A stretch of 64,000 bases of DNA from Aggregatibacter segnis. Its GTDB lineage: Bacteria; Pseudomonadota; Gammaproteobacteria; Enterobacterales; Pasteurellaceae. The DNA lies in assembly GCA_938021175.1 (NCBI GenBank), contig CALIHN010000006.1, forward strand, positions 62,206 through 126,205. The letters are read 5' to 3'. The notes beneath the pieces were generated by a model. The model made no database searches. It was given only the letters and a program-made list of their open reading frames with translations, and was not told the origin of the DNA. Shown here piece after piece: positions 1 through 64,000 of this stretch (position 1 is the stretch's first letter; each line of letters starts with the position of its first letter). The position numbers were made by a program, and so were the translations under genes.

Positions 1-1164
1 TTTGGCGGAATGTATGTGCCGGAAATTTTAGTACCTGTGCTTCAACAATTAGAAAAAGCGTTTATTGAAGCGCAACATGACCCAGAATTTCAGCGTGAAT
101 TTCAGGATCTCCTGAAAAATTATGCCGGCCGACCGACCGCACTTACACTTTGCCGTAACTTAACCAAAGGCACCAAAGCAAAAATTTATTTAAAACGAGA
201 AGATTTGCTCCACGGCGGTGCTCATAAAACCAATCAAGTTTTAGGTCAGATTTTACTCGCAAAACGCATGGGCAAAACCAGGATCATCGCGGAAACCGGT
301 GCAGGTCAGCACGGTGTCGCTACTGCCCTTGCTTGCGCCATGTTGGATATGCCTTGCCGCATTTACATGGGCGCCAAAGACGTAGAACGCCAATCACCCA
401 ATGTATTCCGTATGCACTTAATGGGGGCTGAAGTGGTGCCGGTGCAAAAAGGTTCTTGCTCCTTAAAAGATGCGTGCTGTGAAGCTATGCGGGATTGGTC
501 GGCAAACTATGAAACAACCCATTATTTATTGGGTACGGCGGCAGGCCCTCACCCCTTCCCAACCATTGTACGCGAATTCCAAAAAATGATTGGCGAAGAA
601 ACCAAACGTCAAATCTTAGAAAAAGAAGGCCGTTTACCGGATGCCGTGATTGCGGCGGTAGGTGGTGGCTCAAACGCTATCGGTATGTTTACGGATTTCA
701 TTGATGAACCCAATGTACGCTTAATCGGCGTCGAACCTGCCGGCCATGGCATTGAAACAGGTGAACATGGCGCTCCCTTAGGCCATGCGAAAGTGGGCAT
801 TTATTTCGGGATGAAATCGCCGTTAATGCAAACAGAAGACGGCCAAGTGGAAGAATCCTACTCGATTTCTGCCGGGCTAGACTTCCCTTCTGTCGGCCCG
901 CAACACGCTTATTTGCAAAGCATTGGTCGCGCGGAATACCCAAGCATTACCGATGATGAAGCCTTAAATGCGTTCCAAGCACTGGCAAAACATGAAGGTA
1001 TTATTCCTGCGTTAGAAAGTTCTCATGCACTGGCGCACGCATTAAAAATGATTCATCAGGAACCGAATAAAGCACAAATTTTGGTGGTGAATTTATCCGG
1101 TCGTGGCGATAAAGATATTTTTACCGTAGATAAAATTTTAAATGAAAAAGGAATGCAATTATGA
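1..1164 (+). CDS. trpB: Tryptophan synthase beta chain, 5'-truncated by the window edge (frame 1 reads [12 protein letters not shown]...)
   Basis: Near-colinear similarity to E. coli TrpB from residue ~13 onward ([27 protein letters not shown] motifs); overlaps trpA start by 4 nt (ATGA). Confidence 0.95.
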
Positions 1165-1967
1165 GCCGTTTTGAAACGACCTTTTCCCGATTAAGCGCAA
1201 AAAAAGAAGGCGCATTCGTTCCTTTCGTTACCTTGTGCGACCCGACCTTTGACCGTTCTTTTGAGATTATTTGCACCCTCGTCGATAACGGTGCGGACGC
1301 GTTGGAATTGGGTTTTCCCTTTTCTGATCCCTTATTAGACGGTCCTGTTATTCAGGCAGCCAATAATCGTGCGCTTAATGCCGGGCATAGCACGGAAGAC
1401 AGCTTTAAATTGCTTACCAAAGTGCGGTCAAAATACCCGGAGATTCCCATCAGCTTGTTACTTTGCGCTAATTTGATTTTTGCCAAAGGCTTGGATAATT
1501 TTTATCAACGTTGTGCGGAAGTCGGTGTGGATGCCGTTTTAGTGGCGGACATTCCATTATTGGCAAAAGAAGACTATATCCAAGCAGCTAAAAAACACGG
1601 TGTTCAACCCGTCTTTATTTGTCCGCCGAATGCGGATGCCAAAACGGTGCAAGGTGTGGCTGAAAATAGCGAGGGTTATACGTATTTGGTCTCTCGTGCG
1701 GGCGTGACCAGCGCAGAAAACCAAGTTCATGCGGCTAACTTAGATACCCTTGTAGAGCAACTCAACGCTCACCACGCTCCGCCTATTCTACAAGGTTTCG
1801 GCATCGCCCAACCGTCACAAGTAAAAGAAGCGCTTCAACTTGGCGCAGCCGGTGCGATTTCCGGTTCAGCAACCGTAAAAATCATTGAGCGAAATTTAGA
1901 AAATCACGCCCAATGTTTAACGGAACTCGCTGAGTTTGTTCGCAATATGAAAGCCGCCACGAAATAA
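1161..1967 (+). CDS. trpA: Tryptophan synthase alpha chain
   Basis: 268 aa, TrpA-like sequence, translationally coupled to trpB (ATGA overlap). Confidence 0.93.
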
Positions 1968-2362
1968 CGGAAAAAATGACCACACTTTTGAAAAAACAAT
2001 AAAGTGCGGTCAGCTTCGTTTTTTCTCCAATCTCAAGCTTAATCAGCATCTCAATCCCTCACCTAATGCACCACTTCCGAAGACAAGATTTTCTATTCTT
2101 ATCTGAACATGAATTTTATGCACGGAAGAAACGGCAGCATCATTTTACTAAAACACCTAAATTTTTTACCGCACTTTTAATGTATAAACTATAACCAATT
2201 ATCTCTAAAGGATTTTCTTGGAACCTCACAAATAGCAAGGACTTTTTCCTAAAATGTGATCTCGATCTAATTTTATTTTAGGCGTATAATGTCGCCCAGT
2301 TTTTTTAAGCATAATTGATATAAAGTTAAGCAAAAATTAAAGTTTTTATAATACAAATAGTT

Positions 2363-3814
2363 ATGGAGAATGTAATGTCTAGAAAGTTAAGAAGAACAAA
2401 AATTGTATGTACTATGGGGCCTTCCACAGACCGCGGTAACAATTTAGAAAAAATTATTGCCGCTGGTGCGAACGTAGTGCGTATGAATTTTTCTCACGGT
2501 ACACCGGAAGATCATATTGGTCGTGCAGAACGTGTTCGTGAAATCGCAAAAAGACTAGGCAAAACTATTGCAATTTTAGGCGACTTGCAAGGTCCTAAAA
2601 TTCGCGTATCTACATTCAAAGATGGCAAAATTTTCTTAAATGTCGGCGATAAATTTGTCTTAGATGCAGAATTACCAAAAGGTGAAGGTACACAAGAAGT
2701 TGTTGGCTTAGATTACAAAACCTTACCGCAAGATGTGGTTCCAGGCGATATCCTTTTGCTGGATGATGGTCGCGTTCAATTAAAAGTGTTATCTACCGAA
2801 AACGCAAAAGTCTTCACGGAAGTTACCGTTGGTGGTCCATTATCAAATAACAAAGGGATCAACAAATTAGGCGGTGGTTTATCTGCTGACGCATTAACTG
2901 AGAAAGATAAAGCCGACATCATTACCGCTGCACGTATCGGTGTAGACTACCTCGCAGTGTCTTTCCCGCGTTCTAGTGCCGATTTGAACTACGCTCGTCA
3001 ACTAGCCAAAGATGCCGGTTTAAATGCCAAAATCGTTGCCAAAGTGGAACGTGCTGAAACCGTAGAATCTAACGAAGCGATGGATGATATCATTTTAGCT
3101 GCTGATGTCATCATGGTTGCCCGTGGTGACCTCGGTGTTGAAATCGGTGATCCGGAATTAGTAGCGGTTCAAAAGAAATTAATTCGTCGTTCCCGTCAAT
3201 TAAACCGTGTGGTGATTACTGCAACACAAATGATGGAATCCATGATCAGCAACCCTATGCCAACCCGTGCGGAAGTCATGGACGTGGCAAATGCGGTATT
3301 GGATGGTACTGATGCAGTCATGCTGTCTGCGGAAACTGCTGCAGGCCAATACCCGGCTGAAACGGTTGCGACAATGGCAAAAGTTTGTTTAGGCGCAGAA
3401 AAAATGCCAGGTGCAAGCGTTTCTCATCACCGTATGAATGTTGAATTTGACGACATTGAAGAAACCATTGCCATGTCAACTATGTTTGCAGCCAACCATA
3501 TGAAAGGCGTCAGTGCCATTATTGCGATGAGTAGCAGTGGCCGTACACCGTTATTAATGTCCCGTATTAGTTCCGGTTTACCGATTTTTGCCTTATCCCG
3601 TAACCAAGAAACATTAAACTTGTGCGCATTATATCGCGGTGTAACTCCGGTCTTTTACAATGATGTTAGCCGTACAATGGAAGGTGCTCAAAAAGCAATT
3701 AGCGTGCTAAAAGACAAAGGTTTCTTAATGGCTGGTGATATCGTGTTATTAACTCAAGGGGCTGAATTTAGCGAAAGTGGTACAAACACTTGCCGTATTC
3801 TTACCGTTGAATAA
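2363..3814 (+). CDS. pykA: Pyruvate kinase II
   Basis: 483 aa; N-terminus [19 protein letters not shown]...MNFSHG matches PykA family. Confidence 0.95.
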
Positions 3815-3825
3815 TCGATTGTTAT

Positions 3826-3862
3826 AAAAAAAAAGGCTTAGAAACACTTCTAAGCTTTTTTT
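3826..3862. terminator. Bidirectional rho-independent terminator between pykA (+) and bioD (-)
   Basis: A-run, stem GCTTAGAA (3836-3843) / TTCTAAGC (3848-3855) with loop ACAC, then T7 run. Confidence 0.8.
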
Positions 3863-3947
3863 ATATCAATTATATTGTCTTTATCGTGCAAAAAATCCTA
3901 CCTCACTAAAAATATCTTATTTCCTGACCGCACTTTATTCTACTGCA

Positions 3948-4676
3948 TTAAGCAACTAACTCGGTTTTTATATAAGTTAAACGATCTACGTTAGTAATAA
4001 AACGGCTTAAGTCTTGCTCTTCCGGTTTGTGAACATAAGAAACCTCGCCCAATAACGGGGCATCAATTTTTTGTTTCAAGGTTTCGATCACTTCTGCGTA
4101 ATGTCCTAATCCAGGGTTAATTCGATTAGCTACCCAACCCAACAACGGCAATCCTTTATCAATAATCGATTGCACTGTTAATAAAGCATGGTTGATACAA
4201 CCTTCTTTAATGCCAACCACAACAACAACCGGCATATGATGCTCAGCAACCCAATCGGCAAAACTGTAATCTTTATTAATTGGTGTTAACCACCCAAAAG
4301 AACCTTCAACAACAACCGATTGATATTTATCACGTAAATGAGCCAAGTCTTTATTTAATTTTTCAATATGAACCCGCTTACTGTCTTCTGTTAAGATAGG
4401 TATCGTGTGTAAAAACGTATAGCTATTCACTTCTTCATAACTAACGTTTTCTTCTGTACTCGCCATTAACGTTAATACATCAGGATTATCTTTCGTGTCA
4501 TAGTCACTATTTTCAGATAAATTATGTGGCGGATAAATCATTTCATCCTGACCAAATGCAATAGGTTTATAGCCGACAACCTGCACACCCGCTTTTTGTA
4601 AAGCCTGCATAATTGCCCGACTTACCACAGTTTTCCCTACATTTGTGTCAGTTCCGGTGACAAAAAAACTACTCAT
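3948..4676 (-). CDS. bioD: ATP-dependent dethiobiotin synthetase paralog (stand-alone BioD / YnfK-like)
   Basis: [20 protein letters not shown]-loop N-terminus; start moved to the ATG at 4676, which has an AAAGGGGA SD, rather than the ORF-track start at 4694; not in a bio operon. Confidence 0.85.
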
Positions 4677-4770
4677 TAATATCCCCTTTCTCATATTATT
4701 TTTAGAATTCTAAGAGAATTTATAATGAGTAGTATTGAGCTAAAACAAATTTGCTGAATTTATTTACAAT

Positions 4771-5979
4771 TTATTCCAGTTGATCCAAATCGCTTAACAA
4801 AGTACCGTCATAAATTCCTTGTTTAATTGCAGCAGCGGCAACAACCGGACTATTCCATTCATATTTACCCATCACGACTTCTGCCACCTTTCCATGAGAA
4901 AAGTAAGTACTGAGTTTTTGATTAAGTTCTTCAAGCAAAATATCTTTAACCATCAACATACTGGAATTTAGCATAACTTTTTGAACTGAAAAAATGTGAA
5001 GAAGATTCATCAAAATATAGGCTAAACAATCCGTTAAATGATCCAAAATTCGTAATGCCGTCTTCTCTTGTTGGATAATATTTCTACACAAGAACTTAAT
5101 TTTTTCAGCATTTGTGGAAAAATGATTATTCGGATACAGCAAATCAATAAGCTGAATAATTGCTCGGTGGGTAATCTGATGTTGTACTTGATAACGCTCT
5201 ACTTCCGGTAAATCACGATTAATTAGGGCTTGTAACTCATTTAATCGAGGAACAACTAAATGATTGATATTAATGCGCTCCTGTTCTCGATTAAATAAAA
5301 TTTCTCCCTCTGACAATACACTAAAATTAATTTCATCATCCAATTGAATAAATAACGCATCATCACAGTTAATTGCATTACCTAATGTAAATTCTGCCAA
5401 TAACCAAGTGTTAAAATACTCTGAAATTAAAATCGGAACATCAAAATAAGGCGAAAATAACGTTCTAAGATTTAATTGATTAAATCTCTGACTTCCTAGT
5501 TTTATAAGGTTTCCGTCTTTATCTAATTCCCCACCGACAGTGACTGAAAATGTAATTAAATTTGATAATTCTTTTGTTTTATTAAGGAATTGTTCAATAC
5601 TATTGACTAAAAACTCATCGAGCGTTGACAATTTATTTGTTGATAGTGGGAAAGTTTTTTGTTTAATAATAACGCCATCAAGCTCACTCAGCGTGATTTC
5701 AAAACGATCTTCCATCAATGTAGCACATAAGGACTGCCAATAGATGGGAGACACACACAAAGCAATAGCAGGTCGCCCACGGTTATCCGTGTTGCGCACT
5801 GTTTTTTCCATAATTAAATGTTTTTCGATGAGATCGCGAGTTAAAGAGGTAATCGTCGCCGGAGCAAATCCAGAAAGTTTCGAAAGCTCTATACGGGAAA
5901 TTTCTTCAAATTGTTCAATCAAACGATAAATTTTACCCAATTGAACTAAACGTGAGGGTGTTTTTTCTTCCTTCTTCAT
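4771..5979 (-). CDS. ROK-family transcriptional regulator (Mlc/NagC-like), divergent
   Basis: N-terminal HTH region similar to Mlc (RLVQLGKIYRLIEQFEEISRIELSKLSGFAPATITSLTRDL...NRGRPA); the canonical CxCGxxGCxE zinc motif is not evident. Confidence 0.75.
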   Translation of the reverse strand: MKKEEKTPSRLVQLGKIYRLIEQFEEISRIELSKLSGFAPATITSLTRDLIEKHLIMEKTVRNTDNRGRPAIALCVSPIYWQSLCATLMEDRFEITLSELDGVIIKQKTFPLSTNKLSTLDEFLVNSIEQFLNKTKELSNLITFSVTVGGELDKDGNLIKLGSQRFNQLNLRTLFSPYFDVPILISEYFNTWLLAEFTLGNAINCDDALFIQLDDEINFSVLSEGEILFNREQERININHLVVPRLNELQALINRDLPEVERYQVQHQITHRAIIQLIDLLYPNNHFSTNAEKIKFLCRNIIQQEKTALRILDHLTDCLAYILMNLLHIFSVQKVMLNSSMLMVKDILLEELNQKLSTYFSHGKVAEVVMGKYEWNSPVVAAAAIKQGIYDGTLLSDLDQLE

Positions 5980-6178
5980 TAAATACGTCCATATTTATTA
6001 TTTTAATCATCAATTTGGCGAACGTAGTTATACCAGTTAGCACTTTTTACTCAAGATATTTGCTTTAAATCTGCGCCTCCTGTCACAAAAATAAAAACCA
6101 CCGGATAGATTTTTGAAAATTTTCGAACTTGAGGTAAACTAACGCGGTTTCTAAAAAAGCATTAATTCTGAGGTATAT

Positions 6179-7582
6179 ATGACAAAAATTGCATCAATTG
6201 TAGATGTACTACAAGGCAAAATTGCAATTGGCGAAAAAGTGACAGTACGCGGTTGGGTGCGTACTCGTCGCGATTCCAAAGCAGGCCTATCCTTTCTCGC
6301 CGTTTATGACGGTTCTTGCTTTGCCCCCATTCAAGCTATCGTAAATAATGATATCGTTAACTATGAATCTGAAGTATTACGCTTAACAGCTGGCTGTTCC
6401 GTGATTGTCACCAGTACTGTTGTAGAGTCCCCAGCAGAAGGTCAAGCTGTCGAATTACAAGCTGAAAGTGTCGAAGTCACCGGTTGGGTCGAAGATCCGG
6501 AAACCTATCCAATGGCAGCAAAACGCCATTCCATTGAATATTTACGCGAAGTCGCGCATCTACGTCCTCGAACCAATATCATTGGTGCTGTTGCGCGTGT
6601 TCGCCACTGCTTGGCGCAAGCAATTCACCGTTTCTTCCACGAGCAAGGTTTTTATTGGGTTGCTACGCCATTAATCACCGCTTCCGATACGGAAGGTGCG
6701 GGCGAAATGTTCCGCGTTTCTACGTTAGATTTAGAAAACTTGCCACGCACAGATAAAGGTGCGGTGGATTTTAGCCAAGATTTCTTTGGTAAAGAATCCT
6801 TCTTAACCGTATCCGGTCAATTAAACGGTGAAACTTACGCTTGTGCATTAAGCAAAATCTATACGTTTGGACCAACATTCCGCGCCGAAAACTCGAATAC
6901 TACGCGCCATTTAGCAGAATTTTGGATGATTGAACCGGAAGTGGCTTTCGCAACGCTCGCCGACAACGCTAAACTTGCCGAAGATATGTTGAAATATGTT
7001 TTCCGCGCAGTTTTAGCTGAGCGTCGTGATGATTTGGAATTCTTTGCTAAACATGTTGATGGTGATGTCATTAATCGTTTGGAACGTTTCATTCATTCCG
7101 ATTTCGCTCAAGTAGATTACACCGATGCGATTGAGATTTTATTGAAATCCGGAAAAACTTTTGAATTCCCGGTTTCTTGGGGGATCGACCTTTCTTCTGA
7201 ACATGAACGCTATTTAGCGGAAGAATATTTCAAATCGCCTGTTGTGGTGAAAAACTATCCGAAAGATATCAAAGCCTTCTATATGCGTTTAAACGACGAT
7301 GGAAAAACCGTTGCCGCGATGGATGTACTTGCCCCTGGAATCGGTGAAATTATCGGTGGTTCACAGCGTGAAGAACGTTTAGATGTATTGGATAAACGCA
7401 TGGAAGAAATGGGCTTAAATCCTGAAGATTATTGGTGGTACCGCGATTTACGCCGTTATGGTACTGTACCGCACTCCGGCTTTGGTTTAGGTTTTGAACG
7501 TTTGATTGTTTATGTCACCGGTTTACAAAACATTCGTGATGTAATTCCATTCCCGCGGGCACCACGCAACGCAAACTTCTAA
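6179..7582 (+). CDS. asnS: Asparaginyl-tRNA synthetase
   Basis: 467 aa, full-length AsnS similarity; SD TGAGGT upstream. Confidence 0.95.
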
Positions 7583-7596
7583 TTTACGAGTAAATA

Positions 7597-7631
7597 AAAT
7601 CGCCTTGTTGAATTAACAAGGCGATTTTTTT
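7597..7631 (+). terminator. Rho-independent terminator after asnS
   Basis: Stem ATCGCCTTGTT / AACAAGGCGAT, loop GAATT, T6 run. Confidence 0.8.
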
Positions 7632-7658
7632 ATAGCTAGAAAAACAGGTTTAAAATTG

Positions 7659-7715
7659 ACCGCACTTTTGCTGCTTTGAATAACGAAAAAGATACCTAAG
7701 TGCGGTATCTTTTTT
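7659..7715. terminator. Inverted uptake-sequence pair plus GATACC/GGTATC hairpin with flanking A-run and T6 run (bidirectional terminator, asnS/sspB)
   Basis: ACCGCACTT at 7660-7668, AAGTGCGGT at 7698-7706 embedded in the loop of stem GATACC/GGTATC, followed by TTTTTT. Confidence 0.7.
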
Positions 7716-7744
7716 CAAAGTTTTTTAATCTGATGATCGAACAA

Positions 7745-8185
7745 CTATTTCACAATACGTAAGTGAGATGTTGATTTCTCTGCCTTTTTCGGTTTATCCG
7801 TTTTATCAACGACCTTCTCAAATCCAATCGGTTGCTCTTCAACTTGCTCCGGCTGATCATAAGCCTCTTCAGGCTCAAACATCACACCATCGCCATTCTC
7901 ACGCGCATAAATTGCTAATGCTGCCCCCATTGGAATGTAAATATCCTGTGGCACGCCACGAAAACGGGCATTAAATTGAATAAAATCATTGGTTAACTGT
8001 AAATTTCCGGTGGCATTGGCAGACAAGTTCAATACAATTTGTCCATCTCTGACATACTCTACCGGCACTTTCACGCCCCAATAAGTGGCATCAACCACCA
8101 AATACGGTGTGAAATGATTATCGATCAACCAATCGTAATAAGCCCTTAACAAGTAAGGACGTTTCGGGGATGATTTATATTCCAT
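7745..8185 (-). CDS. sspB: Stringent starvation protein B (ClpXP adaptor)
   Basis: 146 aa; SspB-like N-terminal domain (PYLLRAYYDWLIDN...) and C-terminal ClpX-binding tail. Confidence 0.9.
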   Translation of the reverse strand: MEYKSSPKRPYLLRAYYDWLIDNHFTPYLVVDATYWGVKVPVEYVRDGQIVLNLSANATGNLQLTNDFIQFNARFRGVPQDIYIPMGAALAIYARENGDGVMFEPEEAYDQPEQVEEQPIGFEKVVDKTDKPKKAEKSTSHLRIVK

Positions 8186-8196
8186 TAAATCGCCTA

Positions 8197-8838
8197 TTAT
8201 TTTTCATCCATTAAGTTTTTCGGCGCTAATTCGCCCACGGATTGCAAGAAAGAATCGCGTTCAAAAATACGAGACATGTAGGCTTTCACTGCTTTGCTGC
8301 CAGCACCGCTGAACTCGACACCTAATTCCTGCATACGCCATAGTAACGGTGCCACATAGCAGTCAATTAAGCTAAATTCCTCACTCATAAAATAAGCGGT
8401 TTGATTAAAAATCGGTGCAATCGCAAGAATTTCTTCTTTCAATTGTTTTAAGGCATTCGCACGTTCAGTTTCGGAAGCCGCATTTTGCGCGGTTTCCAAC
8501 GTTGGATACCAATCTTGCTCAATACGTAACATCAATAAGCGGCTTTTTCCACGAGCCACCGGATAAACCGGCATTAATGGCGGATGCGGGAAACGCTCGT
8601 CCAAATATTCCATAATGATGCGAGAATTAAACAGCACTAAATCACGATCAACTAGCGTAGGCACAGTACCGTACGGATTGAGTTCCATTAAATCTTCTGA
8701 TAATGCTTGCGGATCTACAATTTCCGTTTCATAAGCTACGCCTTTCTCAGCCAACACAATACGCACTTGGTGACAATAAATATCGGTTTTATTTGAAAAT
8801 AGCGTCATCACAGAACGTTTATTTGCAGAACTTGTCAT
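8197..8838 (-). CDS. sspA: Stringent starvation protein A (GST-like)
   Basis: N-terminus ANKRSVMTLFS..TDIY.HQVRIVLAEKG nearly identical to E. coli SspA. Confidence 0.95.
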   Translation of the reverse strand: MTSSANKRSVMTLFSNKTDIYCHQVRIVLAEKGVAYETEIVDPQALSEDLMELNPYGTVPTLVDRDLVLFNSRIIMEYLDERFPHPPLMPVYPVARGKSRLLMLRIEQDWYPTLETAQNAASETERANALKQLKEEILAIAPIFNQTAYFMSEEFSLIDCYVAPLLWRMQELGVEFSGAGSKAVKAYMSRIFERDSFLQSVGELAPKNLMDEK

Positions 8839-8974
8839 CTATTCCTCCGACGACTTGGTAATAATTGAAATATTCAACCGATATGCCTCATATCGGGAAA
8901 AATGGTCGACTATTCTAGCATAAAGCGCCATACCTTTTCCAAGAAAAGGCATGATATTTTATTTTTAATAAGCA

Positions 8975-9010
8975 TAAAAAAATCCGCTTTATAAAAAAAC
9001 GGATTTTTCT
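8975..9010. terminator. Hairpin with flanking A/T runs downstream of moaE
   Basis: AAATCCG ... CGGATTT stem flanked by A-run and T-run; on the minus strand reads as hairpin + U7. Confidence 0.55.
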
Positions 9011-9048
9011 TTTTCAAATATGCGGATAAATAAAATCAATGAAATCAC

Positions 9049-9504
9049 TTATTTCCACTTACCGGCAGCCGCATAATCACTGTCGCGGCCTTCAATCCAG
9101 CGCTCCCCTTTTTCGGTTTGTTCTTTTTTCCAAAAAGGCGCTTGGGTTTTCAAATAATCCATAATAAATTCATTCGCATGATAAGCATCGCCACGATGCG
9201 CAGAAGCTGTTCCCACCAACACAATTTCATCACCGGTATTCAATTCACCTACACGATGAATGATAGAAATCTTTTGTAAATCCCACCGCGCTTTTGCCTG
9301 TTGAGCAATGTCCATCAAGGCTTTATGGGTCATCGCCGGGTAATGTTCCAAATACAAACTACTGACTTCATCCCCTAAGTTCATATCACGCACTTTGCCC
9401 ACAAACATTACTGTAGCACCAACCGAATTTTCTTCACTTAACCAACGATAAACGGCATTTTGGTCGAACGTCTGCTCTTGCACGGAAATTTGAATATCGT
9501 TCAT
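9049..9504 (-). CDS. moaE: Molybdopterin synthase catalytic subunit
   Basis: 151 aa MoaE-like. Confidence 0.9.
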   Translation of the reverse strand: MNDIQISVQEQTFDQNAVYRWLSEENSVGATVMFVGKVRDMNLGDEVSSLYLEHYPAMTHKALMDIAQQAKARWDLQKISIIHRVGELNTGDEIVLVGTASAHRGDAYHANEFIMDYLKTQAPFWKKEQTEKGERWIEGRDSDYAAAGKWK

Positions 9505-9750
9505 TTAGCCCCCGGTCACTGGTGGGAAAAACGCAATTTCATCACCATTTTTGACCGCACTTTCTAACGGCATTAAAGTTTGATTAATGGCCACCAAAAG
9601 TTTATCCGATTGCAATGCCAACGCCCATTTATCGCCTTTCGCCGCAAGGTGTTGACGTAATTCTTCTACCGTGGCGAAATTTTCGTTCACTTCAATGGCA
9701 TCCAAACCGATTAATTCTCGAGTTTGAGCAAAAAATAAAACACGTAACAT
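9505..9750 (-). CDS. moaD: Molybdopterin synthase sulfur-carrier subunit
   Basis: 81 aa ending in the diglycine ...VTGG typical of MoaD; abuts moaE. Confidence 0.85.
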   Translation of the reverse strand: MLRVLFFAQTRELIGLDAIEVNENFATVEELRQHLAAKGDKWALALQSDKLLVAINQTLMPLESAVKNGDEIAFFPPVTGG

Positions 9751-10232
9751 TATTTCTCCTCCGCAATAAAATGCCCGGATTTTCCACCGCTCTTTTCCAA
9801 CAAACGCACCGTTTCAATCACCATGTCTTTTTGCACTGCTTTACACATATCGTAAATAGTTAATGCAGCAACGCTTGCGGCAGTTAACGCTTCCATTTCT
9901 ACACCGGTTTTACCGCTCAATTTACACAGGCTTTCAATGCGTACTTGATTGGTTTCAGGAAGTGCGGTCAAACTCACTTCGACTTTAGAAAGTAAAAGAG
10001 GATGACACAGCGGAATCAATTCCCAAGTGCGTTTCGCCGCTTGAATACCGGCAATACGGGCAGTAGCGAAAACATCGCCCTTGTGATGTTGTCCGGAGAG
10101 GATCATTTGTAAGGTTTCCGGCGCCATACGAATATAGGCTTCAGCACGCGCCTCGCGAACCGTGTCAGCTTTGGCGGAAACATCCACCATATTCGCCTCA
10201 CCATTCGCATTAATGTGAGTCAATGTGGTCAT
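9750..10232 (-). CDS. moaC: Cyclic pyranopterin monophosphate synthase
   Basis: 160 aa MoaC-like; start codon overlaps the moaD stop. Confidence 0.9.
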
Positions 10233-10284
10233 GATAATTTAAAAGTGCGGTTGGTTTTCTTGATGTTTTCAGTATCGGCGTAAA

Positions 10285-11298
10285 TTAACCGCCGATACTG
10301 GCTAAATGATTGCGCACGCCGCTATCGCCGATATGCAGATAATGGTGTTCACGCTTACCTTGTAACGCTGAGAAAATTCTTGATTGCAAAAGCATTTGTT
10401 GCTCATCAGATTGTAACAAATCACGCAAATCAATCCCTTCTTCACCAAATAAGCAAAGATGCAATTTCCCTTTGGCAGAAACTCTCAAACGGTTACAGCC
10501 GGCGCAGAAATTTTTCTCATAAGGCATGATTAAGCCGATTTCGCCCATATAATCCGGATGACGGAAAACTTTTGCCGGGCCATCAGAACGATTTTTTATC
10601 TGCAATTGCCAGCCGTCTTGCAAGAGTTTCTGTTCTAAAATCTGTCCCGATAAATGGTGTTTTTGGAAGAAAGAATTCATTTCACCGGTTTGCATCAACT
10701 CGATGAAACGCATTTGAATCGGTTTATTTTTAATCCATGCCAAGAAACCGGAAAAGTCTTTATCATTCAAATCTTTCATTAAGACAGAATTGACTTTGAC
10801 TTTTTGATAGCCACATTCAAAGGCGCGATCAATACCACGCATAATGTCATCAAACTTATCGACACCGGTAATGCGCTGGAACATTCTTGCATCTAGGCTA
10901 TCCACACTGACGTTAATAGACGTCACGCCGGCTTGTTTCCAAGCAGCGACATCTTTAAGCAACCGAAAACCGTTTGTTGTCAGTGCGATTTGTTTGATAC
11001 CATCAATGCCACGAATGCTTTCGACAATTGGCAGGAAGTCTTTACGTAAGGTCGGTTCGCCACCGGTAATACGGACTTTTTCCGTTCCCATCAGCGCAAA
11101 GCTACTGACCAAGCGACGAATTTCGTCCAAGGTTAAAAAACTCGGCTTATTAGGTTCAGGCTGATAACCGTCAGGTAGGCAATAATTGCAACGAAAATTA
11201 CACACATCGGTAATCGACAGTCGCAAATAGTAGTATTCACGCTGGAACGAATCAACGAGTTGAGCCGCGCCAACATTTTTGATTGGAATGGTTTGCAT
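10285..11298 (-). CDS. moaA: GTP 3',8-cyclase (radical SAM)
   Basis: CNFRCNYC radical-SAM cysteine motif; 337 aa. Confidence 0.95.
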
Positions 11299-11309
11299 TT
11301 GACACCTTT

Positions 11310-11450
11310 CTAAAAACGGAGAGGATAAATCGTTTCCAACGTATCCCTGAATAATACCGACTTCGTATTATTGGCATTACCACCCTATTTTGTGTTCAAC
11401 ACATTGTGCGCAAAACGTAGGTGAGTAAGCTCGGAGTTACATGCGGTTAA
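11310..11450 (-). ncRNA. Putative molybdenum-cofactor (Moco) riboswitch in the moaA 5' leader
   Basis: Leader (minus strand) contains CUCCGAGC (+ strand GCTCGGAG at 11430-11437) and a 3' CCUCUCC...AAAGG RBS region. The position between ybhK and moaA matches where the Moco RNA motif sits in E. coli. Confidence 0.45.
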
Positions 11451-11672
11451 TAAGTTTTGCAGCATTGTAAAAGATTCACGAAAACAAAAGCAATCAATTA
11501 ATTTGATCTAGGTTATAAATTCATAAAATTCTTTAAAATCAATTATATATACAATTATATAGCGATAATAAAACACCCTAAAAAAACGATTTTCATACCT
11601 AATAATAATTAGCAATCTGTACTCTCTTTCAAAGTAGGTTATAATGCGCACGAAAAAAACAAGGGAAATACA

Positions 11673-12641
11673 ATGGCGGATTTTAAAGGATATCAACAGT
11701 ACGAAAATTTAAGCACACTCAAAAAAGTCGTCGCTATTGGTGGTGGGCATGGACTCGGCCGCGTGATGTCTTCTTTAAGTTTTTTGAAAGAACGTCTTAC
11801 CGCCATTGTTACCACCACCGATAACGGCGGTTCAACAGGCCGAATTCGCACCAATCAAGGTGGAATTGCCTGGGGAGACTTACGTAACTGCTTAAATCAA
11901 ATCATCACGGAACCAAGCACCGCCTCCGCATTGTTTGAATATCGTTTTGGTGGCAACGGCGAATTAGCGGGGCATAACCTCGGCAATCTCATGCTCAAAG
12001 CCCTAGAAGATATGCATATTCGTCCAACGGAAGCCGTCAATCTCATTCGTGAATTATTGCATGTAAAATCTTTTATCGTCCCGATGTCGGAACAATCGGT
12101 CCACCTCGCGGCCGTATTAAACGGCGGCAACAGCGTTGTTGGCGAAGTCAGCGTCGATAGCTTAACTGAGCTACCCAAATCCATTTTTCTTGTGCCTTAC
12201 GTCACCGCCACACCGGAAGCCATTCAGGCTCTCAAAGAAGCTGATCTGATTTTATTTGGCCCCGGTAGTTTCCTCACCAGCATTATGCCGCCTATTCTTC
12301 TACCGGAAATTATCGAACAACTTCGACAAAGCGAAGCAAAAAAGATCTTTATTGATAATTTAGGTATTGAGCACAGCCCCGCATCCAGTCTTTCTCTTGC
12401 AGATCGCATTCAGTGGATCAATGAAACCGTTGGTCAACCTATCATCGATGGTGCAATTGTGCCCTTTAATGCCGTACAGAATAGCCAACCCATGGAGATC
12501 AAAATCCTTGCGGGCCGCCTTAATGCGGACGATATTTCCTATCGCCATGACCGCGCACTCCTCTGCTCAGCTATCGACGAGCTCCTAGGCGAACTCTTAG
12601 AATCGTCAGAGGAAGAACATTCCGAACCCACCTCGCTTTAA
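11673..12641 (+). CDS. ybhK: UPF0052/CofD-like gluconeogenesis factor (YvcK/YbhK family)
   Basis: VVAIGGGHGLGRVMSSL...TTDNGGSTG motif; divergent from moaA as in E. coli (ybhK-moaA). Confidence 0.85.
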   Translation: MADFKGYQQYENLSTLKKVVAIGGGHGLGRVMSSLSFLKERLTAIVTTTDNGGSTGRIRTNQGGIAWGDLRNCLNQIITEPSTASALFEYRFGGNGELAGHNLGNLMLKALEDMHIRPTEAVNLIRELLHVKSFIVPMSEQSVHLAAVLNGGNSVVGEVSVDSLTELPKSIFLVPYVTATPEAIQALKEADLILFGPGSFLTSIMPPILLPEIIEQLRQSEAKKIFIDNLGIEHSPASSLSLADRIQWINETVGQPIIDGAIVPFNAVQNSQPMEIKILAGRLNADDISYRHDRALLCSAIDELLGELLESSEEEHSEPTSL

Positions 12642-12675
12642 TAAAAAAAGCCTTTCCGTTTGGAAAGGCTTTTAT
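12642..12675. terminator. Bidirectional terminator between ybhK and lpdA
   Basis: AAAGCCTTTCC-GTTT-GGAAAGGCTTT hairpin with flanking A/T runs. Confidence 0.8.
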
Positions 12676-12690
12676 GTTTAATCAAGCAAA

Positions 12691-14115
12691 TTATTTTTTC
12701 TTCGCTTTTGGATTTGGTAAGTCGGTAACTGAACCTTCGAAGACTTCGGCCGCTAAACCGACAGATTCGTGTAAGGTTGGGTGCGCGTGGATGGTCAACG
12801 CGATGTCTTCCGCATCACAACCCATTTCGATAGCCAAACCGATTTCACCTAACAATTCACCTGCGTTGGTACCTACAATAGCACCACCTAATACACGATG
12901 AGTATCTTTATCGAAAATCAGTTTTGTCATACCGTCGGCACAATCAGAGGCGATCGCACGACCGGAAGCTGCCCACGGGAAGTTTGCCACTTCATAGTTC
13001 AAGCCTTCTGCTTTACATTCTTTCTCGGTTTTACCCACCCATGCCACTTCAGGCTCGGTATAGGCAATAGAAGGAATCACTTTCGGATCGAAATAGTGTT
13101 TTTTACCTGCAATCACTTCAGCGGCCACGTGACCTTCGTGAACACCTTTATGCGCTAACATTGGTTGCCCTACGATATCACCGATAGCAAAAATATGAGA
13201 CACATTGGTACGCATTTGTTTGTCGGTACGAATAAAACCGCGTTCATCAACGTTCACTCCGGCTTTTTCTGCATCAAGCAATTTACCATTCGGTGTACGA
13301 CCGATAGCCACTAATACAGCATCGTAACGTTTCGTGATGTTGCCAGCTTTACCTTCCATAGACACATGGATGCCGTCTTCTTTCGCTTCAACAGCAGTCA
13401 CTTTCGTTTCAAGCATTAAATTGAATTTTTGCTCAATACGTTTAGTGAAGATTTTAACGATATCTTTGTCTGCAGCAGGAATCACTTGGTCGAACATTTC
13501 AACCACATCAACTTTAGAACCTAACGCTTGGTAAACGGTCCCCATTTCCAAACCGATGATACCACCGCCCATGATTAATAAGTCTTTTGGCACTTCACGC
13601 AATGCAAGCGCATCCGTAGAATCCCAAACACGCGGATCGTGGTGTGGAATGAACGGTAATTCAATTGGACGAGAACCCGCCGCGATAATCGCATTATCAA
13701 ATTTCACGTTAGTGACATTACCGTCTTTGTCAGTTACCGCTAAAGTATGGGAATCAGCAAATTTAGCTTCACCTTGCACCACTTGTACTTTACGCATTTT
13801 TGCCATACCGGCTAAACCACCGGTTAAGCGAGAAACCACGCCTTCTTTACCGGCACGGATTTTATCTAAATCAATAGTTGGTTCAGCAAAAACAACACCG
13901 TGATGTTCAACGTGTTTAGCTTCTTCAATAATTTTTGCAACGTGTAATAACGCTTTAGACGGAATACAACCTACGTTTAAACAAACGCCGCCCAAAGTAG
14001 AATAACGTTCAACGATGACTGTTTCTAAGCCCAAGTCAGCACAACGGAATGCAGCGGAATAACCTGCCGGACCTGCGCCAAGCACAACCACTTGGGTTTT
14101 CACTTCTTTACTCAT
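12691..14115 (-). CDS. lpdA: Dihydrolipoyl dehydrogenase (E3)
   Basis: GAGPAGY FAD motif, CLNVGCIPSK redox-active disulfide; 474 aa. Confidence 0.95.
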   Translation of the reverse strand: MSKEVKTQVVVLGAGPAGYSAAFRCADLGLETVIVERYSTLGGVCLNVGCIPSKALLHVAKIIEEAKHVEHHGVVFAEPTIDLDKIRAGKEGVVSRLTGGLAGMAKMRKVQVVQGEAKFADSHTLAVTDKDGNVTNVKFDNAIIAAGSRPIELPFIPHHDPRVWDSTDALALREVPKDLLIMGGGIIGLEMGTVYQALGSKVDVVEMFDQVIPAADKDIVKIFTKRIEQKFNLMLETKVTAVEAKEDGIHVSMEGKAGNITKRYDAVLVAIGRTPNGKLLDAEKAGVNVDERGFIRTDKQMRTNVSHIFAIGDIVGQPMLAHKGVHEGHVAAEVIAGKKHYFDPKVIPSIAYTEPEVAWVGKTEKECKAEGLNYEVANFPWAASGRAIASDCADGMTKLIFDKDTHRVLGGAIVGTNAGELLGEIGLAIEMGCDAEDIALTIHAHPTLHESVGLAAEVFEGSVTDLPNPKAKKK

Positions 14116-14184
14116 TTTGTCTCCTTAAAAATGCGATTTTTTATGACCGCACTTCATTTAATCAAGCGCTAAAAATTTAAAAAT

Positions 14185-14206
14185 GCCTCTCTCATTTGAG
14201 AGAGGC
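14185..14206 (-). promoter_or_regulatory. Stem-loop between aceF and lpdA (partial terminator/attenuator)
   Basis: GCCTCTCTCA-TTTG-AGAGAGGC, 9-bp stem; a U-rich tract follows on the minus strand. Confidence 0.5.
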
Positions 14207-14214
14207 ACAATAAA

Positions 14215-16095
14215 TTACATAATTAAACGACGTAAATCTGCCAACACAGAACCGATGTAGCTAATGAAGCGTGCACCGTCGGCACCGTCAATAACACGGT
14301 GGTCGAATGACAAGGAAATCGGAAGAATTAAGCGCGGTGCAAAATCTTTACCGTTCCATACAGGTTCCATTGAAGATTTGGATACACCTAAAATCGCTAC
14401 TTCAGGCGCATTCACGATTGGCGCAAAGTGAGTTGTACCCAAACCACCGATACTGGAGATGGTGAAACAACCGCCTTGCATATCGGATGCCGTTAATTTA
14501 CCGTCACGGGCTTTCTTAGAAACTTCAGCCAATTCACGGGAAAGCTCGATAATGCCTTTTTTATTCACATCTTTGAATACCGGTACAACCAAACCATTTG
14601 GTGTATCTACCGCCACGCCGATGTTGATGTATTTTTTCAAGATTAAGCGCTGTGCATCTTCAGTGATAGAACTGTTGAAACGAGGATACGCTTCTAATGC
14701 TTTAGCAACCGCTTTCATAATGAACACAACCGGTGTGATTTTCACGCCAAGTTTTTGTTTTTCCGCTAAGGCATTTTGTTCTTTACGGAAAGCTTCTAAC
14801 TCGGTGATATCTGCTTTATCGAAATGAGTAACGTGTGGAATCATAACCCAGTTGCGATGTAAGTTCGCACCGGAAATCTTATTGATACGACTTAATTCCA
14901 CTTCTTCGATTTCACCAAATTTGCTGAAATCCACTTTCGGCCATGGTAACAAGCCTAAACCGGCGCCATTTGCAGCACCAGCAGCCGCAGAGGAACCGCT
15001 TTCTAACGCTTTCACCGCTGCTTTTACATAAGCTTGAACGTCTTCTTTTAAGATACGACCTTTACGACCGGTACCCTTCACTTTATCTAAGTTCACGCCA
15101 AATTCACGTGCAAGACGACGAATCACCGGTGTGGCGTGTGCAAAACTTTTCGCTGAAGTGACATCAGCATCAGATGCAGTCGCTGCCGGCGCAGAAGGTG
15201 CGGCAGCTGGCGCAGCTACCTGAGCCGGTGCAGCAGCTTGTGGTGCAGCTGCGGCAACCGGTGCAACACCTGCCACTTCAAATTTCATAATTAATGAACC
15301 GGTAGAGACTTTGTCGCCCGCTTTCACTAAAATTTCTTTAACGACACCGGCAAATGGTGCTGGCACTTCCATCGAAGCTTTGTCACCTTCAACGGTAATT
15401 AATGACTGCTCTTCTGCGATGCTATCGCCCACTTTTACCATAATTTCAGTCACGTTAACTTCGTCACCACCGATATCAGGGACATTTACCTCTTTCACAC
15501 CACCGGCAACCGGTGCTGTAGGTGCGGTAGCAGGCGCAGATGCCGCTGGTGCTGAAGCAGACGCACTGCCGGCAACTTCAAAGCGCATAATCAATGTGCC
15601 GGTGGACACTTTATCGCCCGCTTTAATAATAATTTCTTTCACGATACCGGCAACAGGTGCTGGCACTTCCATAGACGCTTTATCGCCTTCAACGTTAATA
15701 ATGGATTGATCCACTTCAACGCGATCACCCACTTTTACCATAACATCAGTAACGTTGACTTCATCAGAACCGATATCCGGCACATTCACATCAACTACTT
15801 GTGCACTAGCCGGCGCAGCGGCAGGTGCTGCGGCCGGTTGAGCGGCTTGTGCAGGTGCCGCGTCAGCGCTATCTAGTACCAACATAGGCGTGCCGGTGGT
15901 TACTTTATCTCCCACTTTCACTAACACTTCTTTAACCACGCCTGCTTCAGGTGCCGGCACTTCCATCGATGCTTTATCACCTTCAACATTGATAATGGAT
16001 TGATCCGCAGTAATCGTATCTCCAACTTTTACCATCACTTCGGTAACGGTCACTTCATCACTACCGATATCCGGAATTTGAATTTGTTTAGCCAT
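14215..16095 (-). CDS. aceF: Pyruvate dehydrogenase E2 (dihydrolipoamide acetyltransferase), three lipoyl domains
   Basis: Three repeated lipoyl domains ([13 protein letters not shown] x3) separated by Ala/Pro linkers, plus the catalytic DHRVIDGA C-terminal domain. Confidence 0.95.
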
Positions 16096-16168
16096 TTCTT
16101 TTTACCTTTTAAACGTTTGGAAAACCAACCGCACTTTCATCAAGTGCGGTCGTTTTTTTCGTTATTTT

Positions 16169-18826
16169 TTATGCGTATAACGGATTCAATCTTTCAGGAT
16201 CGATACCGTATTTTGCGATTGCTTCGGCAACCACTTTCTTGTCAACTGTGCCTTCTTGTGCCAACACATGTAATGCGGCAACCACAACGTGGTGTGCATC
16301 TACTTCAAAGTGGTCACGCAAGTTCGCACGGCTATCGGAACGACCGAAACCATCCGTACCCAATACATGATAATGTTTAGCCGGTACATAAGCGCGGATT
16401 TGCTCAGCAAAAAGCTTCATGTAGTCGGTTGCTGCAACAGCAGGCTTGCCGTTCATCACTTGAGCAACGTATGGCACACGTGGTGTTTCGGTTGGATGTA
16501 ACATATTCCAACGAACCGCATCCGCCCCTTCGCGAGCAGCTTCAGTGAAGGATGGCGCGCTATAAACATCAGAGCTGATGCCGTAGTCGTTAGCCAAGAT
16601 TTGAGCAGCTTCACGTACATGACGCAAGATCGCACCGGAACCAAGTAATTGCACTTCGCCTTTACCTTTTCCTTGTACGCGTTCAAATTTATAAAGACCT
16701 TTACGAATACCTTCTTCTGAGCCTGCAGGCATCGCAGGTTGATCGTAAATTTCGTTTAACGTGGTGATGTAATAGAACACATCTTCTTGTTTTTCACCAT
16801 ACATACGGTTAATACCGTCTTGCATGATAACCGCCACTTCATAAGCGAATGCCGGGTCATAAGACACACAGTTAGGAATCGTTAAAGATTGAATGTGGCT
16901 GTGACCATCTTCGTGTTGTAAACCTTCACCGTTTAATGTTGTACGGCCTGACGTACCACCGATCATGAAACCGCGTGCCAATTGGTCACCTGCTGCCCAC
17001 ATCAAGTCACCAACACGTTGGAAACCGAACATAGAGTAATAGATGAAGAATGGAATCATCGGTACATTACTGATGGAGTAAGAGGTTGCCGCCGCTAACC
17101 AAGAAGACGTTGCACCTAATTCGTTGATCCCTTCTTGTAATACTTGGCCATCTTTCGCTTCACGGTAGTAAGCCACTAAATCGCGGTCGGATGGGACATA
17201 ATTTTGACCATGTGGGTTGTAAATACCGATTTGACGGAATAACCCTTCCATACCGAAAGTACGTGCTTCATCTGCCACGATTGGCACAATATGTTGACCC
17301 ACATTTTTGTCTTTTAACAACGTATTTAAGAAACGGACGAATGCCATTGTGGTTGAAATCGGACGTGGCTGCGCTTCTAACAACGCAGAGAATTCTGAAA
17401 GCTCAGGTGCTTTGAAGTCCACGGTAAATTTCGGTTGACGTGCAGGCACATAACCTTGCAATGCTTTACGATGTTCATGCAAGTATTTGTACTCTTCGGA
17501 ACCTTCTGGGAAGGTGACGTACGGCAAGCTTTCCAAATCTTCATCTTTCACTGGAATGTGGAAGTAATCGCGGTAAGCTTTGATACTTTCAGCAGACATT
17601 TTTTTGGATTGGTGTGCGGTGTTTTTACTTTCTGCTTCAGCAATTTTATAGCCTTTCACAGATTGCACTAAGATAACAACCGGTTTACCGGCATTTTGTG
17701 CTTTCTTGAATGCAGCAAACACTTTAAGCGGATCATGACCGCCACGTTGTAACGCCCAAATTTCATCATCAGTCATATCAGCCACTAATGCAGCGGTTTC
17801 CGGGTAACGACCGAAGAAGTGTTCACGTACGTAAGCACCGTCTTTAGATTTGAATGTTAAGTAGTCACCATCAACCACTTCCATCATTAATTGGGTAAGT
17901 TTACCTGTGGTGTCTTTGGCAAATAATTTATCCCAACGACTACCCCACATGACTTTGATCACTTCCCAACCGGCGCCCACGAATAAACCTTCTAATTCTT
18001 GAACGATTTTACCGTTACCGTTTACCGGGCCGTCTAAGCGTTGTAAGTTACAGGAAATGACGAAAATTAAGTTATCTAAATGTTCGCGAGCGGCGAAAGT
18101 TAATGCACCTTTAGATTCAATTTCATCCATCTCACCATCGCCTAAGAAGGCATACACTTTTTGATCAGCAGTGTCTTTCAAACCACGATTGTGTAAGTAT
18201 TTTAAGAAACGGGCTTGATAAATGGCGTTCACCGGGCCTAACCCCATAGAAACGGTTGAGAATTGCCAGAAATCAGGCATTAATTTCGGATGAGGGTAAG
18301 AAGATAAACCTTTGCCATGCACTTCTTGACGGAAGTTATCTAATCGCTCTTCCGTTAAACGTCCTTCTAGGAAAGCACGAGCATACATCCCCGGCGCTGA
18401 GTGGCCTTGGAAGAAGACTAAGTCACCGCCGTTTTTCTCTGTTGCTGCTTTGAAGAAATGGTTAAAACCGACTTCATACATAGTTGCCGCAGATTGGAAA
18501 GTGGATAAGTGACCACCTAAATCAAGGTCTTTTTTCTGTCCGCGTAATACCATCATCACGGCATTCCAACGAACATAAGAACGAATGCGACGTTCAATTT
18601 CTAAATTGCCTGGATAAGCCGGCTGCTCGGAAACTGGAATGGTATTCACATAATCGGTTGTGATGCCACTTGGTAAAGAAACGCCACCGGCGCGAGCTTG
18701 TTGCATAACTTGATCGATAATGAACTGAGCGCGCTCAATGCCTTCCTCACGAATTAACGAATCAATTGCTGCCAACCAATCGTTAGTTTCGATCGGATCT
18801 ACGTCATTTTTTAACAATTCTGACAT
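16169..18826 (-). CDS. aceE: Pyruvate dehydrogenase E1 component
   Basis: 885 aa, AceE-like throughout. Confidence 0.95.
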   Translation of the reverse strand: MSELLKNDVDPIETNDWLAAIDSLIREEGIERAQFIIDQVMQQARAGGVSLPSGITTDYVNTIPVSEQPAYPGNLEIERRIRSYVRWNAVMMVLRGQKKDLDLGGHLSTFQSAATMYEVGFNHFFKAATEKNGGDLVFFQGHSAPGMYARAFLEGRLTEERLDNFRQEVHGKGLSSYPHPKLMPDFWQFSTVSMGLGPVNAIYQARFLKYLHNRGLKDTADQKVYAFLGDGEMDEIESKGALTFAAREHLDNLIFVISCNLQRLDGPVNGNGKIVQELEGLFVGAGWEVIKVMWGSRWDKLFAKDTTGKLTQLMMEVVDGDYLTFKSKDGAYVREHFFGRYPETAALVADMTDDEIWALQRGGHDPLKVFAAFKKAQNAGKPVVILVQSVKGYKIAEAESKNTAHQSKKMSAESIKAYRDYFHIPVKDEDLESLPYVTFPEGSEEYKYLHEHRKALQGYVPARQPKFTVDFKAPELSEFSALLEAQPRPISTTMAFVRFLNTLLKDKNVGQHIVPIVADEARTFGMEGLFRQIGIYNPHGQNYVPSDRDLVAYYREAKDGQVLQEGINELGATSSWLAAATSYSISNVPMIPFFIYYSMFGFQRVGDLMWAAGDQLARGFMIGGTSGRTTLNGEGLQHEDGHSHIQSLTIPNCVSYDPAFAYEVAVIMQDGINRMYGEKQEDVFYYITTLNEIYDQPAMPAGSEEGIRKGLYKFERVQGKGKGEVQLLGSGAILRHVREAAQILANDYGISSDVYSAPSFTEAAREGADAVRWNMLHPTETPRVPYVAQVMNGKPAVAATDYMKLFAEQIRAYVPAKHYHVLGTDGFGRSDSRANLRDHFEVDAHHVVVAALHVLAQEGTVDKKVVAEAIAKYGIDPERLNPLYA

Positions 18827-19261
18827 AGTTTTTTCCTTATTTTGTTAAGTTAGAAGTACGTTTAACGCTACTTTTGGTAGCAATTAAACAACGAATTGAT
18901 AACTAAAAATGGTTTAATTTGTCAAAACCCCTATGTAAACTGTACAAAAAATACACATTACAAATTTTTAACAAATAATGTAAATCTTATTAGATTTTTT
19001 GAAAGAATGATAGTGATTTTTATCTCTGCCGCGGAAAATATCTGATTGCTGAGCTGTTTTAAATAACCATTTATACATAAATTTACGCGACAATCTGCCA
19101 CACCAAAGAAAACGTCCAAAAAAACCACCGCTCTTTCTAAAATAAGTGATCGTCATCACATATTAGCCATTGAAAAAAAGAATTAAATATTGCGTATTTT
19201 GCCCAATTAACCTACCATTAGACTCAACTATTTATATCGCATAAAAATTTGGAGATAAAAA

Positions 19262-20122
19262 ATGCAAAACGAACTTATTTGTTACAAAAAAATGCCGGTT
19301 TGGACTAAAGACAGCTTGCCAAAAATGTTTCAAGAAAAGCACAATACCAAAGTCGGCACTTGGGGAAAACTCACCGTCTTAAAGGGTAAACTCAAATTTT
19401 ATGTGTTAACGGAAAATGGCGATATTGTGAGCGAACACATTTTCACCCCACAAGATGAAACACCTTTCGTTGAACCTCAACTTTGGCATCGTGTTGAAGC
19501 CCTTTCCGATGATTTGGAATGTTTCCTTGAATTTTATTGCACCAAGGAAGACTACTTCAGCAAAAAATACAATATGACCGCCACTCACGGCGATGTGGTC
19601 AATGCGGCTAAAATTATCAAACCATGTAAGGTGTTAGATTTAGGTTGTGGACAAGGGCGTAACTCTCTCTATTTGAGTTTACTCGGCTATGATGTAACTT
19701 CTTGGGATCACAATGAAAACAGTCTCCAATTTTTAAACGAGACTAAAGAGAAAGAAAATCTGAAAATTCAGACCGCACTTTACAATATCAACGATGCAAA
19801 CATTCAAGAAAACTATGATTTTATTTTGTCGACTGTGGTCTTTATGTTCCTCGATCGTACCCGCGTACCGGCAATTCTTGAAAACATGCAAAACCACACC
19901 AATCCGGGTGGTTACAATTTAATCGTGGCCGCCATGTCCACACCGGAAGTGCCTTGCCCGGTACCATTCTCTTTCACCTTTGGTGAAAATGAATTGAAAG
20001 AATACTACAAAGATTGGGAGTTCTTGGAATACAACGAAAACATGGGTGAACTGCACAAAACCGATGAAAACGGCAATCGCTATAAAATGAAATTTGTGAC
20101 CATGTTGGCAAGAAAGAAATAG
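19262..20122 (+). CDS. tehB: Tellurite-resistance SAM-dependent methyltransferase TehB, Haemophilus-type with N-terminal extension
   Basis: 286 aa; VLDLGCGQGRNSLYL SAM-binding motif in the C-terminal half. Confidence 0.88.
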   Translation: MQNELICYKKMPVWTKDSLPKMFQEKHNTKVGTWGKLTVLKGKLKFYVLTENGDIVSEHIFTPQDETPFVEPQLWHRVEALSDDLECFLEFYCTKEDYFSKKYNMTATHGDVVNAAKIIKPCKVLDLGCGQGRNSLYLSLLGYDVTSWDHNENSLQFLNETKEKENLKIQTALYNINDANIQENYDFILSTVVFMFLDRTRVPAILENMQNHTNPGGYNLIVAAMSTPEVPCPVPFSFTFGENELKEYYKDWEFLEYNENMGELHKTDENGNRYKMKFVTMLARKK

Positions 20123-20142
20123 TTTGCCGATTTAGAAAAGAA

Positions 20143-20181
20143 AAAGACCGCACTTTGCGATATAAAGTGCGGTCTTTTTTT
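20143..20181. terminator. Inverted uptake-sequence-pair terminator (tehB / dapD, bidirectional)
   Basis: AAAGACCGCACTTT ... AAAGTGCGGTCTTT followed by a T7 run. Confidence 0.75.
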
Positions 20182-20194
20182 ATTGCGTTTTTAA

Positions 20195-21022
20195 TTATTC
20201 TTCAATGGAACGTAACAACTCGTTGATACCCACTTTCCCTAGCGTTTTAGCATCCACTTTTTTCACGATAACAGCGCAGTAAAGGCTGTATTTACCGCAT
20301 TTTGACGGAAGACTACCGGAAACAACAACAGACCCAGCCGGTACACGACCATAGTGAATTTCGCCGGTTTCACGATCATAAATCTTGGTGGATTGACCAA
20401 TAAAGACCCCCATGGAAATCACGCAACCATCTTCAACGATAACGCCTTCAACAACTTCGGAACGCGCACCGATAAAGCAGTTATCACCAATAATAGTTGG
20501 GTTAGCTTGTAATGGCTCTAACACGCCACCGATCCCTACCCCACCGGATAAGTGCACGTTTTTACCGATTTGTGCGCAAGAGCCGACTGTTGCCCAAGTA
20601 TCCACCATCGTTCCTTCGCCCACATACGCACCAATATTCACATAAGATGGCATTAACACTGTGTTTTTAGCAATATATGCCCCTTTACGAACGGTAGCAG
20701 AAGGCACTACACGGAAACCTTCTTGTTGGAAACGTTCTTCCGTGTAATCAGCAAATTTTAAAGCGACTTTGTCGTAGTATTTGGTTTCTGCACCATCAAT
20801 GATTTGATTTTCATTGATGCGGAAAGAAAGCAATACCGCTTTCTTTAACCATTGGTGAGTCACCCATTCGCCATCAATTTTTTCTGCAACACGGTATTTA
20901 CCGCAGTCTAAGCCTTCAATCACTTCTTCAATGGCTGCGCGGGTTTGTGCATCAACGGTTTTCGGTGTGATTTCCGCACGTTTTTCAAAGGCGTTTTCAA
21001 TAAGTTGTTGTAAATTGGACAT
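20195..21022 (-). CDS. dapD: Tetrahydrodipicolinate N-succinyltransferase
   Basis: 275 aa; hexapeptide-repeat core, DapD N-terminus [13 protein letters not shown]. Confidence 0.95.
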
Positions 21023-21065
21023 TTTGCTTCCTATATCAGGGTTAATAAAAATAAATGAGTTCAGA

Positions 21066-22037
21066 TTACAATACTTCTAACTCGACGTTATTAAATAACT
21101 TTTTCACATCGCTATTATCATTCAATCTTTCGGCTTTTTCGACATTAGTACGAGTCAAGTGCGGTGAAAAATAATTAATAAAGTCATACATATAATTTCG
21201 TAAGAATGCACCATTCTTAAATGCAATTTGTGTCATGCTTGGACGGAATAAATGATCTGCTTTGATAGCCACTAAATCCTTATCTGCCGATGTATGTGCC
21301 ATAGAAGCCATAATCCCTACGCCCAACCCCATGCGAACATAGGTTTTGATAATATCCGCATCCGTTGCAGTAAACACAATATTTGGCAAAATACCCGCAC
21401 TATTAAAAGCATAATCCAAATCAGACGCGCCGGTAAAACCGAAGGTATAAGTAATCAAAGGATATTTCCCCAACTCTTCAATTGTGAGATGTTCACATTG
21501 TGCTAAAGGATGATCGGGCTTCACGATCACCGAGCGATTCCAGAAATAACACGGCAATAAGACCACATCATCAAAAAGATATTGCGCTTCAGTGGTAATG
21601 GCTAAATCCACTTCGTCAGATACCAACGCATCATAAATTTGTGTAGGTGAACCTTGATGAATATGCAAACTTACGTTGGGATAACGCTGAGAGAATTTTT
21701 CTACTACCGCCGGCAATATATAACGTGCTTGTGTGTTTGTCGTCGCAATACGCAATACACCCTGTTCGGGCTTGGTATATTCATCAGCCACGGAACGAAT
21801 GCCTTGCATTTTCAACATGATCTCACGAGAAATCGCTACAATTTTTTTCCCGGGCGGCGTTAATCCTTTAATGTGTTTACCATTACGCTCAAATATTTCC
21901 ACACCAAGCTCATTTTCCAACAAACGTACCTGTTTACTGATGCCCGGTTGCGATGTAAATAGAACATTAGCCGCTTCTGTGATATTCATATTTTGATTAG
22001 CGACTTCAACAATATAGCGAAGCTGTTGAAATTTCAT
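21066..22037 (-). CDS. cysB: LysR-family regulator CysB
   Basis: [12 protein letters not shown]...[13 protein letters not shown] aligns to the E. coli CysB N-terminus; start moved to 22037, which has an AAAGGAGA SD. Confidence 0.85.
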
Positions 22038-22071
22038 AAATTCTCCTTTTAATGACAACCATAAAGTGCGG

Positions 22072-23082
22072 TTATTTTTTATAACGTTTACTTAATTCTG
22101 AATAACGTTTAACTGCCTTACGGATTTTCCCTGTCTTTGGCTTACGTCGTTGCTTATTCATGTCTAATTTGGTTTCAGTTTCCGGTGGTAAACCGATCAA
22201 TTCACGTAAATAATTCACGTCTGCCAGTTCCATCTCCTGCCAACCACCACGTGGTAAATTCTTCATCAATTTAATGTTGCCATAACGAATACGAATCAAG
22301 CGGCTCACTTGGATGCCTTGTGATTCCCATAAACGACGCACTTCACGATTACGTCCTTCCATTAAGGTCACATCAAACCATTGATTCATCCCCACCCCAC
22401 CAACAAATTTAATCTCTTTAAAATTTGCCGGGCCGTCTTCCAATTGAACGCCTTTCTTTAAGCGATTCAGCATAGCGTCATCTACTGCACCAAACACGCG
22501 AACAGAATACTCTCGCTCGACTTCGCGGCTTGGGTGCATTAAACGATTCGCCAATTCACCGTCCGTTGTGAATAACAATAAACCAGACGTATTAATATCT
22601 AAGCGTCCAACTGCAATCCAACGGGCACCGGTTAAACGTGGCAAACGATCGAATACAGTAGCGCGCCCTTCCGGATCATGGCGGGTGCAAAGCTCACCTT
22701 CCGGTTTGTAATACATCAATACACGACACACTTCTTTCTGCGCTTGTGTCAGGTTAATTAAATGACCGTCAATACGCACTTTCACACCGGAATTCACGTT
22801 AATTCGATCGCCTAGCGTTGCAATTTTACCGTCTACACTGACTCGATTTTCCGCAATAATGCTTTCGATTTCACGACGTGATCCTTGTCCGGCTCGTGCC
22901 AATACTTTTTGTAACTTCTCGCCTTCGGCTGAAGTTGTTTTCATCTCATTTTTTCCATTTGGCTTTACTGAAGTTGGACGATTTCTCACTACGGCAGGTT
23001 GATTATTCTGTGTAGAGTGCGGTCGATTTTGAACGCGTTTTTGTGTTGTGGGTTTCATAAATCCTCGTTGTCGCTTTCCCAA
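22072..23082 (-). CDS. rluB: 23S rRNA pseudouridine synthase RluB, with basic N/C-terminal extensions
   Basis: S4 domain ([18 protein letters not shown]) plus RsuA-family catalytic core ([18 protein letters not shown]). Confidence 0.9.
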
Positions 23083-23103
23083 GCGTCTTTTTCAAAAATA
23101 GGT

Positions 23104-23727
23104 TTAAATAAATGGGGCGACCGAACCACTGCCTTCACGCAAAATTACCGGCGTTTCTGTCGTTAAATCAACCACAGTGGTTGGCTCTTGTCCTAAGTAA
23201 CCGCCATGAATAATTAAATCCACTTGATGCTCTAGGCGGTCTCGAATTTCTTCCGGATCCGATTGGGTAATATGTTCTTCGTTTGGCAACATTAAAGAAC
23301 AAGATAAAATCGGCTCACCCAATGCCTTCAATAAATCCAAGGCAATTTGATTATCCGGCACACGAATCCCGATGGTTTTTCGTTTGGACGTCATTAAGCG
23401 GCGCGGTAATTCTTTGGTTGCCGTTAAAATAAAAGTGTAACGTCCCGGCGTGTTGTTTTTAATCAAACGATAAGCAGAATTCGTCACTAAAGAATAATTG
23501 GATAACTCCGATAAATCACTGCATACCAAAGTAAAATTATGCCCTTCCGGTAATTGGCGAATTTGCACGATACGATCCATCGCATGCTTATCCCCGATCA
23601 TGCAACCCAACGCATAGCCGGAATCGGTAGGATACACGATCACGCCGCCATTACGTAAAATTTCAACCGCTTGATTGATTAAACGCACCTGCGGGTTTTC
23701 CGAATGGATATAAAAAAATTGACTCAT
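23104..23727 (-). CDS. yciO: Sua5/YciO/YrdC-family protein
   Basis: 207 aa YrdC-domain protein; adjacent to rluB as in E. coli. Confidence 0.85.
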   Translation of the reverse strand: MSQFFYIHSENPQVRLINQAVEILRNGGVIVYPTDSGYALGCMIGDKHAMDRIVQIRQLPEGHNFTLVCSDLSELSNYSLVTNSAYRLIKNNTPGRYTFILTATKELPRRLMTSKRKTIGIRVPDNQIALDLLKALGEPILSCSLMLPNEEHITQSDPEEIRDRLEHQVDLIIHGGYLGQEPTTVVDLTTETPVILREGSGSVAPFI

Positions 23728-23806
23728 ATGTTTTCACTCTCCGAGTAAAATTGCGGCATATTATAGCAGTTTAAGCGCCTGCAGGATAACGCTTTGTACC
23801 GTACTA

Positions 23807-24931
23807 TTAAACATTTCTTGCGTCACTGGCTTGCTGTAATAATTGACGGCTTTCCTGTAAAAATTGTTCTGAATAATCACCGAACCAGTCGCGAATTTGA
23901 TTGAATTGATCAATAAAGCCTTGACGATCATGGTTTTTGAAAAAATCAAAGCCGACTTCATAACTGTTTTTCAGGTGTTCAATCACCGCTAAGTTTTCCG
24001 GTTTATCCGCAATAATATCGGCATATAATGCCGCATCCTGTGCAAATAGACGTCCAACCATTGCCAATTCCAAACGATAAATCGGCGAAGATAATGCTAA
24101 TAATTTTTCCAATTCCACTGGCTGTTGGGATAAATATAAGCCATACACAAACGTGGAAAAATGGCGCAACGCCTGAATATAGGTCATGTGATGATCATGT
24201 TCTGCCGCATCAACTTGGTAAATTTTGGCACCCCAAATTTGAATTTGTTGTAACAACCACTGATAGCGTTCGCTAAAACGCCCGTCACAACATGCCACCA
24301 CTTGTTTTGCCATACTGGCGATATCCGGCCCAAACATCGGGTGTAACCCAACCACGGCACCTTGATGCACTTCCAGCATTTTTTGTAACGGCACTCGTTT
24401 CACAGAGGTTAAATCCGCCAACAACATATTTGGGGTAAGATAAGGTTTAAGACGTTCAATCACTTCCGGCGTATTGGCGATAGGCACGGAAACAATCACG
24501 ACATCCGCCTCTTGCAAAATGTTCTCTGCCTGAGGCCAATCCTCTTGTTCCAACGCCACAACAGGATAACCGGAACCTTGCAAGTAACGACCAAACAAAC
24601 GCCCAAGTTTGCCTCGTCCCCCCACAATAACAATTTTACGAATTGCGGGATTTACGGTTTTAAAGCCGAAACAATTTTCACTGACATAAGACTCACGCAT
24701 AATACGGCGCAAAATGTCTTCGATTAAATCCGGTGACAGTCCAAGTTGCTCAGCCGCTTCACGTTTTCGTTGCAGTATTTCGATTTCCCGCTGCGGCACA
24801 TAAATAGGCAGGCCATGTTGTTGTTTAACTTCACCCACTTTATGCACCACATCCAAGCGCTTTGCCAACAGCTGTAGCAATTCCTGATCCAATTGATCAA
24901 TTTGCGCTCTTAACTCTGCTAACTGTTCCAT
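23807..24931 (-). CDS. tyrA: Bifunctional chorismate mutase / prephenate dehydrogenase (T-protein)
   Basis: N-terminal CM domain (LRAQIDQLDQELLQLLAKR) plus NAD-binding IVIVGGRGKLG. Confidence 0.9.
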   Translation of the reverse strand: MEQLAELRAQIDQLDQELLQLLAKRLDVVHKVGEVKQQHGLPIYVPQREIEILQRKREAAEQLGLSPDLIEDILRRIMRESYVSENCFGFKTVNPAIRKIVIVGGRGKLGRLFGRYLQGSGYPVVALEQEDWPQAENILQEADVVIVSVPIANTPEVIERLKPYLTPNMLLADLTSVKRVPLQKMLEVHQGAVVGLHPMFGPDIASMAKQVVACCDGRFSERYQWLLQQIQIWGAKIYQVDAAEHDHHMTYIQALRHFSTFVYGLYLSQQPVELEKLLALSSPIYRLELAMVGRLFAQDAALYADIIADKPENLAVIEHLKNSYEVGFDFFKNHDRQGFIDQFNQIRDWFGDYSEQFLQESRQLLQQASDARNV

Positions 24932-24971
24932 CTTATCTCCGCTAAAAACACCCGAAAAACCGACCGCACTT

Positions 24972-26858
24972 TTATTTCACAGAACCGCAGGTTAAGCAAT
25001 ATAAATATTGCCCTTTCGGATCGTTAAACGTATTTAACAAACCTAGTTGTTTTTTAAACTGTGTCATTTCTTTTGGTAATCCGATGGTTTCTGCCATCAC
25101 GCGCTGTAACCAAAGACGACCTTCACCTTTGAAATCGCGCATGATTTTCTTAATCAACGTGCGCTCATCATCCACCATCCATTCCACAGAGAAACGACTT
25201 TCATCAATTTTCTCTTGCTCCGCGCGTCTTTCATTCACCAATTCCATGGCTTTTCCTATAGCGGTATCAAGATTACCTAACTCATCCACCAATTTATGCT
25301 CTAACGCTTCGGAACCAAGCCAAACTTGACCTTGTGCCACCTTATCCACTTGGGCTTTAGTTAAATGACGCCCCTCGCTCACTTTAGTTAAGAATTGATC
25401 GTAACCATGTTCAATTTCCAGCTGTAATACATCATTTAATTCAGCGGATAACGGGCTTAAAAGAGAACCTAACGCCAAATCGGACGTTTTCACGCCATCG
25501 GCAGAAACGCCTATTTTCTTAATGGTGTTCTCGAAAGTAGGTAACAGGGCAAAAATACCGATAGAGCCGGTAATGGTGTTTTTATCTGCCACAATATAAT
25601 CCGCCGTGGAAGAAATCCAATAACCGCCAGACGCCGCCATGCCGCCCATGGAAACCACCACCGGCTTACCGGCTTTCTGTAAATGCGTTACTTCCTGACG
25701 AATGATTTCAGAAGCAAAAGCGCTGCCACCCGGGCTATTGACACGCAATACCACGCCTTTTACGTCTTTATCATCGTGCGCCTGACGTAATAACATCGCA
25801 ATCGTATCGCCACCGGCATTTTCTTCATCACTTTCGCCGTCCACAATCGCGCCCTCGACATTCACTACAGCAATTTTATTGTCTGTTTCGCCGATTAAAC
25901 GATCCGGTAAAGAAGCTAAATAGGTTTCAAAATCCACGGTTTTCGGCTGATGCTCTTTATCTTCACCAAAAAGTGCGGTCAATTTTCTATTTAAATCGAA
26001 ACGATCCAACACATCAGTAATTAATTTACGTTTTACCGCATATGCCGTACTGTCGCCTTTCAAGGCCTTCAACTCGGTTAAATAAGTATTTGCCGTCGGC
26101 GCAACAAGCGCTTTCGGAATGTCACGATTAATGGCCACTTGTGCCGTGTAATTCTCCCACATGGTGTTTAACCAGCGTTGTAAATTAGCCCGTGCTTCAG
26201 GCGACATCTCATTACGCAAAAATGGCTCAACGGCTGATTTATAGGTGCCCACACGGAACACATGCGGGTTCACGTCTAATTTATCCAGCATCTCTTTGTA
26301 ATACAGCGTTTCCTGTGCCAAGCCCTCAATAGAAACACTACCGATAGGATTCATGTAAATTTCATCGGCATAACTGGCGAGGAAATATTGAGATTGGTTG
26401 TAGCTGTCCGAATAGGCGATCACTTGTTTTCCGCTATCTTTGAAATTCTCAATCGCTTCACCGACATATTCAAGAGATGGCAAATCGCCTCCTTGAAAAT
26501 AATTGAGATCCAACACTAAGCCTTTCACTTTGTCATCCTGTGCCGCAGCATCAATGGCATAAATCACATCAAAGGTCGAATATTGTTGCGCAATACGTTG
26601 ATCATCCAATTCTTTCAACAGGCTTTTAAAACTGCTCTGATCATCGCGATTATCAGCCAAATAGCCATCCAGTTGTAATAGCAAAGCCCCTTGTTCACCT
26701 TTTAACACGACTTTTTCCTGCTTATCCGCCCCAACAATCAGGGTAAAAACGGAAAGTGCCAATAAAACAAAAATCAAGAAAACGATATTCATGACTAAAT
26801 CACGAATAAAATTAAGGATACGCCAGGCAAACTTCACCAAAGAGACGATAAATTTCAT
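24972..26858 (-). CDS. sppA: Signal peptide peptidase A (protease IV)
   Basis: Two S49 peptidase repeats; start set at MKFIVSLVKFAWRILNF (GAGG SD), which aligns to the E. coli SppA N-terminus. Confidence 0.9.
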   Translation of the reverse strand: MKFIVSLVKFAWRILNFIRDLVMNIVFLIFVLLALSVFTLIVGADKQEKVVLKGEQGALLLQLDGYLADNRDDQSSFKSLLKELDDQRIAQQYSTFDVIYAIDAAAQDDKVKGLVLDLNYFQGGDLPSLEYVGEAIENFKDSGKQVIAYSDSYNQSQYFLASYADEIYMNPIGSVSIEGLAQETLYYKEMLDKLDVNPHVFRVGTYKSAVEPFLRNEMSPEARANLQRWLNTMWENYTAQVAINRDIPKALVAPTANTYLTELKALKGDSTAYAVKRKLITDVLDRFDLNRKLTALFGEDKEHQPKTVDFETYLASLPDRLIGETDNKIAVVNVEGAIVDGESDEENAGGDTIAMLLRQAHDDKDVKGVVLRVNSPGGSAFASEIIRQEVTHLQKAGKPVVVSMGGMAASGGYWISSTADYIVADKNTITGSIGIFALLPTFENTIKKIGVSADGVKTSDLALGSLLSPLSAELNDVLQLEIEHGYDQFLTKVSEGRHLTKAQVDKVAQGQVWLGSEALEHKLVDELGNLDTAIGKAMELVNERRAEQEKIDESRFSVEWMVDDERTLIKKIMRDFKGEGRLWLQRVMAETIGLPKEMTQFKKQLGLLNTFNDPKGQYLYCLTCGSVK

Positions 26859-26993
26859 ATAACCTCGAAAAATCAACAAAATGGCGTTTAAAATACCATA
26901 AACCTACGTCTGAATAAACCTAGAGAAAAGCCTGTTTTAAAAACTGTGCTATAATCCACCGCACTTTATTTCCCCGATAAAAAGGAAGCAAAA

Positions 26994-27548
26994 ATGGATG
27001 CATTACAACTCCTCACTGAACGCAGTTCACAAAAAAAACTCAATGAACCGGCACCAAATGAACATCAATTAAACCAAATCTTTCAAGCAGCCTTGCGGGC
27101 GCCGGATCACGGTAAATTACAACCTTACCGTTTTGTTGTTATCGAAAAAGAAAAAATGGCCACCTTCGGCGATTTGTTAAAAAGTGCGGTGCATGAACTC
27201 AATCTGGGTGAAGAACGTTTGAAAAAAGCTGAAAACCTTGCCGGTCGCGCACCGATGGTTATCGGCGTCGTCGCGAAATTAGATCCAACCATCAAGAAAG
27301 TACCGGAATGGGAACAACTTCTCTGCGCCGGTTGCGCCACTTATGCGATGCAACTTGCCGCCAACGCGTTAGGCTTTAAAAACGTTTGGATCAGCGGCCC
27401 TTGGCTAGAGGGTTCGGCACTACGCAACGCTTTCCGATGTGAAGCGCAAGATAAAATTATCGGTTTTATTATGTTAGGTTCCGGTGAAGAAAAATTAGAA
27501 AGAGAGAAAAAAGCACTCAGTTTAGACGATATAGTTTCTTCCCTGTAA
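26994..27548 (+). CDS. ydjA: Nitroreductase-family protein YdjA
   Basis: 184 aa; adjacent and divergent to sppA as in E. coli. Confidence 0.8.
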   Translation: MDALQLLTERSSQKKLNEPAPNEHQLNQIFQAALRAPDHGKLQPYRFVVIEKEKMATFGDLLKSAVHELNLGEERLKKAENLAGRAPMVIGVVAKLDPTIKKVPEWEQLLCAGCATYAMQLAANALGFKNVWISGPWLEGSALRNAFRCEAQDKIIGFIMLGSGEEKLEREKKALSLDDIVSSL

Positions 27549-27570
27549 ATCCCCTAAAAAAACAGTAAAG

Positions 27571-27618
27571 AAACAGACCGCACTTTAGATAGAATGAGTA
27601 AAGTGCGGTCTGTTTTTT
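27571..27618 (+). terminator. Uptake-sequence-pair terminator after ydjA
   Basis: AAACAGACCGCACTTT ... AAAGTGCGGTCTGTTT followed by a T-run. Confidence 0.75.
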
Positions 27619-27714
27619 CATTATTTTCAGCACAGCAAACGAACGTTTTCTCTGCTTTAATCTCTTTCCTTTATTTGTCGTGATAAAAAATAATGCCAAA
27701 TAAATAGAAAAGTT

Positions 27715-27770
27715 TTGACAAAACATTACATCATATAATACTATTTTTATATGTTAACTCTTTGTTAACT
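27715..27770 (+). promoter_or_regulatory. Putative promoter and operator upstream of the DUF2892-ygaP-ygaV genes
   Basis: TTGACA at 27715-27720, downstream TATAAT/TACTAT candidates, then two TGTTAACT elements (27752-27759 and 27763-27770). Each contains the palindrome GTTAAC, with centres 11 bp apart. Confidence 0.4.
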
Positions 27771-27796
27771 ATTAATTCAAACTTAAGGAGACAAAT

Positions 27797-27988
27797 ATGA
27801 ACCCAAATGTTGGTGGTATGGATAAAGTTATTCGAATCGTTCTAGGCATCGTTCTCATTGCCTTGACCTTAACGAATGTTATCGGTTGGTGGGGCTGGAT
27901 CGGTGTTGTTCCGTTATTAACCGGACTATTCTCACGCTGTGGTCTTTATTCACTACTTGGCATCAACACCTGTCCATTAAAAAAATAA
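27797..27988 (+). CDS. Small membrane protein, DUF2892 (YgaP-like transmembrane domain, stand-alone)
   Basis: 63 aa, two predicted TM helices; strong AAGGAG SD; resembles the C-terminal membrane domain of the downstream rhodanese. Confidence 0.7.
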   Translation: MNPNVGGMDKVIRIVLGIVLIALTLTNVIGWWGWIGVVPLLTGLFSRCGLYSLLGINTCPLKK

Positions 27989-28061
27989 TTCATTAACACA
28001 TCATTTTCACTCGACAGAAATGCCGAGTGTTTATCTATTTTGAGGAAAGCACAAAAATACT

Positions 28062-28592
28062 ATGACCATCTCCATTATTTCTGCTCTAGAAGCAAAAGAT
28101 AAGTTAGCCGCCGGGGCATTATTAATCGACATTCGTCAACCTGAAGAGTATCGCCGTGAACATATTGAAGGTTCTGTTTTACAACCTCTTTCTGAATTAC
28201 AACGTCAAGGATTGAACGAAACTCTAAAACAAGGAAGTTGCCTTATTTTCCACTGTAAATCCGGTGCAAGAACCTGTAGCCAGTCTGAGTTTTTCAAGCA
28301 ACTGGCACAGGAGAGTCATTGTGAAGTGTACTTGCTTGAAGACGGAATAAACGGCTGGAAAAATGCTGGATTGGCCACACAATTTAATCCGTCACAACCT
28401 ATTGATATTATGCGTCAAGTTCAAATTGTCGCAGGAAGCTTGATTTTACTAGGCTCAGTATTGGGGTGGTCTGTTTCACCTTATTTTTATTGGCTACCCG
28501 CATTTGTCGGTGCAGGGCTCACGTTTGCCGGAATTAGCGGGTTTTGTGGCATGGCAAAACTCCTCGCGCGTATGCCATGGAATCGAAAATAG
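28062..28592 (+). CDS. ygaP: Inner-membrane rhodanese (sulfurtransferase) YgaP: rhodanese domain + DUF2892 membrane anchor
   Basis: Rhodanese active-site loop FHCKSGAR followed by a hydrophobic C-terminus (IVAGSLILLGSVLGW...). Confidence 0.8.
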   Translation: MTISIISALEAKDKLAAGALLIDIRQPEEYRREHIEGSVLQPLSELQRQGLNETLKQGSCLIFHCKSGARTCSQSEFFKQLAQESHCEVYLLEDGINGWKNAGLATQFNPSQPIDIMRQVQIVAGSLILLGSVLGWSVSPYFYWLPAFVGAGLTFAGISGFCGMAKLLARMPWNRK

Positions 28593-28704
28593 TCGATTAG
28601 ATCATAAAATAGCGGAAAAAAACGGTTCGGTTATTGGTTTCACAAGGCAAGGTGTGTAGAATACGCGCCCCTACCCATAATGAGTGAAGACGAAATAAAA
28701 TCTG

Positions 28705-29007
28705 ATGAAAGATATATTGGAAAAAAGTAACGAAGCCAGCAACTTCTTAAAATTGTTAGCCAATCCGAATCGCTTAGCCATTTTGTGCTGTTTACGTGAG
28801 CAACGGTATAACGTCACCGAATTAACCGTCAAAATGAATATGCCACAAGCGGCTATGTCCAACCAACTGGCTCTTTTGCGTAAAGCGGGCTTAGTGGCAA
28901 GCGATGTCAGACATCGGGAGCGTGTATATTATATTAACGATCCGAAAGTCGTTGAAATGATCAAACTATTACACGGCTTTTTCTGTGACTCATCCGCTGA
29001 AAAATGA
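28705..29007 (+). CDS. ygaV: ArsR-family HTH regulator, YgaV/BigR/SqrR-like (persulfide-responsive subgroup)
   Basis: ANPNRLAILCCLREQ...ELT HTH; Cys in the ILC motif and a C-terminal Cys, as in E. coli YgaV. Confidence 0.75.
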   Translation: MKDILEKSNEASNFLKLLANPNRLAILCCLREQRYNVTELTVKMNMPQAAMSNQLALLRKAGLVASDVRHRERVYYINDPKVVEMIKLLHGFFCDSSAEK

Positions 29008-29069
29008 ACATAAAAAAACGCAGAATCAATTTCTGCGTTTTTTCATTTTATGCGTTCATTCATTTTTAT

Positions 29070-30104
29070 CTAATTTTGCGACCGCACTTTTGCACACCAA
29101 TCAAGATGTGCTAGATACCATTGAACAGTACTGTACATCGCCTCCATAAAGTCCGCTTGTGGCTGCCAATGCAATTCTTGACGAATTTTTGTGGCATCAA
29201 GGGCATAACGCACATCATGTCCGGGACGGTCAGCCGTATGCACAATAAGATCTTGATAATGTCTTATTCCTTTCGGCTTGTTGGGCGCAAGCTCTTCCAA
29301 TATATCACAGAGTACCTGTACAATTTCTCGATTCGTTTTTTCACAATGCGCGCTAATATTGTAGCTTTCTCCAATACGCCCTTGCTGAAGAACAAGATAC
29401 AGCGCCTGAACATGATCCTCAACGTATAGCCAATCCCGAATTTGCTGCCCATTACCATAAATCGGCAACGGCTCTCCACTTAATGCATTTAAAATCATCA
29501 CCGGAATCAATTTTTCCGGATATTGGTAAGGCCCGTAATTATTCGCGCAATGGGTGATGATTATCGGCAGTCCATAAGTGCGGTGCCAAGCACGAACCAA
29601 ATGATCTGATGAAGCCTTTGACGCTGAATAAGGGCTGCTCGGCGCATAAGCTGAGGTTTCCGAAGACAAATCCAACGTCCCCGCCACATCACCATAAACT
29701 TCGTCTGTCGAAATATGTAAAAAACGGAAGGTCTTTTTCTTCTCGCCTGGCAGCTGTTGGTAATAATCACGTACAGCTTCCAACAGCGTATAGGTGCCCA
29801 CAATATTGGTTTGAATAAACGCCGCCGCGCCATGAATAGAACGGTCTACATGGCTTTCTGCCGCAAAATGCACCACACAATCAGGCTGATATTCTTTTAA
29901 AATGCATTGAACCGCTTGCATATCACAAATATCGACCAGTTCAAAAGCATAACGCGGATCATTCGCCACTTCATGTAATGCCTCGAGATTACCGGCATAG
30001 GTCAATTTATCCAAATTCACAATCTGATCTTGCGTGTGATGAATGCTATGACGAATAAACGCTGAACCAATAAATCCGGCACCGCCGGTGACAAGAATTT
30101 TCAT
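29070..30104 (-). CDS. rfbB: dTDP-glucose 4,6-dehydratase
   Basis: [14 protein letters not shown] Rossmann N-terminus, YxxxK; 344 aa; stand-alone, no rfbACD nearby. Confidence 0.9.
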
Positions 30105-30110
30105 AGAAGA

Positions 30111-30899
30111 TTAATTTGCTTTCACCTGATTAATCGTATCGCTTTCCCAGCCCACATACTCACCGGAAAATTTTTCTGCCAAGCGTTCAAACTGCTCTAC
30201 ATAACGGAAAATATCATCGTTATCCAATGTCATTTCCTGCTCTATTTTGACGATATAAAACCCTTCTTTGTCGTCTTCATCCTCAAAAATCACCGGGGCA
30301 CTGCTGTAACTCATAGAATGATAGGAAAGATCACGAAGATTGGCCTCTTCCATAAACTGGAACATTTGCTGTTCTTCTGCAAACTGGAAAGTATGTTCAA
30401 CAAGATAGTTATCCGCTAAATCTCTGCCGTTTTGTAGCAACATATCCAAAATTTCTTCTGTGACATTGAGTTTCATTTCCAGTGGCGATGGCAATAAAAA
30501 ATCAAAATAAGTATCCCAGTTCGGATCTTCTTGCACCGTAATCTCTTCAATGTCTTCCTTAAACTGGTCAAGCACACCAAAAAGTGCGGTGGTTTCATCA
30601 CAGTAAAAATAAAGCTTTAAATGCCCTTCAGTAAAAATATGTCCGGCATAAAGTAGCTCTGACAATGCCGAAGCCTGTACTAAAATTTTGAATAATTCCT
30701 TCACCACCCGATGATGTTCATCTAACGTCGGCATCGTATTTTCATCCGCTTCATAAGGCAATGAAACCTGCACGATTTTATTGAATTTATCAGGGGTAAA
30801 TTGTTCAAAAATATCTAAATTAACGGTACAAGAAGCCATATTGCCGTTAATTAACGTACGGTAATTTTGCCAATTTTGTTCAGGATTTTTTAACGGCAT
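30111..30899 (-). CDS. DUF695 - RraB-like (regulator of ribonuclease activity B domain) fusion protein, acidic
   Basis: The C-terminal ~100 aa align with E. coli RraB (LAEKFSGEYVGWES vs LAEKFDVEYDGWGT); start ATG overlaps the xthA stop (TAATG). Confidence 0.65.
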   Translation of the reverse strand: MPLKNPEQNWQNYRTLINGNMASCTVNLDIFEQFTPDKFNKIVQVSLPYEADENTMPTLDEHHRVVKELFKILVQASALSELLYAGHIFTEGHLKLYFYCDETTALFGVLDQFKEDIEEITVQEDPNWDTYFDFLLPSPLEMKLNVTEEILDMLLQNGRDLADNYLVEHTFQFAEEQQMFQFMEEANLRDLSYHSMSYSSAPVIFEDEDDKEGFYIVKIEQEMTLDNDDIFRYVEQFERLAEKFSGEYVGWESDTINQVKAN

Positions 30900-31702
30900 T
30901 ATTTAAACTCCGCCCAAATCGGTGCGTGATCCGATGGTTTGTCCATGGCACGAATATCAAGCGCAATCCCGGTATCCACGCAATGCGCCGCCAACGCTTT
31001 ATTTGCCAAAATATGGTCAATTCGTAAACCGCGATTATCATCAAACCCTTTGGAACGGTAATCAAACCATGAGAATTTGTCGTTTACTGTTGGGTTTAAA
31101 TAACGGAAGGTGTCTTCTAAACCATATGCATATAAACGCTGATACCATTCGCGCTCTTCCGGCAAGAAGGAACATTTACCGGTGCGCAACCAGCGTTTAC
31201 GATTTTCTTCGCCGATACCAATGTCCAAATCAGACGGGCTGATGTTCATATCGCCCATAATAATCACCGGGTTTTGTGCATTATGGTCTTGTTCCAAATA
31301 GCGTTGTAAATCCGCATAGAATTTTCGTTTTGCCGGGAATTTGGTTGGATGTTCGCGGCTTTCACCTTGTGGAAAATAGCCGTTAATCACCGTTAATTGC
31401 CCAAACGGCGTGTCTAAGTCAATCATGATAATGCGTTTTTGCGCCTCTTCATCATCGGTCGGGAAACCTTTTCTCACCAATAACGGCGCCTGTTTACTCA
31501 ACAAAGCTACGCCATAATGCCCTTTTTGGCCAAAATGGTTGACGTGATAGCCCAGATGATCCACCAACTCATAAGGGAAAACTTCATCTGCCACTTTAAT
31601 TTCTTGCAAGCCGAGTACATCCGGTTGATATTTATCGATGATTTCTTCTAATTGATGTGGCCTTGCTCTTAATCCGTTGATGTTAAATGACATGACTTTC
31701 AT
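30899..31702 (-). CDS. xthA: Exodeoxyribonuclease III
   Basis: 267 aa; [14 protein letters not shown]...LGLQEIK start and SDHAPI C-terminal motif. Confidence 0.95.
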
Positions 31703-31725
31703 ATTAATTCCTTAATATCTCTTAT

Positions 31726-32844
31726 TTAGTTGCCCATGCGCTGCTGAATTCTATCAGCAAACATACCGATACTCACGGCGAAATAATTCGACTTGTTCCA
31801 ATGCAATAGCGTGCGATAGTTGTTTGACACTAAAAACGCTCGTCCTAATTCACGATCCGGTCTCACCAACCACAGATCCGTTTGAGAAAGTGCGGTCAAT
31901 TTTTGCTGCGTTTCTGATGTGAGAAATTTGGCCGTCACGCCCTGTTTCTGCCAGTCACTCAGACTACGCTGTTTGCCTTCTTCCGTGCCGGAGAGTGCCA
32001 TATCAATCGGCTGATTCACGGTCACTTCAACGCCCCAAGGCAAATTCGGGTTCCAGCCCTCTGTGTGTAAATAATTGGCAATAGAGGCAAACACGTCATA
32101 GTGTTCCGTCCAAATGTTTTTCTCACCGTCTCCATTCCCATCTACAGCATAACGCAAATAGGAACTTGGCATAAATTGGGTTTGCCCCATAGCACCCGCC
32201 CATGATCCCCGCATTTTGTGGCGCTGAATATGATCCCGTTGCAGCATTTTCATGGCTGCAATAAATTCTTTACTGAATAACGCTTCGCGACGTCCGTCAA
32301 AAGCCAATGTGGCCAGCACGGATAACACATCATAACTGCCTTGATAATAGCCAAAACTGCTTTCCATGCCCCACAACGCCATCAAATAATTTTTCGGTAC
32401 ACTAAAGGTTTGGCTCGCCTTTTCCAGTTGTGGCAGTTGCTCCCAATAACGAGCAGAAGCCGTCTCTACTTTATTTTCGGTTAATACGCGATTTAAGTAA
32501 TTGGTCGTGCCATTCGGGTTTATCACCGGCGGTGCATTAGGATCGCGTTTACGAATTCGTCCCGCTTGTTGATCGTCCAAATCCACGGATTTTTGGATGT
32601 AGTTAATGTTATTTTGTGCATTCAATACATCCATCGAAACGCCTTCGGCTGCCGCTTTGCCTTTCAAGAAATTCACATAATCATTGAAATTCTCTAATGT
32701 GCGAGGCTTACTATAAACCGCCTCTGCCGCAACAGCGTGAATACCATGAGTTCCGCCACTTGAAGAGGGGCTATGAGAAGAACAACCTGCCACAAAAAGT
32801 GCGGTGAAAATAACGGATGTTTTTAAAAATGAGGTAAACGTCAT
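31726..32844 (-). CDS. mltB: Membrane-bound lytic murein transglycosylase B (lipoprotein)
   Basis: Lipobox LFVAGC; MltB/Slt35 family. Confidence 0.88.
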   Translation of the reverse strand: MTFTSFLKTSVIFTALFVAGCSSHSPSSSGGTHGIHAVAAEAVYSKPRTLENFNDYVNFLKGKAAAEGVSMDVLNAQNNINYIQKSVDLDDQQAGRIRKRDPNAPPVINPNGTTNYLNRVLTENKVETASARYWEQLPQLEKASQTFSVPKNYLMALWGMESSFGYYQGSYDVLSVLATLAFDGRREALFSKEFIAAMKMLQRDHIQRHKMRGSWAGAMGQTQFMPSSYLRYAVDGNGDGEKNIWTEHYDVFASIANYLHTEGWNPNLPWGVEVTVNQPIDMALSGTEEGKQRSLSDWQKQGVTAKFLTSETQQKLTALSQTDLWLVRPDRELGRAFLVSNNYRTLLHWNKSNYFAVSIGMFADRIQQRMGN

Positions 32845-32847
32845 GGG

Positions 32848-33651
32848 CTATTTTCTCAAGAACGCATGATAAAGGCTTTTCAATAAGGATGTTGGCAACA
32901 ATCGTGCCCCGGAACGCAAAGCAAACGTAAACAAGCCGGAAAATAATCCTTGGATACCTAAACGATATTTCAATTTAAACAAACGCCACTCTGCTTTGGC
33001 TTGATTTAAACCACGACGACGTCCTACCATGCCGTTACCAACCCGGGCGTACACCAAAATATCCGGCAAATTCGCCACTTTTTGACCTTGTGCCACAAGC
33101 TTAATCCACAAATAATAATCTTCTTGCAGATCTTCATATCCGCCACAATTTATGACCGCACTTTTTTGATACGCCACGGTCATGTGATTGAATGGACAAC
33201 GCTTTTGCGTAAATTTCACAATGTCTTGTGCCGTTATAGGCACGTTGCGATATGCCACAATGTCGTTAACATTGTCACCAAACTCAGCAATTTGTCCGCC
33301 GAAAATAATCGTTTCCGGATGTTGTTCAATAAATGCCACTTGCTTTTCAAAGCGTTCCGGCACGCAAATATCATCGGTATCCATACGGAAAACCCAATCA
33401 TGCGAACAATGTTTTAAACCTTCATTGAGCGCTTTGCCTAAACCTAAGTTTTTCGGCAACTTCACTAAGTTTAAGGGTAATTTTGTTTCGAATTCAGTGA
33501 CAACCGCCTCTAGTTCCGGTGTCACCGCACCATCAAACACTAAGACGATTTCATCGGCAGGATGGGTTTGTGCCACAAGGCTTTCAAAACATTCTCTTAA
33601 ATATTGTGGATTTTCCTTAACGTATAAGGACATTAAAACTGAAAATTTCAT
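32848..33651 (-). CDS. Family-2 glycosyltransferase (AmsE/WcaA-like)
   Basis: MKFSVLMSLYVKENPQYL... DxD (RMDTDD); 267 aa. Confidence 0.85.
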   Translation of the reverse strand: MKFSVLMSLYVKENPQYLRECFESLVAQTHPADEIVLVFDGAVTPELEAVVTEFETKLPLNLVKLPKNLGLGKALNEGLKHCSHDWVFRMDTDDICVPERFEKQVAFIEQHPETIIFGGQIAEFGDNVNDIVAYRNVPITAQDIVKFTQKRCPFNHMTVAYQKSAVINCGGYEDLQEDYYLWIKLVAQGQKVANLPDILVYARVGNGMVGRRRGLNQAKAEWRLFKLKYRLGIQGLFSGLFTFALRSGARLLPTSLLKSLYHAFLRK

Positions 33652-33675
33652 CTCTCTTCTCTTTGTCTTTGTAGT

Positions 33676-33738
33676 GACAGACTTTATGTCTGTCCTTATA
33701 TATTCAACTTTGGCATCGGACAGGCATAAAGCCTGTCC
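33676..33738. repeat. Pair of related small palindromic hairpin elements in the GT2-GT2 intergenic gap
   Basis: GACAGAC-TTTAT-GTCTGTC (33676-33694) and GGACAGGC-ATAAA-GCCTGTCC (33718-33738); the loops are reverse complements of each other and the stems differ by a single base pair. Confidence 0.6.
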
Positions 33739-33747
33739 CTACAAACA

Positions 33748-34629
33748 TCACATAAACCGTTTCAAATTAATTGCCAATTTGGGGGAAATTAAAACGACCA
33801 AGGCAATCACTAGCTGCTTAATACTTTTCGTTAATTTAAAAATCTCAAAATAGTAAAAAGCGGCTTTACGGGATAAATTCATGATATGTGGATACGCCAA
33901 AATGTAGCTCGCATTAATATTGAAATTGCGCGCCTGTGCCTCCGTTTTCACATAATGCTGACGGATATATTCAATGGCTTTTTGCGTATTAGTGGTATCC
34001 GTAGAAACGCTCGAACGCTTAGTATGGAAAGTACAATGGGTTAAAGGTGCGTTGATTTTATACGGCTTAAAACTTGGCTCTTGCAACAATTTCAGCAAGA
34101 AATCGTAGTCTTCCAAAGATCGAAGTGCGGTGGATAATCCACCTATTTTTAAAAACAGATCTTTTTTCACCCCAATCATCGGCATACCACCGATTTTATT
34201 CGCCAGTAAAATTCGCTCTACGCTAATCTCTTGTGGCTCAATCGGGTTGGTCACATAGCTAAAACCTTCATTCACCATTTCACATTTCGCCGGATGATAG
34301 ACAAAATTAATGTCTTGGTGCGCTGCGATGGTTTCCGCCAATATTTCGCATTTATTGGGCGCAAAGCGATCATCATCATCTAAAAACAACAACCATGCCT
34401 GCTGCGCAGAGCGCGCTCCGATATTGCGGCTTTCCGCAGCGCCTTGATTGGTTTCATTACGAATAACGTTAATCGAGAATGGATAAGATTGTGTGACTTC
34501 AACGGGCTCTTTCGAGCAATCATCCACAATCACCACATCAAAATTATAAGTGGTTTGCTTGGTTAAACTTTCCAATAATACTGGAATTTCATCTTTTCGA
34601 TTATAAGAAGGAACAATGATACTGAACAT
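33748..34629 (-). CDS. Family-2 glycosyltransferase
   Basis: MFSIIVPSYNR...VVIVDDCS...DDDD motifs; 293 aa. Confidence 0.85.
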   Translation of the reverse strand: MFSIIVPSYNRKDEIPVLLESLTKQTTYNFDVVIVDDCSKEPVEVTQSYPFSINVIRNETNQGAAESRNIGARSAQQAWLLFLDDDDRFAPNKCEILAETIAAHQDINFVYHPAKCEMVNEGFSYVTNPIEPQEISVERILLANKIGGMPMIGVKKDLFLKIGGLSTALRSLEDYDFLLKLLQEPSFKPYKINAPLTHCTFHTKRSSVSTDTTNTQKAIEYIRQHYVKTEAQARNFNINASYILAYPHIMNLSRKAAFYYFEIFKLTKSIKQLVIALVVLISPKLAINLKRFM

Positions 34630-35822
34630 TAGTTCGCCTCCTTTTGTTTGAACAACACAAGCTGTTTCCCTTGGCTACCGAACAACGATAAAAACATCAA
34701 CATCACAAACATAATGCCCGGGAAAGCAAAAGTATCGGCTTTCACGTTGCAAAGGGACAAAATCGCCAACGTGGAAAGTGTAAATTTCCAGCTGCCATCA
34801 AACCAATTTAACGCCACCTTGCGCACAAAATAGAAGGTCACGACAAAACACACCAAAGCATAAGACACACCACCATATAGAATTTGGCGTAAAAAACCGG
34901 AATCGGTATGGCCGTAATAACGTCCAACGACCAACTCACCTGTCATATACATGCCATCACCTTGAATAAATTGTTTTAATGTCGGCATAAACAAATGGTT
35001 TTTCATGAGCGTATCCGTTGAAGAACTCACAAAGCCTTCTCCGTGTAATAAATTGATCACCGGTTCAAGTGCATGAGCCACATACGGATTTTCCGGTAGG
35101 AAATACGCCAGTAATAACACTAACAACACAAAAGAAATTAACGCCGGAAGATACCGCACTTTGAAATACACCAAAATGCTGATCACAGAAATGGTGAGGA
35201 AGGTTCTGCCTGAAATCAGCCCGATACATAACATGAAAAAAATCAGCACGCTCGGCAAGGTATTCTGTTTCGCGTTATACGCCAACAAGAAATGAAACAA
35301 CATTAAATAGAACAAACTCAATTGGAAAAAAGCCGCCGAGGTGACGTTATATAAGCGATATTCTTGCTCGGATCCATAAAAACGATCAGGTAATAATGCG
35401 TTCGTGGAAAGCAAGAAATCCACGATCCAAGACACGCCAAGCAACGCCAACAAGCCCAATACAAATTGCAGAATCACGCCAATCTGTAAATCCTTCACAA
35501 CAGTGAGTTGACCGTTTGGACGGGCATAAAATGCATTATAAATCCCCACGCCAAACACAAATAAAATCAGCAATTTCACATACATACTGATCACGGAGAA
35601 ATCTCGCGTGCCGTTGATAAGCAATGGAATCAGGCTAAATAAAATTAAGCCCAACAACACCGCCAAGCTGTCTAACGGCAACACAATGCCCTGCGTCTGT
35701 TGCTTTTTAACATAGCGATATGCCAAAAACAGGAAGGCCACCAGCCCGACTATCCATGACATACGTAACACATGGAATAACCAAGGATCGTAGAGATAAA
35801 AAAGATTAAAAAGTGCGGTCAT
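34629..35822 (-). CDS. wzy: Polytopic membrane protein, probable Wzy-type oligosaccharide-repeat polymerase (O-antigen ligase-like)
   Basis: ~10-12 predicted TM helices with a large periplasmic loop; sits inside a GT/Wzx cluster. Confidence 0.65.
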   Translation of the reverse strand: MTALFNLFYLYDPWLFHVLRMSWIVGLVAFLFLAYRYVKKQQTQGIVLPLDSLAVLLGLILFSLIPLLINGTRDFSVISMYVKLLILFVFGVGIYNAFYARPNGQLTVVKDLQIGVILQFVLGLLALLGVSWIVDFLLSTNALLPDRFYGSEQEYRLYNVTSAAFFQLSLFYLMLFHFLLAYNAKQNTLPSVLIFFMLCIGLISGRTFLTISVISILVYFKVRYLPALISFVLLVLLLAYFLPENPYVAHALEPVINLLHGEGFVSSSTDTLMKNHLFMPTLKQFIQGDGMYMTGELVVGRYYGHTDSGFLRQILYGGVSYALVCFVVTFYFVRKVALNWFDGSWKFTLSTLAILSLCNVKADTFAFPGIMFVMLMFLSLFGSQGKQLVLFKQKEAN

Positions 35823-35830
35823 TTTTTTCG

Positions 35831-36601
35831 TTATTTTCCTAAATTCTTTTTAATTGCAAACAGTTTCTTTAACGGGTATTTCAATAATTTTTTTGCCAAA
35901 TTATTGGATTTAGATCCGCGAATCGCCTCGAGATTGCTCATGAGGGTTGGATTTTCAATAGCCATTAACGGGCGTACCACCTTGTTATTTAGGTGAAATT
36001 GCGTTTCAAACAACAGGAAATCATCTGCCAACCAAAAAGCTTTTTCTTGCGTCAATACTTCAAGAAAACGGCGAGCTGCAGACTTTTTAATGAGATACGC
36101 CACCGTGCCGGCAAAATAACTTTTATACGGATATGCCACCGTCACATCCGCGACTTTTTGACGTAAAAAAGAAAATGTCGTCGGATAATTAATTTCCAAT
36201 TCCACGTCATTAAAAGTCGCGATTTTAGATTGCCCGATGAGAACAATATCTGCCGAACACTGTTGGGTTAAAAGTGCGGTCGTTTTTTCCGATAAATCGG
36301 CATTAAACAGCGCATCATCTTCACATACCAAGGCATAATCCGTTTCCGCAATACGCTCATCGGCAACAATTCGGTGATAAACCTCAAGATGGCTCAAGGT
36401 ACAGCCTATTTCACCTTTTGTGACGTTGCGCCCATAATGTTGCTCAAACTTTGTCGGATTGAACACTTCGGCCAATGCATCCCATTCTTTCTGCATGGTG
36501 TTAATCGCGGAAAACACCTCAAAATCTGCTGTGTTCGGTTGAGAAAAAAACAATTCGCGACGCTGAACGTCCTTATCTAACGAAATCAAATATTTCTTCA
36601 T
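35831..36601 (-). CDS. Family-25 glycosyltransferase (Lic2A/LpsA/LgtB-like LOS glycosyltransferase)
   Basis: GT25 signature region ([13 protein letters not shown]...GEIGCTLSH); ATG at 36601 chosen, since the upstream ORF-track start is TTG. Confidence 0.8.
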
Positions 36602-36678
36602 AAAAAATCTCAATAAAAATCGATTGTCTGCTGGTTTGTCTGTCAGTAGGCGGGAAACCGAAATAGTTGCATAAAAGA

Positions 36679-36707
36679 TTGCTGATTATACTAAAGAAAT
36701 CTATAAT
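36679..36707 (+). promoter_or_regulatory. Putative sigma-70 promoter for the wzx-pyruvyltransferase-DUF218 operon
   Basis: TTGCTG, 17-bp spacer, TATAAT (36702-36707). Confidence 0.5.
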
Positions 36708-36750
36708 CCCCCACCTATTTTACGGTAAAAACACAAGTTCGATTTTCCCG

Positions 36751-38274
36751 ATGTCCAACAAAACCATTGCTAAAAACACCCTCTTTCTTTATATCCGCAT
36801 GTTGTTCAATATGGGCGCGATGTTGTATATCTCGCGCGTGGTGTTGCGCGTATTAGGCGTGGAAGATTTCGGGATCTACAACATTGTCATGGGCGTGGTG
36901 ATTTTGTTCTCTTTCTTTAACGGCACCATGACCGCCACCACACAACGCTTCATTAACGTAGAAAAAGCCTCCAACGACAGCAAGCGCATCAATAAAGTCT
37001 TTAACATCAGTATTCTCAATCACTTATTGATTATGTTGGTTGTGGTGGTATTGGCAGAAACTGTTGGGCTGTGGTTCCTTAATCATAAATTAATTATTCC
37101 TGCCGCGCGTATGCAAGCGGCCAATATTGTTTATCAAGTCGCCTTAATCATTGCCTTGATTGAAATTATCAAAGTGCCTTTTAACGCCATGATTGTCGCC
37201 CATGAACGCATGTCTTTTTATGCCTGGCTGGGATTGGCAGAAACCGCCTTTAAACTGACCGCTATCTTTATTTTGATGCATATCGAACACTACGACAAAC
37301 TGATTTCTTATAGCCTCTTATTGTTGTGTGTCAGCCTATTGGTATTTACCCTTTATTTTCGTTTCACACGCAAGGCTTTCTACACGGAAACCCGTTTCCA
37401 TTTTGAGAAAGATTTGCATACCACCAAAGAAATGATGAGCTTTTCCGGCTGGATGCTGGTGGGACAACTCGCTTATGTAGGATCAACGCAAGGGTTGAAT
37501 ATGGTGACCAATCTGTTCTTCGGCGTTGCCGCAAATGCGGCGGTCGGTATTGCGACTCAAGTAGATACCGCCGTGTATAGTTTTGTGAACAACTTCCAAG
37601 TGGCATTTAATCCGCAACTGGTGCAATCCTATGCGGCAAAAGACTATGAGCGAAATAAAAAGTTGATCTTGGGCACCTCAAAATATTCTTTCTACTTAAT
37701 CGCCATTTTATCTGCGCCGGTACTGTATTTCAGTCATACCTTACTGACCCTCTGGTTGGGCGATAACGTACCGATGTACACCGATAAACTGGTACAAGCC
37801 ACGCTTGTTTGTTCCCTCATCAGTGCCATGGCGGGGTCGTTTTGGATGACGGCGTTAGCCATAGGTTCTAAAACCATTAAACAATACAACGTTATCTTGG
37901 CGATTATCGATCTTTGCACCGTGCCGCTTGCCTATTATCTGTTTACTTTAGGCTACAATCCGGTCTATGCCTTTATCGGTAAATTCTGCACCGCACTTTT
38001 CATGCAGCTTTATCGTCTCTACTTTATTAACAAAAGAATTAAATTTAATCGCAAAGAATTTGTCTCATACTTAACAAATATCAGCTTGGTTTTCGCCTTA
38101 TTATTAGGCTTAATTTATTTCTCGGACACACAGCGAACCTACTCATTCTTGGAATTTGTAGGAGAAGCGTTCCTTCTTGAAGTCGTACTCATTTCAGTCA
38201 TCTTAATGGTGGGATTAAACAAAACTGAAAAAGACTTTTTATTTAGCTATTTAAGAAAAAGAGTGAAAAGATGA
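36751..38274 (+). CDS. wzx: Wzx-type flippase (MOP/polysaccharide biosynthesis protein family)
   Basis: 12-14 predicted TM helices; N-terminus MSNKTIAKNTLFLYIRMLFNMGAMLYISRVVLRVLG typical of Wzx. Start set at 36751 because the longer ORF-track start overlaps the promoter. Confidence 0.8.
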   Translation: MSNKTIAKNTLFLYIRMLFNMGAMLYISRVVLRVLGVEDFGIYNIVMGVVILFSFFNGTMTATTQRFINVEKASNDSKRINKVFNISILNHLLIMLVVVVLAETVGLWFLNHKLIIPAARMQAANIVYQVALIIALIEIIKVPFNAMIVAHERMSFYAWLGLAETAFKLTAIFILMHIEHYDKLISYSLLLLCVSLLVFTLYFRFTRKAFYTETRFHFEKDLHTTKEMMSFSGWMLVGQLAYVGSTQGLNMVTNLFFGVAANAAVGIATQVDTAVYSFVNNFQVAFNPQLVQSYAAKDYERNKKLILGTSKYSFYLIAILSAPVLYFSHTLLTLWLGDNVPMYTDKLVQATLVCSLISAMAGSFWMTALAIGSKTIKQYNVILAIIDLCTVPLAYYLFTLGYNPVYAFIGKFCTALFMQLYRLYFINKRIKFNRKEFVSYLTNISLVFALLLGLIYFSDTQRTYSFLEFVGEAFLLEVVLISVILMVGLNKTEKDFLFSYLRKRVKR

Positions 38275-39236
38275 ATCAACAACTCATTGATTTAAAAAAC
38301 AAGTTAGCTCCGATTGCAGATTTAATTCAAGATAAAAACGATGTTTTTTATCTTGATTATCCATTGCATTTAAACGTGGGCGATTTATTGATTTATCACG
38401 GAACAGAACAGTTTTTTACGGATCACAATATTCGTGTCACCTTAAAACGCAGTGAATTTGATGTGGACATTGAAGAACTGAAACAAAAAATCACCCCAAA
38501 CACCACAATTTTGCTCCACGGCGGGGGGAATTTCGGTGATCTTTATCCGCAACACCAAAAAATTCGCGAAACGGTGGTACAAACCTTTCCAAACAATCGG
38601 GTGATTGTGTTGCCACAAACGTTATTCTATAAAAGCCAAGAAACGTTAGAAAAATCCGCCGCACTTTTTGCCCAACATTCAGATTGTCATTTACTGGCAC
38701 GAGACGAAAGAACGGCAAAAACTTTTGAACAGTTTTCACCAAACGTGTATTTATCACCGGACATGGCGCATGAACTGTACGGGACATTGCCGACTAAAAA
38801 GACACACAGCGGAAACACCCTCTATTTCCTGCGTAAAGACATCGAAGCCAGTGATATTGAAAAAAATATTACCGCACAACTCCCAGCGGGAAGTCATATT
38901 AAAGACTGGGAAGATATGTTGTCTGAACGAGACGATTTAGTCTTAGCCGCGACTTGGCGTTTAGCTAAATTCGCCAAGCGTCATCAGTTAACCGGCTTAA
39001 AAAATATTGTTCATCGCTTTTGGAAAGCATACACCAAACACATTATAAAACGCGTTGCCAAAACGTTTTTAAGCTATGACAACATCACCACGACGCGTCT
39101 GCACGGTCACATTTTTTCCTGTTTATTGGAAATCCCGAACGTGGTTTGCGATAACTCTTACGGCAAAAACACCGGCTATGCTAATTTATGGACAAAAGAA
39201 CTGGATTTTGTCGAGTTTTACACGCAACAAAAATAA
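38271..39236 (+). CDS. Polysaccharide pyruvyl transferase (WcaK/AmsJ/CsaB family)
   Basis: LHGGGNFGDLY motif and overall PS-pyruvyl-transferase architecture; 4-nt overlap with wzx. Confidence 0.7.
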   Translation: MNQQLIDLKNKLAPIADLIQDKNDVFYLDYPLHLNVGDLLIYHGTEQFFTDHNIRVTLKRSEFDVDIEELKQKITPNTTILLHGGGNFGDLYPQHQKIRETVVQTFPNNRVIVLPQTLFYKSQETLEKSAALFAQHSDCHLLARDERTAKTFEQFSPNVYLSPDMAHELYGTLPTKKTHSGNTLYFLRKDIEASDIEKNITAQLPAGSHIKDWEDMLSERDDLVLAATWRLAKFAKRHQLTGLKNIVHRFWKAYTKHIIKRVAKTFLSYDNITTTRLHGHIFSCLLEIPNVVCDNSYGKNTGYANLWTKELDFVEFYTQQK

Positions 39237-39267
39237 GATGTTGTGCATTGATTAATGGAATAAAGTC

Positions 39268-40011
39268 ATGTTTGAACTCAAAAAACTCATCACAGCCATG
39301 ATGCTACCGCCATTTAATATTTTGATTTTATGGCTATTTTCGCTTTTATTTTCATTCTTTAAATACAAAACATTAAGCCGCCTTTGTGCATTTTTCGGCA
39401 TTGTGCTGCTCTATCTTGTCAGCATTCCCTACACGGCACAAACCTTAAAAGACAGCTTAGTCACCGAAGATCATTTAACCTTAAACGATTATAAACAGGC
39501 TGAAGCCATCGTGTTATTGGGCGGAGGCGTGCGTGATAGCAAAGAACTCTATGCACCACTTGCGTCTTCTGCCACACAACTAGAACGTTTGCGCTATGCG
39601 GCTTATTTGCAAAAAGAAACGCAGTTGCCCTTGTTGATTAGCGGTGTCAGCCCGACCGGTGCCTCAGAAGGCAAAGTTTCCGCCCAAGAATTACAGACGT
39701 TCTTTAATGTGCCAACGAAATGGCTAGAAGAAAAATCTTTAACCACCAAAGAAAATGCCTTATACACCCGTCAATTACTAGAAAAAGAAGGCATCCATAA
39801 AATCATTCTGGTGACCAATGAATGGCATATGCAACGGGCAAAACTCTTGTTTCAACAGCAAGGCTTTGATGTCTTGCCGGCAAGCGTAGGCGAGGGCATA
39901 ACACCGGACAGTTACGGATTAAACATGATGCACTTTGTGCCTCAAGCCGGGGCAATGGCAAAAAATATGCAATTACTGAAAGAGTGGATCGGCTACCTCA
40001 AAGAGAAATAA
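39268..40011 (+). CDS. DUF218 / ElyC(YcbC)-SanA family envelope-biogenesis protein with N-terminal TM
   Basis: VLLGGG...LISG...IILVTNEWHMQRA DUF218 hallmarks. Confidence 0.75.
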   Translation: MFELKKLITAMMLPPFNILILWLFSLLFSFFKYKTLSRLCAFFGIVLLYLVSIPYTAQTLKDSLVTEDHLTLNDYKQAEAIVLLGGGVRDSKELYAPLASSATQLERLRYAAYLQKETQLPLLISGVSPTGASEGKVSAQELQTFFNVPTKWLEEKSLTTKENALYTRQLLEKEGIHKIILVTNEWHMQRAKLLFQQQGFDVLPASVGEGITPDSYGLNMMHFVPQAGAMAKNMQLLKEWIGYLKEK

Positions 40012-40051
40012 TGTCTCTGTTTTTCCACCGCACTTTTAATCAATTCCTCGT

Positions 40052-40083
40052 AAAAATGCGCCCTTCTTCAGGCGCATTTTTTA
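40052..40083 (+). terminator. Rho-independent terminator after the DUF218 gene
   Basis: AATGCGCC-CTTCTTCA-GGCGCATT followed by a T6 run. Confidence 0.8.
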
Positions 40084-40187
40084 TATCTATTTATCTTTTA
40101 TTTGCGATCAAGTTCACAAAAGTCACGGACATTTTTCGCCAGACTCAACGCCTTGTTTTAGGATAATTTTTATTTCAAGGTCTCCTT

Positions 40188-41018
40188 ATGCGCTATTTTA
40201 AACTTTTCTTTAGCCTGCTCTTTTTTAGTGTTTATTGTTACGCTGAAAAACCTGATTTAATGTTGTTAGAAAACTATAAAGATCAAAACGTAACCGGATG
40301 GGTTATGAGTGAAAAATTGGATGGTGTGCGTGGCTATTGGGACGGCAAACAGCTTTTTACTCGAGGAGGCGTTACCCTGACGCCACCCGCTTATTTTCTA
40401 GAAAATTTTCCGCCTTTTGCCATTGATGGCGAATTATTTAGCCAACGTGATCAATTTGCGGAAATATCTTCTATCGTGCGCGCTTATCAAGATAAGGGTT
40501 GGCATACATTAAAACTATATGTCTTTGATGTGCCTGATGCCAAAGGAGATTTATTTACCCGCTTGGCTACATTAAAAGCCTATTTAGCAAAACATCCCTC
40601 TCAATACATTAAAATCATCGAACAGACTCCTATTGAAAGCCCGGAGCATATTCGACAATTTCTACAGCAAGTAGAGCAGCAAAAAGGCGAAGGCATCGTG
40701 ATTCGTAACCCCAATGCGCCTTACGAAAGAAAACGCAGTTCACAAATTCTTAAATTAAAGACCGCACTTGATGAAGAATGCACGGTGATTGCCCACCATG
40801 CCGGCAAAGGCCAATTTGAGAATGTCATGGGATCGCTTACCTGCGAGAATCACCGTGGTCAATTCAAAATTGGTTCCGGGTTTAAATTGGCTGATCGCAT
40901 CAATCCCCCACCTATCGGTTCAAGCATCACCTATAAATACCGCGGGTTAACCAACAAGGGGAAACCAAGATTTGCCACTTACTGGCGCAAGAAAATCGAA
41001 GAACCAAGCGCACCATAA
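40188..41018 (+). CDS. ATP-dependent DNA ligase, periplasmic (Lig E type) with signal peptide
   Basis: Signal peptide MRYFKLFFSLLFFSVYCYA; KxDG adenylation motif SEKLDGVRGYW; 276 aa, as in the Haemophilus/Neisseria minimal ligases. Confidence 0.88.
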   Translation: MRYFKLFFSLLFFSVYCYAEKPDLMLLENYKDQNVTGWVMSEKLDGVRGYWDGKQLFTRGGVTLTPPAYFLENFPPFAIDGELFSQRDQFAEISSIVRAYQDKGWHTLKLYVFDVPDAKGDLFTRLATLKAYLAKHPSQYIKIIEQTPIESPEHIRQFLQQVEQQKGEGIVIRNPNAPYERKRSSQILKLKTALDEECTVIAHHAGKGQFENVMGSLTCENHRGQFKIGSGFKLADRINPPPIGSSITYKYRGLTNKGKPRFATYWRKKIEEPSAP

Positions 41019-41022
41019 AACA

Positions 41023-41057
41023 TAAAAAAAGTGCGGTGAAATTTCACCGCACTTTTT
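41023..41057. terminator. Perfect inverted uptake-sequence hairpin, bidirectional terminator (ligase / truB)
   Basis: AAAGTGCGGTGAAA / TTTCACCGCACTTT, 14-bp stem with A and T runs. Confidence 0.8.
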
Positions 41058-41976
41058 ATTCATACACCACTAATCGCTGTGGTCGAATCACGTTATTTTC
41101 ATCAATCACTGCCACACCAAGGAAGCGATTTTCATGAGAAAACAACCGCACTTGACCTTGTAGCCTGTTAAGGTTATCGAATTTGATACGTTGACCAAAT
41201 CCGATACCTTGTGTTTGGCTTTCATTTAAGGTTAACGCCGACAATTTTGCCACGGCAGTATCCATCGGCAATAATAAGGCATCTAACAAACTCAAATCTT
41301 CCTGTTCTGCCAAGCTTTGTAAAGCGTGCCAATCTAGCATTTTTTCTGTCGGATAATCCGCCACTGCTGTGCGACGCAACATCGTTACATGGGCGCCACA
41401 GCCCAACGCCTCTCCTAAATCATCAACCAAAGTGCGAATGTAGGTGCCTTTGGAACAATGTACCTCAAGGGTTAAATAGGGCGCATTATATTCGATGAAG
41501 TTCAGTTCAAAGATCGTAATCGGGCGCGCTTCGCGCTCCACGGTTATACCTTGACGAGCATATTCATAAAGCGGTTTGCCATTGTACTTCAACGCGGAAA
41601 ACATGGTCGGCACTTGCAAAATATTCCCACGGAATTGTTCAAGTGCGGTCAGAATTTCAGGCGTTTTGACGTTCACATCACGGCTTTCGACAATCTGTCC
41701 TTCTGCATCCGATGTGTCCGTGCGTTCTCCCAGTTTTGCCGTGACTAAATAACGTTTGTCTGCATCTAGCAAAAACTGCGAAAACTTGGTAGCTTCGCCC
41801 AAACAGATAGGCAACATTCCGGTAGCCAGCGGATCTAACGCGCCGGTATGCCCAGCTTTGTTTGCCTGAAAAATACGTTTCACTTTTTGCATGATGTCGT
41901 TGGAAGACATACCTTGCGGCTTATCCAACAAAAACACGCCATGAATATCACGCCCACGTTTACGCGGTTTGGACAT
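41056..41976 (-). CDS. truB: tRNA pseudouridine-55 synthase
   Basis: [25 protein letters not shown]...GHTGALDP catalytic Asp motif. Confidence 0.95.
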
Positions 41977-42362
41977 TAGTCTTTGTCCTCAACGTGTTTT
42001 TTCTCATCTTCGCGCAAAACATTTGTCACCAAGTTAGACATGCGCATACCTTCCACCAAAGATTGATCGTAAATAAAACGAATCTCCGGCACGATACGCA
42101 GACGCATAGCTTTGCCTAACAGCGTGCGAATATAAGGCGCGGCTTTTTCTAAGCCTTTCATGCCCTGCGCAATCGCTTGTTCATCGTGATCAAATAAGAA
42201 GGTGACGAAAACTTTTGCATAAGCTAAATCACTGGACACTTCCACGTCGGACACCGTCACCATGCCAATACGGGGATCTTTCACTTCGCGCTGTAAAATC
42301 ACCGCGATTTCTTTTTGGATTTCTTGTGCGACACGGTCGCTACGTTTGAATTCTCGAGCCAT
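41976..42362 (-). CDS. rbfA: Ribosome-binding factor A
   Basis: [26 protein letters not shown] aligns to the E. coli RbfA start; the ORF-track N-terminal extension was rejected. Confidence 0.9.
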
Positions 42363-42471
42363 TTTGTTTCTCTTTAATTGTCCGCAGGCAAATATACCCA
42401 CGGTTAGGCCTAATGCTTCCCCTTTGGGAATGCTTGTATACAGCCATAAAGGTAACGCATTACCCTAGGCA

Positions 42472-42505
42472 AAAAGTGCGGTCAAATTTGACCGCACTTT
42501 CTTTT
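42472..42505 (-). promoter_or_regulatory. Uptake-sequence hairpin + U-run between infB and rbfA (partial terminator/attenuator)
   Basis: AAAGTGCGGTCAAA / TTTGACCGCACTTT; on the minus strand a UUUUU tract follows. Confidence 0.5.
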
Positions 42506-42509
42506 AAGA

Positions 42510-44999
42510 TTAAATCGAGCGTTTAATCTCAACGACTTCGAACACCTCAATCTGGTCGCCGACTTTTACATCATTGTAGTTCTTCACGCCGATACCACAT
42601 TCCACACCGTTACGGACTTCAGATACGTCGTCTTTGAAGCGACGGAGAGACTCCAATTCACCTTCGAAGATCACCACGTTGTCGCGTAATACGCGGATTG
42701 GGTTGTTACGTTTCACAATACCTTCAGTCACCATACAACCAGCAATCGCACCGAATTTCGGATGTTTGAACACATCACGCACTTCAGCCAAACCGATGAT
42801 TTCTTGTTTGAATTCAGGTTGTAACATACCGCTCATCGCTGCTTTCACATCATTTAAGAGTTCATAAATGATGGAGTAATAACGAAGGTCGATATTTTCG
42901 GCTTCGATAATACGGCGGGCTGATGCATCCGCACGGACGTTAAAGCCGACCATAATCGCGTTGGAGGCTGCGGCTAACGTTGCGTCAGTTTCAGAAATAC
43001 CGCCCACCCCGGAACCGACAACTTTCACTTTTACTTCATCCGTAGAAAGCTCTTGTAACGATTGAATAATCGCTTCCACAGAACCTTGTACGTCTGCTTT
43101 CACAATGATGTTGAGTTCAGCGACATCCCCTTCCGTCATATTGCTAAACATATTTTCGAGTTTCGCTTTTTGCTGACGAGCCAGTTTCACTTCACGGAAT
43201 TTACCTTGACGGTGTAATGCCACTTCACGTGCTTTTTTCTCATCACGCACTACGGTGGCTTCATCACCCGCTGCCGGAACGCCAGAAAGACCTAACACCT
43301 CAACAGGGATAGATGGACCGGCTTCCTCGATTTCTTGACCGTTTTCATCACGCATCGCACGAACACGACCATACTCAAAACCGCAAAGTACGATATCGCC
43401 TTTATGTAACGTACCGGATTGAACAAGAATGGTTGCCACCGGACCACGACCTTTATCAAGGTAAGATTCGATCACAACACCACTTGCCATACCGTCTTTC
43501 ACCGCGGTTAATTCAAGTACTTCTGATTGAAGTAGGATGGCATCTAATAAATCATCGATACCCATACCTTTCTTCGCGGAAACCGGTACGAATTGCACAT
43601 CACCACCGAATTTTTCAGAAATCACTTCATGTTGAAGCAATTCTTGTTCTACGCGATCCGGGTTGGCTTCCGGTTTATCAATTTTATTCACCGCAACCAC
43701 TAAAGGCGCACCGGCTGCTTTCGCGTGTTGGATCGCTTCAATGGTTTGAGGCATCACACCATCATCTGCTGCAACCACAAGCACAACGATATCCGTTGCT
43801 TTCGCACCACGTGCACGCATAGAGGTAAATGCCGCGTGTCCCGGAGTATCTAGGAAGGTAATCATCTTACCGTCATCCATTTCTACGTGGTATGCACCGA
43901 TGTGCTGAGTAATACCACCCGCCTCGCCGGCTGCCACTTTGGCTTTACGAATGTAGTCAAGTAATGAGGTTTTACCATGGTCAACGTGACCCATAATGGT
44001 TACTACCGGTGCACGCGTCACTTTTTCAGCATTAACATCACGATCGCCTAATACTTCTTCTTCAAGCTCATTTTCGTTACGAAGAATGACTTTGTGACCT
44101 AATTCTTCTGCCACTAATTGCGCCGTTTCTTGGTCAAGCACTTGGTTAATGGTCACCATTTCGCCCATTTTCATCATCGCCTTGATGATTTCAGTCGCCT
44201 TGGTCGCCATCTTATTTGCTAATTCTGCAACGGTAATGGTTTCACCAATGACAACATCTGTTTTCACCGCCTGGACAGGTTTTGTAAAGGCTTGTTGTAA
44301 TGCGGCACCTTTTTTACCATTTTTACCTTTACCGAATTTACCGTCTTTTAGATTACGGCGGTTAGACTCACGCTCGTTTTTATTGCTTTCGTCATCACGT
44401 CCGCCTTTTTTCGCTTTGGCCACTTTATTTTTACCGCGACCGCGACCTTCATTACGACGTTCTTCTTCATCTTCTGCTTCTAAAGCATAACGAGAACTTA
44501 AATTATAATCGGTATAATCTTCTGAGGTGCTTTCATTGCTTGACGTATCAGCCTCAGCATAACGTTTCGCTTCCTCAGCCGCTTTACGCGCTTGTTCTTC
44601 CGCTTTTTGACGAGCTAACTCTTCCGCTTTACGGCGTAATTCCGCCTCTTCAGCTTTACGTTTTTCTTTTTCCGGATCAACCGATTTAGGTTTATTTTCA
44701 ACCGCACTTTGTGCTTGTTTCGCTTTTTCCGCCGCTTCTTTGTCTTTCGCCGCTTTCTCTTTTGCTGCTTTTTCTCTTAGCGCTTTTTCTTCCGCCGCTT
44801 TTTGCTCAGCTTCTTGTTTCGCTTTTAATTTTGCAGCTTCCTCAGCTCTTTGTGCCGCCTCTGTTGGAATTGTACGTTTTTTACGCACCTCAACCTGCAC
44901 TTCTTTACTCTTACCAGAAGCGCTCGTTCCGCTCACGGTCGTTTTTGTTCTACGCTGTAAGCTCAGTTTCTTTGGGGCATTTTTTAATTCTTCTGTCAT
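42510..44999 (-). CDS. infB: Translation initiation factor IF-2
   Basis: 829 aa; Lys/Glu/Ala-rich N-terminal region, GTP-binding domain ([12 protein letters not shown]), C-terminal domains. Confidence 0.95.
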
Positions 45000-45014
45000 C
45001 TTTTCACTCCTTCA

Positions 45015-46511
45015 TTACTCAGTGAACCAACAAATGTTTCGAGCTGCCATAATTAAATCTGCAGCTTGTTCGGCACTGAGTCCTTCAATGTCGGCTAAAT
45101 CATCAACGCCTTGCTCAGCAAGATCTTCCAAGGTCGTGATTTGTTTTTCTGCCAATTTAAAGGCGATGTGACGATTCATGCCTTCAAGATTCAACAAACG
45201 ATCTTCAATTTTTGCTTTTTTCAACGCTTCTTCTTCTGCCAATGCTTTCGCTGTAATGGCATTTTTCGCGCGAGTTTGCAATTCCTCTACTAAATCTTCA
45301 TCTTCCAAACCGTCAATGGCGGTTAATTCGCTCACGGAAACATAAGCCAATTCTTCTAGCGTAGAGAACCCTTCATCAATTAATAATTGTGCAAATTCCT
45401 CGTCGATCTCCAAGGCATCAATGAACAAGTTCAATACTTTGTCGTCTTCCGCTTGGTGTTTTGCATTTAAGTCTTGAGTAGTCATGACGTTTAACACCCA
45501 ACCGGTTAATTGAGTTGCCAAACGTACGTTTTGACCATTACGGCCAATGGCTTGCGCTAAGTTAGCTTCTTCTACCGCAATATCCATCGCATGTTTATCT
45601 TCATCAACAACGATAGAACTCACATCTGCCGGCGCCATAGCGTTGATCACGAATTGTGCCGGGTTGTCATCCCAAAGCACGATATCAACACGTTCACCGC
45701 CTAACTCATTGGTAATCGCTTGAACACGAGCTCCACGCATCCCTACGCAAGCACCTACAGGATCAATACGTTTATCATTGCTCTTCACCGCAATTTTAGC
45801 GCGAGAACCGGGATCGCGTGCTGCACCTCTAATTTCGATCAATTCTTCACCAATTTCCGGCACTTCCAAACGGAACAATTCTATTAACATTTCCGGTTTA
45901 GCACGCGTCACGAATAATTGTGCACCTTTGCTTTCTGGGCTTACTTTATATAACACGCCGCGCACACGGTCACCCGGACGGAAGTTTTCACGTGGCAACA
46001 TATCTTCACGCAACATCACGGCTTCTGCTTTATTACCATCTTCACCGTTCACATCTAAAATAACGCTGTCGCGGTTACTTTTCTTCACTGTCGCCGTAAT
46101 AATTTGTCCTTCTTTCGCGCGGAATTGGTCAACGATTTTACTGCGTTCTGCTTCACGAATTTTCGTGCTAATCACTTGACGCGCAGTTTGCATCGCAATA
46201 CGGTCAAAGGCGATAGATTCGATTTGATCTTCCACATAATCACCAATTTGTGCATTAGGGTCTTCAAAACGAGCTGCTTCTAAGGTGATTTCTTTTGTCG
46301 GGTTATTCACTTCTTCCACCACTAACCAACGACGGAATGTGTCAAACTCACCGGTCTTAGTATTAATCGCAACACGAACATCAACGTCATATTCGTATTT
46401 CTTTTTGGTGGAAAGGGCAATAGCGCTTTCCAACGCTTCAAAAATTTTTTCACGCGGAAGCAATTTCTCATTGGATACGGCTTCTGCCGCTAATAAAATT
46501 TCTTTACTCAT
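45015..46511 (-). CDS. nusA: Transcription termination/antitermination factor NusA
   Basis: 498 aa; S1, KH and acidic repeat domains. Confidence 0.95.
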
Positions 46512-46534
46512 GCTTTTTCTATCCTTCTTTAAAT

Positions 46535-46990
46535 TTAAAATTTCGCAACAACGTTGGCTTTCTGAATGTTGCCAAACGCCAAAACCTGTTCTTGTTTATC
46601 CACAATCAACGTAATCATGTCATTTTCAATTTTAGCCAATTCGCCTTGCCATTTACGACGATCCGCCACCGGAATACGCAAATGCACGACAATTTCCTGA
46701 CCGACATAACGGGTATATTGCGCCAAGGTAAATAGCGGACGATCTAACCCAGGTGAGGACACTTCAAGGTTATATTTATCGGCAATCGGATCTTCCACAT
46801 CTAACACTGCGCTCACTTGACGGCTTACATCGGCACAATCATCTACTGTTACGCCACCTTCTTTATCAATAAATAAACGCACGGTTAAATAACGACCGAC
46901 GCGTTGGCATTCAATGCCCCAAAGCTCGCAGCCTAGATCTTCTACCGAGCCTTGTAATAAATCCTGTAATTTTTGTTCCAAAGTTGCCAA
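46535..46990 (-). CDS. rimP: Ribosome maturation factor RimP
   Basis: 151 aa RimP-like, immediately upstream of nusA as in E. coli. Confidence 0.9.
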
Positions 46991-47100
46991 AACAACCTCC
47001 CTAAACGATAGACGTAAAAAAAGGGCTTACAGCCCAGTTTTTCAATAATTATCAACGTATTAAAAACAACGCGTTGATATTTAAACAACAAATTTATCGT

Positions 47101-47131
47101 ATAAAAAAACCCCAAAATTGGGGTTCTTTTT
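47101..47131 (-). terminator. Terminator hairpin after metY (minus strand)
   Basis: AACCCC-AAUUUU-GGGGUU followed by a U-run on the minus strand. Confidence 0.65.
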
Positions 47132-47145
47132 ACTGAACTTGTGAT

Positions 47146-47222
<77 letters not shown>

Positions 47223-47321
47223 TCCGAAATATGTGGCGTATTATAGTGTTCTAGAACACAAATAGCAAGATTTAATTCAGTAAAAGCCTGAGAAAAAACG
47301 GTCTGAAAATTCACCGCACTT

Positions 47322-47573
47322 TTAAAGACTAAACAACCAATCGTCTTTTTTCGGCATTTGTAAGTAAAATCCTTTTTCTTTAATTTGCTGCAACACTTCC
47401 GTTTTATCGGCATTTACCAACGGTTTTGTACCAGCAAGATTAAACAACATGACAAAAACCGGTTTACCAAAAACCGTTAATAACGCTTCAGGTAACGCAT
47501 CAAATTGATCGCGTTTTTCAATATAAAGATACATGCCCGCTTCTTTTGGGCTTTTATAAATAGCACATAGCAT
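47322..47573 (-). CDS. ycgL: YcgL-domain protein (DUF709)
   Basis: [31 protein letters not shown] ~ E. coli YcgL; start at 47573 has a GGAG SD; divergent from minC as in E. coli. Confidence 0.8.
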
Positions 47574-47657
47574 AATTTTGCTCCAATACAAGGTTCAAGT
47601 TGCCGATTTTGCAATAATTCATTATCATTAAGCAACTTTTTTCCTTGGAATTTCTTT

Positions 47658-48320
47658 ATGGCTCAAGATATTATCGAACTACGAACAGGTCAATTTTCCG
47701 CTGTATTTATCAGTATCAATAGTTCAAGCTTGACCGCAATTAAGCGCGCATTGACAAAGAAAAGCAAAACTTCCCCTTCATTATTTAAAAATATTGAAGT
47801 GATTTTGCAATTCAATCCGATGCTGGAAAAAGTGAATTTAACCGAACTAAAAGCACTGCTTGCCGAATATCACATTCACGTCATTGGAGTTGCCGACTGG
47901 CAAAATCATCTACAAAGAGAATTAATTTTAACCGCCGATTTACCGATTCTAGGCAACATTGATAATCTTTCAGAAATACTTCCCGAACCTCGTAGTCTGC
48001 CGACAAAAGTCATAACCCACAATGTTATTGATAAACAGGTCATTTATGCGAAAAACAGTGATTTGATTATTCATGGTGATGTAGAACAAGGCGCTGAAGT
48101 CGCAGCAGACGGCAATATTCATATTTATGGCGAATTATTAGGACGCGCCATGGCGGGGGTCAACAGTAATTCCGGTGCGATCTATACACAATATTTAGAT
48201 GCCGAATTTGTAGCAGTAAATAGTCGTTTCTTACACAAAGAAAAAATCCCAACTGAATTTTTATATCGTTCAGTCAGGATTTTTGCTGAAAAGGATAAAT
48301 TAGTTTTTATCCCATTCTAA
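47658..48320 (+). CDS. minC: Septum-site-determining protein MinC
   Basis: The C-terminal half aligns closely with E. coli MinC (GAEVAADGNIHIYGELLGRAMAG vs [23 protein letters not shown]); 220 aa. Confidence 0.85.
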   Translation: MAQDIIELRTGQFSAVFISINSSSLTAIKRALTKKSKTSPSLFKNIEVILQFNPMLEKVNLTELKALLAEYHIHVIGVADWQNHLQRELILTADLPILGNIDNLSEILPEPRSLPTKVITHNVIDKQVIYAKNSDLIIHGDVEQGAEVAADGNIHIYGELLGRAMAGVNSNSGAIYTQYLDAEFVAVNSRFLHKEKIPTEFLYRSVRIFAEKDKLVFIPF

Positions 48321-48338
48321 AAGCAGGAAATCTGCCTT

Positions 48339-48743
48339 TTATTTATTTTCAGTGCGTTCTTTTACGGCTTCTTTCACTTCAGCCGCTTTTTCAGATACCG
48401 CATCAGCAGCTTGACTCACTTTCTCAGCAGCAGCCTCTTTCATTTCTCCTGCTTTGGTTGCCATTGTATCCATTTTTTCAGCTGCAGCTTCTTTTGCTTC
48501 AACCATTTTCTCAGCAGCGGCATCTTTCATTTCGCCTGCTTTTGCTGCCACAGCGTCTTTTGTTTCTTTAACAGCTTCAACGGTTGCCGTTTTTACATCT
48601 TGTGCTGCACTGACTACCGCTTCTTTTGCTTCTGAAACACTGGCTTTAGCCTGTTCAACTTTTTGTGAAGTTTTATTGTCATCACACGCGGTAAGACTTA
48701 ACACTGCACCTAAGATTAAGGCGGTTAATACTGATTTTTTCAT
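48339..48743 (-). CDS. Lipoprotein with Ala/Glu/Lys-rich tandem amphipathic repeats
   Basis: Signal + lipobox (LSLTAC); mature part made of repeated ~11/22-aa units (AKAGEMKDAAAEKMVEAKEAAAEKM...); AGGAG SD before the ATG at 48743. Confidence 0.6.
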   Translation of the reverse strand: MKKSVLTALILGAVLSLTACDDNKTSQKVEQAKASVSEAKEAVVSAAQDVKTATVEAVKETKDAVAAKAGEMKDAAAEKMVEAKEAAAEKMDTMATKAGEMKEAAAEKVSQAADAVSEKAAEVKEAVKERTENK

Positions 48744-48839
48744 AGTAGCTCCTAACAAATAAAAAAAATAAACGCCTCACAAACCTATTTTGTAAGACGT
48801 TTACAGTGTGTAACAAAATGACGTAAAAAGAAATGTTTT

Positions 48840-49310
48840 TTAATTCGTTTTACTGAAATATTTTATTTCTTTAACTTCAGCTCGGTGATTATTCAAATGA
48901 ACCTCAACAATCGTAGCGGGATAAAAACTCGCCGGATTTCGACCGCACAATTCTTTCACAATATCACCGACTAAAGGCAAATGAGAGATCAGCAGGAGAT
49001 TGCAATGTCCTTCTTTTTCCAACAAAGCCACATAAGAACTAACCAAGCCGGAATCACCATAAGGCGTAATGCCTTCCCACACTTCCAATTTATCAGAAAG
49101 TTGTTGCTCAAAAACCTGATTAATTTCATCAAAGGTTTCTAAAGCACGGGTATAAGGGCTCACCAAGACTTTATCAAACTCAAGTGCGGTGGATTTTAGC
49201 CACATTCCTTGAAGTCGGGATTGCTCTCTACCGTTAGCATTAAGATGACGCGCTTTATCCGAGTTCGCCATCAATTCCGCTTCGCCATGACGCATAATAA
49301 ATAAATGCAT
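48840..49310 (-). CDS. sixA: Phosphohistidine phosphatase SixA
   Basis: MHLFIMRHGEA RHG motif; 156 aa. Confidence 0.85.
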   Translation of the reverse strand: MHLFIMRHGEAELMANSDKARHLNANGREQSRLQGMWLKSTALEFDKVLVSPYTRALETFDEINQVFEQQLSDKLEVWEGITPYGDSGLVSSYVALLEKEGHCNLLLISHLPLVGDIVKELCGRNPASFYPATIVEVHLNNHRAEVKEIKYFSKTN

Positions 49311-49328
49311 TTATAACGACCTTAAAGA

Positions 49329-50663
49329 TTAATTGGCCTTCACCGCTTCCGCGATTTCTTCTGCACATTGCTGAGCCAATGCACCATCTTCACATTCCAC
49401 CATCACGCGAATTAACGGCTCAGTACCTGATTTACGCAGTAAAATACGTCCTTTGCCGCTCAAGCGTTTTTCAACCTCGGCAGCTACCGCTTTCACGGCA
49501 TCGCTTTCTAATGGGTTATTACCCCCGGCAAAACGCACGTTAATTAACACTTGTGGGAATAATTTGACTGCATCGGCTAATTCGTTCAGCGACAAATGAT
49601 GTTTTACCATTGCTGTCAACACGGCTAAAGAAGCGATAATGCCATCACCGGTCGTATTGCGATCAGCAATAATAATATGCCCCGAGTTTTCACCGCCTAA
49701 GCCCCAACCGCGTTCTTGCATTTGTTCCAACACATAACGGTCGCCCACATTGGCGCGCACAAACGGAATGGCTAATTGTTTTAAGGCAAGTTCAAGACTC
49801 ATATTGCTCATTAAGGTGCCTACGACACCGCCTTGCAAACGCCCTTCGCGCAAGGCTTCACGCGCAATAATAAATAATATTTGGTCACCATCGACTTTAT
49901 TCCCGAGATGATCCACCATAATTAAACGGTCGCCATCACCATCGTATGCCAACCCCACATCCGCTTTTACTTCTAACACTTTTTGTTGCAAGGCTTTGAT
50001 ATCCGTTGCACCGCATTTTTCGTTAATGTTCATGCCATTCGGATGGGTGCCGATTTCAATTACCTCTGCGCCTAATTCACGCATAACATTCGGCGCAATA
50101 TGGTAGGTTGCGCCATTGGCACAATCCACCACAATTTTATAACCTTCTAAACTCAAATGCGCCGGAAACGTACTTTTACAGAATTCAATATAACGGCCTG
50201 CCGCATCTTTAATTCGGCTGGCTCGCCCTAGTTCGGCAGATTCAACACAGTCCATCGGTTGCTCCAACATGGCTTCGATGGCTTCCTCCACATCATCGGG
50301 TAATTTCGTCCCTTGAGTAGAAAAGAATTTAATCCCATTGTCATAATACGGATTATGGGAAGCGGAAATCACGATACCGGCTTCCGCACGAAAAGTACGG
50401 GTTAAATAAGCAATCGCCGGGGTTGGCATTGGGCCGGTAAACGCAGCAGATAAACCGGCAGCTGCCAAACCGGCTTCAAGGGCAGACTCAAGCATATAGC
50501 CCGAAATTCGGGTATCTTTACCAATCAGCACGACGCGAGATCCTTGTGTCGCTAACACTTTACCTGCAGCCCAACCGAGTTTTAAAACAAAATCAGGGGT
50601 AATCGGATGGCTACCGACTTTGCCACGCACCCCATCCGTCCCAAAATATTTACGTTCAGCCAT
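49329..50663 (-). CDS. glmM: Phosphoglucosamine mutase
   Basis: 444 aa; active-site region [15 protein letters not shown]. Confidence 0.95.
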
Positions 50664-50756
50664 GTTTCAATTCCTTCTCAATAAAAATGTTATTTATTAT
50701 TTTATGCTATCGTTCTTCCGATAAGACAGCTAGCGTCCGACAGCACAACTACGTAT

Positions 50757-51584
50757 TTAAGCATGTTGCGTTGCCAGCCAAATTTTAAGTGCATCGGCCG
50801 TTTCACCGACATCATGCACGCGCAAAATACTGGTACCTTTCATCGCAGCAATTAATGCGGCAGCTACACTGCCTACTGTCCGTTGTTCTACAGGCTTATC
50901 CAATACGGCACCAATCATGGATTTACGGGAAATTCCTGCCAACACCGGATACCCTTGTTCACAGAAAACCGAAAATTGTTGTAACAAACAATAATTATGT
51001 TGCACGCTTTTGCCAAAACCAAAGCCCGGATCCCAGATCAGATTCTCTTTTTTGATTCCGGAAGCCAAACATTGTTCCGTTCTCTGCTGCATAAATTTTA
51101 AAACATCCGCCACCACATCATCGTAATGCGGATTGAGCTGCATTGTTCGCGGCTGCCCTTGCATATGCATAATGCACACCGGCAATGCCAAACGAACGGC
51201 AGTTTGTAATGCATCAGGTTCTTGTAAAGCGCGAATATCATTAATCAAATCCATGCCTACCTTAGCGGCCTCTTGCATCACCTGCGCTTTGGAGCTATCC
51301 ACCGAAATCCAGCAATCAAATCTCTTCCTCACCGCCTCAACTAAAGGAACAACCCGCTCAAGTTCCTCTTCTAACGTTACCTCTTCTGCCATCGGACGGG
51401 TTGACTCTCCCCCAATGTCAATAATCGATGCGCCTTGATTCAACATCGTTTCAACTTGGAACAACGCCTTGTCTAATTGGAAAAATTTACCGCTATCAGA
51501 AAAAGAATCCGGGGTGAAATTGAGGATCCCCATAATTTTAGGGGTAGAAAGATCGAGTGTTTTATTATTTGCTGTTAATTTCAT
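50757..51584 (-). CDS. folP: Dihydropteroate synthase
   Basis: 275 aa FolP-like (ILNFTPDSFSD, pterin-binding region). Confidence 0.93.
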   Translation of the reverse strand: MKLTANNKTLDLSTPKIMGILNFTPDSFSDSGKFFQLDKALFQVETMLNQGASIIDIGGESTRPMAEEVTLEEELERVVPLVEAVRKRFDCWISVDSSKAQVMQEAAKVGMDLINDIRALQEPDALQTAVRLALPVCIMHMQGQPRTMQLNPHYDDVVADVLKFMQQRTEQCLASGIKKENLIWDPGFGFGKSVQHNYCLLQQFSVFCEQGYPVLAGISRKSMIGAVLDKPVEQRTVGSVAAALIAAMKGTSILRVHDVGETADALKIWLATQHA

Positions 51585-51674
51585 AGATTATTCGCTTACC
51601 GTTTAGGTAAAAAGTGCGGTGTATTATAAGAGAATTTCTATAGCCTGCCAAAAAGAAAGCATAAAGAAAGGCGG

Positions 51675-52781
51675 TTATTTATCATCCTCTTCAGAAAATC
51701 CCCACAAGCTCATTTGCCCTGAATGATTTTCTTCCGGCAACATGACATGCAAACCAATTAAACGAATACTTCTCCCCTGTCTCCGTTGCCAAATTTGACT
51801 TAGCAGCTGTTGAAAATTTTCTCTCGAAAAAACTACCGCACTTTTCTCTAAGGTCGTCACCTGAAAATCTTCAAACTTGAGTTTCACACCGATTTTTCTC
51901 AACTGTGAAAAAGAAATACTGGCAACAGAACGTTGCACGCGTTTTACTAATTGAGCATATAACTCATCCAACACGGCAATTCCCTGTTCCAAGGCAGTAA
52001 TATTCGTCAATAATGTCGTTTCAACACCAATGGATTTACGCTCTCGATGAGGCTGAATCATTCGCTCATCAATACCATGGCTGTATGACCAAATTTGTTG
52101 CCCCATCTTACCCAATGCGTTTAACAAGAGATGCCGATCAATTTTTTTTACATCTGCACAACATGCTAAGCCCATTTGCAGTAATTTTTCCGAAGTCACT
52201 TTGCCCACACCTGGAATTTTTTTAAGTGGCAAATGAGCAACAAACTCATCGACATCTTTGGGCTCAATCACAAATTGCCCGTTCGGTTTATTTTGATCAG
52301 AGGCGATTTTGGCTAAAAATTTTAATGGTGCAACACCAGCAGAAGCGGTTAACCGAAGTTCATCCCAAATGGCTTGGCGAATATCTTGTGCGATCCAAGT
52401 TGCCGAACCGGCACATTTATCACAATCGGTTACATCTAAATAAGCCTCATCTAAAGAAAGCGGTTCAATGATTGTCGTATAACGCTGGAAAATTTGATGA
52501 ATTTGACGGGAAACCTCGCGATATAGAGGCATGTTAACCGGCAGTAAAACCAAATGAGGACACAATTTTAGCGCCTGTGCGGTTGGCATTGCACTGTGTA
52601 GCCCAAACTTGCGGGCAATGTAATTACATGTTGTCAACACGCCTCGTTGCTCTGCTCTTCCACCAACAGCAACAGGCTTATCCGCCAATGTAGGATTTTC
52701 ACGCATTTCAATGGAAGCGTAAAAACAGTCCATATCAATGTGAATAATTTTTCTAGGCTTGCAGGAAAGAGAATCAGGCAT
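51675..52781 (-). CDS. dinB: DNA polymerase IV
   Basis: KIIHIDMDCFYASIEMRENP catalytic N-terminus; 368 aa. Confidence 0.95.
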   Translation of the reverse strand: MPDSLSCKPRKIIHIDMDCFYASIEMRENPTLADKPVAVGGRAEQRGVLTTCNYIARKFGLHSAMPTAQALKLCPHLVLLPVNMPLYREVSRQIHQIFQRYTTIIEPLSLDEAYLDVTDCDKCAGSATWIAQDIRQAIWDELRLTASAGVAPLKFLAKIASDQNKPNGQFVIEPKDVDEFVAHLPLKKIPGVGKVTSEKLLQMGLACCADVKKIDRHLLLNALGKMGQQIWSYSHGIDERMIQPHRERKSIGVETTLLTNITALEQGIAVLDELYAQLVKRVQRSVASISFSQLRKIGVKLKFEDFQVTTLEKSAVVFSRENFQQLLSQIWQRRQGRSIRLIGLHVMLPEENHSGQMSLWGFSEEDDK

Positions 52782-52784
52782 AAA

Positions 52785-52825
52785 AAAGTGCGGTTAAAAA
52801 ACATGTTATTTTCTAACCGCACTTT
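52785..52825 (-). promoter_or_regulatory. Uptake-sequence hairpin with U-tract forming the dinB leader immediately 5' of the start codon
   Basis: 12-bp stem AAAGTGCGGTTA / TAACCGCACTTT with a 17-nt loop. On the minus strand UUUUUU runs directly into the AUG, and no SD is visible. Confidence 0.55.
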
Positions 52826-52834
52826 AGCATAAAT

Positions 52835-52854
52835 CACTGTATAAATAAACAGCA
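52835..52854. promoter_or_regulatory. LexA (SOS) box upstream of dinB, overlapping a putative -35/-10
   Basis: CACTGTATAAATAAACAGCA = CTGT-N8-ACAG. On the minus strand it overlaps TTGCGC-17-TATACA. Confidence 0.6.
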
Positions 52855-52855
52855 T

Positions 52856-53365
52856 TTAATGCGCAACATTAATTTGTTGTCCATCAGCAAAAACAACTTT
52901 CTCCGGAACAGCATAAATCATTAAATTTTCTTGCAAATTGCTAAACAAAGAACGATATTCTCCTGCTACTTTATTAAATGGAATGCGCAAATTAATATTA
53001 ATCTTATCTCCTGCTGCCATTGATTCTTCAAAATTTAACGGCACGCTTTGTAAATGAATAATTTGCTTTTCATATGTATACACGCTTAACCATTGGAAAA
53101 ATTTTATTGGTTTATCACTTTTGTTTTCAACAATAAATTTAACCAAGACATAAGCCTGATTATTGTCATCTACGGCAATATCTCGTCCTTCAAAACTCAC
53201 CACCACATAATCTTGAAAAGCCCCAAAAGAAATATCTTGTACGTTTTGACTTTTCTTATCAACTTGCTCAGTTTGACTTAGTTTTCCTTTAGAATTTTTT
53301 TCTACTGCAAAAGCCATATTGGTTGCAAATATGAAAGATAAAAAAAGGGAGATTAATAATTTCAT
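52856..53365 (-). CDS. Hypothetical secreted protein (signal peptide, AT-rich gene)
   Basis: N-terminal signal MKLLISLFLSFIFATNMAFA; no recognisable family; codon usage visibly AT-richer than its neighbours. Confidence 0.5.
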   Translation of the reverse strand: MKLLISLFLSFIFATNMAFAVEKNSKGKLSQTEQVDKKSQNVQDISFGAFQDYVVVSFEGRDIAVDDNNQAYVLVKFIVENKSDKPIKFFQWLSVYTYEKQIIHLQSVPLNFEESMAAGDKININLRIPFNKVAGEYRSLFSNLQENLMIYAVPEKVVFADGQQINVAH

Positions 53366-53488
53366 TCAAATACCATATCCATAGTTGGAGAATTAATAAG
53401 CTAAGAGAATATACCGCACGAAATAAAAAGTAAAAAGGATAGATAAATTTCTATCCTTTTTATTATTTCAATCGTGCAATTTTATCTT

Positions 53489-54727
53489 CTACTTTTTGTC
53501 TTCATCTGCAATGCAAGCTGCTGCAGTGAAAAGTACGTCAGTAGATGAGTTAAGTGCGGTTTCTGTAGAATCTTGTAAGATACCGATAATGAAACCAACC
53601 CCGATCATTTGTGCCGCAACATCATCAGAAATTCCAAATAGGCTACATGCTAATGGGATTAACAATAATGAACCACCAGCAACCCCAGAAGCACCACAAG
53701 CACATAAACTGGCAACAAGGCTTAACAAAATCGCGCTACCAAAAGAAACCTGAATACCTAACGTATGCACTGCTGCAAGCGTTAAAATAGTGATCGTAAT
53801 CGCAGCACCGGCCATATTAATAGTTGCGCCCAACGGAATAGAAACAGAATACGTTTCTTCATCTAAATTCAGGCGTTTCGCAAGATTGATATTCACCGGG
53901 ATATTCGCTGCAGAGCTACGGGTAAAGAATGCGGTTACGCCACTTTCACGCAAACAAGTCCAAACCAGTGGATACGGATTACGACGGATTTTCCAAAAAA
54001 CTAAAACCGGATTCACAACAAAAGCAACAAACAACATGGAGCCGACTAACACACTTAATAATTGAATATAGCCACCTAATGCCACCAAGCCTTTATCCGC
54101 TAATGTTTCAGAAACTAAACCGAATACACCGATTGGCGCAAATGAAATAACGACATAAACAATTTTGGAGACCGCTTCAGAAATATCGGAAATCACGGTT
54201 TTAGTTGCATCAGAAGCATGACGTAAAGCCAAACCTAAGCCGATAGACCAAGTTAATACGCCAATGAAATTCGCTCTAAATAATGCATTTAACGGGTTGT
54301 CCACCATATTGAAAATTAAATCCAACAATACGGTTCCAACACCTTTTGGTGCAGCGGAAATATCTTCTTTTACTGATAATGCAACTTCTGTTGGGAACAA
54401 GAATCCTGCAATAACAGCAACTAATGCAGCTAAGAAAGTACCGACCAAATACAACACAATGATGGATTTCATGCTGGTTTTGGAACCCACTTTCTTATTG
54501 GCAATTGCCGCCATAACCAAAACAAAGATCAATAATGGTGCAACAGCACGTAGTGAACGAACAAAAATTTGACCTAACACACCGACTTTTTCAGCCAAGT
54601 TAAAACCTAATGTCGGTTGTAACATAGGCGTAATGAGTGCGACCAAAATACCTAACACTAAACCAACAGCAATACGTTTGACCAAACTGCCTTGGAAGAA
54701 GAGTGAAATTAAACGAGACATATTCAT
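53489..54727 (-). CDS. sstT: Serine/threonine:Na+ symporter
   Basis: 412 aa DAACS-family transporter with an SstT-like N-terminus. Confidence 0.9.
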
Positions 54728-54973
54728 AATAAGTTAACGAGAGTTATGCAATCACTTGCGGTTGATCTTAGAATCAAAACTGATTCCCCTAGGGCGATAA
54801 AGATAGCGGAATTTTTTGATAAAATAAATACGAACATTTAACTTTCATTAAGTTTATAGAAATTTTGATAAATTTCTTTAGATTAAATTTAATAAACCTA
54901 ATACTTTTTTAGAAAACAATAATTCCTGCATTATCCTATCGAAAAAATAATTCAAAAATTTATTTTTCACCTG

Positions 54974-55025
54974 TTGACTTACTGGATATAAAAACAGTAT
55001 ATTATAACTGTATAAAAATACAGTT
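54974..55025 (+). promoter_or_regulatory. SOS promoter: -35 TTGACT, -10 TATATT, with two tandem LexA boxes
   Basis: Box 1 TACTGGATATAAAAACAGTA (54980-54999) and box 2 AACTGTATAAAAATACAGTT (55006-55025), both CTGx-N8-ACAG; followed by SD GAGGAG and the ATG at 55046. Confidence 0.7.
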
Positions 55026-55045
55026 TATTTTACTGAGGAGCAGAT

Positions 55046-55495
55046 ATGAACTACCACCACAACGTTGTTGCACAAAACGATCACATGTTTTCTTATCAAC
55101 CCATTCCTTTTTTTGAAGATATGAAACAAGAAAATCGTAGTTTCAATAAAAAACTTGATCTCAACTTGTACTGCATTAAACGTCCTCAACAGACATGTTT
55201 TATTCGAATGACAAATCCTAATATGCTCGCCTGGGGAATTGAAGAAGGTGATATGTTGGTCGTAGAAAATAATGAGGAATTATTTTTAGACGAATTGATC
55301 GTCCTTGAAGTAAACAATGAATTTCACGTATATGAGTTTATTGCACACAACAACGGGGAATTTATTTTCTTATCTTTGGACTCTAAAATGGAAAATATTA
55401 AAACAACCAATTGGCGGGAACTACCGATTGTCGGCACTGTAACCAATGTCATTCATCAACTACAACGTAAAAATACACTCCGGTTTGCCGCCTAA
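55046..55495 (+). CDS. UmuD/ImpA-like LexA-family (peptidase S24 fold) protein, apparently lacking the Ser/Lys catalytic dyad
   Basis: Aligns with the UmuD C-terminal domain (IDLN..., GISDGDLLIVD ~ GIEEGDMLVVE, GEF.VK ~ NEFHVY). The GDSM serine is NPNM and the VKKL lysine is VYEF. Confidence 0.6.
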   Translation: MNYHHNVVAQNDHMFSYQPIPFFEDMKQENRSFNKKLDLNLYCIKRPQQTCFIRMTNPNMLAWGIEEGDMLVVENNEELFLDELIVLEVNNEFHVYEFIAHNNGEFIFLSLDSKMENIKTTNWRELPIVGTVTNVIHQLQRKNTLRFAA

Positions 55496-55581
55496 TAAAA
55501 GAACTACCTGCATCTCAAATAAAAGAGCGGTCAAAAATGCTAACACTTTTGACCGCTCTTTTATGTTTCAGAAAAATAAAC

Positions 55582-56100
55582 TTAAAGCACTCGACGAGAT
55601 TGAGTATAAGTTCTTGCCCAGTAATCATCATTTAATGACTCAATAATGACACCACGACTTGTACTGGAATGCATAAATTTATCACCGCCAATATACACGC
55701 CAACATGCTTGTTTTTACGGAAGAAAACTAAATCACCAACTTTTAATTCACTTTTTTCAATTTTTGTGCCGACATGACGTTGTTCAGATGTAGAGCGAGG
55801 CAATGCTAAACCATAAGCTTTCAAGAAAGTCGTTTGCATAAAACCGGAACAATCAATGCCCCCTTTCGTCAGACCGCCTAAACGATAACGGGTACCTGCC
55901 CATTCTTGATATACGTTCGCAAGTTGTTTATCCATTACTTCAGAATATTGATGCGGTTTATTCGTTTTTAGTTGCGCATGAATTAATTGGTTTAACTGTT
56001 CTTGATCTTGTACTGAAGCAGCAACATTCTTTGTAGAATTTGAACATGCAGCCAAAACAAATAAAGGAACAATCATCAAAAATTTTTTAAACATAAACAT
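55582..56100 (-). CDS. NlpC/P60-family lipoprotein endopeptidase (Spr/MepS-like)
   Basis: Lipobox VLAAC; catalytic Cys region GIDCSGFMQ and C-terminal His. Confidence 0.8.
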   Translation of the reverse strand: MFMFKKFLMIVPLFVLAACSNSTKNVAASVQDQEQLNQLIHAQLKTNKPHQYSEVMDKQLANVYQEWAGTRYRLGGLTKGGIDCSGFMQTTFLKAYGLALPRSTSEQRHVGTKIEKSELKVGDLVFFRKNKHVGVYIGGDKFMHSSTSRGVIIESLNDDYWARTYTQSRRVL

Positions 56101-56217
56101 TAAATTTTTTTATTTAAATAGAGATTCATTGACAAAATTTCGCCGGATCCTAGCGTAAAATGAAGAAAAAATCCAGAAAAAGCTCAATTTAATTTCATAA
56201 AATTCATGTTTTATCGC

Positions 56218-56255
56218 ATATATAGTGCATAAAAGGAATTTTATGCACTATATAT
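56218..56255. repeat. Perfect 17-bp inverted repeat with 4-bp spacer (AT-rich palindrome)
   Basis: ATATATAGTGCATAAAA-GGAA-TTTTATGCACTATATAT; between the kdsA stop and the NlpC/P60 gene start. Confidence 0.7.
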
Positions 56256-56270
56256 TGAATATTGAAGAGA

Positions 56271-57134
<864 letters not shown>

Positions 57135-58034
57135 TTATTTATTTTCAGTTTGAGCCCAACAACCTAAGGTTACGCGCTCATTATTTCCGTAATCCCGTAA
57201 AGTTTCAATCGATGTCCAAAAATTCTCTTGGAAAATCGACCGCACTTTTTCCCCTTGTTGCCAACCGTGTTCCACCAACAGATAACCGCCTGTCCGCATA
57301 AATTTCGGCGCATTGGCGATAATATGACGTAAGTCCGCATAGCCTTCTTCTTCCGCCACTAACGCCGACAAGGGCTCAAAGCGTACATCTCCTTGGGTTA
57401 AATGTTCATCCTTTGCATCAATATAAGGCGGATTACTCACAATCAAATCAAATGTGCCTGTCACCTTGTCAAACCAATGACTTTGTAAAAAACAGACGTC
57501 TAACTGATTTTTTTCCGCATTGGATGTCGCCAACGCCACCACGTTCGGCATGACATCCACTCCGATAATTTCCGGTTGAATTTGCTGTTTTTGTGCAATG
57601 GGTTTCAGTTCAGAGGCTAACGCCAAGGCAATAGCGCCCGTACCGGTCCCCAGATCTAAAATACGAAAACGTTGGGAGTCTTGACCGCACTTTTGTAGCT
57701 TTTCAATGGTAATCGCTAGCGCTTTTTCCACCAGAATTTCGGTATCCGGACGCGGAATCAGCGTGCCTGCTGAGACATTTAATGGCAACGACCAAAACTC
57801 TTTTTCACCGAGAAGATAAGCGATGGGCTCACCTTGCAAACGACGAGATAAAAGTGCGGTCAGTTTTTCTTGTGTTTTTTCGTCCAACGCTGTCTCGCCA
57901 AAAGCCAAAATAAATGCACGCGATTTTTGTGTCACAAATTGCAATAACACTTGTGCATCGGTTTTACCATTTTCAGCGGGATTTGCTTGATTTAACGCTT
58001 GCGCGGCTTGTTGCAGCCATTGTTGGTAGTTCAT
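57135..58034 (-). CDS. prmC: Release-factor glutamine N5-methyltransferase
   Basis: NPPY motif (VSNPPYI) and SAM-binding DLGTGTGAIA. Confidence 0.9.
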   Translation of the reverse strand: MNYQQWLQQAAQALNQANPAENGKTDAQVLLQFVTQKSRAFILAFGETALDEKTQEKLTALLSRRLQGEPIAYLLGEKEFWSLPLNVSAGTLIPRPDTEILVEKALAITIEKLQKCGQDSQRFRILDLGTGTGAIALALASELKPIAQKQQIQPEIIGVDVMPNVVALATSNAEKNQLDVCFLQSHWFDKVTGTFDLIVSNPPYIDAKDEHLTQGDVRFEPLSALVAEEEGYADLRHIIANAPKFMRTGGYLLVEHGWQQGEKVRSIFQENFWTSIETLRDYGNNERVTLGCWAQTENK

Positions 58035-58079
58035 GTTTGTTCAATAAAAATGAACGAGCCGTTAAGCTCGTTCTCATCG

Positions 58080-59162
58080 TTAATTTTGTTCAGACAATGC
58101 CGCCAACTGATCCGCCTGATATTCGGTGATAATCGGCTGAATCAAGTCATCAATTTTACCGTTCATCACTTCATCTAAACGATAAATTGTCAGGTTAATG
58201 CGGTGATCTGTCACACGCCCTTGTGGGTAGTTGTAGGTACGAATCTTGTCAGAACGGTCACCGGAACCCAAAAGGTTACGACGGGTATCCGCTTGCTCTT
58301 GCGCCAATTTTTCCTGTTCTTGTTGTACTAAACGGGAAGCCAGCACGGACAAGGCTTTGGCTTTATTTTTATGTTGTGAACGCTCATCCTGACACTCCAC
58401 CACCATGCCGGTTGGAATATGCGTAATACGCACGGCAGAATCGGTTTTATTGATGTGCTGACCACCCGCACCGGAGGCACGATAGGTATCAATACGCAAA
58501 TCTGACGGGTTAATTTCCGGCATTTCTGATTCCGGCAATTCCGGCATCACCGCAACAGTACACGCAGAGGTATGAATACGCCCTTGTGACTCAGTTTTCG
58601 GTACACGTTGTACACGGTGACCGCCTGATTCAAATTTTAATTGACCATAGGCACCATCGCCGCTCACAAGGGCAATAATTTCTTTAAATCCGCCCTGCTC
58701 GCTTTCGTTTTCACTCAGCACTTCAATGCGCCAGCGCTTGGTTTCCGCATAACGGCTATACATACGGAAAAGATCGCCGGCAAAAATCCCGGCTTCATCA
58801 CCACCAGTACCGGCGCGGATTTCAAGGTAGCAGTTATATTCGTCGTTCGGATCTTTCGGTAGTAAGAGAATTTGTAAATGCTGCTCAACTTGTTCCAGTT
58901 CGGCTTTGGATTCTTCAATCTCCATTTGTGCCATTTCTTTCATTTCCGGATCGTCAAGCAGGAGCTGCGCTTCTTCTAAATTGGCATTGAGCTGATTCCA
59001 ACGGCTAAAACTTTTCACCACGTCTTCAAGTTGCGAATATTCTTTGGAATAGGCTCTGAATTTATCTTGATCACTAATGACAGAAGCATCGCCTAACAAC
59101 GCTTCAAGCTCTTCATAACGTTCTTTTAAGCTATCTAATTTATTGATAATAGAGGGTTTCAT
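58080..59162 (-). CDS. prfA: Peptide chain release factor 1
   Basis: GGQ motif ([16 protein letters not shown]) and PAT-type recognition; 360 aa. Confidence 0.95.
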
Positions 59163-59299
59163 TCTTTAACCTTCGAAGGAAAATGGAAAGGGAAATAAAA
59201 AAATCGGGGCATTCTAGCACAGAATAGAAATGTTATTGAAGTTTAGGTAATAAAAAAGGCTTTCGAGCTATCTCAAAAGCCTTTCTCATCTTATTTAAA

Positions 59300-59755
59300 T
59301 TAAAGTGCGGAAACATTCAAACGTGAACCACCAACAATACGCACACGCGCACCTGGCACGAGATTCGCTTCGGCTTTTTGCACAACAACAATTTCTTTAC
59401 CGTCATCTTTGCGAATGACCATTTCAATGGCGTTAACTTGGCTTGCTTTTTCTTCAACTTTGCTGCCGACAACAGCACCGGCAACCGCCCCAACCGCGGT
59501 AGCTAACGCCCTGCCTGTGCCACCACCGATCGCTGAACCGGCAATACCGCCAATCGCACCACCACCGATCGTACCAACCACACCTTGATTATCCGATTGA
59601 ATTTTCACCGGGCGGGTAGAAACAATGGTGCCGTAACTAATCGAACGGGCTTCTTTCGCTTGAGCGCCCGAATAGACGTTACCGCCATAAATATCTTCAT
59701 TGGCACAGCCAACAAGAGTTAAGCTTATTAAAATAGCTAATGCGATCTTTTTCAT
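59300..59755 (-). CDS. pcp: Outer-membrane lipoprotein, glycine-zipper (SlyB/Pcp, 'PAL cross-reacting protein') family
   Basis: Lipobox LVGC; Gly-zipper GGGAIGGIAGSAIGGG; close to Haemophilus Pcp. Confidence 0.85.
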   Translation of the reverse strand: MKKIALAILISLTLVGCANEDIYGGNVYSGAQAKEARSISYGTIVSTRPVKIQSDNQGVVGTIGGGAIGGIAGSAIGGGTGRALATAVGAVAGAVVGSKVEEKASQVNAIEMVIRKDDGKEIVVVQKAEANLVPGARVRIVGGSRLNVSAL

Positions 59756-59851
59756 AAATGCTCCTTAAACACCAAATTAACCTTTTATTTTGCTTATTTA
59801 TTCTTTGATAAATAAACGATGAATCTGATTTTATTGAACCGCTTTATATCA

Positions 59852-60439
59852 TCAAACCGCGCTTACAATTTGCTTGATGCTGTATGGGTGGAACTTGATA
59901 CAAGTAGGATTCTGCGTTTTATCCAAAAAGCTTACTGCAACAGACAAATTGAGCAGTGTTTCACCACACCCTTTCGGTTCGCTCATTTTGACTGTAAAAC
60001 GCTCAGGTTGGTTCCACAAGAATGTATTTTTTATTCTTGCTAACCATTCTGCTGAGGTTTCATTGGGTAAAAATGGAACAACCACCTCAATATGCTCCCA
60101 AGTTTCTTGTGGATAATGTTTATCTTTTGGGAAAGGTAATTCCACCACATCAATCTCTTGTTGCGCCAAACGCAAAGGCTCATGTAACTGAATCAAATAA
60201 ATCACTCTGCCGTTAATCAGGTTATCGCTCAACACCGAGCCATACGCTAACAATCGGGTTAACCACGCATTTGCCATTTGCTCGGTATTCACCCGCAAAG
60301 AAAGGTGATCAATTTCATATTGGTTTAAATCTAAATTGATCTGTTGTGCCAATGCCTGAATTTTTTGCTCAAAATCCTGAAAGTCGGCAAAAAGTGCGGT
60401 CTGTTTTTCAAACATTTTATGGGGAAAGCGAAACGACAT
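59852..60439 (-). CDS. yecM: YecM-family (VOC-fold) protein
   Basis: Similar to E. coli YecM, which is likewise adjacent to argS. Confidence 0.8.
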   Translation of the reverse strand: MSFRFPHKMFEKQTALFADFQDFEQKIQALAQQINLDLNQYEIDHLSLRVNTEQMANAWLTRLLAYGSVLSDNLINGRVIYLIQLHEPLRLAQQEIDVVELPFPKDKHYPQETWEHIEVVVPFLPNETSAEWLARIKNTFLWNQPERFTVKMSEPKGCGETLLNLSVAVSFLDKTQNPTCIKFHPYSIKQIVSAV

Positions 60440-60536
60440 AATTTTCCTTTTTGACTTTTCTGAAAGGTGAAAGAACGGTATTATATCGAGCTATTTTTAT
60501 CAGCCCAAACTTATTTCAAAAAATTAAGGTTCAGCC

Positions 60537-62270
60537 GTGAATATTCAATCTATTTTATCCGAAAAAATCAAACAGGCGATGATTGCAGCCGGTGCCGACG
60601 CACAATGTGAAGCCCTCGTTCGCCAATCGGGCAAAGTGCAGTTTGGTGATTATCAAGCCAACGGCATCATGCCGGCAGCCAAGAAATTGGGATTAAACCC
60701 ACGTGAATTTGCTCAAAGCGTATTAGACAAAGCCGAACTACAAGACATTGCAGAAAAAACGGAAATTGCCGGTCCGGGATTTATTAACATTTTTCTAAAA
60801 GACACTTGGCTGGCAGACAACATCAGCCGCGCGGTACAAGATCCGAAATTAGGTGTACACAATCCGGAAAAACAAACCGTGGTGGTGGACTACTCCTCCC
60901 CAAACGTTGCCAAAGAAATGCACGTGGGACATTTGCGTTCAACTATTATCGGTGATGCCGTCGTACGCACACTTGAATTTTTAGGCAATAACGTCATCCG
61001 TGCCAACCATGTAGGTGACTGGGGCACCCAATTCGGTATGCTGATTGCCTATTTGGAAAAAATGGAAAACGAACACGCCACCGAAATGGAATTGAGCGAT
61101 TTAGAAGCTTTTTATCGTGCGGCAAAAAAACATTATGACGAAGATCCGATTTTTGCCGAAAAAGCCCGTAACTATGTTGTAAAACTGCAAAGTGGTGATG
61201 AATATTGCCGTACCATGTGGCAAAAACTGGTGAAGATCACCATGCAACAAAACCAACACAACTACGATCGTCTCAACGTGACCTTAACAGACAAAGATGT
61301 GATGGGTGAAAGTTTGTATAACCCAATGTTGCCGGGCATTGTTGAAGATCTGAAAAAACAAGGTTTGGCTGTAGAAGATGACGGCGCATTAGTGGTTTAT
61401 TTGGATGAATTCAAAAATAAAGACGGCGACCCAATGGGCGTTATCGTGCAGAAAAAAGATGGTGGCTTCCTTTACACCACCACCGACATTGCTGCCGCCA
61501 AATACCGTTATGAAACCTTAAAAGCCAATCGTGCGTTAGTCTTCTCCGACACTCGCCAAAGCCAACATATGCAACAAGCTTGGCTCATCACCCGTAAAGC
61601 AGGCTATGTGCCGGACAGTTTCCAGCTAGAACACAAAAATTTCGGCATGATGTTAGGCAAAGACGGCAAACCGTTCAAAACCCGTAGTGGTGACACCGTA
61701 AAACTGGCCGATTTATTAGACGAAGCCATTGAACGTGCGGGCGTATTAATTTCGCAAAAATCCACCGCACTTTCTGAGCAAGAAAAAGCGGATGTCATTG
61801 AAGCTGTTGGTATCGGTTCGGTGAAATATGCGGATTTATCAAAAAACCGCACCACGGATTATGTGTTCGACTGGGACAATATGTTGAGCTTTGAAGGCAA
61901 CACGGCGCCTTATATGCAATATGCCTACACCCGCATTCGTTCGATTTTCAATCGTAGCCAAATTGCCCTAAGCGAAGTAGAACAAGCCCAATTAAGCATT
62001 ACGGATGAAAAAGAACGTGCTTTGGCAATCAAATTATTGCAATTTGAAGAGGCCGTTCAAGTAGTTGGAAAAGAAGGTACACCGCATGTACTTTGCGCTT
62101 ATTTATACGAATTGGCCGGCGTATTCTCTTCCTTCTACGAGCATTGCCCGATTCTGAATAATGACGATCATCAAGTGAAACTCAGTCGCTTAAAACTGGC
62201 GTTGTTAACAGAAAGAACGCTAAAACAAGGATTGGATTTACTCGGCATTAAAACCGTTGAGAAAATGTAA
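60537..62270 (+). CDS. argS: Arginyl-tRNA synthetase (GTG start)
   Basis: [20 protein letters not shown]... ~ E. coli ArgS; HVGH class-I motif. Confidence 0.95.
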
Positions 62271-62285
62271 TCTCATTAATAAATC

Positions 62286-62320
62286 ACATCCCGCTTTTTA
62301 TTTATGGCGGGATTTTTTTA
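62286..62320 (+). terminator. Rho-independent terminator after argS
   Basis: ATCCCGC ... GCGGGAT followed by T6. Confidence 0.75.
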
Positions 62321-62358
62321 TGCTTAAAATCATGCCATCAAGAATGAAAAAAATCGGG

Positions 62359-62387
62359 TAAAAAAAAAGTGCCTCACAGGAGGCACT
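62359..62387 (-). terminator. Terminator for the convergent ydgA-like gene
   Basis: AGTGCCTC-ACAG-GAGGCACT; on the minus strand it is followed by a U8 run. Confidence 0.65.
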
Positions 62388-62550
62388 ACTCGGAAAGCAA
62401 AATATGTTTGGCTATTTGTATAGCACTTATTTTTGTTGGGGCTAAGGATAGCAACATGACATTATAAAGCAAACGGTTATTTGTAATTTTGTGAACTCAC
62501 TCACGGTTTTACATCAATTTATTCTCTGATAAGAAAGGCGCTATAAACAG

Positions 62551-62596
62551 AAAGTGCGGTCGAAATTCAAAACGTTTTGTAAATCGACCGCACTTT
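62551..62596. repeat. Inverted uptake-sequence pair with nested AAAACGTTTT palindrome
   Basis: AAAGTGCGGTCGA ... TCGACCGCACTTT. Confidence 0.7.
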
Positions 62597-62631
62597 ATAT
62601 GCACAATATTATCGAGGGATATTGATATAAA

Positions 62632-64000
62632 CTACTGTCCCATTGACATCACCATCAAGAACAACATAGATGCCACTTGTTCTTCTGGAATCACTTTTCC
62701 ATTTAATTTAAGCTCGCCTTTTTCCAGCACAAGATCGAGTTTAACGGATTTTCCGTCCTCAACCAGAATACCTTGCTGCACACTATTTTTAACGCCTAAA
62801 TTAACTTGTTCTGTTGCCACTTTAGTTGCCTGTTCTTTATCATCAAGTCGGTCTAACTGCAATACCGTCGCAGCTTCCTCAATTAACGCTTCTTTATTGG
62901 CATCCATTTTGAAAATAAAGTGGTTAAACAAACGGAAAATCTTTCCTTGGCCGATAGCATTTTCAAAATCAGCGCTTGCCATAGAAATATCTAAATTGGA
63001 AGCTAATTTACCGGCTTTATTGCTAAGTGTCGGATTAAAGATAAACTGCGGTTGAGTATCAATAAATTTTTTCGTGATCTGCACTTCCTCATCGGTAAGC
63101 ACATCATGCTGTTGTTTCGCGGATTCGTTATAAACCTGAATTAATTGGTTAAAGGTTTCTCCGTCAACATGATTTAACGCCATATCAATGGTTAAATCTC
63201 CTAAATCAGCATCACGGACAGAAATTCCGTTAAATACGATTTTTGCCCCGGAATCTAAGATATTATCTTTTCTCACCGTATCAAAATCGACTTTCCAATT
63301 TTTAAATTCAACGTGATTGTTTTTTCCTTCAGAATCTATTGCATTGAACTTCACCGCACCGCCTGACAAAGATTGTTTGCCGGTGGAAAGATACGCCCAT
63401 TCTGGAATACGTTGATATTCAGCATCAATTTTTAAATCGTTGAATTCAACAGAAGCATTTTTATCCGGCTCACTATATTGAAGTTTATTCAGCGCAAAAT
63501 CTAATTTATTCACACCATCACGCTTGAAACCCAGTTTCATATCCAAGCCATTCACAGCCAATGTTCCTTCTTCCATCACAGCTTCAAAAGGCACAAGATC
63601 CACATGAGAAGATCCGCTTTGGTTATAATCGACAAAGGTGGTCACAGTAATCGGTGTTTTACCTTTTGTTGCTTCAAACCAAGGGGCTGTTGTTTCATTT
63701 TTAGTGATCAAATCCACACTGGAAAACAGACTCGGCATGAAATTAAAATGACTTAGCTGATTTAACGGCAACGGGCCATGGTATAACGTCCCTTCAAATG
63801 GCAACATCCAGGTTTTGCTCGGATTTTCAAGCTCAGCCACTAAAATGTCATATTTAGTTTTAGAACTGAATAAACCACGTTCAAAAGAAACATGATCAAA
63901 ACGAATGTCCAAACCGAGAGAATCCGCAGATTGCTGAAGATCTTTATTCACGAGATTGACTTGACGGACAAATTCTTCTTCTGCCACTGTCCCTGTGTAC
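62632..64000 (-). CDS. DUF945 / YdgA-like protein, N-terminus beyond the window edge
   Basis: The reading frame stays open to the window end (...YTGTVAEEEF...); similarity to E. coli YdgA (GLFSS, HGPLPLNQL). Confidence 0.7.
   Translation of the reverse strand, partial: YTGTVAEEEFVRQVNLVNKDLQQSADSLGLDIRFDHVSFERGLFSSKTKYDILVAELENPSKTWMLPFEGTLYHGPLPLNQLSHFNFMPSLFSSVDLITKNETTAPWFEATKGKTPITVTTFVDYNQSGSSHVDLVPFEAVMEEGTLAVNGLDMKLGFKRDGVNKLDFALNKLQYSEPDKNASVEFNDLKIDAEYQRIPEWAYLSTGKQSLSGGAVKFNAIDSEGKNNHVEFKNWKVDFDTVRKDNILDSGAKIVFNGISVRDADLGDLTIDMALNHVDGETFNQLIQVYNESAKQQHDVLTDEEVQITKKFIDTQPQFIFNPTLSNKAGKLASNLDISMASADFENAIGQGKIFRLFNHFIFKMDANKEALIEEAATVLQLDRLDDKEQATKVATEQVNLGVKNSVQQGILVEDGKSVKLDLVLEKGELKLNGKVIPEEQVASMLFLMVMSMGQ

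What the first reader, a model, noticed from the sequence alone, without database searches (positions are those of the whole stretch)
54974..55495. Doubly LexA-boxed promoter driving a UmuD/ImpA-like protein that appears catalytically dead
Two near-consensus SOS boxes (TACTGGATATAAAAACAGTA and AACTGTATAAAAATACAGTT) overlap a TTGACT/TATATT promoter 20-70 bp upstream of a 149-aa ORF. By my alignment the ORF has the S24 (LexA/UmuD C-terminal) fold but NPNM in place of GDSM (no nucleophilic Ser) and VYEF in place of VKKL (no general-base Lys). Such a protein could not autocleave and could act as a constitutive UmuD'-like or decoy partner. No umuC is nearby, but the SOS-regulated translesion polymerase dinB lies 2.3 kb away, and E. 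coli UmuD is known to bind and modulate DinB.
Basis: partly seen in the sequence, partly recalled or inferred. Interest (0 to 1): 0.6.

Follow-up and report, generated by a model that had tools for sequence, protein, structure and literature searches.

The report
SOS-controlled, catalytically dead UmuD homologue (impA)
This is impA of Aggregatibacter segnis, a DNA-damage-inducible gene behind two LexA operators whose product has the fold of the self-cleaving mutagenesis protein UmuD but has lost the catalytic residues and the cleavage site in every family member examined, so it must act by binding partners rather than by cutting itself.

Summary
A 149-aa ORF (55046-55495, +) follows a TTGACT-18-TATATT promoter overlapped by two LexA boxes (54980-54999, 55006-55025). 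The only other such box in the 64 kb lies upstream of dinB.

The protein matches Peptidase_S24 (E 2e-15), and UmuD is its best solved relative. Asn59 replaces the Ser60 nucleophile, Tyr96 replaces the Lys97 base, and the Cys-Gly cleavage site is deleted.

The window comes from Aggregatibacter segnis. The gene is the orthologue of Haemophilus influenzae impA, an experimentally SOS-induced gene with the same dead motifs. All 82 related loci analysed carry a LexA box, and 77 carry the tandem pair. dN/dS is 0.01-0.1, so this is a functional pseudoprotease.

No umuC lies nearby in any locus. The dinB proximity is confined to Aggregatibacter; the conserved neighbour is sstT.

The gene keeps a conserved N-terminal arm, so it resembles uncleaved UmuD2, not UmuD'. 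My best reading is inferred, not shown: a stoichiometric SOS regulator of DinB and/or the replisome.

The gene and its SOS control were already known. The family-wide loss of catalysis appears in no paper I could search.

The parts
54974..54979 (+). -35 hexamer TTGACT of the impA promoter
   Evidence: Promoter scan gives TTGACT-18 nt-TATATT, 10 of 12 matches. TTGAC(A/T) directly abutting box 1 is conserved across genera.
54980..54999 (+). LexA (SOS) box 1, TACTGGATATAAAAACAGTA. It fills the promoter spacer and overlaps the -10 hexamer.
   Evidence: One mismatch to TACTGTATATAAAAACAGTA. Chance expectation is 0.04 per window. A box at this position is conserved in orthologous loci.
54998..55003 (+). 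-10 hexamer TATATT
   Evidence: TATAT(T) is conserved between the two boxes in other genera.
55006..55025 (+). LexA (SOS) box 2, AACTGTATAAAAATACAGTT. It covers the expected transcription start region.
   Evidence: Exact CTGT-N8-ACAG, one of only two in the 64 kb. A tandem pair 24-28 bp apart is present in 77 of 82 related loci.
55036..55041 (+). Shine-Dalgarno sequence GAGGAG, 4 nt before the ATG
   Evidence: Read directly from the sequence.
55046..55495 (+). impA coding sequence, 149 aa: a UmuD-derived S24-fold pseudoprotease
   Evidence: ORF list. Pfam PF00717, E 2e-15. Aligns to UmuD chains 1ay9, 1umu and 8gmt. AlphaFold2 core pLDDT about 90, and Foldseek top hits are UmuD'. 99-100% identical to A. 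segnis proteins. dN/dS 0.01-0.1.
55088..55120 (+). Conserved N-terminal arm motif F15-S-Y-x-P-(I/M)-P-F-F-x-D25. It aligns with UmuD 14-TFPLFSD-20, and the cleavage-site segment that should follow it is missing.
   Evidence: S16, Y17, P19, P21 and D25 are at least 90% conserved in 16 Pasteurellaceae sequences. There is a 6-residue gap opposite UmuD C24-G25-F-P-S-P. The arm has low pLDDT, so it is probably flexible.
55220..55222 (+). Codon AAT for Asn59, at the position of the UmuD Ser60 nucleophile
   Evidence: The 19 aligned clade members carry N, D, H or G here and never Ser.
55331..55333 (+). Codon TAT for Tyr96, at the position of the UmuD Lys97 general base
   Evidence: Tyr or Phe across the clade.
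55519..55564 (.). Hairpin followed by a U-run: a probable bidirectional intrinsic terminator shared by impA (+) and the convergent NlpC/P60 gene (-)
   Evidence: RNA fold -26.8 kcal/mol, z = -7.2, and 0 of 200 shuffles fold as well. The simple terminator scan missed it; the model's terminal loop is only 4 nt, so the scan's loop limit does not explain the miss.
52835..52854 (-). Context: the only other SOS box in the window, upstream of dinB (51675-52781, minus strand), the candidate partner polymerase
   Evidence: Exact CTGT-N8-ACAG at 52837-52852 and the relaxed scan. The dinB product is 55% identical to E. coli DinB.

Best explanation
The locus is impA of Aggregatibacter segnis. It is a chromosomal, vertically inherited SOS gene of the Pasteurellaceae.

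Shown:
- A near-consensus sigma-70 promoter is overlapped by two LexA operators. One fills the -35/-10 spacer and the other covers the start site, so the gene should be tightly repressed and released only when LexA is cleaved after DNA damage.
- The product is a UmuD-derived S24-fold protein. It has lost the Ser nucleophile (now Asn59), the Lys general base (now Tyr96) and the Cys/Ala-Gly cleavage site (a 6-residue deletion).
- It keeps the DLN motif that is invariant with UmuD and a conserved N-terminal arm, and it evolves under strong purifying selection.

Inferred:
- It cannot autocleave and is not the activatable subunit of a Pol V, because no umuC is linked to it.
- It acts stoichiometrically, as a natural equivalent of permanently uncleaved UmuD2.
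- After SOS induction it binds DinB (Pol IV, the only Y-family polymerase in the window; this window's copy also carries a LexA box) and/or replisome parts such as the beta clamp and Pol III alpha. This would restrain DinB's frameshift-prone synthesis or slow replication while accurate repair proceeds.
- Because it cannot be cleaved, this control would end through re-repression by LexA and proteolytic turnover, not through RecA*-mediated conversion.
For: Anatomy and chance:
- The promoter, boxes and ORF are as described.
- Only 3 SOS boxes occur in 64 kb, against 0.2 expected.

Homology and fold:
- Pfam Peptidase_S24, 57 bits.
- UmuD is the best solved relative by sequence and by fold.

Dead site:
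- Direct alignments show it.
- An exhaustive search of 1.8 billion representatives returned 150 listed hits. The closest full-length ones all lack Ser and Lys, and among about 137 aligned proteins 102 keep both.

Functional gene:
- dN/dS is 0.014-0.107 in the eight pairs where synonymous sites were not saturated; one further pair was saturated.
- 162 species genomes encode a relative, and all 80 loci kept for analysis are Pasteurellaceae.
- sstT synteny holds in 76 of 80 loci, and also for a 39-42%-identical member.

SOS control:
- 82 of 82 loci have at least one box and 77 have the tandem pair.
- Distant members also carry perfect boxes.
[quoted passage not shown] 2005 (PMC6957337).

Partner hypothesis:
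- In E. coli a noncleavable UmuD fully suppresses DinB -1 frameshifts, and UmuD2 disrupts the alpha-beta clamp contact (review PMC6590174).
- DinB is widespread in the same genera.
- A. segnis DinB keeps C66, P166, F172 and L176, the reported UmuD-contact residues.

No umuC lies in the window or within 6 kb of impA in 83 loci.
Against: - No interaction has been tested, so the partner is inferred by analogy with E. coli UmuD.
- dinB linkage is not conserved, being confined to Aggregatibacter.
- UmuD D91, which I recall as a DinB-contact residue (memory of Godoy et al. 2007, not verified here), is Asn here and variable across the clade.
- Conservation of four DinB residues at 55% overall identity is weak evidence.
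- Whole-genome presence or absence of umuC in A. segnis was not tested.
- I did not establish whether every impA-bearing genome has dinB.
- SOS induction is documented for H. influenzae, not for A. segnis.
Confidence: 0.5

Rival explanations
1. RecA* filament binder that modulates the SOS response itself. The uncleavable S24 domain occupies the RecA-filament groove used by LexA and UmuD, and so slows LexA cleavage. This would be damage-induced negative feedback, similar in effect to DinI or RecX.
For: UmuD and the LexA C-terminal domain bound to RecA filaments are among the closest structural matches (8gmt, 8gms, 8trg). The gene is SOS-induced, and its product could not be consumed by cleavage.
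Against: The segment that carries the cleavage site is deleted; whether that segment contributes to RecA binding is my assumption, not something a tool result here shows. No residue-level test of the RecA interface was possible. The best sequence match is to UmuD, not LexA (61 against 21 bits).
Confidence: 0.15
2. Accessory subunit of a Pol V-like polymerase whose UmuC-like catalytic subunit is encoded elsewhere in the genome or on a mobile element. ImpA would work without needing cleavage, as phage P1 HumD does.
For: The best family match is the Pol V autoproteolytic subunit (NF007621, 61 bits), with a weaker match to HumD.
Against: No umuC lies in the 64-kb window or within 6 kb in 83 loci. 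A published gene table lists H. influenzae with dinB and lexA but without umuC or umuD (PMC2734928). The protein keeps a full N-terminal arm, the form that is inactive for translesion synthesis in E. coli (established knowledge). It scores far below the family cut-off of 110 bits.
Confidence: 0.07
3. Dominant-negative partner of LexA. The protein heterodimerises with the LexA C-terminal domain, prevents LexA from binding DNA as a dimer, and so prolongs SOS expression.
For: It shares the fold of LexA C-terminal domains. It lacks any DNA-binding domain despite the 'LexA family transcriptional regulator' annotation.
Against: Sequence affinity is to UmuD, not LexA. To my knowledge no UmuD-LexA heterodimer is known. 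This idea is pure speculation.
Confidence: 0.05
4. Still an active self-cleaving protease that uses non-canonical residues, or else a decaying relic with no function.
For: It is annotated 'S24 family peptidase'.
Against: No Ser, Thr or Cys sits at the nucleophile position and no Lys at the base position in any clade member, and the cleavage site is deleted. The relic idea is contradicted by dN/dS of 0.01-0.1, by intact ORFs in the 80 loci kept from 162 species genomes with a relative, and by the conserved operators.
Confidence: 0.03

Closest known systems
Haemophilus influenzae ImpA (orthologue)
   Same: 64% identity over 96% of the length, with the same TNPNM and HVYEF motifs. The closest sequenced relatives of H. 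influenzae among the fetched loci (H. haemolyticus, H. seminalis) also have sstT as the divergent neighbour and tandem LexA boxes upstream; the H. influenzae locus itself was not among those fetched. H. influenzae impA is reported as LexA-dependent and damage-induced (Sweetman et al. 2005, cited in PMC6957337).
   Different: A different genus. In the H. haemolyticus-group loci dinB is not adjacent. No function has been assigned there either.
E. coli UmuD, and the engineered noncleavable variants S60A and K97A
   Same: Same S24 fold. Shares the DLN motif that is invariant with UmuD, an N-terminal arm with an FPLF-like motif, and a single-domain size of about 140-150 aa. Its gene is LexA-repressed. 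Noncleavable UmuD still controls DinB fidelity, and UmuD2 acts on the replisome (PMC6590174).
   Different: About 22% identity. Natural loss of Ser60, Lys97 and the C24-G25 site. No umuC partner gene. Two operators are present here; my recollection, not checked here, is that E. coli umuDC has one. It scores below the NCBIfam cut-off (61 against 110 bits).
Plasmid-borne ImpA (TP110 impCAB) and MucA (pKM101), the source of the gene name
   Same: UmuD-family S24 proteins whose genes are under SOS control (established knowledge).
   Different: From my own knowledge: they are encoded with a UmuC-type polymerase (ImpB, MucB) and are cleaved to an active form. This protein has neither property.
Phage P1 HumD
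   Same: A UmuD relative that works without self-processing. There is a weak profile match (NF051876, 28.6 bits).
   Different: From my own knowledge, HumD is a pre-truncated UmuD' analogue that serves UmuC. ImpA keeps the N-terminal arm and has no UmuC.
Acinetobacter UmuDAb
   Same: A UmuD homologue recruited to a regulatory role rather than a polymerase-subunit role (established knowledge).
   Different: From my own knowledge, UmuDAb is longer, binds DNA as a repressor and still self-cleaves. ImpA has no DNA-binding region and cannot cleave.
Non-catalytic members of the S24/S26 fold: phage 186 CI C-terminal domain and Streptococcus pyogenes SipA
   Same: The same fold, reused purely for protein-protein contacts after loss of catalysis. 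Both appear among the fold matches (2fjr, 2fkd and 4n31).
   Different: They are remote in sequence (10-15% identity). By their PDB descriptions they serve unrelated roles: one is part of a phage repressor and the other is required for pilus polymerisation.

Membership tests
Peptidase S24 (LexA/UmuD) fold family, Pfam PF00717 | Profile match above the curated gathering score | tested here: met
   57 bits against a cut-off of 23.3, E 2e-15, covering residues 31-132.
Peptidase S24 (LexA/UmuD) fold family, Pfam PF00717 | The beta-rich catalytic-core fold of UmuD' and the LexA C-terminal domain | tested here: met
   AlphaFold2 model with core pLDDT of about 86-94. The Foldseek top hits are 1ay9 and 1umu (UmuD'), 8gmt (UmuD-RecA) and LexA C-terminal domains, probability 1.00.
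Peptidase S24 as an active enzyme | Ser nucleophile in the G-x-S-M motif | tested here: not met
   Asn59 aligns with UmuD Ser60. The 19 aligned clade members carry N, D, H or G here.
Peptidase S24 as an active enzyme | Lys general base (UmuD Lys97) | tested here: not met
   Tyr96 sits at this position. Tyr or Phe throughout the clade.
Peptidase S24 as an active enzyme | Ala/Cys-Gly scissile bond in the N-terminal segment | tested here: not met
   A 6-residue gap lies opposite UmuD C24-G25-F-P-S-P. Active relatives show AAGFPSPA at this position.
UmuD, autoproteolytic subunit of DNA polymerase V (NCBIfam NF007621) | Score at or above the curated family cut-off | tested here: not met
   61 bits against a cut-off of 110.
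UmuD, autoproteolytic subunit of DNA polymerase V (NCBIfam NF007621) | Encoded in an operon with a UmuC-type Y-family polymerase | tested here: not met
   tblastn with E. coli UmuC finds only dinB, in the window and in Aggregatibacter loci. Nothing lies within 6 kb of impA in the other loci. Whole genomes were not searched.
UmuD, autoproteolytic subunit of DNA polymerase V (NCBIfam NF007621) | RecA*-stimulated conversion to UmuD' | not testable with these tools
   The sequence predicts it is impossible. A cleavage assay with RecA*/ssDNA or at high pH is needed.
LexA (SOS) regulon of Gammaproteobacteria | CTGT-N8-ACAG operator overlapping the promoter | tested here: met
   There are two boxes, one exact and one with a single core mismatch. 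The excess over chance is shown. Boxes are conserved in 82 of 82 loci.
LexA (SOS) regulon of Gammaproteobacteria | LexA-dependent induction by DNA damage | not testable with these tools
   Reported for the H. influenzae orthologue (Sweetman et al. 2005, via PMC6957337). Not measured in A. segnis.
LexA family transcriptional regulator (the database annotation of the orthologues) | N-terminal winged-helix DNA-binding domain | tested here: not met
   Only the S24 domain is detected, and the N-terminal 30 residues match no domain. The LexA model matches only its C-terminal part, positions 106-202, at 21 bits against a cut-off of 111.
Type VI secretion protein ImpA (the database annotation of some orthologues) | Homology to the T6SS ImpA/TssA family | tested here: not met
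   No such Pfam or NCBIfam match. The label is a gene-name collision.

The most novel reading that the evidence does not exclude
The Pasteurellaceae have kept only the non-proteolytic half of UmuD biology. Under this reading ImpA is a dedicated, SOS-induced pseudoprotease that does the job proposed for full-length UmuD2 in E. coli: it restrains DinB frameshifting and/or brakes the replisome. It does so in a lineage with no Pol V, and it has evolved to be permanently uncleavable. That would be a natural separation-of-function allele. It would show that the UmuD2 'checkpoint/fidelity' role is selectable on its own.
Probability: 0.3. Interest if true: 0.65.

Novelty: new variant of a known kind. 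Interest (0 to 1): 0.5.

Why it matters
In E. coli the proposed non-mutagenic roles of uncleaved UmuD2 are a DNA-damage checkpoint and control of DinB fidelity. They are hard to separate from UmuD's role as the precursor of the Pol V subunit.

ImpA offers a cleaner case. It is a naturally uncleavable UmuD relative with no linked UmuC gene, it is conserved under strong purifying selection, and every locus examined carries a LexA operator.

H. influenzae is naturally transformable and genetically tractable, so a simple deletion could test whether those roles are real and what the partners are.

The finding also corrects widespread misannotation. Orthologues are labelled 'S24 family peptidase', 'LexA family transcriptional regulator' or 'type VI secretion protein ImpA'.

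It bears, too, on mutagenesis and antibiotic-induced SOS responses in oral and respiratory Pasteurellaceae.

Tried and rejected
- Gene linkage with dinB as evidence of function: rejected. tblastn of the window's neighbouring proteins against 80 loci shows dinB near impA only in Aggregatibacter (6 loci), whereas sstT is the conserved neighbour.
- A hidden umuC: tblastn with E. coli UmuC and with the window's own DinB finds no second Y-family polymerase in the window or in the flanks of 83 loci.
- A structured RNA in the region: Rfam at gathering thresholds over 50000-60000 gives nothing.
- Literature on the dead active site: ten full-text searches found no paper linking impA, Haemophilus and UmuD. 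Only one held paper names impA as an SOS gene. Sweetman 2005, Gmuender 2001 and Godoy 2007 are not held.
- My recollection that H. influenzae lacks all translesion polymerases: not used. A published table and named DinB proteins from H. influenzae contradict it, at least for some strains.
- A conserved Cys43/Cys51/His137 metal site: considered and dropped. Cys51 and Cys43 are replaced in the distant clade members.
- The default terminator scan found none. Folding the 3' region showed a strong hairpin; the model's terminal loop is only 4 nt, so why the scan missed it is not established.

Full report
**What is there**

The region reads as a complete, compact transcription unit.
- A -35 hexamer TTGACT (54974-54979) and a -10 hexamer TATATT (54998-55003) are separated by 18 nt and match 10 of 12 consensus positions.
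- The spacer is filled by TACTGGATATAAAAACAGTA (54980-54999), which runs into the -10 hexamer.
- Two bases after the -10 hexamer comes AACTGTATAAAAATACAGTT (55006-55025).
- GAGGAG (55036-55041) precedes the ATG at 55046.
- The ORF ends at 55495 and encodes 149 aa.
- A strong hairpin at 55519-55564 with a U-run lies between this gene and the convergent NlpC/P60 gene. It folds at -26.8 kcal/mol with z = -7.2.

Box 2 is one of only two exact CTGT-N8-ACAG sites in the 64 kb. Box 1 has a single core mismatch; chance expectation for such a match is 0.04 per window. A relaxed scan finds just three SOS-like boxes in the window: these two and one upstream of dinB. Shuffles gave a mean of 0.2 and a maximum of 1.

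**The protein**

It matches Pfam Peptidase_S24 at 57 bits, against a cut-off of 23.3. The closest curated family is the Pol V autoproteolytic subunit, but at 61 bits it is well below the 110-bit cut-off. LexA scores only 21 bits, and only over its C-terminal part.

Against all solved structures the best sequence matches are E. coli UmuD and UmuD', with E about 1e-6. The printed alignment puts query NPNM opposite GDSM and HVYEF opposite TVKKL. The UmuD sequence I used is identical to that of MG1655.
- Asn59 therefore replaces the Ser60 nucleophile.
- Tyr96 replaces the Lys97 general base.
- The multiple alignment also shows a 6-residue gap exactly opposite UmuD's C24-G25-F-P-S-P. The scissile site is gone as well.

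An AlphaFold2 model has a confident core (residues 50-140, pLDDT about 86-94) and a low-confidence N-terminal 45 residues. Its best fold matches are UmuD', UmuD on a RecA filament, and LexA C-terminal domains.

**Origin and relatives**

The window is Aggregatibacter segnis. The locus is 100% identical at protein level to strain HK_296, and there are 99%-identical named proteins. In the species-level genome collection, 162 genomes encode a relative, and the best 80 are all Pasteurellaceae: Aggregatibacter, Pasteurella, Rodentibacter, Haemophilus, Lonepinella, Mesocricetibacter, Caviibacterium and Bisgaard taxa.

An exhaustive HMMER pass over 1.84 billion representative proteins shows how small and isolated the clade is. 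Only 21 representatives reach E <= 1e-10. The full-length ones at 40-59% identity all lack the Ser, and all but one have Tyr at the Lys position. They include proteins from Haemophilus paracuniculus and a Plesiomonas MAG. Across all the hits aligned, 102 of about 137 keep both Ser and Lys.

The H. influenzae protein called ImpA is 64% identical to this one and has the same TNPNM and HVYEF motifs.

**Is it a working gene?**

Yes. Pairwise dN/dS for impA ranges from 0.014 to 0.107 in the eight species and strain pairs where synonymous sites were not saturated; one further pair was saturated. Its position is stable: sstT is the divergent upstream neighbour in 76 of 80 loci, and even for a metagenomic member about 40% identical to this protein.

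Within the N-terminal arm, S16, Y17, P19, P21 and D25 are at least 90% conserved. This motif aligns with UmuD's 14-TFPLFSD-20. From memory, that region of UmuD is implicated in beta-clamp and Lon interactions; I did not test this here.

**Regulation**

The promoter architecture is conserved across genera: TTGAC(A/T), then box 1, then TATAT, then box 2. All 82 analysable loci have at least one box with one core mismatch or fewer. Forty-four have a perfect box, and 77 have a tandem pair 24-28 bp apart. The distant metagenomic member has two perfect boxes and the Plesiomonas gene has one.

Experimental support comes from H. influenzae. There impA is listed with lexA, recA, recN, recX and ruvA as the SOS-response genes, citing Sweetman, Moxon and Bayliss 2005 (PMC6957337). 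I could not read that paper.

**The dinB argument**

dinB (51675-52781, minus strand; 55% identical to E. coli DinB) does lie 2.27 kb away and has its own exact LexA box. That proximity, however, is peculiar to Aggregatibacter, occurring in 6 of 80 loci. It carries no weight as evidence of function.

No UmuC-type polymerase is in the window or within 6 kb of impA in any fetched locus. A published gene table lists H. influenzae with lexA and dinB but without umuC, umuD or polB (PMC2734928).

Independently of linkage, three points bear on a DinB link:
- DinB is widespread in the same family (named H. influenzae DinB).
- A. segnis DinB retains C66, P166, F172 and L176. These are the residues reported to contact UmuD (PMC4564189, citing Godoy et al. 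2007). At 55% overall identity this is only weak support.
- Conversely UmuD D91, which I recall as a DinB-contact residue, is not conserved in ImpA.

**How it most likely works**

Shown: tight LexA control by two operators, an S24/UmuD fold, loss of all three elements needed for self-cleavage, and strong purifying selection.

Inferred: the protein works by binding, as a natural counterpart of permanently uncleaved UmuD2. In E. coli a noncleavable UmuD is fully proficient in suppressing DinB-dependent -1 frameshifts, and UmuD2 disrupts the Pol III alpha-beta clamp contact (PMC6590174).

I therefore favour an SOS-induced modulator of DinB and/or the replisome. I put about 0.9 on the anatomy and pseudoprotease status, and about 0.35 on that specific partner set.

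Rivals are a RecA*-groove competitor giving SOS feedback, a cleavage-independent subunit for an unlinked UmuC, a LexA dominant-negative, and a non-canonical protease or a relic. The last is contradicted by the alignments and by dN/dS.

**Novelty**

The gene, its name and its SOS induction are already known. The family-wide loss of the catalytic dyad and the cleavage site does not appear in any paper I could search. Neither do the purifying selection on such a protein or the conservation of the double operator.

Databases label the orthologues 'S24 family peptidase', 'LexA family transcriptional regulator' or, through a name collision, 'type VI secretion protein ImpA'. I class it as a new variant of a known kind, of moderate interest. 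Its main value is as a natural separation-of-function form of UmuD in a genetically tractable group.

Noticed in passing
window 52781-52858 (minus strand): The layout upstream of dinB is odd. The stop codon of the preceding lipoprotein-like gene is followed at once by the LexA box. Next comes an inverted pair of uptake signal sequences (52786-52794 and 52816-52824) that forms a hairpin with a T-run. This hairpin abuts the dinB ATG, and no obvious Shine-Dalgarno sequence is visible. A terminator-like hairpin therefore sits between the operator and the start codon.
   Followed up: partly
whole window: There are 58 exact copies of the Hin-type uptake signal sequence core AAGTGCGGT in 64 kb, against 0.45 expected. 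Several occur as closely spaced inverted pairs. This fits a naturally competent member of the Pasteurellaceae.
   Followed up: no
window 55519-55564: The terminator hairpin shared by impA and the NlpC/P60 gene is built from an inverted pair of near-USS sequences (AAGAGCGGT, one mismatch from the USS core).
   Followed up: no
L081 5001-5438 (Plesiomonas sp. MAG, protein P0138): This is a relative from outside the Pasteurellaceae, in a different context (serS, then the gene, then nth-rnf), with a single perfect LexA box. It looks like an intermediate state: it still has an L-G dipeptide opposite the cleavage site and GSGM opposite GDSM, but has Tyr at the Lys position.
   Followed up: partly
orthologues in public databases: Orthologues are variously annotated as 'type VI secretion protein ImpA', 'LexA family transcriptional regulator' and 'S24 family peptidase'. 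None fits a 149-aa protein with no DNA-binding domain, no T6SS homology and no catalytic dyad.
   Followed up: yes
representative hits, tallied: About 20 other UmuD-like representatives show non-Ser/Lys pairs at the catalytic columns, for example Ala/Arg in 6 and Ser/Arg in 10. These could be alignment slips or further independent losses of catalysis. Separately, P0148, a 2338-aa protein, matches query residues 20-51 in five separate stretches.
   Followed up: no
window 52856-53365 (minus strand): A 169-aa ORF with a signal-peptide-like N-terminus lies between dinB and sstT. It is only 53-54% identical in other Aggregatibacter species and was not detected outside the genus among the fetched loci.
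   Followed up: no
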